From Immundisolibacter sp. (GTDB lineage: Bacteria; Pseudomonadota; Gammaproteobacteria; Immundisolibacterales; Immundisolibacteraceae): 24,000 bases of DNA. The notes under the pieces are model-generated. The model was not told where the DNA came from. It made no database searches and saw only the letters and a program-made list of their open reading frames with translations. The stretch spans positions 252,357-276,356 of the forward strand of contig NZ_JACIZD010000003.1 of the NCBI RefSeq assembly GCF_014359565.1, in the 5' to 3' direction. Positions 1 through 24,000 of this stretch are shown in pieces. A program made the translations under genes and the position numbers. Numbering within the stretch: the stretch's first letter is position 1; every line of letters starts with the position of its first letter.

Positions 1-1025
1 GGCGCGTAATAGATGTAGGTCTCGTTCACGCTGACCGGCACGCACCAGCGGATTTCCTGCAGCATGTTGAACAGGTTCGGGAAGATCACCGTGTGCGCCG
101 GGCCTTCGGTGAGAATCCGATTCGCCTTTTCCTTGCCGTGCAGGCGTTCCAGGCCCGCCAGATACTCGCGCTGGGCCGATTCGGGAATGTCGGCGGACCA
201 TTCGCCGGTGTAGGTCATGCCGGTCACGCGCCGCTGCGGGCGCATGTCCAGGTCCGAGTGGCCGTTGCCCAGGTCACGTGCGTGGATGAGGCCGAAATAG
301 CCCTTGCCCGGCGGCGGCGGTTTCTGGCCTTCCTTGGCCTCGAACATGTTGCCCAGGTACATGTTCGAGCCGTGCGTCTGGTAGACGTGGTAGGAGTCGA
401 CCGAGTTCTCCATCCACATCTTCCAGTTGCACTCGATGCGCATCTGGTAGACGCCGTGGTTCATGGTGATTTCGCCGGTCGGCGACAGGTCGCAGAAGCG
501 GTCGATGTTGGCCGCGGCCGGGCCCAGGTGTTCCTGCAGGCTCTTGCCGGTCTTGCCCATGCTGGCGAAGATGAAGCCGCGGTATTGCTCCACCCGCGGC
601 ACGCGAAACAGGCCGTTGTCCTCGCGCCTGAAATCCGGCGGGTAGTCCTCGCGAAACAGGATGCCCTTCAGGTCCCCTTCACAGCTGTAGGTCCAGCCGT
701 GGTACGAGCAGGTGAAGGTCTGCGCATTGCCGCGGCGCGCCTGGCAGATGGTGTTGCCGCGGTGCGTGCAGCGGTTCAGCAGCACCCGTACCTGCATGTC
801 CTTGCCGCGGGTGATGATGATCGGCTGCTGGCCGAGGAGGCCGGTGCGGTAGTCGCCGACGTTCGGGACCTCGCTTTCGTGGCCGACGAACACCCATTCG
901 CGGTACCAGATGCGGTTCAGCTCTTCCTCGAAGATGGCGGGGTCCGTGTACAGACTGCCGTGCACGCGGTCCGGGCGGACCAGAGCGGCGTAGTCGATCA
1001 GCGACGAGCGGGTTGCCATGTCCAT
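1..1025 (-). CDS. Aromatic ring-hydroxylating (Rieske non-heme iron) oxygenase, alpha subunit. The N-terminal 341 codons are present and the C-terminus runs off the window.
   Basis: Not in the ORF track because it leaves the window. My minus-strand translation from ATG 1025 gives MDMATRSSLIDYAALVRPDRVHGSLYTDPAIFEEE... It contains the Rieske motif CTHRGNTIC...CSYHGWTY and a downstream NSVDSYHVYQTHG iron-ligand-like motif. AGGAG lies 7 nt upstream of the ATG. Confidence 0.85.
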   Translation of the reverse strand, partial: MDMATRSSLIDYAALVRPDRVHGSLYTDPAIFEEELNRIWYREWVFVGHESEVPNVGDYRTGLLGQQPIIITRGKDMQVRVLLNRCTHRGNTICQARRGNAQTFTCSYHGWTYSCEGDLKGILFREDYPPDFRREDNGLFRVPRVEQYRGFIFASMGKTGKSLQEHLGPAAANIDRFCDLSPTGEITMNHGVYQMRIECNWKMWMENSVDSYHVYQTHGSNMYLGNMFEAKEGQKPPPPGKGYFGLIHARDLGNGHSDLDMRPQRRVTGMTYTGEWSADIPESAQREYLAGLERLHGKEKANRILTEGPAHTVIFPNLFNMLQEIRWCVPVSVNETYIYYA

Positions 1026-1164
1026 GACGGGGCTCCTCTTGCAGGGTATGTCGGGGGCGCTTCGAAGTGGCGCCTCGGTGGCCAGTCTAGTGCGGTCGCG
1101 CCGGGCCGTGAACGAAAAACCGATCGTTCGGTCGAAAAAACCGTCGGCTGGAAGGTTCACCGGC

Positions 1165-1374
1165 TCAGCTGCGCCCGGCCGGCGGCGTGCCGGGCGTCGC
1201 GCCCTCGCGCTCCTGGCCACAGCGGGCGCAGCGCCAGCGCGACGGCGTGCGCCCGGGCGCCGCGTGCGGCCCCAGGTCCACCAGTTGCCAGTTGTGATAA
1301 CCGTCCTGGCACTGCCGGCGGGCGCGCTCGCCCGACAACTGGTCGCGGCTTCGAAAGCGCAGGATTCTGGCCAT
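1165..1374 (-). CDS. Small hypothetical protein (69 aa) with Cys/His residues (C-x4-H ... C-x2-C)
   Basis: The ORF has high third-position GC and starts 13 nt after the stop of the upstream mug-like gene on the same strand. I recognise no family. Confidence 0.4.
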   Translation of the reverse strand: MARILRFRSRDQLSGERARRQCQDGYHNWQLVDLGPHAAPGRTPSRWRCARCGQEREGATPGTPPAGRS

Positions 1375-1389
1375 CAGCGGCTCCGGAAC

Positions 1390-1965
1390 TCAGGCCGACA
1401 CGATGCTTGAAAGCTTACGCCCGGTGCCGTCATCGTTGCCGGCGATGCAGGCGGCCAGCTGGCGGTAGCTGTCGGTCAACTGCGCCAGGCTGTAGCGGGC
1501 GTTGGCGGGGCTCGGATTGGGACTGACGAAGATGCGCGCCCCGGCAAAGGTCTGCGGCTGCAGGCCGGGCGCGATCACATCCTGCTGCGTCAGCACATGC
1601 CGGCAGAACGCCCGGTAGGCCGTGGCGCCATGGAACCACAGCAGCGGCGGCCGGCAGTTGTCGATCACCTGGGCCAGTCGCGCGGCGCCGGCGCGGTAAT
1701 CCGCAGCGCGCAGATGGTGCGCCATCGACGACGCGGTCTTGCACAGGTCCGTAAAGCCGATGCGGTCGCGGGCCAGGATCAGATTCATTGCCGCCGGACC
1801 GGGCGTGACCGGCGCTGCCAGCAGGCCGCTGGCGTTCAGCGCCGGCCAGAAGCGGTTCTGCGGGTTGGGAAAATAGAAGCCCTCGCGCACCGCCCGCAGC
1901 GACGGATTGATGCCCACCGACAGTAGGCGCAGCCCGGGCGCGAGGTAATCGGGCAGGGTATCCAT
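1390..1965 (-). CDS. mug: G/U mismatch-specific DNA glycosylase (UDG family 2, Mug-like)
   Basis: The N-terminus LAPGLRLLSVGINPSLRAVREGFYFPNPQNRFW and the later VSPNPSPANARYSL match the E. coli Mug motifs GINPG...HPANRFW and LPNPSGLS as I remember them. Confidence 0.8.
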   Translation of the reverse strand: MDTLPDYLAPGLRLLSVGINPSLRAVREGFYFPNPQNRFWPALNASGLLAAPVTPGPAAMNLILARDRIGFTDLCKTASSMAHHLRAADYRAGAARLAQVIDNCRPPLLWFHGATAYRAFCRHVLTQQDVIAPGLQPQTFAGARIFVSPNPSPANARYSLAQLTDSYRQLAACIAGNDDGTGRKLSSIVSA

Positions 1966-2133
1966 GGCGGCGCTGCGATCGGTTGCGATGGTTGAGTCTA
2001 TGGGGCGCCGGACGCGGCCGGACCGGTGGCCGGGAACTTTGTCCCGGTGCGCGTATCCTAAACAAGCGCACTGGTGTCAGCCGGCACCACTGTGGAAAAG
2101 ATTCCAAACACCCCAATTCCAGGAGGCCGTCCC

Positions 2134-2436
2134 ATGGATCAGAAAGCAAAAGCCGAAGCGAGCACCCCACCCGATGAGCGGGTCACCGACCGGGCAGCGC
2201 GCAGCGCGCACGAAACCATCGACCGCGTCGCCGAGCACGCCCGCTCGACCGAGGACCGCCTGCGCGATTCTGCCAGCCACGCTGGCGAGCGAGCGCGCGC
2301 GGCCGCCGAGCAGGTGCGCGAGCGCGGGCACGAATACGGCGACGACATCCAGCGCTTCGTGGCGGCCCGTCCGCTTGCGGCGCTGGGTATTGCCTTCGCG
2401 GCGGGCTGGCTGATTTCGCGACTGGGCCGCCGCTGA
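2134..2436 (+). CDS. ElaB/YqjD/DUF883 family membrane-anchored ribosome-binding protein
   Basis: AGGAGG at 2120-2125 precedes ATG 2134. The body is hydrophilic and helical, and the C-terminal anchor is RPLAALGIAFAAGWLISRLGRR, which is typical of the family. Confidence 0.8.
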   Translation: MDQKAKAEASTPPDERVTDRAARSAHETIDRVAEHARSTEDRLRDSASHAGERARAAAEQVRERGHEYGDDIQRFVAARPLAALGIAFAAGWLISRLGRR

Positions 2437-2448
2437 CAGGCACGGCGA

Positions 2449-2841
2449 GTGGAAGTTCCCCCGCCGCCTGGCGCCGGGGCCGGTCTGCGCGAGAGTCTGG
2501 GCGAAACGCTGCGCGCCATCCGCGGCTACCTGGCGGAACTGCTCGAATTGGCGGTCGAGGAGGCGCGCCTGAGCATCACCGTCTTGACGGTGGTGGGGAT
2601 TCTTGCCGCCGCGATCGTCCTGCTGCTGGTCACCGCTTGGCTGGCACTGGTGGCCGCGGCGGTGGTGCTGGCCGTGCGGGCCGGCATGGACTGGCCGGCA
2701 GCGCTGCTGGGCGCCGCTGCGCTCAATGGGCTGGCATGCGTGCCGCTGGTGATTTATGTCCGCTGCCTGATTCGTGGCCTCGGGTTTTCCGCCACGCGCG
2801 AAAGCGTGGCGCTGCAAGCGCCGCAAGACCTGCGCGCATGA
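2449..2841 (+). CDS. YqjE-like (phage holin family / DUF1469) inner-membrane protein
   Basis: GTG start 12 nt after the elaB-like stop. It has an amphipathic N-terminus (AELLELAVEEARL) followed by two hydrophobic helices. It occupies the same position as E. coli yqjE after yqjD. Confidence 0.7.
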   Translation: MEVPPPPGAGAGLRESLGETLRAIRGYLAELLELAVEEARLSITVLTVVGILAAAIVLLLVTAWLALVAAAVVLAVRAGMDWPAALLGAAALNGLACVPLVIYVRCLIRGLGFSATRESVALQAPQDLRA

Positions 2842-3224
2842 TGGGACTGGCCAGTGCCCGGGCCCGCTGCGACCAACAGCGCCTGCGCGTCGAGCAGGCG
2901 CGGTCTCGGGTGCAATGGTGGCAGGCACAGACGCGCGCTGCGGCAGTGCGCGCCACAACCTCGGTACCGGCCCTACTGGCGGCGGCTGTTGCCGGGTGGT
3001 GGGTCGGCAGGCGCAGGGTGACCCGTCAGCCGCGCTTCGGCGCGAACGCACGGATCACCGGGCAGTCCGTGCGCCATCTGTTGGTGCAGGCACTGCGCGT
3101 GTGGACGTTCTGGCGTGGTGTGCAGATGAATCTGGGTATCGCCCCGTCGCGTCACGCGGTTGCCGCACGGCAGGATGGGCGCCCATCCGCCACGCCGCAT
3201 TCCGGCCCATCGGGCAGGCCATGA
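2838..3224 (+). CDS. YqjK-like protein
   Basis: The ATG overlaps the yqjE-like stop (ATGA at 2838-2841). The N-terminus CDQQRLRVEQARSRVQ resembles the YqjK QQQRLDL motif, and one hydrophobic segment follows. It is the third member of the yqjD-E-K arrangement. Confidence 0.55.
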   Translation: MMGLASARARCDQQRLRVEQARSRVQWWQAQTRAAAVRATTSVPALLAAAVAGWWVGRRRVTRQPRFGANARITGQSVRHLLVQALRVWTFWRGVQMNLGIAPSRHAVAARQDGRPSATPHSGPSGRP

Positions 3225-3359
3225 CTGCCGTCAGTTACAGCCAACCAGCGCGGCCAATGACAACGCAAGCGGGGCCTGGGTGACGGTGTTGCGTATTCTG
3301 GACGGTGAGCATCCGCCGCGGCGCGATTGGCGGCGGCGTTTGCAGCGGGCGCTGTACTG

Positions 3360-3743
3360 ATGGCGGCGGCGCGTTTTTTCCTGATGGCCGGCGCGCTCAA
3401 TGCGGCGCTGGCGGTGATGCTGGGCGCCTTCGGCGCGCACGGGCTGCGCGGGCGGCTGCCGGCGGATATGCTGGCCATCTATCAGACCGGCTGCCAATAC
3501 CACGTCTACCACGCGCTTGGCCTGCTGCTGGTCGGCCTGTTGGCCCTGCATGCGCCGACCAACAGCGCGCTGCGCTGGAGCGGCTGGCTGATGCTGGCGG
3601 GCGTGCTGCTGTTCAGCGGCAGCCTGTACCTGTTGGCGATCACCGGCCAGCGCTGGTTGGGGGCGATCACCCCGCTCGGTGGCAGCGCCTGGATTGCCGC
3701 CTGGTTGTTGTTGGTCTGGGCGGCGCGTGGTGTTGGGAGGTAG
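3360..3743 (+). CDS. DUF423 (YgdD-like) membrane protein
   Basis: LGAFGAHGL...YQTGCQYHVYHAL...LFSGSLYLLA...PLGG matches the YgdD pattern GAFGAH / YQ.FH / LFSGSLY. The start is placed at the internal ATG 3360 by comparison of N-terminal length. Confidence 0.8.
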   Translation: MAAARFFLMAGALNAALAVMLGAFGAHGLRGRLPADMLAIYQTGCQYHVYHALGLLLVGLLALHAPTNSALRWSGWLMLAGVLLFSGSLYLLAITGQRWLGAITPLGGSAWIAAWLLLVWAARGVGR

Positions 3744-4215
3744 GCGCCTGCGCGTGATTTCCGGCGGCCAGACCGGCGTCGATCGCGCCGCGCTGGATGT
3801 GGCGCTGGAGCTTGGCCTGCCCTGCGGCGGCTGGTGTCCGGTCGGCCGGCGCGCCGAGGACGGGCCGATTCCGACCCGTTACCCGCTTACCGAAACGGCC
3901 AGCGCCGACTACGGCGAGCGCACCCGGCGCAACGTGGCCGAGGCCGACGCGACGCTGGTGCTGTGCCACGGGGGGCTGAATGGCGGCACGCTGCTGACGG
4001 TGGAGGCGGCCCTTGAGCTGGACAAGCCGTGTCTGGTCATCGACCTGCGCCGGCCCTGGCAACCTTCGCAGGTGCAGTCGTGGCTGCATGCCTGCGCGGT
4101 GACTACCGTGAATCTGGCCGGCCCGCGCGAGACCGGCACACCCGGCATTCATGCGCTGGCGAGCGATTTTCTGCGCGCCGTTCTGGCACCGGCGGTGGCT
4201 GACAAGACCGGCTGA
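3727..4215 (+). CDS. YpsA-like SLOG-fold protein, usually annotated as a putative molybdenum carrier
   Basis: ISGGQTGVDRAALDVALELGLPCGGWCPVGRRAEDGPIP..YPL.E......Y..RT..NV is the signature of this family. The start is uncertain: GTG 3727 or 3730, TTG 3733, or GTG 3754, which lies 13 nt after GGGAGG. Confidence 0.7.
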   Translation: MVLGGRRLRVISGGQTGVDRAALDVALELGLPCGGWCPVGRRAEDGPIPTRYPLTETASADYGERTRRNVAEADATLVLCHGGLNGGTLLTVEAALELDKPCLVIDLRRPWQPSQVQSWLHACAVTTVNLAGPRETGTPGIHALASDFLRAVLAPAVADKTG

Positions 4216-4245
4216 CTGGTCGCCGGAACGGACCGTGCGCCGCGG

Positions 4246-5109
4246 TCAGTGCAGCGGCCCGCTCCCCATGTCATCGAGCAGGCGCTCCACCGCGGCGCGG
4301 TCGTAGTGGTAGTGCTGGTTGCAGAACTCGCAGTCCACGTCGATGCCGCCGCGCTCGGCCAGCAGGGACTCGATTTCCGCCCGGCCCAGCGCCAGCAGCG
4401 TCGCCTCCACGCGCTGGGCGGAACACGAACAGCCAAAGCGCATCGCCTGCGACGCCAGCAGGTGCAGGTCTTGGTCACCGAACAGCCGGCCCAGCAAGCG
4501 CGTCGGTTCCAGGTGCAGCAGTTCCTGCGGGCGCGTGGTGCCGGCCAGTGCCGCCACGTGCTCCCACTGCGCCGCATCGTCCGGCCCGGCGCTGCCCGGC
4601 AGGCGCTGCAGCAGCAAACCGGCCGCGCGCGTCGGGTCCGCCGCCAGCACGATGCAGCCTGGCAGCTGATCGGAGCTCGCGAAATAACCCTCCAGCGTGG
4701 CCGCGAGGCCACCGGCGGCCAGCTCCACGATGCCCTGGTAGCGGCGCCCGTCGCCGCGGGCATCCAGCGTGATCACCAGTCGCCCGTCACCCAGCAGCGC
4801 ATGCCAGTCGGTGTCGTGGAGCGGTTCTTCCCAGCGCGCCAGCGCCCGCACCGTGGAACCGGCCCGGTTGTCGGCCACCAGCAGACGCAGCGGGCCGGCA
4901 CCGCGCAGCTCGACGATGACCTGTCCGGCGGCCTTCAGATTGCTGCCCAGCAGCGCCGCACCGGCCAGCAGCTGGCCGAGCAGTTCGCGAACGGCGGGCG
5001 GGTAATGGTGACGCGACAGCACGTCCTGCCAGGTCGTTTCGAGCTGCACCAGCAGGCCGCGCACCGGCGCCTGGGCGAACGTGAACCGGTGCAGCGTATC
5101 GGACGACAT
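4246..5109 (-). CDS. hslO: Hsp33 redox-regulated chaperone
   Basis: 287 aa, with the C-terminal zinc centre FGCSCS ... VDCEFCNQHY (CxC...CxxC) and overall Hsp33-like sequence. Confidence 0.9.
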   Translation of the reverse strand: MSSDTLHRFTFAQAPVRGLLVQLETTWQDVLSRHHYPPAVRELLGQLLAGAALLGSNLKAAGQVIVELRGAGPLRLLVADNRAGSTVRALARWEEPLHDTDWHALLGDGRLVITLDARGDGRRYQGIVELAAGGLAATLEGYFASSDQLPGCIVLAADPTRAAGLLLQRLPGSAGPDDAAQWEHVAALAGTTRPQELLHLEPTRLLGRLFGDQDLHLLASQAMRFGCSCSAQRVEATLLALGRAEIESLLAERGGIDVDCEFCNQHYHYDRAAVERLLDDMGSGPLH

Positions 5110-5128
5110 GGCGGGGATTCGAAAGAAC

Positions 5129-5153
5129 GGGCGGCCAGTATAGCGGGCCGCCC
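5129..5153 (-). terminator. Possible hairpin terminator or attenuator downstream of mscL
   Basis: An 8-bp perfect stem (GGGCGGCC at 5129-5136, GGCCGCCC at 5146-5153) is followed on the minus strand by GTTCTTTCG. The T tract is weak, and the hairpin lies only about 20 nt upstream of the hslO start. Confidence 0.3.
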
Positions 5154-5183
5154 ATCCGTGGCCGGCGCCGGGCGCGTTTCAGA

Positions 5184-5630
5184 TCACAGCTGCGAGGTGC
5201 AGTTCGGGCAACGCGTCGCCGCCACCGGGATGGCCGTGCAACAGTGGGGGCATTCGCGGGTCGCCGGGGCTGGCGGAGGCTCGGCCTTTTTGAGCCGGTT
5301 CAGGCTGCGGATCAGCATGAACACCGCAAACGCGACGATCACGAAGCTGACGATCGAGTTGATGAACAGCCCGTAGTTGATGGTGACCGCGCCCGCCGCC
5401 TTGGCCGCGGCCAGCGACGTGTACGGACCGGCAGTCGCACCCTCGCGCAGCACCGCAAACAGGTTGGAGAAGTCCACCTGGCCCAGCAGCAGGCCGATCG
5501 GCGGCATCAGCACGTCGTCGACCAGCGACTTGACGATGGCGCCAAAGGCCGCGCCGATGATGATGCCGACCGCCATGTCGACCACGCTGCCGCGCATGGC
5601 GAACTCCCGAAATTCCTTCAGCACGCTCAT
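5184..5630 (-). CDS. mscL: Large-conductance mechanosensitive channel MscL with a Cys-rich C-terminal tail
   Basis: [33 protein letters not shown]...LMPPIG is the canonical MscL N-terminus. The true start is ATG 5630, so the upstream part of the 239-aa track ORF is not credible coding sequence. Confidence 0.9.
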
Positions 5631-5989
5631 GTGTGTTCTCCCGGATTGCAGCACCGGCCCGGCGAGGCCGGGCGCCCGGAATTGTGCGTTTCGGGTGCAG
5701 GAAATACCAACGCATATTTGGCAGCCGTGCAATTGCCAGTGTTGAGTGTGTGGACATCCCTGAAGGTGTCGAGCGACGTCGGTCGCACCATCTTGGGTCG
5801 CTAATCGGGCGCTGCGCTTCAAAGCGAGACATCTTGATTGCATCGAAGGAAAAAATGCCACGCCCAAGCCCGGTTTGATTGGCCTGACACTTGCTTGTAC
5901 CATTCGCGGCCCTTTGCCCCTGCGTGGCTTGCCCGTCTGGCAAAGGAATCGTGAAGCAATTGCCTACAGCAATCGGAGACGAGCAACTC

Positions 5990-6736
5990 ATGAAGCAAGT
6001 AATCCTGACCTCGCTGGCTGCGGCCGGCCTACTGGCCGCGACCGGGGCTGCCGCCGACATCACCGGCAACGTTGGCCTGACCAGCGACTACGTGTTCCGA
6101 GGCATCAGCCAGACCGACGAGAAGCCGGCCATTCAGGGCGGCCTGGACTACGCGCACAGCAGCGGTGCCTATGCCGGTGTGTGGGCCTCCAATGTCGATT
6201 TCAACGACGGCGACGAGGCGCAGATCGAGATCGACATGTACGCCGGCATGACCGGCAAGATCGACGACCTGGGCTGGAAGTTCGGCGGCGTTTACTACAA
6301 CTACCCGGGCGTCGCCGACAGCTCCGGCCTGAAGTACGACTACTGGGAATTCGGCCCGACCCTGACCTACCCGATTGGGCCGGCCACCGCCAGCCTGCTG
6401 GTCCTGTGGAGCCCGAACTTCTACAACGAAACCGGCAAGGGTCTGTACTCCGAACTGGGCCTGTCGGCGCCGATCGGGCCGGCTGAGCCGGGTGGGCCGT
6501 TCGGTCAGTTCAACCTGGGCGGCACCTTCGGCCACCAGGACATCGAGCGCAACGCCAAGTTCGGCACCCCGGACTACAACAACTGGAGTGTGTACGCCTC
6601 CACCACTGTGGCGGGTGTTGGCCTGAAGCTGGCCTACACCGACACCGAGCTGAGCAAGAGCGAGTGCTTCGGCGGCGGCTCCTTTGGCGACTGGTGCGGC
6701 GGCCGCGCCGTGTTCAGCGTCAGCAAGGCGCTGTAA
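5990..6736 (+). CDS. TorF-family putative outer-membrane porin (TIGR02001-like)
   Basis: The signal peptide is MKQVILTSLAAAGLLAATGAAA. It is followed by ITGNVGLTSDYVFRGISQTDEKPAIQGGLDY and an aromatic-rich beta pattern, as in the family. GGAG lies 12 nt upstream of ATG 5990. Confidence 0.75.
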   Translation: MKQVILTSLAAAGLLAATGAAADITGNVGLTSDYVFRGISQTDEKPAIQGGLDYAHSSGAYAGVWASNVDFNDGDEAQIEIDMYAGMTGKIDDLGWKFGGVYYNYPGVADSSGLKYDYWEFGPTLTYPIGPATASLLVLWSPNFYNETGKGLYSELGLSAPIGPAEPGGPFGQFNLGGTFGHQDIERNAKFGTPDYNNWSVYASTTVAGVGLKLAYTDTELSKSECFGGGSFGDWCGGRAVFSVSKAL

Positions 6737-6762
6737 AGCCTGAATCCGCCTCGGCGGAAATG

Positions 6763-6800
6763 AAAAAGCGGGTGGACAGTGATGTCCACCCGCTTTTTTT
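6763..6800. terminator. Bidirectional rho-independent terminator shared by the porin gene (+) and icd (-)
   Basis: An 11-bp perfect stem (AGCGGGTGGAC at 6767-6777, GTCCACCCGCT at 6784-6794) with a 6-nt loop. It is flanked by an A run (6763-6767) and a T run (6794-6800). Confidence 0.75.
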
Positions 6801-6848
6801 GTACCCGAAATCCGTCGCTGAGCGCGTGGCGCACGCCCAGCGGTCGGC

Positions 6849-8105
6849 TTACATGTTGGCGACGATGGCCTGCCCGAACTCGCGGCTGCCGAGCTTGGTG
6901 GCGCCTTCCATCAGGCGCTCGAAGTCGTAGGTCACGGTCTTCGCCTGGATAGCGCCGGAGATGCCCTTGACGATCAGGTCGGCCGCCTCGGTCCAGCCCA
7001 GATGCCGCAGCATCATCTCGCCGGACAGGATGATCGAGCCCGGGTTCGACATGTTCTTGCCGGCGTACTTGGGGGCGGTGCCGTGCGTGGCCTCGAACAG
7101 CGCCACGGTGTCGGACATGTTGGCGCCCGGCGCGATGCCGATGCCGCCCACCTGCGCCGCCAGCGCGTCGGAGACGTAATCGCCGTTCAGGTTGAGCGTG
7201 GCGATCACGCTGTAGTCCCGCGGGCGGGTGAGGATTTGCTGCAGGAAGGCATCGGCGATCGCGTCCTTGACCACGATGTCCTTGCCGGTGCGCGGATTCT
7301 TGAAGCTGCACCACGGGCCGCCGTCGATTTCCATGGCGCCGAACTCGGCCTTGGCCAGCGCATAGCCCCAGTCCCGGAAGCCGCCTTCCGTGAACTTCAT
7401 GATGTTGCCCTTGTGCACCAGCGTCACCGACGGGCGGTCGTTGTCGATGGCGTACTGGATGGCCTTGCGCACCAGGCGCTGGGTGCCTTCCTCGGACACC
7501 GGTTTGATGCCGATACCGGAGCTTTCCGGGAAGCGGATCTTCGTGACACCCATGTCCTTGATCAGGAAATCGATCAGCTTGCGGGCCTCAGGCGAGCGCG
7601 CGGCCCACTCGATGCCGGCGTAGATGTCCTCGGAGTTCTCGCGAAAGATCACCATGTCGGTGTCTTCCGGGCGCTTGATGGGGCTGGGCGTGCCGGGGTA
7701 GTAGCGCACCGGGCGCAGGCACACGTAAAGATCGAGCTCCTGGCGCAGCGCCACGTTCAGCGAGCGCATGCCGCCGCCGACCGGCGTGGTCAGCGGTCCC
7801 TTGATGCCGACCAGGAACTCGCGCATGGCGGTCAGCGTCTCGGCCGGCAGCCAGGTGTCGCCGCCGTAGGTGGCCACCGCCTTCTCGCCGGCGTAGATCT
7901 CCATCCAGGCGATGGAGCGCTTGCCGCCGTAGGCCTTGGCGACGGCCGCGTCGAGCACCTCGATCATCGGCGGCGTCACGTCCACGCCGATGCCGTCACC
8001 CTCGATGAACGGGATGATCGGCCGATCCGGCACGTTCAGGGAGTTGTCGGCCTTGGCGGTAATGCGCGCGCCGTCGGTCGGTACAATGATTTTTTCGTAA
8101 GCCAT
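6849..8105 (-). CDS. icd: NADP-dependent isocitrate dehydrogenase
   Basis: 418 aa starting [45 protein letters not shown]. It is collinear with E. coli Icd (416 aa), and the C-terminus is [18 protein letters not shown]. The upstream 58 codons of the track ORF were rejected. Confidence 0.95.
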
Positions 8106-8175
8106 GGCCTCGCCTGCCTGCTGGAATAATGAGGCCGGCATTTTAATCGACAACCGGTCCTTCTTACTTCCGCCC

Positions 8176-8481
8176 ATGCCGCAGCACACCATCCTGATCG
8201 CCGACACGGGCGAGAGCTTCCCCTGCGCCGAAGACCAGTCCGTCCTGCACGGCATGAGCCGCCTGGGCCGCAAAGGCATCCCGCAGGGCTGCTACGGCGG
8301 CGGCTGCGGCGTGTGCAAGATCCAGGTACTCAGCGGCCGTTACCACACGCGCAAGATGAGTCGCGACCAGGTCACGGCCGAGGAAGAACAGGCCGGTTAT
8401 GCGCTGGCCTGCCGCACCTGCGCCGACGAAGACCTGACGCTGCGCGTGATCGGCAAGCTGCGCAAGGCGTTGACGCGCTGA
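8176..8481 (+). CDS. XylT-type plant-like [2Fe-2S] ferredoxin
   Basis: [52 protein letters not shown]...ALACRT closely parallels the remembered XylT sequence (FRCAEGQSVLRAMEAQGKRCIPVGCRGGGCGLCRVRVLSGAYRSGRMSRGHV...ALACQ). The cysteine pattern is C-x4-C-x2-C...C. Confidence 0.75.
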
Positions 8482-8572
8482 CCGGCCGCTGGCGGGGTGC
8501 TGTCGACGGCCCGTCCATACCGACCGACGGTTCGCAAACGCGCTGCCGCGGGTCGTGCTGATGCGTCGATCG

Positions 8573-9250
8573 TCACAGCGGCTGAGCCGCAGGCGCTTTG
8601 ACAAAGCGCAGGTGCCCGGTCTTCATCCAGACCCGCGCGCCTTTGGCCGTGTCCGTCGCCGACAAGCGTTGGCCCTCGGGCAGGCGCAGCCAGGCATGCT
8701 TGCCCAGCGTCTCGCCGTCCACGATGATCTCGCCGTCGATGACGAGCAGCTCGATTCCGCCGGGCGCATCGCAGCTCAGCGCAGCGCCCGCGTCGAGCCG
8801 GCTGTAGGTCACGGTTTCGCGCCCGTCCTGGTGCAGAGTCGCGGTGGCGACGCCATTCACTGGGGCGCCGAGTTCGGCTTCCATGTGCTTGCGAACCGGA
8901 GTGCGGTCGGCCGGGTCGAACTGCCAGAGTTTCACGAAGATCGTGCACCCCTGCGCCGAGCCGGGCGTGTGGGCGCTGGTCGGGGGATTGCGCACGTAGG
9001 TGCCGACTGGAAAATCGCCGTGCTCGTCCTGAAACACCCCGTCGAGCACCACGAACTCCTCACCCCCGGGATGGCTATGGGCCGAGAACCTGCTGCCGGG
9101 CGCATACCGCACGATGCTCGTGGCGCGCGCCACCTCGTCCCCGATGCGGTCCAGCATGCGCCGGGCCACGCCTTGCACGGGCGAGGGGCGCCATTCCAAC
9201 CGGTCCGAATGCACGACGACGCGCTTGGAGAAATCCGCGTTGATTTCCAT
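8573..9250 (-). CDS. ChrR-like cupin domain protein (Cupin_7 type), stand-alone
   Basis: 225 aa from ATG 9250, preceded by AGGAGGGAG. The cupin motif is [40 protein letters not shown], and a second beta-barrel half follows. There is no zinc-binding anti-sigma N-terminal domain and no adjacent ECF sigma gene. Confidence 0.75.
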
Positions 9251-9861
9251 GAGACTCCCTCCTGTCGTGACCATGAGCTGGCGATCGCGTTGCCCGGCAA
9301 TCGCCGGGGTGGACCGCGACTTTCGCATGCCAGGGAGGGAGATTGCGCAGGGTTGGGGGATTTCAAGATTGGCGACACCCGCAGATATCAGGCAGGAAAC
9401 GGCGGTGATTTTCGGCGATCGTTGGGGAACAAAGGCCGGGTACGTTCGGCCGCGCTCGGTGCGAATGTGGGTGATATCGGCGCCCAGGCGTGATCGAGGG
9501 CGGCGGCCTGAACTGGCGGTCCCGCACCATGACCGCCATCGGCAGCTCATGCCGGCGGTCGCTGGTGTGGAGGAGTCTGCGTTTGCGGCGCGCCCGCTGG
9601 CTGTGCTGCGGCGCTGCTGTCCATAAGGTCATCGGCAAACGGGGTGAACCCGTCAGGGGCATCGTCGATTTTCCAGGTTCGTCAGGGCTGGCCTTTGCGG
9701 TCCAGCCGTTTCAGGTGGGCGGCGTATTGTTCGATGCGGTTGCGCTGTCTGCCGGTCGCTGGGCAGCAAGCCGCGGCCCGCGAGTCTGCGCGGGTTTCGG
9801 CGCAACTGGCTGCCGACTGGTGGGTGGCGGTGTGTTGAGCAGGGTTTGATGCCTGACCGGA

Positions 9862-10240
9862 TTACGCGCCCCCGATCACCCGTGCCACATCACCGTGGCA
9901 CTCGGCGCACTTGCCCACCAGCAGCAAGTCGCTGCCCTTGATGATGCCGCCGAAATTGGTGATGGTTGTTTGGTGACCGCACTGCCCACACCAGACGTTG
10001 ACGGATGTCGGCAGGGATGGACTCCCATCGCTGGCAGGCAGGTTTGGTGAATGTCGGCAAGGATTCCACGGTTGGGCCCGCTATCTCGAGCTGCTGTTCG
10101 ACAAGAAGCTGGCCTGCCGCCTGGCAGGCGCTGTGGAGAACGAAAGTCGACACGGGCATCCCTGCAACTTCCGCCGCGCGGCGCTGCAGACCCCGCGGAT
10201 CGGGCGTCATCCGTAGCGCAATTCGAACCCAGCCGGGCAT
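9862..10240 (-). pseudogene. TacA/DUF1778-like ribbon-helix-helix antitoxin homologue, apparently frameshifted. A CxxC...CxxC zinc ribbon is encoded in a second frame.
   Basis: The frame from ATG 10240 gives MPGWVRIALRMTPDPRGLQRRAAEVAGMPVSTFVLHSACQAAGQLLVEQQ, the DUF1778 pattern, then decays to a low-complexity tail ending at 9890. A second frame, open from 10080 to the TAA at 9862-9864, has no start codon before the motif and reads ...VWCGQCGHQTTITNFGGIIKGSDLLLVGKCAECHGDVARVIGGA. Confidence 0.4.
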
Positions 10241-10262
10241 CGAGTCGTTCAGATCGCTCACT

Positions 10263-10646
10263 TCACTCCCCTTCGACCCTTGCGAATCCGCGCAGCCATG
10301 GCTCGAGATGGGCGATATCAAACGTGCCCGACTCGAACATCTGCATCATCTGCGCATGGATCTGCATCGGCGCACGCTGCAAGCGCCAGCCGTTGATGCG
10401 CAAGAACACGTCGGCAGCCGCAAAGGCGATACGTTTGTTGCCATCCACGAAGGGATGGTTGATTGCGAGGCTTTCGAGCAGCGCCGCCGCCTCGGCCACG
10501 ATGTCATCGTAGTAGCCGGTCTGCGGGCGAAACAGTGCGGCCTCCAGCGCCCCGGGATCGCGCACGCCCGGCGCGCCGCCGTAACGCTGCATCAGCACCG
10601 TGTGCATGCCGAGCATGTCGGCCACGGTCAGGTAATCGCGCGGCAC
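10263..10646 (-). CDS. doc: Type II toxin, death-on-curing (Doc/Fic) family
   Basis: GTG start. It carries the Fic/Doc motif HPFVDGNKRIAFAAA and a typical N-terminus, LTVADMLGMHTVLMQRYGG..GVRD.GALEAAL.RP. Confidence 0.85.
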   Translation of the reverse strand: MPRDYLTVADMLGMHTVLMQRYGGAPGVRDPGALEAALFRPQTGYYDDIVAEAAALLESLAINHPFVDGNKRIAFAAADVFLRINGWRLQRAPMQIHAQMMQMFESGTFDIAHLEPWLRGFARVEGE

Positions 10647-10649
10647 GGC

Positions 10650-10895
10650 TTACTTCGCCAACTCCCGGTAGAGGCTGTCGAACTCATCCAGACTGGACGC
10701 GAATGATTCCATCACGTGACGGCGGGGACGCTTCTTCTGCTGCCGGTCGATGTAGTCGCGCAGGGCTTCGTCGAGCACCGCCTGGAACTGGCGGCCTTGG
10801 CTCTCTGCAATCTGTCGCAGCGCCGCCAGCACATCCGGTGCGGCTTGGGAGGAAAACTTTTCGCGGGCCGCAGTCGTCATGGCCATCTCCATCAT
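10650..10895 (-). CDS. Ribbon-helix-helix (CopG-like) antitoxin paired with Doc
   Basis: The stop lies 3 nt before the doc start. The RHH layout is KFSSQAAPDVLAALRQIAESQGRQFQAVLDEALRDYI. The likely true start is the ATG at 10880, which has GGAG 6 nt upstream. Confidence 0.75.
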   Translation of the reverse strand: MMEMAMTTAAREKFSSQAAPDVLAALRQIAESQGRQFQAVLDEALRDYIDRQQKKRPRRHVMESFASSLDEFDSLYRELAK

Positions 10896-11163
10896 GGTTC
10901 ATCTTGACGTTTCATGATAGGGCAGGGTCAGCCGTTTGCCACCGTCTGTCTGGCCTTCGATGCTCGACCGGTCGGCTTGGTTGACGATGAAGCGGCGCGC
11001 ATAACTTCTTTATTTTATGGGCAAACATCTGCGCCTTCCCGCGGGCCAAACGGAGAAAAGAGCCGGCTCTGGCGCAGGAAGTGGCCGATTTCGGGGGGGT
11101 CGGCCGGTGGCCACCCGCAGCACGGTTGGGCGGAACCCCGCGTGACGTGGGGATTTCAGGCAA

Positions 11164-11193
11164 TAAAAAAGGGCCCGGAGATCATCCGAGCCC
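11164..11193 (-). terminator. Rho-independent terminator after tRNA-Ala
   Basis: Stem GGGCCCGGA (11171-11179) pairs with TCCGAGCCC (11186-11193) with one mismatch. An A run on the plus strand at 11165-11170 gives a U run on the minus-strand transcript. Confidence 0.55.
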
Positions 11194-11204
11194 TTGTATG
11201 TATA

Positions 11205-11280
<76 letters not shown>

Positions 11281-11416
11281 ACGTGATGCTTGATTCGTCG
11301 ATTCCAGGGCGCCGCCGGTGTGGCCGGCCAGGGCGCCTGTTTTTTGGGGCGCGCAGTGTACCATGCGGCCTGTGCCGGCCAACATGTCGGCGCTGCGTCA
11401 TCAGGAGGATGCTACC

Positions 11417-11986
11417 GTGCGTAATAGTCGTCAGATGTTGCTGGCCACCGTCATGGCCGCTGTTGCCGCCTGGTCGCTGGCCGCGCGCGCCGGTGAGCTT
11501 GAGGACGGCATCACCGCCTTCGAGAAGCACGATTTCAACACCGCCGTGCGCCTGATCGAGCCGCTGGCCGAGCAGGGCAATATCGAGGCGGAATATTTCA
11601 TGGGTACTTTCTACATGTACGGCCACGGGGTGGCCATGGACCCGGCGCAGGCCACGGTGTGGTTCAAGCGCGCCTTCGGGCATTGGGAAACGCAGGCGCG
11701 CGCCGGCGACCCGGCGGCGATGGTGGAGGTGGCGGGCATGCTGACCTCGGGTCTGGGCGTCGATCGTGACGACAAGGCCGCCGCCGACTGGCTGCGCAAG
11801 GCCGGCGATCTGGGCTATGTCGAAGCCTGGGCGGAGCTGGGCGGGCTGTACGTGGAAGGGGCCGGCGTGCCCAAGGACCTGTCCGAGGGCGAGCGGCTGC
11901 TGAAAAAGGCCTCCAGCGCGGGCAGTGTGCGCGCCAGCGAGATGCTGGCCGCCTTGTCCAAACGGGTCGAGCCGGCCAGTTTCTGA
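11417..11986 (+). CDS. Secreted Sel1-repeat (SLR/TPR-like) protein
   Basis: AGGAGG at 11402-11407 precedes GTG 11417. The signal peptide is LLATVMAAVAAWSLAARA. Repeated Sel1 units follow (A..WF.KA...G...A...LG..Y..G.GV..D...A..WL.KA). Confidence 0.8.
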   Translation: MRNSRQMLLATVMAAVAAWSLAARAGELEDGITAFEKHDFNTAVRLIEPLAEQGNIEAEYFMGTFYMYGHGVAMDPAQATVWFKRAFGHWETQARAGDPAAMVEVAGMLTSGLGVDRDDKAAADWLRKAGDLGYVEAWAELGGLYVEGAGVPKDLSEGERLLKKASSAGSVRASEMLAALSKRVEPASF

Positions 11987-12025
11987 CCGAGCTGCCGTCA
12001 GCGTGCGCAGGTGTGACCTGACGGC

Positions 12026-12820
12026 GTGATCCTGCTCGCCTATCTTGCGGTCGGCGCGCTGGCCGGGCTGATCGCCGGCATGCTCGGTCTGGGTGGCGGC
12101 GTGGTGATCGTGCCGGCGCTGGCGCTGGTGTTTCCGCTGCTGGGTATCCCGTCCGAGGTGCTGATGCACTTGGCGATCGGCACCTCGCTGGCGGTTATCG
12201 TGCCGACCTCAATGTCGTCCACCTATGCGCACTACCGGCGCGGCGCCGTGGATCTGCCGCTGGTGCGGCGGCTGCTGCCGGGCTTGGTGGTGGGCGCGGT
12301 GCTGGGAGGCTGGCTGGCGGACAAATTACCCAGCGCGCTGCTCAGTCGCGTGTTCGGGGTATTCGTGATTGGCGTGGCCACGCAGATTTTCTTCAACGCC
12401 ACCGCGCCCGGTCGCCGGCCGCTGCCGGGCGCTGCCGGTCTGCTGACCACAGGCACGGTGATCGGCACCATGTCGACGTTGCTCGGCATCGGCGGAGGCA
12501 GCCTGACGGTGCCGTTTCTGAACTACTGCCGGGTGGACATGCGCCGGGCGGTCGCCACCTCGTCGGCCTGCGGTCTGGTGCTGGGGGTGATCGGGGCGGC
12601 GGTGTTCCTGTGGGCGGGGCGCGATCATCCCGGGCTGCCGGCCGGCGCCATCGGTTATCTGTATCTGCCGGCGTTCATCGGTATCGCGGGGGCATCGGTG
12701 CTGACCGCGCCGCTGGGTGCGCGCCTGGCGCACAGCCTGCCGGTGGTGACACTCAAGCGCGTCTTTGCGGTGTTTCTGGCGATGGCCGGCCTGCGCATGC
12801 TCGGCGTGCTGCACTTTTGA
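12026..12820 (+). CDS. TauE/SafE family sulfite/anion exporter (DUF81, YfcA-like)
   Basis: 264 aa and polytopic, with the duplicated GxGGG motifs (GMLGLGGGVVIVP and LLGIGGGSLTVP) characteristic of the family. Confidence 0.85.
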   Translation: MILLAYLAVGALAGLIAGMLGLGGGVVIVPALALVFPLLGIPSEVLMHLAIGTSLAVIVPTSMSSTYAHYRRGAVDLPLVRRLLPGLVVGAVLGGWLADKLPSALLSRVFGVFVIGVATQIFFNATAPGRRPLPGAAGLLTTGTVIGTMSTLLGIGGGSLTVPFLNYCRVDMRRAVATSSACGLVLGVIGAAVFLWAGRDHPGLPAGAIGYLYLPAFIGIAGASVLTAPLGARLAHSLPVVTLKRVFAVFLAMAGLRMLGVLHF

Positions 12821-12823
12821 GCG

Positions 12824-13330
12824 CTACGAATCCTGGCGCCGACGGTAGGTGACGAAGCTGTACGGGTGGGCGTTGCGCGCGTCGGCCGGGTGATCCTGGC
12901 GTGCCACCTCGCGCCAGCCGGGGCCAAGTGCCGGGAAATGCGTGTCGCCGGCGACGGCGGCGTGCACTTCGGTCAGCTCCACCGTGCCGGCGTCGGCCAG
13001 CGCCTGTGCATACACGGCCGCCCCGCCGATCACCATGGCCGGTCCGCCATGCGCCGCCGCCAGGCGGTAGGCCTCATCCAGGCTGCCGGCCACCTGCACG
13101 CCCGGCGGCGCAAAACCGGTCTGCCGGCTGAGCACGATGTTCAAACGCTGCGGCAGCGGCTTGCCGATGGAATCGTAGGTTGCCCGGCCCATGATGACGG
13201 GCCGGCCCAGCGTCAGCTCGCGAAAGTGCTTCAGGTCCGCCGGCAGATGCCAGGGCAGGGCGCCATCGCGGCCGATGACGCCGCCTTGCGCCACCGCCAC
13301 CACCAGCACCACCTCGACCGGCGCCGTCAC
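12824..13330 (-). CDS. folA: Dihydrofolate reductase
   Basis: The GTG overlaps the thyA stop (GTGA at 13327-13330). Motifs are [52 protein letters not shown] and VIGGAAVY. Confidence 0.9.
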
Positions 13331-14121
13331 ACGGCGACCGGGGCGGCGATGCGCGGCAGCGGGTCGTAATCCAGCAGTTCGAAGTCGTCGTAGCTCAGGT
13401 CGAAGATCGACTCCGCCGGCCGGCGAATGCGCATTTGCGGCAGGGCACGCGGCGCGCGGGCCAGCTGTTCGCGCGCCTGCTCCAGGTGGTTCAGGTACAG
13501 GTGCGCGTCGCCCAGGGTGTGGATGAACTCGCCCGGCGCCAAGCCCGTGACGTGCGCCACCATCTGCGTCAGCAGCGCGTAGGAGGCGATGTTGAACGGC
13601 ACGCCCAGAAAAATGTCGGCGCTGCGCTGGTACAGCTGGCACGACAGCCGGCCCTCGGCTACATAGAACTGGAACAGGACATGGCACGGCGGCAGGCGCA
13701 TGGCGTCCACCTGTGCCGGGTTCCAGGCGCTGACCAGCAGGCGGCGCGAGTCCGGATCGCGCCGGATGCGCTCGATGACGGCGCTGATCTGGTCGATATG
13801 GCCGCCGTGGTAATCCGGCCAGGAGCGCCACTGGTAGCCATACACCGGACCCAGATCGCCGTTTTCATCCGCCCACTCGTCCCAGATGCTCACGCCGCGC
13901 TGTTTCAGGTAGGCGATGTTGGTGTCGCCGCGCAGGAACCACAGCAGCTCGTGGATGATGGATTTGACGTGCAGCTTCTTGGTGGTCAGCAGCGGAAAGC
14001 CGGCCGACAGGTCGTAGCGCGACTGGTGGCCGAACAGGCTCAGGGTGCCGGTACCGGTGCGGTCGGATTTGCGCGTACCCCGTTCCAGCACGGTGCGCAT
14101 CAGATCGAGGTATTGCTGCAT
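13327..14121 (-). CDS. thyA: Thymidylate synthase (ThyA)
   Basis: 264 aa starting [31 protein letters not shown], with the active site [13 protein letters not shown] and the C-terminus [14 protein letters not shown]. The 501-aa track ORF is an artefactual upstream extension. Confidence 0.95.
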
Positions 14122-14166
14122 GAGGGGCGGGGCGCGAGGGAAGATGCCGGGCGCTAGAATACCGCC

Positions 14167-14568
14167 ATGAACGCTCCGCATGACCCCAACGAGCCCCGGC
14201 CGCACAACATCGCGGTGCAGGTGCGAACGCAATACCTGGCTGAACAGTCGGCCCCGCTGCAGGGCCGCTACGCGTTCGCCTACACGGTGACCATCACCAA
14301 CCGCGGCACGCTGCCGGCGCGGCTGGTGGCGCGCCACTGGATCATCACCGACGCCGGGGACAACACGCAGGAGGTGCGCGGCCTGGGCGTGATCGGCCAG
14401 CACCCGCACCTGGCGCCGGGCGAGTCGTTCACCTACACCAGCGGCACCATGCTCGACACGCCGACCGGTCTGATGCACGGCAGCTACCAGATGGTGGGCG
14501 ACGACGGCGTCGAGTTCGACGCGCCGATTCCGCCGTTTCACCTGGCGGCGCCCAACAGCCTGCACTGA
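14167..14568 (+). CDS. apaG: ApaG (DUF525) protein
   Basis: [58 protein letters not shown] parallels E. coli ApaG. Confidence 0.9.
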
Positions 14569-14769
14569 GTGGACATTCTCGTGAACGGGCAGCCGCGCAC
14601 GGCCCGCGATGACCTGACCGTGGCCGAGCTGGTGGCCGAGCTGGGTCTGGCCGGCAAGCGCCTGGCGGTCGAAGTCAACCGCGACATCGTGCCGCGCGGC
14701 GAACATGCGACGCGCACGCTGCACGACGGCGACCGCATCGAAATCATCCACGCCATCGGCGGCGGCTGA
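14569..14769 (+). CDS. thiS: Sulfur carrier protein ThiS
   Basis: 66 aa ending in GG (IIHAIGGG). The ubiquitin-like ThiS pattern is VNG....L.ELV..L......LAVEVN..IVPR. The GTG start directly follows the apaG stop. Confidence 0.85.
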
Positions 14770-14822
14770 GCCGCTCCACAGAAGGCGTACAGAAGGCGGC
14801 CGAGCCGCCGGGACGCACAACC

Positions 14823-15617
14823 ATGACCGCACTCAACGACGATCCGCTGCGCATCGGCGCCCGTACCTTCACTTCGCGCCTGCTGGTCGGCACCGGCAAG
14901 TACAAGGACCTGGACCAGACCGCCCGCGCCATCGAGATGAGCGGCGCGCAGATCGTCACCGTCGCCGTACGGCGGGTGAACATTGGCCAGGATCCGAGCC
15001 AGCCGAACCTGCTCGACGTGCTGCCGGCGGACCGCTACACCATCCTGCCGAATACCGCCGGCTGTCACACGGCCGAGGAGGCCGTGCGCACCTGCCGCCT
15101 GGCGCGCGAGCTGCTGGACGGCCACAACCTGGTGAAGCTGGAAGTGCTGGCCGATCACAAGACGCTGTATCCGGACGTGACCGAGACGCTGGCGGCCGCC
15201 AAGACCCTGATCGCCGACGGCTTCGACGTAATGGTCTATACCTCCGACGACCCGATCCTGGCCCAGCGTTTCGAGGCCATGGGCTGCGTGGCGGTGATGC
15301 CACTGGCGGCGCCGATCGGCTCCGGGCTGGGCATCCGCAACCCCTACAACCTGCACCTGATCCTGGAACAGGCGACGGTGCCGATCCTGGTCGACGCCGG
15401 CGTGGGCACCGCCAGCGACGCGGCCATCGCCATGGAACTGGGCTGCGACGGCGTGCTCATGAACACGGCCATCGCCGGCGCCACGGATCCGGTGCTGATG
15501 GCCAGCGCCATGCGCAAGGCGATCGAGGCCGGCCGCGAGGCGTATCGGGCCGGGCGCATCCCGCGCAAGCTGTATGCATCGGCCTCATCGCCGCTGGATG
15601 GCCTCTTTTTTGGCTGA
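14823..15617 (+). CDS. thiG: Thiazole synthase ThiG
   Basis: [19 protein letters not shown]...NTAGC.TAEEAV...KLEV..D...L.PD...GF.V..Y...D...A..L...GC.AVMPL..PIGSG.G is a full-length ThiG pattern. Confidence 0.95.
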
Positions 15618-16308
15618 AGTTCAGACCGCCGCGTTGCCGGAGGCAAGCCACCGACGCGCCATCCGCAGCTTCGTGGTGCGTGCCGGGCGCATGACGCCGG
15701 GCCAGCGCCAGGCGCTGGAACGCCTGTGGCCGCGCTATGGCCTGGACCTGCCGGACGGTGCGCTCGATCTGGACCAGGCCTTCGGCCGGCAGGCACCACG
15801 CACGCTCGAAATCGGCTTTGGCATGGGCGATGCCCTGCTGGCGCTGGCGGCGGCGCATCCGCAGCAGGACTTCATCGGCGTGGAGGTCTACCCGCCGGGC
15901 ATCGGCAGTTTTCTGCTGCGCGTCGAGCAGGCGGGTCTGAGCAACGTGCGCGTGATCTGCGCCGATGCCGTCGAGGTGCTGGCGCGGCATCTGCCGGCGG
16001 CCAGTCTGGACCGCCTGTTGGTGCTGTTCCCGGATCCGTGGCCCAAGAAGCGTCACCACAAGCGCCGGCTGGTGAATGCGGCGTTTCTGGACCTGGCTGC
16101 GCGTGTCCTGCGCTGCGGTGGGCAGTTGCACATCGCCACCGACTGGGCCGATTACGCGGCGGCCATCGGCGAGGTTTTGCAGGGCAGCCCGGACTTTGCG
16201 CCGTCGCCCCTGCTGGCGGACGCTACCGGGCGACCGGAAACCAAGTACGAACGTCGCGGCCAGCGTTTGGGGCACGACATCCACGAGTTCCGCGTCCGGC
16301 GCCGATAG
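15598..16308 (+). CDS. trmB: tRNA (guanine46-N7)-methyltransferase TrmB
   Basis: [37 protein letters not shown] and [14 protein letters not shown] are TrmB motifs. ATG 15598 gives an E. coli-like N-terminal length. ATG 15574 is the alternative. Both overlap the thiG 3' end. Confidence 0.9.
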
Positions 16309-16479
16309 TTCGACAAGTCGATGATCCGCCGGCACGGCGGCAGGATTCTGACTGCCCAAGCTTCTGCCGGTGGCGGACCGGGGCTTGGCGATCGCCAGGG
16401 AAACGGCGTTGCCAAGGTCGCCGGCCGCGGCCTACCATGCGGCCGTCAAGCGCGCTGCATCAACGAGGAGAAACACGCC

Positions 16480-17619
16480 ATGGGCACCCTGGAGCGCTTC
16501 AATTTCGATGCCAGTCATCGCAAATACTCGCAAGATGACGTGCGTCGTGCGGCGCGCAACATGCTGATCGACGGCTGCCAGATGAAGGCCGGCGACGAGG
16601 TGCTGATCCTGAACGAGAACGGCATCACCGAACCGGCCGCCTCGGACATCATCGAGGACGAGGCGCGCAAGCTCGGCGGGCGCGTGCACGTGATGTGGAC
16701 CGACACCGTCAGGGGCCCCGAGGACATGCCGCCGTCGGTGGTCAAGGCCTTCGAGTCGCCGGACGTGACCATCTTCAACCACATGATCGCCGGCGTGCTG
16801 CGCATGGTGCCGTTCAACGGCCGCGGCATGAAGATGCTGAATTTTCTGCAGACCTGGGACCAGCTGGGTTCGCCGTTCGGGCAGGTGCCATACGGGGTGT
16901 GGCTGGAGGTGCTCAAGAACCTCGGCCCGCGCCTGGGGTCGGCCAAGCGCTGGCGCATCACCTGCCCGCTGGGCAGTGAGCTGTCCGGGCCGATCCCGCA
17001 GCCGGGCCAGTCGCCCAAGCCGGCCAAGTCCGACGCCAAGGCCACCGGCGACGGCTTCACGCTGCGCACCTTTCCGCTGGGCGTGTGCCAGGTGTTCGAT
17101 GCCATGCAGGCCAGCGGTCGCCTTGCCGTGCGCTGGCTGACGCCGTCCGGCATCCACGTGTTCGAGCCCAACGGCATTGCCCTGCCCAGCCCGGTGCTGA
17201 TCGATATCGAAAACGGCCGCATCACCGGCTTCGATGGCGACCCGCAGGCCGTCGCCCAGCTGCGCGCCTACATGGAAAAGTGCGGCGGTGAGACGGGCAA
17301 GGAGCCCTACATCGTCAATTCCTGGCACGCCGGCATCAACCCGCGCTGCGCCGTCACGGCCGGGCCCGAGCAGGGTCTGGACCAGTGGATGTACATGGTT
17401 CACGCCAACCCGCGCATCGTGCATTTCCACACCATCGGCCCGCTGCAGCCGGGCGAGATGTCGATTCCGGTGGTCGATCCGACCATCGAGTTCGACGGCG
17501 AGAAGGTGTGGGACGCCGGCCGGCTGGTGTTTCTGGATCGCCCCGACCTGCGCGACAAGGTACGCGCCTTCGGCGATCCGGATTTCGCCTTCCATCACGA
17601 ACTCGAAATCGGCATCTAG
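16480..17619 (+). CDS. COG2309 / peptidase-M29-fold protein, NicX-like (2,5-dihydroxypyridine dioxygenase family or aminopeptidase-like). Function unresolved.
   Basis: GAGGAG at 16463-16468 precedes ATG 16480, giving 379 aa. The N-terminal layout (G..V.IL....... A....A..LGG.V) and the C-terminal region (IENGRITGFDG....L..YM......Y..SWHAGINPR...HFHT.......IP...PTIEFDGEKVWDAGRLV) resemble my memory of P. putida NicX. The CDS itself is confident. The family call is moderate. Confidence 0.55.
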   Translation: MGTLERFNFDASHRKYSQDDVRRAARNMLIDGCQMKAGDEVLILNENGITEPAASDIIEDEARKLGGRVHVMWTDTVRGPEDMPPSVVKAFESPDVTIFNHMIAGVLRMVPFNGRGMKMLNFLQTWDQLGSPFGQVPYGVWLEVLKNLGPRLGSAKRWRITCPLGSELSGPIPQPGQSPKPAKSDAKATGDGFTLRTFPLGVCQVFDAMQASGRLAVRWLTPSGIHVFEPNGIALPSPVLIDIENGRITGFDGDPQAVAQLRAYMEKCGGETGKEPYIVNSWHAGINPRCAVTAGPEQGLDQWMYMVHANPRIVHFHTIGPLQPGEMSIPVVDPTIEFDGEKVWDAGRLVFLDRPDLRDKVRAFGDPDFAFHHELEIGI

Positions 17620-17664
17620 GCGCCCGCCGCCCAGCCCGCTCATGGCAACAAAAGAAGCACCCGT

Positions 17665-18717
17665 ATGACCCGCACCATCTGGTACACCCGCTGCCCGGTG
17701 CCGACCGCGTCCGGCATCGCCTATCAGCGCAAGCTGTTCGACAGCCAGTTCGCGGGCACCGACTGCGAGGTCCGCAACATCAAGGAACTGGGCCGTGCCA
17801 ATGCGGACACGCATTTCGCCCACACGCTGGAGGATTCGTTCCGCGAGGGCGGTGGCTCGCCGCCGGTGTGGGCCCGCTCGCGCGGGGCGGATACATCGCT
17901 GCTGGGCATCAGTTTCGTCGAGGAGACCTTGGGCCTGTTCGTGCGCGCGGATGACCCCATCCACTCGGTGCGGGATCTGGCCGGCAAGCGTCTGGCGCTG
18001 CCGGTGTGGCCCGATCTGATCATGAATTTCTTCCGCTTCGCGGCCCAGAAGGCCTTCGTGTCGGCGCTCGAACTGCACGGCATGCACGAGCGCGATGCAC
18101 AGTTCGTGGACGTGGTCGAGACCGCCGATCACCATGAGCTGATCAATCCCGGCTTTGCCGATACCCAGGCCCGCCAGCAGCGGTCGTACTATCACTGTCA
18201 GATGCGCGCCCTGCTGGACGGCAAGGTCGACGCCTTCTTCGCCAAGGGCGGCGAGATTGCCGCCATGCAGCGCGAGTCCGGCGGCGGCATCCGCATGCTC
18301 TATAACCTGATCGACGCCGAGCCGCTGTGGGCCAAGGTCAACAACGCCACCCCGCGGCTGCTCACGGTCAGCAATTCGCTGGTCCGCGAGCGCCCGGATG
18401 CCGTGGTGCGCTACGCGCGCACCCTGCTGCAGGCCGCCACCTGGGCGGCGCAGCCGGAAAACAAGGCCGAAGCCACCGCCGCCATGGCGCGCGAGACCGG
18501 TGTCACGCCGGCGGACATCGAAACCTACTACACGCCGGACCTGCACCAGAAGCTGAAGCCCGAACTGAGCGCGCGCCTGATAGAGACGCTGGAGATCATG
18601 AAAAGCTTCCTGCACGCGCACGGCTTCATCGAAAAGAATTTCCCGACCCGGGACTGGCTGGCCACCGACCTGCTGCGCGAGGCGTATGCGGCCGAAGGCA
18701 TCGCCTGGCCGGACTGA
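17665..18717 (+). CDS. Cytoplasmic periplasmic-binding-protein-fold (NMT1/SsuA-like) protein resembling DszB, the 2'-hydroxybiphenyl-2-sulfinate desulfinase
   Basis: 350 aa with no signal peptide. TIWYTRCPVPTASGIA compares with DszB TLTYSNCPVPNALLTA. THFAHTLEDSFREGGGSPPVW compares with DszB VHFTYDQPAYTRFGGEIPPLL, with identical H-x9-R-x-GG-xx-PP spacing. LLGISFVEETLGLFVRADDPIHSVRDLAGKRLAL compares with LLGITPLLGRQGFFVRDDSPITAAADLAGRRIGV. The DszB sequence is recalled from memory. Confidence 0.6.
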   Translation: MTRTIWYTRCPVPTASGIAYQRKLFDSQFAGTDCEVRNIKELGRANADTHFAHTLEDSFREGGGSPPVWARSRGADTSLLGISFVEETLGLFVRADDPIHSVRDLAGKRLALPVWPDLIMNFFRFAAQKAFVSALELHGMHERDAQFVDVVETADHHELINPGFADTQARQQRSYYHCQMRALLDGKVDAFFAKGGEIAAMQRESGGGIRMLYNLIDAEPLWAKVNNATPRLLTVSNSLVRERPDAVVRYARTLLQAATWAAQPENKAEATAAMARETGVTPADIETYYTPDLHQKLKPELSARLIETLEIMKSFLHAHGFIEKNFPTRDWLATDLLREAYAAEGIAWPD

Positions 18718-18757
18718 GCTTTCCAGAAATCAACCGCCCAACCAGGAACTTTCGATC

Positions 18758-19246
18758 ATGAATAGCCCGCTCGACCCCAAAGCCCTGCGTCAGGTGTTCG
18801 GCCAGTTCTGCACCGGGGTCACGGTGGTATGCGCCACCGACACGCAAGGCCGCCGCTACGGCATCACCGTCAACTCCTTCAGCTCGCTGTCGCTGGACCC
18901 GCCGCTGGCGCTGTTCGCCCTGACCCGGGAGTCCGAGACCCTGAAGATCATCGAGGCCGCCGGTGCCTTCAGCATCAACATCCTGGCCGAAAACCAGCAG
19001 GACATCTCGAACCGCCTGGCCAAGAGGGGCGGACCGGAGAAGATGGACGGCGTCGTCACCCATCCGGGCGTCACCGGCGCACCGATCGTCGAAGGCTCGA
19101 TCGGCTACCTGGACTGCACGCTGCGCAACAACTACGACGGCGGCGACCACGTGATCCTGGTCGGTGAGATCAAACTGGCCGCGGTCGGCGAGCCGCTGCC
19201 GCCGCTGCTGTATTTTCGTAGTGCCTACAGGACCGTGACGGATTGA
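18758..19246 (+). CDS. NAD(P)H-flavin reductase (HpaC/DszD-type flavin reductase domain)
   Basis: LRQVFGQFCTGVTVVCA......GITVNSFSSLSLDPPLALFAL.......I.....F.INILA..Q...S..........GAP...GS...L.C........GDH.I.VGE is the flavin_reduct family pattern. Confidence 0.85.
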   Translation: MNSPLDPKALRQVFGQFCTGVTVVCATDTQGRRYGITVNSFSSLSLDPPLALFALTRESETLKIIEAAGAFSINILAENQQDISNRLAKRGGPEKMDGVVTHPGVTGAPIVEGSIGYLDCTLRNNYDGGDHVILVGEIKLAAVGEPLPPLLYFRSAYRTVTD

Positions 19247-19280
19247 TCGTCGCCGCGCAGCAACACCACAGGAGGTCGAG

Positions 19281-19706
19281 ATGGACAAGGCTACGGTGAC
19301 CGAGACCATCGACGTGAACGCATCCCTGGACAAGGCGTGGGCGCTGGTCGGCGATTTCGGCGGCCTGGTCGGCTGGTTTCCGGCGGTCACCGAAAGCATC
19401 GTCGAGGGCAGCGGTGTGGGCGCGCTGCGCCACCTGACCATGCCCGACGGGAATCAGCTGACCGAGCGCCAGCAGGCGCGCGACGATGCCGCCCGTTGCT
19501 ACGAGTACGTGGTCATCGCCGGTGCGCTGCCGTGCACCGACTATCGGTCGCGGCTGGCCGTGAGCCCGGCCGGCAGTGGGGCGCGGATCACCTGGACCGC
19601 CGAGTTCGTGCCGCTGCCGGATGCGCCCGTGGACGCGGTGGCCTTCATCAGCAGCATCTATCAGAGCGGGCTGGCCGGCGCCAAGGCAGTGCTGGACGGC
19701 CAGTAG
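19281..19706 (+). CDS. SRPBCC (Bet v1 / polyketide-cyclase-like) ligand-binding protein
   Basis: AGGAGG precedes the ATG. The 141-aa protein has I.VNASLDKAWALVGDFGGLVGWFPAV, which is typical of the family. Confidence 0.75.
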   Translation: MDKATVTETIDVNASLDKAWALVGDFGGLVGWFPAVTESIVEGSGVGALRHLTMPDGNQLTERQQARDDAARCYEYVVIAGALPCTDYRSRLAVSPAGSGARITWTAEFVPLPDAPVDAVAFISSIYQSGLAGAKAVLDGQ

Positions 19707-19726
19707 GCATCGTCGCAACGCGCCGG

Positions 19727-19766
19727 GCTTCACCGCCTGGCGGCTGATGCCCCCAGGCGGTGAAGC
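19727..19766. other. 14-bp perfect inverted repeat (hairpin) between and within the convergent gene ends
   Basis: GCTTCACCGCCTGG (19727-19740) and CCAGGCGGTGAAGC (19753-19766) with a 12-nt loop. It lies 21 nt after the SRPBCC stop and inside the 3' end of the dioxygenase ORF. There is no U tract. Confidence 0.5.
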
Positions 19767-20393
19767 GCGTCAGATGCCGCTGACGCCAGTTGGGGCCAAC
19801 GTCGTAGCCGCCGGTACCGATCTCCCACTCGAAACCCGACGGCGTGCGGCCGTAGAAGGAGAACACGTCGTCGGTGTGGCGGCCGGGCAGGTGGGTGATT
19901 TCCACCCCGGCGGCGCGCGCGCGATCGCAGGCCAAACCCACCGCGTCGATATCGGGCACGTGCATCTCGAAATGCGCCGTGCGCTTGACCGGTGGAATGC
20001 CGACGCCCAGTGCAATCGAGTGATGGCGGCGGTTGCAGTGCAGGAACACCGCCTCGATGGTCAGGCCGGCCCACTCCTCGGCGCCGCGGTCCGAGACGGC
20101 CATGCCGATCACGTCGGTGTAGAAACGCAGCGTCGGCTCCAGATCCTGCGTCACCAGCACGATGTGGCCCATGCCCATGTCGCCGGTCACAAAGCCGCTT
20201 GGTGCGACCGCCGAGGCAAACGCCGTCGCCGCCACGCGCTGGCCCAGACACAGTTCCAGCGGATTGCCGGACGGGTCGCGGAAGCTGACCAGATCGGTCA
20301 CGTGGCGGGCGCGGCAGGCGCTTTCGTCACCTTTGTGCATAGCCACGCCGGCTGCCTTCAGACGGCCCAGCGCGGCATCGAATTCGCCGCGAT

Positions 20394-20599
20394 TCAGCGC
20401 CGCCAGGCCCACCGCCGCCACGTCGTCCTGGCTGCCGGGACGCAGGAACAGTCGCTGTTCGCACTCGTCCATGCGGTAGCCACGCGAGCCATCGTCTCAG
20501 CGCCGCCAGGCCCACCGCCGCCACGTCGTCCTGGCTGCCGGGACGCAGGAACAGTCGCTGTTCGCACTCGTCCATGCGGTAGCCACGCGAGCCATCGTC
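20394..20599. repeat. Perfect direct tandem duplication, 2 x 103 bp
   Basis: Compared base by base, 20394-20496 and 20497-20599 are identical (TCAGCGCCGCCAGGCCCACC...GAGCCATCGTC). The flanking bases differ, so the unit is exactly 103 bp. Confidence 0.95.
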
Positions 20600-20967
20600 G
20601 TTGCCGCCATTGCCAATCATGCCGATGACATTGGTCAGCAAAGCCTCCCAGCCCTGCAGGTCCGAGACCTCGAAACCCAGATAGGCGAGTTCCAGTCCGG
20701 CGGTCATCACGCGCTCCCCCTGTAATTGGCGGCCAGCGTGGGGTTCATCGCCGGCCGGGCTGCTGCCAGCGATGCGCTGGGCAGCTTCTTGATGGCTGGG
20801 TCATCGTATCCGAAACGCAAAACGGGAACGGCCGGTCGCCGGGGAAGCGCGCAAAACTGTTGCGCGACGCGCGGGCTCTCGATGCTGGCAAGGTGGCGAG
20901 GCGGGCGGTTCGACCTGAGCGGGGAGCGCTCGTTCGGGCAGCGGCAGCCGGAAAGTCCAGGCTGGAG

Positions 20968-22395
20968 CTAGTCGGCGCAGTGTCGGGCCGGGTGCGTGAC
21001 TGGCAAGACGGCTTGCCCCTTTTTTTCCGACTTGGGGCGGCGCGCCGCCTGCTGCTCGGGAAGTTGCGGCGAACGCGCGCCGGCCTTCATCCCCTGCCTG
21101 AAAAACTGGTAGTTGTCTCGCCCTTCGTTTTTGGCGTGGTACATCGCGGCGTCCGCGCAGCGGATCAAGGCCGCAGCGGTCGCCACGTGTCCCCCCTCGG
21201 GAAACAGGCTGATACCGATACTGACGCTGATCCGAATGTCGGAGCCGGCGATGGTATGCGGTGCTGCCAGGGCGTTCAGCATCTTCTGGGCGCTCAGGCC
21301 GGCATCCCCGGCCTGCTGGATTTCCGATAGCAGGACTACAAATTCGTCTCCGCCCTGCCGGCTTACGGTGTCCGATCCGCGCACGCAGGCCAGCAGGCGT
21401 TGTGCCACCGACTGGAGCAGTTTGTCGCCCACCAGATGGCCCAAAGAGTCATTGATCTGTTTGAATCCATCCAGGTCCAGGAACAGCACGGCGCCCTGGT
21501 TGCCATGACGGCGTGCCAGGGATATTGCATTTTCAATCCGGTCATTCAGCAATATGCGGTTCGGCAAATTGGTCAGGGCGTCGTGATGGGCCAGATAAGC
21601 CAGGTGTTGTGTCTTGGCGCGGGCGGCAGTCACGTCGCGAAACACGATTACCGCTCCGCTTGTCTTGCCAGCAGCATCACGGATTGGGGCGGCCGAATCC
21701 TCAATGGCATATTCCTTTCCATCGCGCCGGACCAGCACGCAGTTGGCGGTCAAGCCCACGGGCTTGTCTTCCTGGATTGCCTGCTGCAATGGATTGGGCG
21801 CCACTTCGCGCGTAATGCCATCAACGATTCTGAATACCTCGCCAACCGAGTGACCGGTCGCCTCCGCATCAGTCCAGCCGGTCATGTCTTCGGCCACCGG
21901 ATTCAGGTACGTCACATTGCCCGCAAGATCGGTGCTCAGCACGGCATCACCGATCGAGTTCAGCGTGGCATGGGCGCGATCGGTCACGACCGACGCGGCC
22001 TGCTCGTTGGTGTGACGCTCGATCACGCTGCGCAGAATGCGCGGCAACCAGTACGCGTCAAGGTGATTCTTCAGCAGATGGTCCTGCGCGCCAAGCTGAA
22101 TGGCTTGCCGGGCGAGCGCAGAATTTTCGGCGCTGGTCAGAATCAGTATTGGAACGCGCCGCGCGGCCCTGAACACTATCTCGAACGTCTTTATGCCTTG
22201 ACTGTCGGGCAGGAACAGGTCAAGCAACACCGCGACGATTCCGGGTCTGAACAAACGGTCAACGCCATCTGAAATCCGGTTGACCTGTTGCAGCGTCCAT
22301 TTTTTATCAACCGACGTGGCCAATGCCTTGCGAATGAGCATTGCATCAGCGGCGCAGTCCGAGACAAGCAGTACGGTGCAAAGGTCGTTGTCCAT
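20968..22395 (-). CDS. Response-regulator receiver - PAS - GGDEF diguanylate cyclase
   Basis: REC domain: VLLVSD...AVLLDLFLPD...ILTS...LLK. PAS domain: LNSIGDAVLSTDLAGNVTYLNPVAEDMTGW. GGDEF domain with I-site: RGSDTVSRQGGDEFVVLL. The start is ATG 22395 or GTG 22431. Confidence 0.85.
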   Translation of the reverse strand: MDNDLCTVLLVSDCAADAMLIRKALATSVDKKWTLQQVNRISDGVDRLFRPGIVAVLLDLFLPDSQGIKTFEIVFRAARRVPILILTSAENSALARQAIQLGAQDHLLKNHLDAYWLPRILRSVIERHTNEQAASVVTDRAHATLNSIGDAVLSTDLAGNVTYLNPVAEDMTGWTDAEATGHSVGEVFRIVDGITREVAPNPLQQAIQEDKPVGLTANCVLVRRDGKEYAIEDSAAPIRDAAGKTSGAVIVFRDVTAARAKTQHLAYLAHHDALTNLPNRILLNDRIENAISLARRHGNQGAVLFLDLDGFKQINDSLGHLVGDKLLQSVAQRLLACVRGSDTVSRQGGDEFVVLLSEIQQAGDAGLSAQKMLNALAAPHTIAGSDIRISVSIGISLFPEGGHVATAAALIRCADAAMYHAKNEGRDNYQFFRQGMKAGARSPQLPEQQAARRPKSEKKGQAVLPVTHPARHCAD

Positions 22396-22693
22396 GAGGT
22401 CGGATTTCGAGCGGGTTTCTGTCTGCCACACGAGCGCCGGCTTTCAGTTTGTCGCCGTCATTCTGGCGCGGGCATCGGGCCCGTTCCGTGCGCTAGCCCA
22501 CGTGTTGCCGACGACCTCGACGCGGTACGGCCGGCCGGGCACCCCCCGGCCGCGGTTACGATCGGGCCGGCAGCCTGGCCTGCCACGGTTGCGCCGCACG
22601 GCCGGCGCCCGGAACCTGAAGGTCAGGTACTGGTTGAGGCGCTCGGTCGTTATGGACCCAGGGCGGCACCGAACCGCTCAGCCTTGGCCAGGC

Positions 22694-22912
22694 TCAGCTT
22701 TTGCGGCCGACTACCAGCAGAAGCCCGCCCGCCACGATGGCGCCAACACCCGCCCAGATTGGGACATTGACCCGCTTCTTTTCGGCTACCGACATGTGCA
22801 ACGGTCCCAGGTCGGCCTCGTGGGTTTCCCTGGTGTAGCTGAACCCGCCATAGGCGAGCCCCAGGGCGCCGGCCACGATCAGCACGATCGCGGCAAGTTT
22901 TTGTGCATCCAT
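22694..22912 (-). CDS. Small two-helix membrane protein (72 aa), family not recognised
   Basis: GGGAGA lies 7 nt upstream of the ATG. Two hydrophobic helices (AAIVLIVAGALGLAYGGF and IWAGVGAIVAGGLLLVVG) flank a charged loop. Confidence 0.65.
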   Translation of the reverse strand: MDAQKLAAIVLIVAGALGLAYGGFSYTRETHEADLGPLHMSVAEKKRVNVPIWAGVGAIVAGGLLLVVGRKS

Positions 22913-22974
22913 CCTGTGATCTCCCTCAAGCAGCCGTGATCTTTAGGCCCCAGGGGGCTCGCGCGATGGCAGGC

Positions 22975-23121
22975 TCAGATCCGTCGTCCCTGAATCACCC
23001 GCACCAGGATCATGATGATCGCCACCACCAGCAGTATGTGGATCAATCCACCCATGGAGTAGGACGAAACCAGTCCCAGGGCCCACAGGATCAACAGAAC
23101 AATCGCAATTGTTTCAAGCAC
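22975..23121 (-). CDS. lmo0937-family small membrane protein (48 aa)
   Basis: GTG 23121 has GAGGA 7 nt upstream. LETIAIVLLILWALGLVSSYSMGGLIHILLVVAIIMILVRVIQGRRI matches the family consensus (LLILWLLG..S.Y..GG.IH.LLV.A....L...I.GRR). The upstream part of the 97-aa track ORF was rejected. Confidence 0.75.
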   Translation of the reverse strand: MLETIAIVLLILWALGLVSSYSMGGLIHILLVVAIIMILVRVIQGRRI

Positions 23122-23325
23122 GTCCGAATCCTCAATCGTGAATCGACAAGACGCGCAGAATGGTCGCTGCGGATCCGTTCGGTCTGTACGGCAACACACA
23201 CAAGGCGCCCTGGCTGCGTTCCGTGCCATGTGGCGCGCGGCGTGACCCACACAGCCCCCTCCGGGCATGTTATGTACGATACCGCACCGAGCATGAATCA
23301 GTCCTCAGTACCCTGTTGGGCCGAC

Positions 23326-23387
23326 GTTGAGGTCGCCGCCCAAGGGGGTCCAACATCGAGGTTGCCGCTCACAAGGGTGTCCAACAT
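23326..23387 (+). promoter_or_regulatory. Imperfect tandem repeat (2 x 31 bp) upstream of the Crp/Fnr-family gene, possibly an operator or iteron-like site
   Basis: GTTGAGGTCGCCGCCCAAGGGGGTCCAACAT (23326-23356) is followed by CGAGGTTGCCGCTCACAAGGGTGTCCAACAT (23357-23387). The shared core is GAGGTYGCCGC..CAAGGGKGTCCAACAT. The repeat ends 27 nt before the GTG at 23414. Confidence 0.4.
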
Positions 23388-23413
23388 ACATAAATCCGAT
23401 TCGGGAGGATCCC

Positions 23414-24000
23414 GTGATACAGCAAAACCACCTTCTGGCGGCCTTACCAGAGGACATCCAGAGCCGCCTGTTCCCTAGCCTGGAACCGGTGACCTTGCCG
23501 CTGGGCAAGGTGCTGTACGAGTCCGGCGACACCTTGCGCTACGCCTATTTCCCGACCGATTCCATCGTGTCGTTGCTGTACGTGATGGAAAGCGGCGCCT
23601 CGGCGGAAATCTCCGTGGTTGGCAACGAGGGCGTGGTCGGGATTTCCCTGTTCATGGGCGGCGAAAGCACCCCCAGTCGGGCGATCGTGCAGAGCGCCGG
23701 CAGCGCCTATCGGCTGATTGGCAGGCAGCTGAAGGACGAATTCAGTCGCCACGGCGAGTTTCAAAACCTGCTCCTGCGCTACACGCAGGCACTCATCACG
23801 CAGATGTCCCAGACTGCGGTCTGCAACCGCCACCACACGATCGACCAGCAGTTGTGCCGCTGGTTGCTGCTGTCGCTGGACCGCCTGCCGGACAACCGTC
23901 TGACCATGACCCAGGAGCTGATCGCGAACATGCTGGGTGTGCGCCGCGAGGGTGTGACCGAGGCGGCCGGCAAGTTGCAGCGGGCGGGCGTGATCCATTA
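23414..24000 (+). CDS. Crp/Fnr family transcriptional regulator (N-terminal about 195 codons; runs off the window)
   Basis: Not in the ORF track. GGGAGGA at 23403-23409 precedes GTG 23414. My translation is VIQQNHLLAALPEDIQSRLFPSLEPVTLPLGKVLYESGDTLRYAYFPTDSIVSLLYVMESGASAEISVVGNEGVVGISLFMGG...TMTQELIANMLGVRREGVTEAAGKLQRAGVIH, a cNMP-binding-like domain plus the Crp HTH. Confidence 0.85.
   Translation, partial: MIQQNHLLAALPEDIQSRLFPSLEPVTLPLGKVLYESGDTLRYAYFPTDSIVSLLYVMESGASAEISVVGNEGVVGISLFMGGESTPSRAIVQSAGSAYRLIGRQLKDEFSRHGEFQNLLLRYTQALITQMSQTAVCNRHHTIDQQLCRWLLLSLDRLPDNRLTMTQELIANMLGVRREGVTEAAGKLQRAGVIH

Follow-up and report, generated by a model that had tools for sequence, protein, structure and literature searches.

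A conserved operon of Immundisolibacter pairs a DszB-like protein with a NicX-fold protein and may constitute an organosulfur desulfination module

We describe a compact operon in a 24,000-nucleotide stretch of Immundisolibacter DNA (here called the window) in which a DszB-like protein (gene B) is encoded between a NicX-fold protein of an uncharacterized family (gene A) and a flavin reductase (gene C), followed by an SRPBCC protein (gene D) (Table 1). Our tentative reading is that the operon is a desulfination module for organosulfur compounds (aryl or heteroaryl sulfinates) with a new NicX-fold partner. The support comes from the operon anatomy, the synteny, the DszB residues of B, and the sulfur context of B relatives, as well as from the fold of A, which is that of an Fe(II) dioxygenase and carries an invariant His cluster.

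Table 1. Features of the operon and its downstream flank, numbered from the first nucleotide of the window
Feature	Coordinates	Strand	Basis or remark
Promoter-like TTGCCA-N18-TACCAT (putative)	16409..16438	+	Consensus scan; just upstream of gene A
Gene A, 379 aa, uncharacterized family, probably metalloenzyme	16480..17619	+	NicX/M29 fold in AF2 model
Gene B, 350 aa, predicted cytoplasmic DszB-like protein, NMT1/SsuA-type binding-protein fold	17665..18717	+	DszB match
Gene C, 162 aa, HpaC/HsaB-type NAD(P)H:flavin reductase	18758..19246	+	Pfam Flavin_Reduct
Gene D, 141 aa, SRPBCC (Polyketide_cyc2), lineage-specific fourth gene	19281..19706	+	Pfam, E = 4e-25
G+C-rich hairpin in the convergent D/dioxygenase intergenic region	19724..19769	.	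Predicted bidirectional terminator
BphC-like two-domain extradiol dioxygenase, disrupted	19648..20710	-	Pfam BphC_D1 and Glyoxalase; outside the module
Perfect tandem duplication, 2 x 103 bp	20394..20599	.	Inside the dioxygenase gene

Operon layout and expression signals

Genes A to D occupy positions 16480 to 19706 and are separated by exactly 45, 40, and 34 nt, the layout given in an initial annotation of the same DNA. That annotation also placed a Shine-Dalgarno sequence before each gene, and purine-rich ribosome-binding sequences are indeed seen 5′ of all four; GAGGAG before A and AGGAGG before D are strong, and AAGAAG before B and AGGAA before C are weaker. The putative promoter looks sigma-70-like in the consensus scan, and both of its hexamers are kept in six Immundisolibacter loci (the window, L009, L010, L011, L013, and L095), among which the upstream genes vary. 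The hairpin at the other end has 21-nt arms (90% complementary) and a 4-nt loop, and the 65 nt around it have a folding energy of −42.3 kcal/mol; we infer that it probably serves both convergent transcripts as a terminator. With its short gaps, its conserved promoter-like site, and an A-B-C order that is kept among relatives, the cluster can be taken as the single operon that had been proposed. As part of our tentative reading, the functional unit would be a self-contained cytoplasmic operon with A-B-C as its core and its own predicted promoter and terminator.

Gene B resembles the desulfinase DszB

The proposed likeness of gene B to DszB was borne out by phmmer against the PDB (2de2; E = 5.5e-16), with the match limited to two stretches of B (residues 4 to 112 and 225 to 339). 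Cys10, His50, and Arg60 of B align with Cys27, His60, and Arg70 of DszB and, together with Gly62-Gly63 (the equivalents of DszB Gly72-Gly73), are invariant among 40 gene B family members. In the DszB literature (PMC6100217), Cys27 is described as catalytic and His60 and Arg70 (with Gly73) as sulfinate binding. DszB is the only characterized relative of gene B, and the two systems are alike in that B also appears to be cytoplasmic and is encoded near a flavin reductase, which would have a DszD-like role. They differ in that dszA and dszC are missing here (no DszA- or DszC-type flavin monooxygenase was found among the scanned window ORFs), in that the partner of B is a NicX-fold protein, and in that the host is a gammaproteobacterium.

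The conserved core of B (TIWYTRCPVP) was seen on inspection of the sequence to start at residue 4, and B therefore appears to have neither a signal peptide nor a lipobox. The database name of B is nevertheless "ABC transporter substrate-binding protein"; B falls in the NMT1/THI5 superfamily (Pfam), its Pfam NMT1 match is weak, and its match to NCBIfam SsuA_fam is likewise weak at 68.5 bits. As the SsuA_fam cut-off is 163.5, this score does not place B in a transport binding-protein family, an outcome that, together with placement of A among true aminopeptidases, the initial annotation had named as fatal to the module. Its sequence marks B as a predicted cytoplasmic DszB-like enzyme and not a transport binding protein.

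Gene A has a NicX-like fold

Gene A had no match in Pfam or NCBIfam even at E ≤ 10. A Foldseek search with its AF2 model (pLDDT, 90.8) returned NicX (7cn3) as the top match (E = 1.5e-15; TM, 0.59 to 0.64), ranking ahead of PepS, AmpS, and AmpT, and the fold earlier guessed for A (NicX/M29-like) thus holds. NicX, the best structural match, is an Fe(II)-dependent 2,5-dihydroxypyridine 5,6-dioxygenase (PDB 7cn3 and 7cup; PMC7910607) that, like A, has a conserved His cluster in its C-terminal half, although the identity between the two is merely 16 to 17%. The family of gene A, which is small (about 1,150 clusters at 50% identity among 1.84 billion representatives), has invariant C162, H283, H315, H317, and D333 and a nearly invariant E326. 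When H283, H315-x-H317, and C162 are set against the iron ligands of NicX (His265, Ser302, His318, and Asp320 [PMC7910607]), the HxD iron motif of NicX seems, by motif spacing, to be HxH in A. The Pfam NicX family (PF26233) was unmatched by A at E ≤ 10, with a precomputed "faint" hit on record, and a 52-sequence gene A profile searched against the PDB reached no NicX chain. A is probably a metalloenzyme.

The M29 aminopeptidases PepS (4icq), AmpS (1zjc), and AmpT (2ayi) have their overall fold in common with A (E values of 1e-10 to 1e-7), but their TM scores are only 0.45 to 0.50, their identity to A is 9 to 12%, and the genomic surroundings of A are catabolic, not proteolytic. We rejected gene A as a true M29 aminopeptidase, the other half of the refuting outcome named in the initial annotation, because the Peptidase_M29 profile does not match at E ≤ 10 and the fold is nearer to that of NicX. 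The M29 fold of A and the transport-type name and profile matches of B would both fit an explanation with no shared pathway, in which a solute-binding protein (B) and a peptidase (A) are encoded by genes that have nothing but proximity in common. We consider this hardly credible, given the profile results for both proteins, the invariant DszB catalytic residues of B and its lack of a signal peptide, the absence of transporter genes nearby, and the persistence of the A-B-C order in very different genomic surroundings.

Genes C and D

The flavin reductase guess for gene C is backed by its match to Flavin_Reduct (PF01613; E = 2.3e-41), and in NCBIfam it comes closest to the models for HsaB, HpaC-type reductases, and FerA without reaching any of their equivalog cut-offs. 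An oxygenase partner for C was found neither among the scanned window ORFs, in agreement with the initial annotation, nor among the called genes of three related loci (L001, L004, and L005). Gene D had been taken for an SRPBCC protein, as its Polyketide_cyc2 match confirms; the nearest solved structures are the uncharacterized proteins 3f08 and XoxI 3cnw. Neighborhood comparison confines D to Immundisolibacter-level loci; in a sister lineage, its position is taken by an unrelated gene of 127 aa. Under our tentative reading, D would be a lineage-specific accessory gene.

Conservation of the module and contexts of B relatives

Genes A and B are adjacent at about 21 distinct loci drawn from Immundisolibacteraceae, other gammaproteobacterial MAGs, and Binataceae, with A protein identities down to 46 to 48%, and C follows B in most of them. 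The A-B-C order is kept in relatives whose A proteins are 50 to 100% identical, despite their very different genomic surroundings. The five-gene arrangement originally put forward, which counted D and the neighboring dioxygenase, is thus conserved in its A-B-C part, while D occurs only in Immundisolibacter and the adjacency of the dioxygenase is not conserved. A TauE gene lies at positions 12026 to 12820, with housekeeping genes between it and the operon, and its link to the operon is not conserved and is as weak as had been supposed.

In Binataceae, a gene for a four-domain rhodanese begins 7 nt after B. The relative of B encoded at locus L089 (58% identical) is surrounded by genes for DszA- and DszC-type monooxygenases (three luciferase-like and two DszC-like) and for a sulfite-oxidase-type Mo enzyme. 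We also surveyed 32 loci, each at least 6 kb long, with Cys-bearing B relatives that are 33 to 38% identical and found ABC or TonB transport genes in 29, luciferase-like monooxygenases in 19, and sigma-54 activators in 11. Such relatives are embedded in ssu/sfn/msu-type sulfate-starvation clusters (with the sigma-54 activator SfnR), whereas the window operon has no transporter, luciferase-like oxygenase, or sigma-54 activator and has a putative promoter that looks sigma-70-like. Proteins of sulfate starvation are often poor in Cys and Met; gene A, its translation read by eye, is not visibly so, which counts against the organosulfur reading. Some B relatives, moreover, adjoin TenA/THI-4 or TctC genes and lack sulfur genes in their vicinity, a further point against desulfination.

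These contexts also bear on a nitrogen-heteroaromatic (pyridine-type) catabolic module, which we consider unlikely, and less probable than desulfination. Here, B would use the same ipso-protonation chemistry to decarboxylate a hydroxylated heteroaromatic acid, A would cleave a dihydroxypyridine-like ring in the manner of NicX, an amidase encoded elsewhere would finish the route, and C would serve a hydroxylase. Isochorismatase-family genes (the family of the amidase NicF) flank A-B in two lineages (Binataceae [L006] and L099) and flank B and a small cupin in L089 and L090; together with the pyridine-ring dioxygenase fold of A, they point to nitrogen-heterocycle metabolism and away from desulfination. 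Rieske oxygenase and Amidohydro_2 genes are common neighbors, TenA/THI-4 and the NMT1/THI5 superfamily are consistent with this module as well, and 4,5-dihydroxyphthalate decarboxylase may share the binding-protein-fold group of B. The Cys/His/Arg set of B could bind a carboxylate. However, sequence places A outside the NicX family, its apparent HxH motif departs from that of NicX, no NicC-, NicD-, or NicF-type genes are found in the window, and this module would not account for the sulfur-scavenging surroundings of B relatives or for the rhodanese and sulfite-oxidase-type genes found beside some of them.

The neighboring dioxygenase is a bystander

The convergent gene next to the operon is BphC-like, as first described, with a match to BphC (1han; E = 3.4e-56) in addition to its Pfam domains and a TIGR03213 score of 244 bits (cut-off, 366). 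What the initial annotation missed is that its frame is broken. The two copies of the tandem duplication (20394 to 20496 and 20497 to 20599; spacing, 103 nt) are 100% identical; the extra 103 bp, a length not divisible by 3, shift the frame and split the gene into two ORFs (20710 to 20327 and 20472 to 19648). In a contig from another sample (L001; 99.6% identical), the duplication is missing and the dioxygenase is intact, at 291 aa. Relative to L001, two substitutions and a 1-nt indel at positions 19733 to 19738 alter the C terminus, so that the ORF extends 59 nt into gene D.

The dioxygenase had been given a part in a five-gene route, in which B would strip sulfite from a biphenyl-type sulfinate, a hydroxylation using flavin supplied by C would follow, and the BphC-like enzyme would perform meta-cleavage. 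The genes adjoin in the window lineage (the window and L001) and in L009, L001 and L009 being the two closest relatives, and the host genus, Immundisolibacter, which is named in the homolog and contig records, degrades polycyclic aromatic hydrocarbons. Beside the module in L004, L010 to L014, L095, and all more distant loci, however, the dioxygenase is absent; in the window it is convergent, broken, and set behind a strong hairpin, and neither a hydroxylase nor DszA and DszC are present. The lack of conserved adjacency largely refutes the route, which we rate as very improbable, and without the dioxygenase link, the path from 2-hydroxybiphenyl to meta-cleavage is unsupported. This gene is a bystander that lies outside the module.

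A possible desulfination mechanism

In the desulfination reading, B would act as a DszB-type desulfinase, by homology, and yield sulfite and a desulfurized ring: the invariant Cys10 would protonate the sulfinate-bearing ring carbon, with His50 and Arg60 holding the sulfinate oxygens. A, a NicX-fold and probably Fe(II)-dependent enzyme, would carry out a neighboring step, either producing the sulfinate (e.g., by thiol dioxygenation) or oxidizing or cleaving the ring product, and would thereby stand in for DszA and DszC, which are the flavin monooxygenases of the classical 4S pathway. C may provide reduced flavin, DszD-like, to an oxygenase encoded elsewhere or keep the metal of A reduced, and D may bind a hydrophobic substrate or product. 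A point against this reading is that neither the window nor most A-B-C loci carry an oxygenase of the DszA, DszC, or SsuD type that could supply a sulfinate. A bolder version, which we think improbable, is that A and B remove carbon-sulfur bonds by a hitherto unknown route that needs no flavin monooxygenase and that the hundreds of Cys-bearing "substrate-binding proteins" in sulfur-scavenging loci make up a large, unrecognized desulfinase family. A would then turn an aromatic or heteroaromatic thiol or thioether into the sulfinate by oxygenation, possibly at a three-histidine non-heme metal site kept reduced by C as a dedicated flavin reductase, and B would cleave the sulfinate to sulfite.

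Implications

DszB is the slow, product-inhibited bottleneck of biodesulfurization, and to our knowledge, few of its homologues have been studied. Our comparison points to a sizeable natural family of predicted cytoplasmic DszB-like proteins with the full set of catalytic residues, which databases routinely label ABC-transporter binding proteins, and one branch of it is tightly coupled to the uncharacterized NicX-fold family of gene A. Setting aside the dioxygenase, broken in the window sequence, removes a false lead. If A and B form a desulfination system, they would provide new carbon-sulfur cleavage enzymes and assign a function to an orphan family; if they instead belong to a nitrogen-heterocycle route, NicX-type ring cleavage would reach new substrates.

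Gene order and conservation of the operon

The four plus-strand genes A to D are separated by exactly 45, 40 and 34 nt, as the initial annotation had stated, and its claim that each gene has its own Shine-Dalgarno sequence also held: all four are preceded by purine-rich ribosome binding sites, of which those at A and D are strong and the other two weaker. Upstream of A lies a sigma-70-like, promoter-like sequence whose hexamers, TTGCCA and TACCAT, are kept in five related Immundisolibacter loci. The retention of the hexamers despite differing upstream genes in those loci argues for a putative promoter dedicated to the operon. When a riboswitch or other RNA element was sought upstream of A, tRNA-Ala was the sole RNA found. 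On the 3′ side of D, the 65 nt around an inverted repeat fold into a hairpin at −42.3 kcal/mol.

The gene families named at the outset (NicX/M29-like, DszB-like, flavin reductase, SRPBCC and BphC-like) proved to be correctly recognized, on the basis of profiles and of PDB and structure matches. Gene C encodes a flavin reductase of the HpaC/HsaB type (Pfam and NCBIfam profiles), and D encodes an SRPBCC protein (Pfam) whose closest solved structures are uncharacterized proteins. No oxygenase component for the reductase was found among the scanned ORFs of the window.

Coordinates of the features discussed (L numbers denote related loci or contigs from other genomes or metagenomes)
Feature	Sequence	Coordinates	Strand	Description
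Gene A	Window	16480-17619	+	ORF, 379 aa
Gene B	Window	17665-18717	+	ORF, 350 aa
Gene C	Window	18758-19246	+	ORF, 162 aa
Gene D	Window	19281-19706	+	ORF, 141 aa
Promoter-like TTGCCA-N18-TACCAT	Window	16409-16438		Upstream of A; sigma-70-like
Hairpin, 21-nt arms	Window	19724-19769		3′ of D, between D and dioxygenase
Differences from L001	Window	19733-19738		Within hairpin
Tandem duplication, 2 × 103 bp, perfect	Window	20394-20496 and 20497-20599		Inside dioxygenase gene
Dioxygenase ORFs	Window	20710-20327 and 20472-19648	−	Split by duplication
Response-regulator PAS-GGDEF gene	Window	20968-22431	−	Beyond dioxygenase
Fic/Doc-family toxin gene	Window	10263-10895	−	Small upstream partner ORF
tRNA-Ala(CGC) gene	Window	11205-11280		Adjoins toxin gene
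127-aa gene	L005	10782-11165		Sister lineage; also L016-L019, L021, L025, L096-L098; 68-87% identical between loci
A paralogue	L023	10001-11116		47% identical
115-aa cupin gene	L089	14348-14692		Beside B relative
115-aa cupin gene	L090	9091-9438		Beside B relative

A and B are adjacent, with their order kept, at about 21 distinct loci that span Immundisolibacter, other Immundisolibacteraceae, gammaproteobacterial MAGs, Binataceae and one metagenome contig (L099). C follows B at most of these loci, the exceptions being the Binataceae locus, L099 and truncated contigs. D was detected solely at Immundisolibacter-level loci (A at least 80% identical); in a sister lineage (A 50 to 54% identical), the fourth gene encodes a distinct 127-aa protein that is well conserved and matches nothing in Pfam. 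This protein was tested as a divergent SRPBCC protein and rejected, as was a 325-aa gene following A at locus L007 as a divergent B, to which no similarity was found. The five-gene arrangement was not found to be conserved across genomes: the dioxygenase adjoins the module only in the window lineage (the window and L001, from another sample) and at locus L009, and it is not beside the module in L004, L010-L014 or L095. The flanks of the module also vary between loci and are mostly housekeeping genes. Since the dioxygenase and flanks vary while the A-B-C order persists, the conserved unit is A-B-C.

The convergent dioxygenase and the rest of the window

In the window, the 103-bp duplication shifts the frame of the dioxygenase gene and thereby splits it into two ORFs. 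L001, which is 99.6% identical to the window, is without the duplication and encodes an intact dioxygenase of 291 aa; the duplication may have arisen by recent mutation or through misassembly. Compared with L001, the window also has two substitutions and a 1-nt indel, all within the hairpin; these alter the dioxygenase C terminus by removing the stop codon, so that the ORF overlaps D by 59 nt. The repaired dioxygenase matches Pfam BphC_D1 and Glyoxalase and aligns with BphC (PDB 1han; E = 3.4e-56), and it scores 244 bits against TIGR03213, below the cutoff of 366. The initial annotation had linked the operon through this enzyme to biphenyl meta-cleavage; with adjacency limited to the window lineage and L009, that link is not supported, and we consider it very improbable.

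In the databases, close homologues carry the names Immundisolibacter sp. or I. cernigliae. The other genes of the window are housekeeping or miscellaneous, among them the scanned UDG, cpYpsA, Hsp33, MscL, isocitrate dehydrogenase, a ChrR-type cupin, a Fic/Doc pair, tRNA-Ala and TauE; folA, thyA, apaG, thiG and trmB were assigned by reading translations alone.

Gene B and its relatives

B matches the sulfinate desulfinase DszB (PDB 2de2) with an E value of 5.5e-16. The stretch YTRCPVPTA in B aligns with YSNCPVPNA in DszB, which contains Cys27, and His50, Arg60 and G62-G63 of B correspond to His60, Arg70 and G72-G73 of DszB. The DszB-equivalent Cys, His, Arg and Gly-Gly are invariant in 40 homologues that are 45 to 90% identical to B. 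The conserved core begins at residue 4, so a signal peptide is predicted to be absent. Generic binding-protein models match B weakly (NMT1, 29.7 bits; SsuA_fam, 68.5 bits versus a cutoff of 163.5). Where sources name B-family proteins, they call them sulfonate or ABC transporter substrate-binding proteins, which is probably a systematic misannotation. We regard the alternative of a transport role for B and a peptidase role for A as effectively ruled out.

We surveyed 32 loci of at least 6 kb with Cys-bearing relatives at 33 to 38% identity, excluding recognized antisense shadow ORFs of B from the neighborhood clustering. Luciferase-like monooxygenases occur at 19 of the 32 loci, ABC or TonB transport genes at 29, sigma-54 activators at 11 and class II aldolases at 9, and a Cys-less SsuA-like paralogue often lies alongside. 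These clusters are of a sulfur-scavenging style. Among metagenome loci L125-L174, cytoplasmic Cys-bearing DszB-like proteins are common amid sigma-54 activators, luciferase-like monooxygenases, ABC transporters and TonB receptors.

Two further contexts are sulfur-related as well. At L089, a locus with a B relative 58% identical, three luciferase-like genes, two DszC-like genes of the acyl-CoA dehydrogenase fold and a sulfite oxidase-type molybdoenzyme gene lie nearby. In Binataceae, a four-domain rhodanese gene begins 7 nt after A-B, and the surroundings hold Rieske oxygenases and DszC-like genes. Other settings also occur: B relatives at 52 to 56% identity adjoin TctC receptors, some adjoin alpha/beta hydrolase and TenA/THI-4 genes, and others adjoin isochorismatase and small cupin genes. 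At L089 and L090, the conserved 115-aa cupin and an isochorismatase-family gene stand beside B relatives that lack A. The cupin may stand in for A functionally; as a thiol dioxygenase analogue of A, it was dropped as evidence because its support is generic Cupin_2 only.

Gene A and its predicted fold

Gene A gave no Pfam or NCBIfam match even at an E value of ≤10, and a precomputed "faint" NicX match is its sole family record. An AF2 model from the single sequence was discarded (pLDDT, 40.6), and one from a 52-sequence alignment was confident (pLDDT, 90.8). The top structural matches to this model are to NicX, a 2,5-dihydroxypyridine 5,6-dioxygenase (PDB 7cn3 and 7cup; E about 1e-15, TM 0.59 to 0.64, 16 to 17% identity), followed by the M29 aminopeptidases PepS, AmpS and AmpT (E of 1e-10 to 1e-7, TM 0.45 to 0.50). 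No sequence link from A to NicX or M29 emerged from PDB searches with phmmer, with three distant members of the family or with a profile of the 52 sequences, which matched no PDB entry at all. Invariant residues of the family are C162 (in TCPLGT), H283 (NSWHAG), H315 and H317 (HFHT) and D333, and E326 is nearly invariant. The Fe(II) ligands of NicX are His265, Ser302, His318 and Asp320 (PMC7910607); judged by motif, the HxD of NicX appears to be HxH in A.

The family is small: at E ≤ 1e-3 it accounts for 1,151 clusters (50% identity) out of 1.84 billion representatives, and 185,579 species genomes yielded 533 stretches that match it. Immundisolibacter genomes also hold a second A paralogue without B (at L023), which diverges from a Rieske oxygenase gene and faces a response-regulator PAS-GAF-GGDEF-EAL gene in convergent orientation; a response-regulator PAS-GGDEF gene also lies near the window module. 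Distant homologues (<40% identity) in marine Alphaproteobacteria stand beside MttB, CMD-like, FAD oxidase-like and HTH regulator-like genes. Six of these loci (L008, L045, L047, L054, L065 and L085) adjoin MttB-type methyltransferase-like and CMD/AhpD-like genes, which have Pfam support at L008 only and were recognized by N-terminal sequences at the other five. This setting suggests a different role for the marine branch, in methylated-amine metabolism.

Candidate functions of the operon

The best-supported reading, which we hold tentatively, is that the operon is an organosulfur desulfination module. B would release sulfite from a sulfinate in the same way as DszB, as homology and residue conservation indicate; A may catalyze an adjacent metal-dependent oxidative step; and C could supply reduced flavin or keep the metal of A reduced. 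In the main rival, rather unlikely in our estimation, the operon would serve a nitrogen-heteroaromatic route, with B acting by ipso-protonation in the manner of a decarboxylase and A cleaving a ring as a NicX-like dioxygenase. The NicX fold of A favors this route, as do isochorismatase (NicF-family) neighbors; an isochorismatase-family gene flanks A-B in Binataceae and at L099.

Literature searches on DszB-like/NicX pairs, desulfinases, thiol dioxygenases and methanesulfinate/SfnR, and on Immundisolibacter with dibenzothiophene, found no account of the module. The operon is real, conserved and uncharacterized, and what is new about it is the NicX-fold protein that accompanies its DszB-type enzyme.

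Follow-up and report, generated by a model that had tools for sequence, protein, structure and literature searches.

The window that we analysed, a 24-kb stretch of DNA from a MAG of an uncultured Immundisolibacter sp., carries on its minus strand a disrupted gene for a BphC-like extradiol dioxygenase (19648-20710), which is a pseudogene in the assembly. As an earlier sequence-only reading of this DNA had reported, the gene contains two adjacent, perfect 103-bp copies. These units (20394-20496 and 20497-20599, both in minus-strand orientation) are the same at every base by direct string comparison, and Tandem Repeats Finder (TRF) describes the array at 20394-20599 as having a period of 103, 2.0 copies and 100% matches, with a score of 412. 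The unit at 20394-20496, which is the second copy in gene orientation, spans codons 38-71 and 1 nt more. Adding even one base to the repeat breaks the identity, at the left end (T/C) as at the right end (G/T), and a chance origin of a 103-nt exact repeat is ruled out. No further 103-bp unit was found across the 24 kb beyond the tandem pair. The units meet at 20496/20497, where ...CCATCGTC is followed by TCAGCGCC..., with no microhomology. The string running across the two units, ...GAGCCATCGTC joined to TCAGCGCCGCC..., would mark the two-copy arrangement in reads, the single-copy arrangement being GCCGCGAT, one unit and GTTGCCGCC.

Slippage-type duplications usually show microhomology at the junction, and its absence here is a point against a real 103-bp duplication. 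Slippage on a 7-bp GCCGCCA repeat found near both boundaries was considered and rejected, its spacing being 101 bp and not 103 bp. A false duplication produced by haplotype collapse was also ruled out, the copies being identical and the flanks fitting one haplotype. The duplication bears no template-switch signature of its own.

The duplication acts as a +1 frameshift in the dioxygenase gene and leaves two minus-strand open reading frames (ORFs), both of which contain MDECEQRLFLRPGSQDDVAAVGLAAL, in line with the initial description. The N-terminal ORF (20327-20710) encodes 127 aa, of which the first 71 are native and the other 56 are out of frame. The C-terminal ORF (19648-20472) encodes 274 aa, which equal the restored protein from residue 46 to residue 319; it keeps the entire catalytic domain and the metal ligands, with the first 45 residues of domain 1 gone. 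Neither exact product, of 127 or 274 aa, is on record in the gene collection that was searched. The sequence-only reading had placed an ATG start at 20710, but this codon is a GTG. The likely start is the ATG at 20707, which lies 6 nt downstream of a Shine-Dalgarno sequence, GGGGGAG (20714-20720, minus strand), has the better spacing to it, and is the start used by homologues (MTAGLE...). By the same inspection of the sequence, a Shine-Dalgarno motif is absent upstream of the ATG of the 274-aa ORF. When one unit is deleted in silico, the frame is repaired exactly, as had been claimed, and a single ORF of 960 nt and 319 aa is obtained. The further claim that this restored ORF is collinear with its homologues is true to about residue 290; the last 28 residues form a non-homologous tail, which is there because a second change took away the normal stop codon.

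As for the identity of the enzyme, the restored protein matches two Pfam domains, BphC_D1 (PF22632) over residues 8-58 (E=2e-16) and Glyoxalase (PF00903) over residues 146-263 (E=6e-26). The nearest solved structure is that of BphC, the 2,3-dihydroxybiphenyl 1,2-dioxygenase of Burkholderia xenovorans LB400 (1HAN, E=2.4e-56), residues 7-289 of the restored protein aligning with residues 5-287. Residues H148, H212 and E262, numbered from the GTG, do not vary when the restored protein is aligned with nine homologues, and they align to the ligands in 1HAN, being the equivalents of His146, His210 and Glu260, the 2-His-1-carboxylate Fe(II) ligands of LB400 BphC. The domains, the structural match and the conserved ligands thus bear out the earlier assignment to two-domain BphC-type extradiol dioxygenases, and the restored protein is predicted to be a type I enzyme of this kind, within the VOC superfamily. 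Its scores fall below the curated cut-offs of two NCBIfam equivalogs, biphenyl-2,3-diol 1,2-dioxygenase (TIGR03213, 244.2 bits against 366.45) and the steroid-ring dioxygenase HsaC (NF045631, 190 bits against 450). It is therefore filed as BphC-like, with no substrate named. Compared with LB400 BphC, the window protein has the same arrangement of BphC_D1 and Glyoxalase domains and conserves both the metal ligands and the equivalent of Tyr250. In contrast to LB400 BphC, its gene lies outside any bph operon, is broken by the duplication and has a 28-aa C-terminal extension.

The surroundings of the gene are mainly housekeeping, with genes for UDG, Hsp33, isocitrate dehydrogenase (icd), DHFR (folA), thymidylate synthase (thyA), ThiG and TrmB. 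The ThiG, Hsp33 and SRPBCC proteins of the window are exact matches to MBC7161893, MBC7161878 and MBC7161898 of an Immundisolibacter sp. MAG, encoded on a contig of 323,657 bp. Convergent on the dioxygenase gene, and next to these housekeeping genes, lies a four-gene module on the plus strand, which encodes an uncharacterised 379-aa protein, an SsuA/NMT1-like binding protein, an HsaB-like flavin reductase and an SRPBCC protein (Polyketide_cyc2). The gene for the last of these (19281-19706, plus strand) has its 3' end overlapped by the extended dioxygenase ORF. The flavin reductase scores 153 bits, below its cut-off of 230, and no HsaA-like oxygenase was found among the neighbouring genes. Upstream of the dioxygenase gene is a response-regulator-PAS-GGDEF gene. 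To speak of a neighbouring catabolic cluster, as had been done, is consequently an overstatement, since what is present is a small four-gene module flanked by housekeeping genes. The gene for the 379-aa protein (16480-17619, plus strand), which is the first of the module, is kept together with the dioxygenase in all the related contigs and in the contig L002 described below. The 379-aa protein has no match in Pfam, NCBIfam or PDB sequences, its sole record being a precomputed NicX hit graded as faint.

We then compared the locus with its orthologues, as the sequence-only reading had proposed, using related contigs retrieved through the exact neighbouring SRPBCC, 72-aa and DUF5670 proteins from NCBI MAGs, Logan, JGI and ENA. 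The best protein match to the restored protein (P0001, 291 aa) is 94% identical to it, and in this protein, as in nine other homologues, collinearity with the restored one continues right across the junction. A single unit is present at the site in nine contigs that are 98.2-99.8% identical to the window (L082-L087, L089, L090 and L095), and in three more distant ones (L001, L002 and L102). Two-copy orthologues were not found, all 12 contigs crossing the site being single-copy, and neither this duplication nor any other occurs in the gene in any of these 12, which as consensus assemblies cannot show minority alleles. The duplication junction, sought as an exact 28-nt string, gave 0 hits in a scan of JGI metagenome contigs. 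When one unit is removed, the window gene shows 0 nucleotide differences over its first 288 codons from the intact 291-aa gene of L087. With one copy in 12 related contigs and no difference from L087, the duplication is, as judged by these comparisons, private to the lineage and very recent, as had been supposed. Since the window has no other private indels relative to its close relatives, its assembly is not prone to indels in general.

The loss of the stop codon is a lesion in its own right. Homologues end in ...WGHQPP(A/T)(S/R) followed by the stop, and the window protein ends instead in ...WGHQPPGGEARRVATMPTGRPALPWRRPARSDRCC. The cause is a clustered replacement of 7 nt by 6 nt at 19733-19738, by which GACGCGC, as read along the gene, became AGGCGG. 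The replacement shifts the frame so that the ancestral TGA (19730-19732) is no longer read, lengthens the ORF by 28 aa and carries it 59 nt into the convergent SRPBCC gene. The ancestral sequence is CCGACGCGCTGAAGC in close relatives and CCGGCGAGCTGAAGC in more distant ones. The derived sequence, CCAGGCGGTGAAGC, is found in the window and in two Logan contigs, L088 and L086, and is the exact complement of the upstream GCTTCACCGCCTGG. The result is a perfect 14-bp inverted repeat (19727-19766, minus strand), with arms at 19727-19740 and 19753-19766 separated by a 12-nt loop, and the fold energy calculated for the single-stranded DNA is -14.1 or -16.6 kcal/mol for the ancestral sequences and -25.9 kcal/mol for the derived one. 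This 3' hairpin was not flagged as a canonical intrinsic terminator and has no T-run.

In quasi-palindrome mutations, a template switch makes an imperfect inverted repeat perfect. This class was reportedly described by Ripley, and Lovett and colleagues are said to have studied it with reporters in E. coli. The 3' lesion likewise perfects an imperfect inverted repeat by clustered changes, and it shows the defining pattern of a clustered multi-base change that yields a perfectly complementary repeat. Going by this pattern, it looks like a quasi-palindrome template-switch mutation. In L086 (from run SRR20681262), the stop-loss allele occurs with a single 103-bp unit in an intact 318-aa ORF, and the stop loss is therefore older than the duplication. 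The allele is found on two flanking haplotypes, the window and L088 resembling L087, and L086 resembling L089. Across the variable sites between 18636 and 20407, the nearest sites at which L086 differs from the window and L088 are ~720 bp away on the left side and 265 bp away on the right. This distribution implies that the allele either arose again, independently, at a hotspot or spread in a short recombination patch. The 31-nt palindrome-corrected allele gave 0 hits in the JGI metagenome contigs scanned.

Whether the duplication is a recent event or an artefact of assembly had been left undecided by the sequence-only reading. Logan assemblies, which are built with k=31, allowed an indirect check at the level of reads, as all 31-mers are distinct within a Logan accession (PMC12424806) and a perfect tandem duplication must consequently break its contigs. 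One such contig, L088 (run SRR11866716), is 100% identical to the window over 1,883 bp (18541-20423). It ends at 20423, inside the unit and 30 nt (k-1) past the last base of the flank. In a simulated k=31 graph of the window, the left unitig ends exactly at 20423, because the first 31-mer within the unit has an in-degree of 2, and the right unitig starts at 20570. When the single-copy sequence was used, the simulated graph had no break anywhere in the 24 kb. Six other Logan samples cross the site unbroken, and no SNP was found at 20424 in the relatives. From the lengths of the contigs, we estimate the chance of a coincidental contig end at precisely 20423 at roughly 1 in 2000. The identity of L088 to the window over 1,883 bp suggests that run SRR11866716 and the MAG come from one and the same population; a search of the literature on this run returned nothing. 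That L088 ends where the simulation predicts shows the unit-to-unit junction to be probably present in the reads and the duplication to be probably real, and makes concatenation after assembly unlikely.

This k-mer-break test covered the left boundary of the duplication. The right-hand contig of SRR11866716, predicted to start at 20570, was not among the places listed for the queries that we made, namely the GGDEF protein from either of two starts (457 aa and 475 aa), the 72-aa protein under two settings for the flanks and the DUF5670 protein (48 aa and 91 aa). N-terminal stubs of 44-48 aa were absent in an exact look-up as well, but this carries no weight, since the positive control, the 257-aa partial product of L088 itself, is missing from the protein table too. 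As a separate observation, L086, L087 and L088 all begin within ~70 bp of one another, at about 18515-18583 in the window, a segment in which something breaks k=31 graphs in several samples, perhaps strain variation or k-mers shared with a paralogue.

Three other accounts of the locus were weighed against a genuine loss-of-function event. In the one that denies the duplication altogether, the organism is single-copy, and the second unit was created by concatenating contig ends with a 103-bp overlap, by mis-resolving a graph loop or by a polishing step. As in known false tandem duplications arising from untrimmed contig overlaps or graph loops, the copies are exact, microhomology is lacking at the junction and the sequence comes from a MAG. 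The length of the unit is odd, as de Bruijn k-mer overlaps would be, all other assemblies of the locus are single-copy, and neither fragment product has an exact match in the gene collection. What sets the window apart from such false duplications is that an independent k=31 assembly, that of SRR11866716, stops after exactly 30 nt of the unit, the very place at which a true junction should cause a break. A stop at 20423 is predicted only if a second predecessor of the unit's first 31-mer is in the reads, and the other samples are unbroken at this site. Moreover, no private indels set the remainder of the window apart from close relatives, and any k above 103 should resolve a two-copy 103-bp array unambiguously. 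Taken jointly over its various routes, we consider an artefact quite improbable. Another possibility takes the duplication as real but of no consequence in itself, the stop loss and its 28-aa extension having already killed the enzyme, so that the duplication would be a neutral second hit in a gene undergoing decay. This is consistent with the presence of two independent frame-affecting lesions in the window gene, with the earlier date of the stop loss, which occurs alone in L086, and with an 11-bp deletion in the same gene in contig L085. However, the 318-aa ORF of L086 is otherwise intact, with 2 amino-acid changes for 10 nucleotide differences, unlike what free decay would give, and a C-terminal tail need not inactivate the enzyme. 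As for L085, it has several deletions of 11-16 bp, two of which are in other genes, which suggests a poor assembly and not selection. We hold such a neutral second hit in an already dead gene to be unlikely.

The remaining account is that the duplication acts as a reversible on/off lesion, as the sequence-only reading had proposed. In perfect tandem repeats of about 100 bp, precise deletion is known to be fairly frequent. Since precise deletion is possible for any perfect tandem repeat, the lesion is revertible in principle, and precise excision does restore the ORF. A selected switch would go further, the duplication being one state of a device that toggles ring cleavage in the manner of phase variation. 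There is a precedent in cap3A of the Streptococcus pneumoniae type 3 capsule locus, for which on/off switching by tandem duplication is mentioned in PMC11163986, citing Waite et al. 2001. Like cap3A, the dioxygenase gene has its frame destroyed by a perfect intragenic tandem duplication (103 bp x 2), and the loss of one copy would regenerate the wild-type gene, the product obtained in silico being the same as L087 over 288 codons. In contrast to cap3A, we see one event in one population, with no recurrence in sibling populations (0 of 12 contigs has any duplication in the gene). The junction is also absent from the JGI metagenome contigs, no repeat scaffold or microhomology is present that would make the event recurrent, and the gene sits among housekeeping genes. 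The 12 single-copy contigs thus provide no positive evidence for switching, and a selected ON/OFF switch modelled on cap3A appears extremely unlikely. A broader scenario, in which the locus would be a template-switch hotspot with a population-level ON/OFF polymorphism and the stop-removing correction of the palindrome would have arisen more than once, given its presence on two haplotype backgrounds, seems very unlikely too.

We thus consider it probable that the window records a real, recent and private loss-of-function duplication, sporadic in nature, in a BphC-like gene of this uncultured Immundisolibacter sp. On this reading, the duplication would have arisen on an allele whose stop codon was already lost. 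Translation from the ATG preceded by the Shine-Dalgarno sequence would produce 70-71 native residues and then the 56-residue out-of-frame tail, and the catalytic domain would be left in a 274-aa ORF that has no ribosome-binding site and lacks part of domain 1. With a nonsense-tailed 127-aa fragment on one side and an ORF without a ribosome-binding site on the other, the dioxygenase gene is most likely non-functional and its activity lost; against this stands the retention of all the catalytic residues in the 274-aa fragment. If slippage or recombination removed exactly one unit, the 318-aa allele would be regained.

The duplication is a fresh instance of a well-known mutation type. The genus Immundisolibacter comprises hydrocarbon and PAH degraders with highly redundant aromatic-catabolic genes (PMC9535955); a literature search for Immundisolibacter together with extradiol dioxygenases found no reports. 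The locus is best read as one hit member of a redundant catabolic family and not as a regulatory device, which makes it one more sporadic, potentially revertible inactivation in a genus with many such genes. It would matter more only if one-copy and two-copy alleles coexisted and shifted with exposure to substrate. In practice, the dioxygenase of this MAG should be annotated as a frameshifted pseudogene and left out of its catabolic capacity. The analysis also has useful by-products, namely a clean example of a quasi-palindrome and a k-mer-graph check, in which the points where independent k=31 Logan contigs end offer a cheap read-level check for suspected tandem duplications.

Several minor observations concern other parts of the locus or its relatives. 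Relative to the window, L085/L096 (GCA_001482255.1, LNAP01049667.1) has four deletions of 11-16 bp, at 20027, 21426, 22959 and 23522, none of which is flanked by direct repeats. One of these, of 11 bp, fragments the same dioxygenase in L085, and another, of 16 bp, lies in the GGDEF gene. These deletions reflect either independent decay or a poor-quality assembly. In L102 (ENA ERZ25039601 contig_562), which belongs to a lineage ~93% identical to the window, comparison with 20968-22431 of the window shows that the response-regulator-PAS-GGDEF gene is missing from between the 72-aa gene and the dioxygenase, which amounts to a presence/absence polymorphism beside the dioxygenase promoter region. 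In L002 (JBFXDA010000056.1, from a MAG labelled Reyranellaceae), only a five-gene module (6092-10550) matches the window, at about 85-92% identity. It consists of the genes for the 379-aa protein, the binding protein, the flavin reductase, the SRPBCC protein and the dioxygenase, and its flanks do not match, a pattern that points to horizontal transfer of the module or to a mis-binned contig. Finally, TRF detected two imperfect two-copy repeats in the window, both of 86% identity, one with a 31-bp unit in an intergenic region (23329-23387) and the other with a 21-bp unit within the SRPBCC gene (19344-19386).
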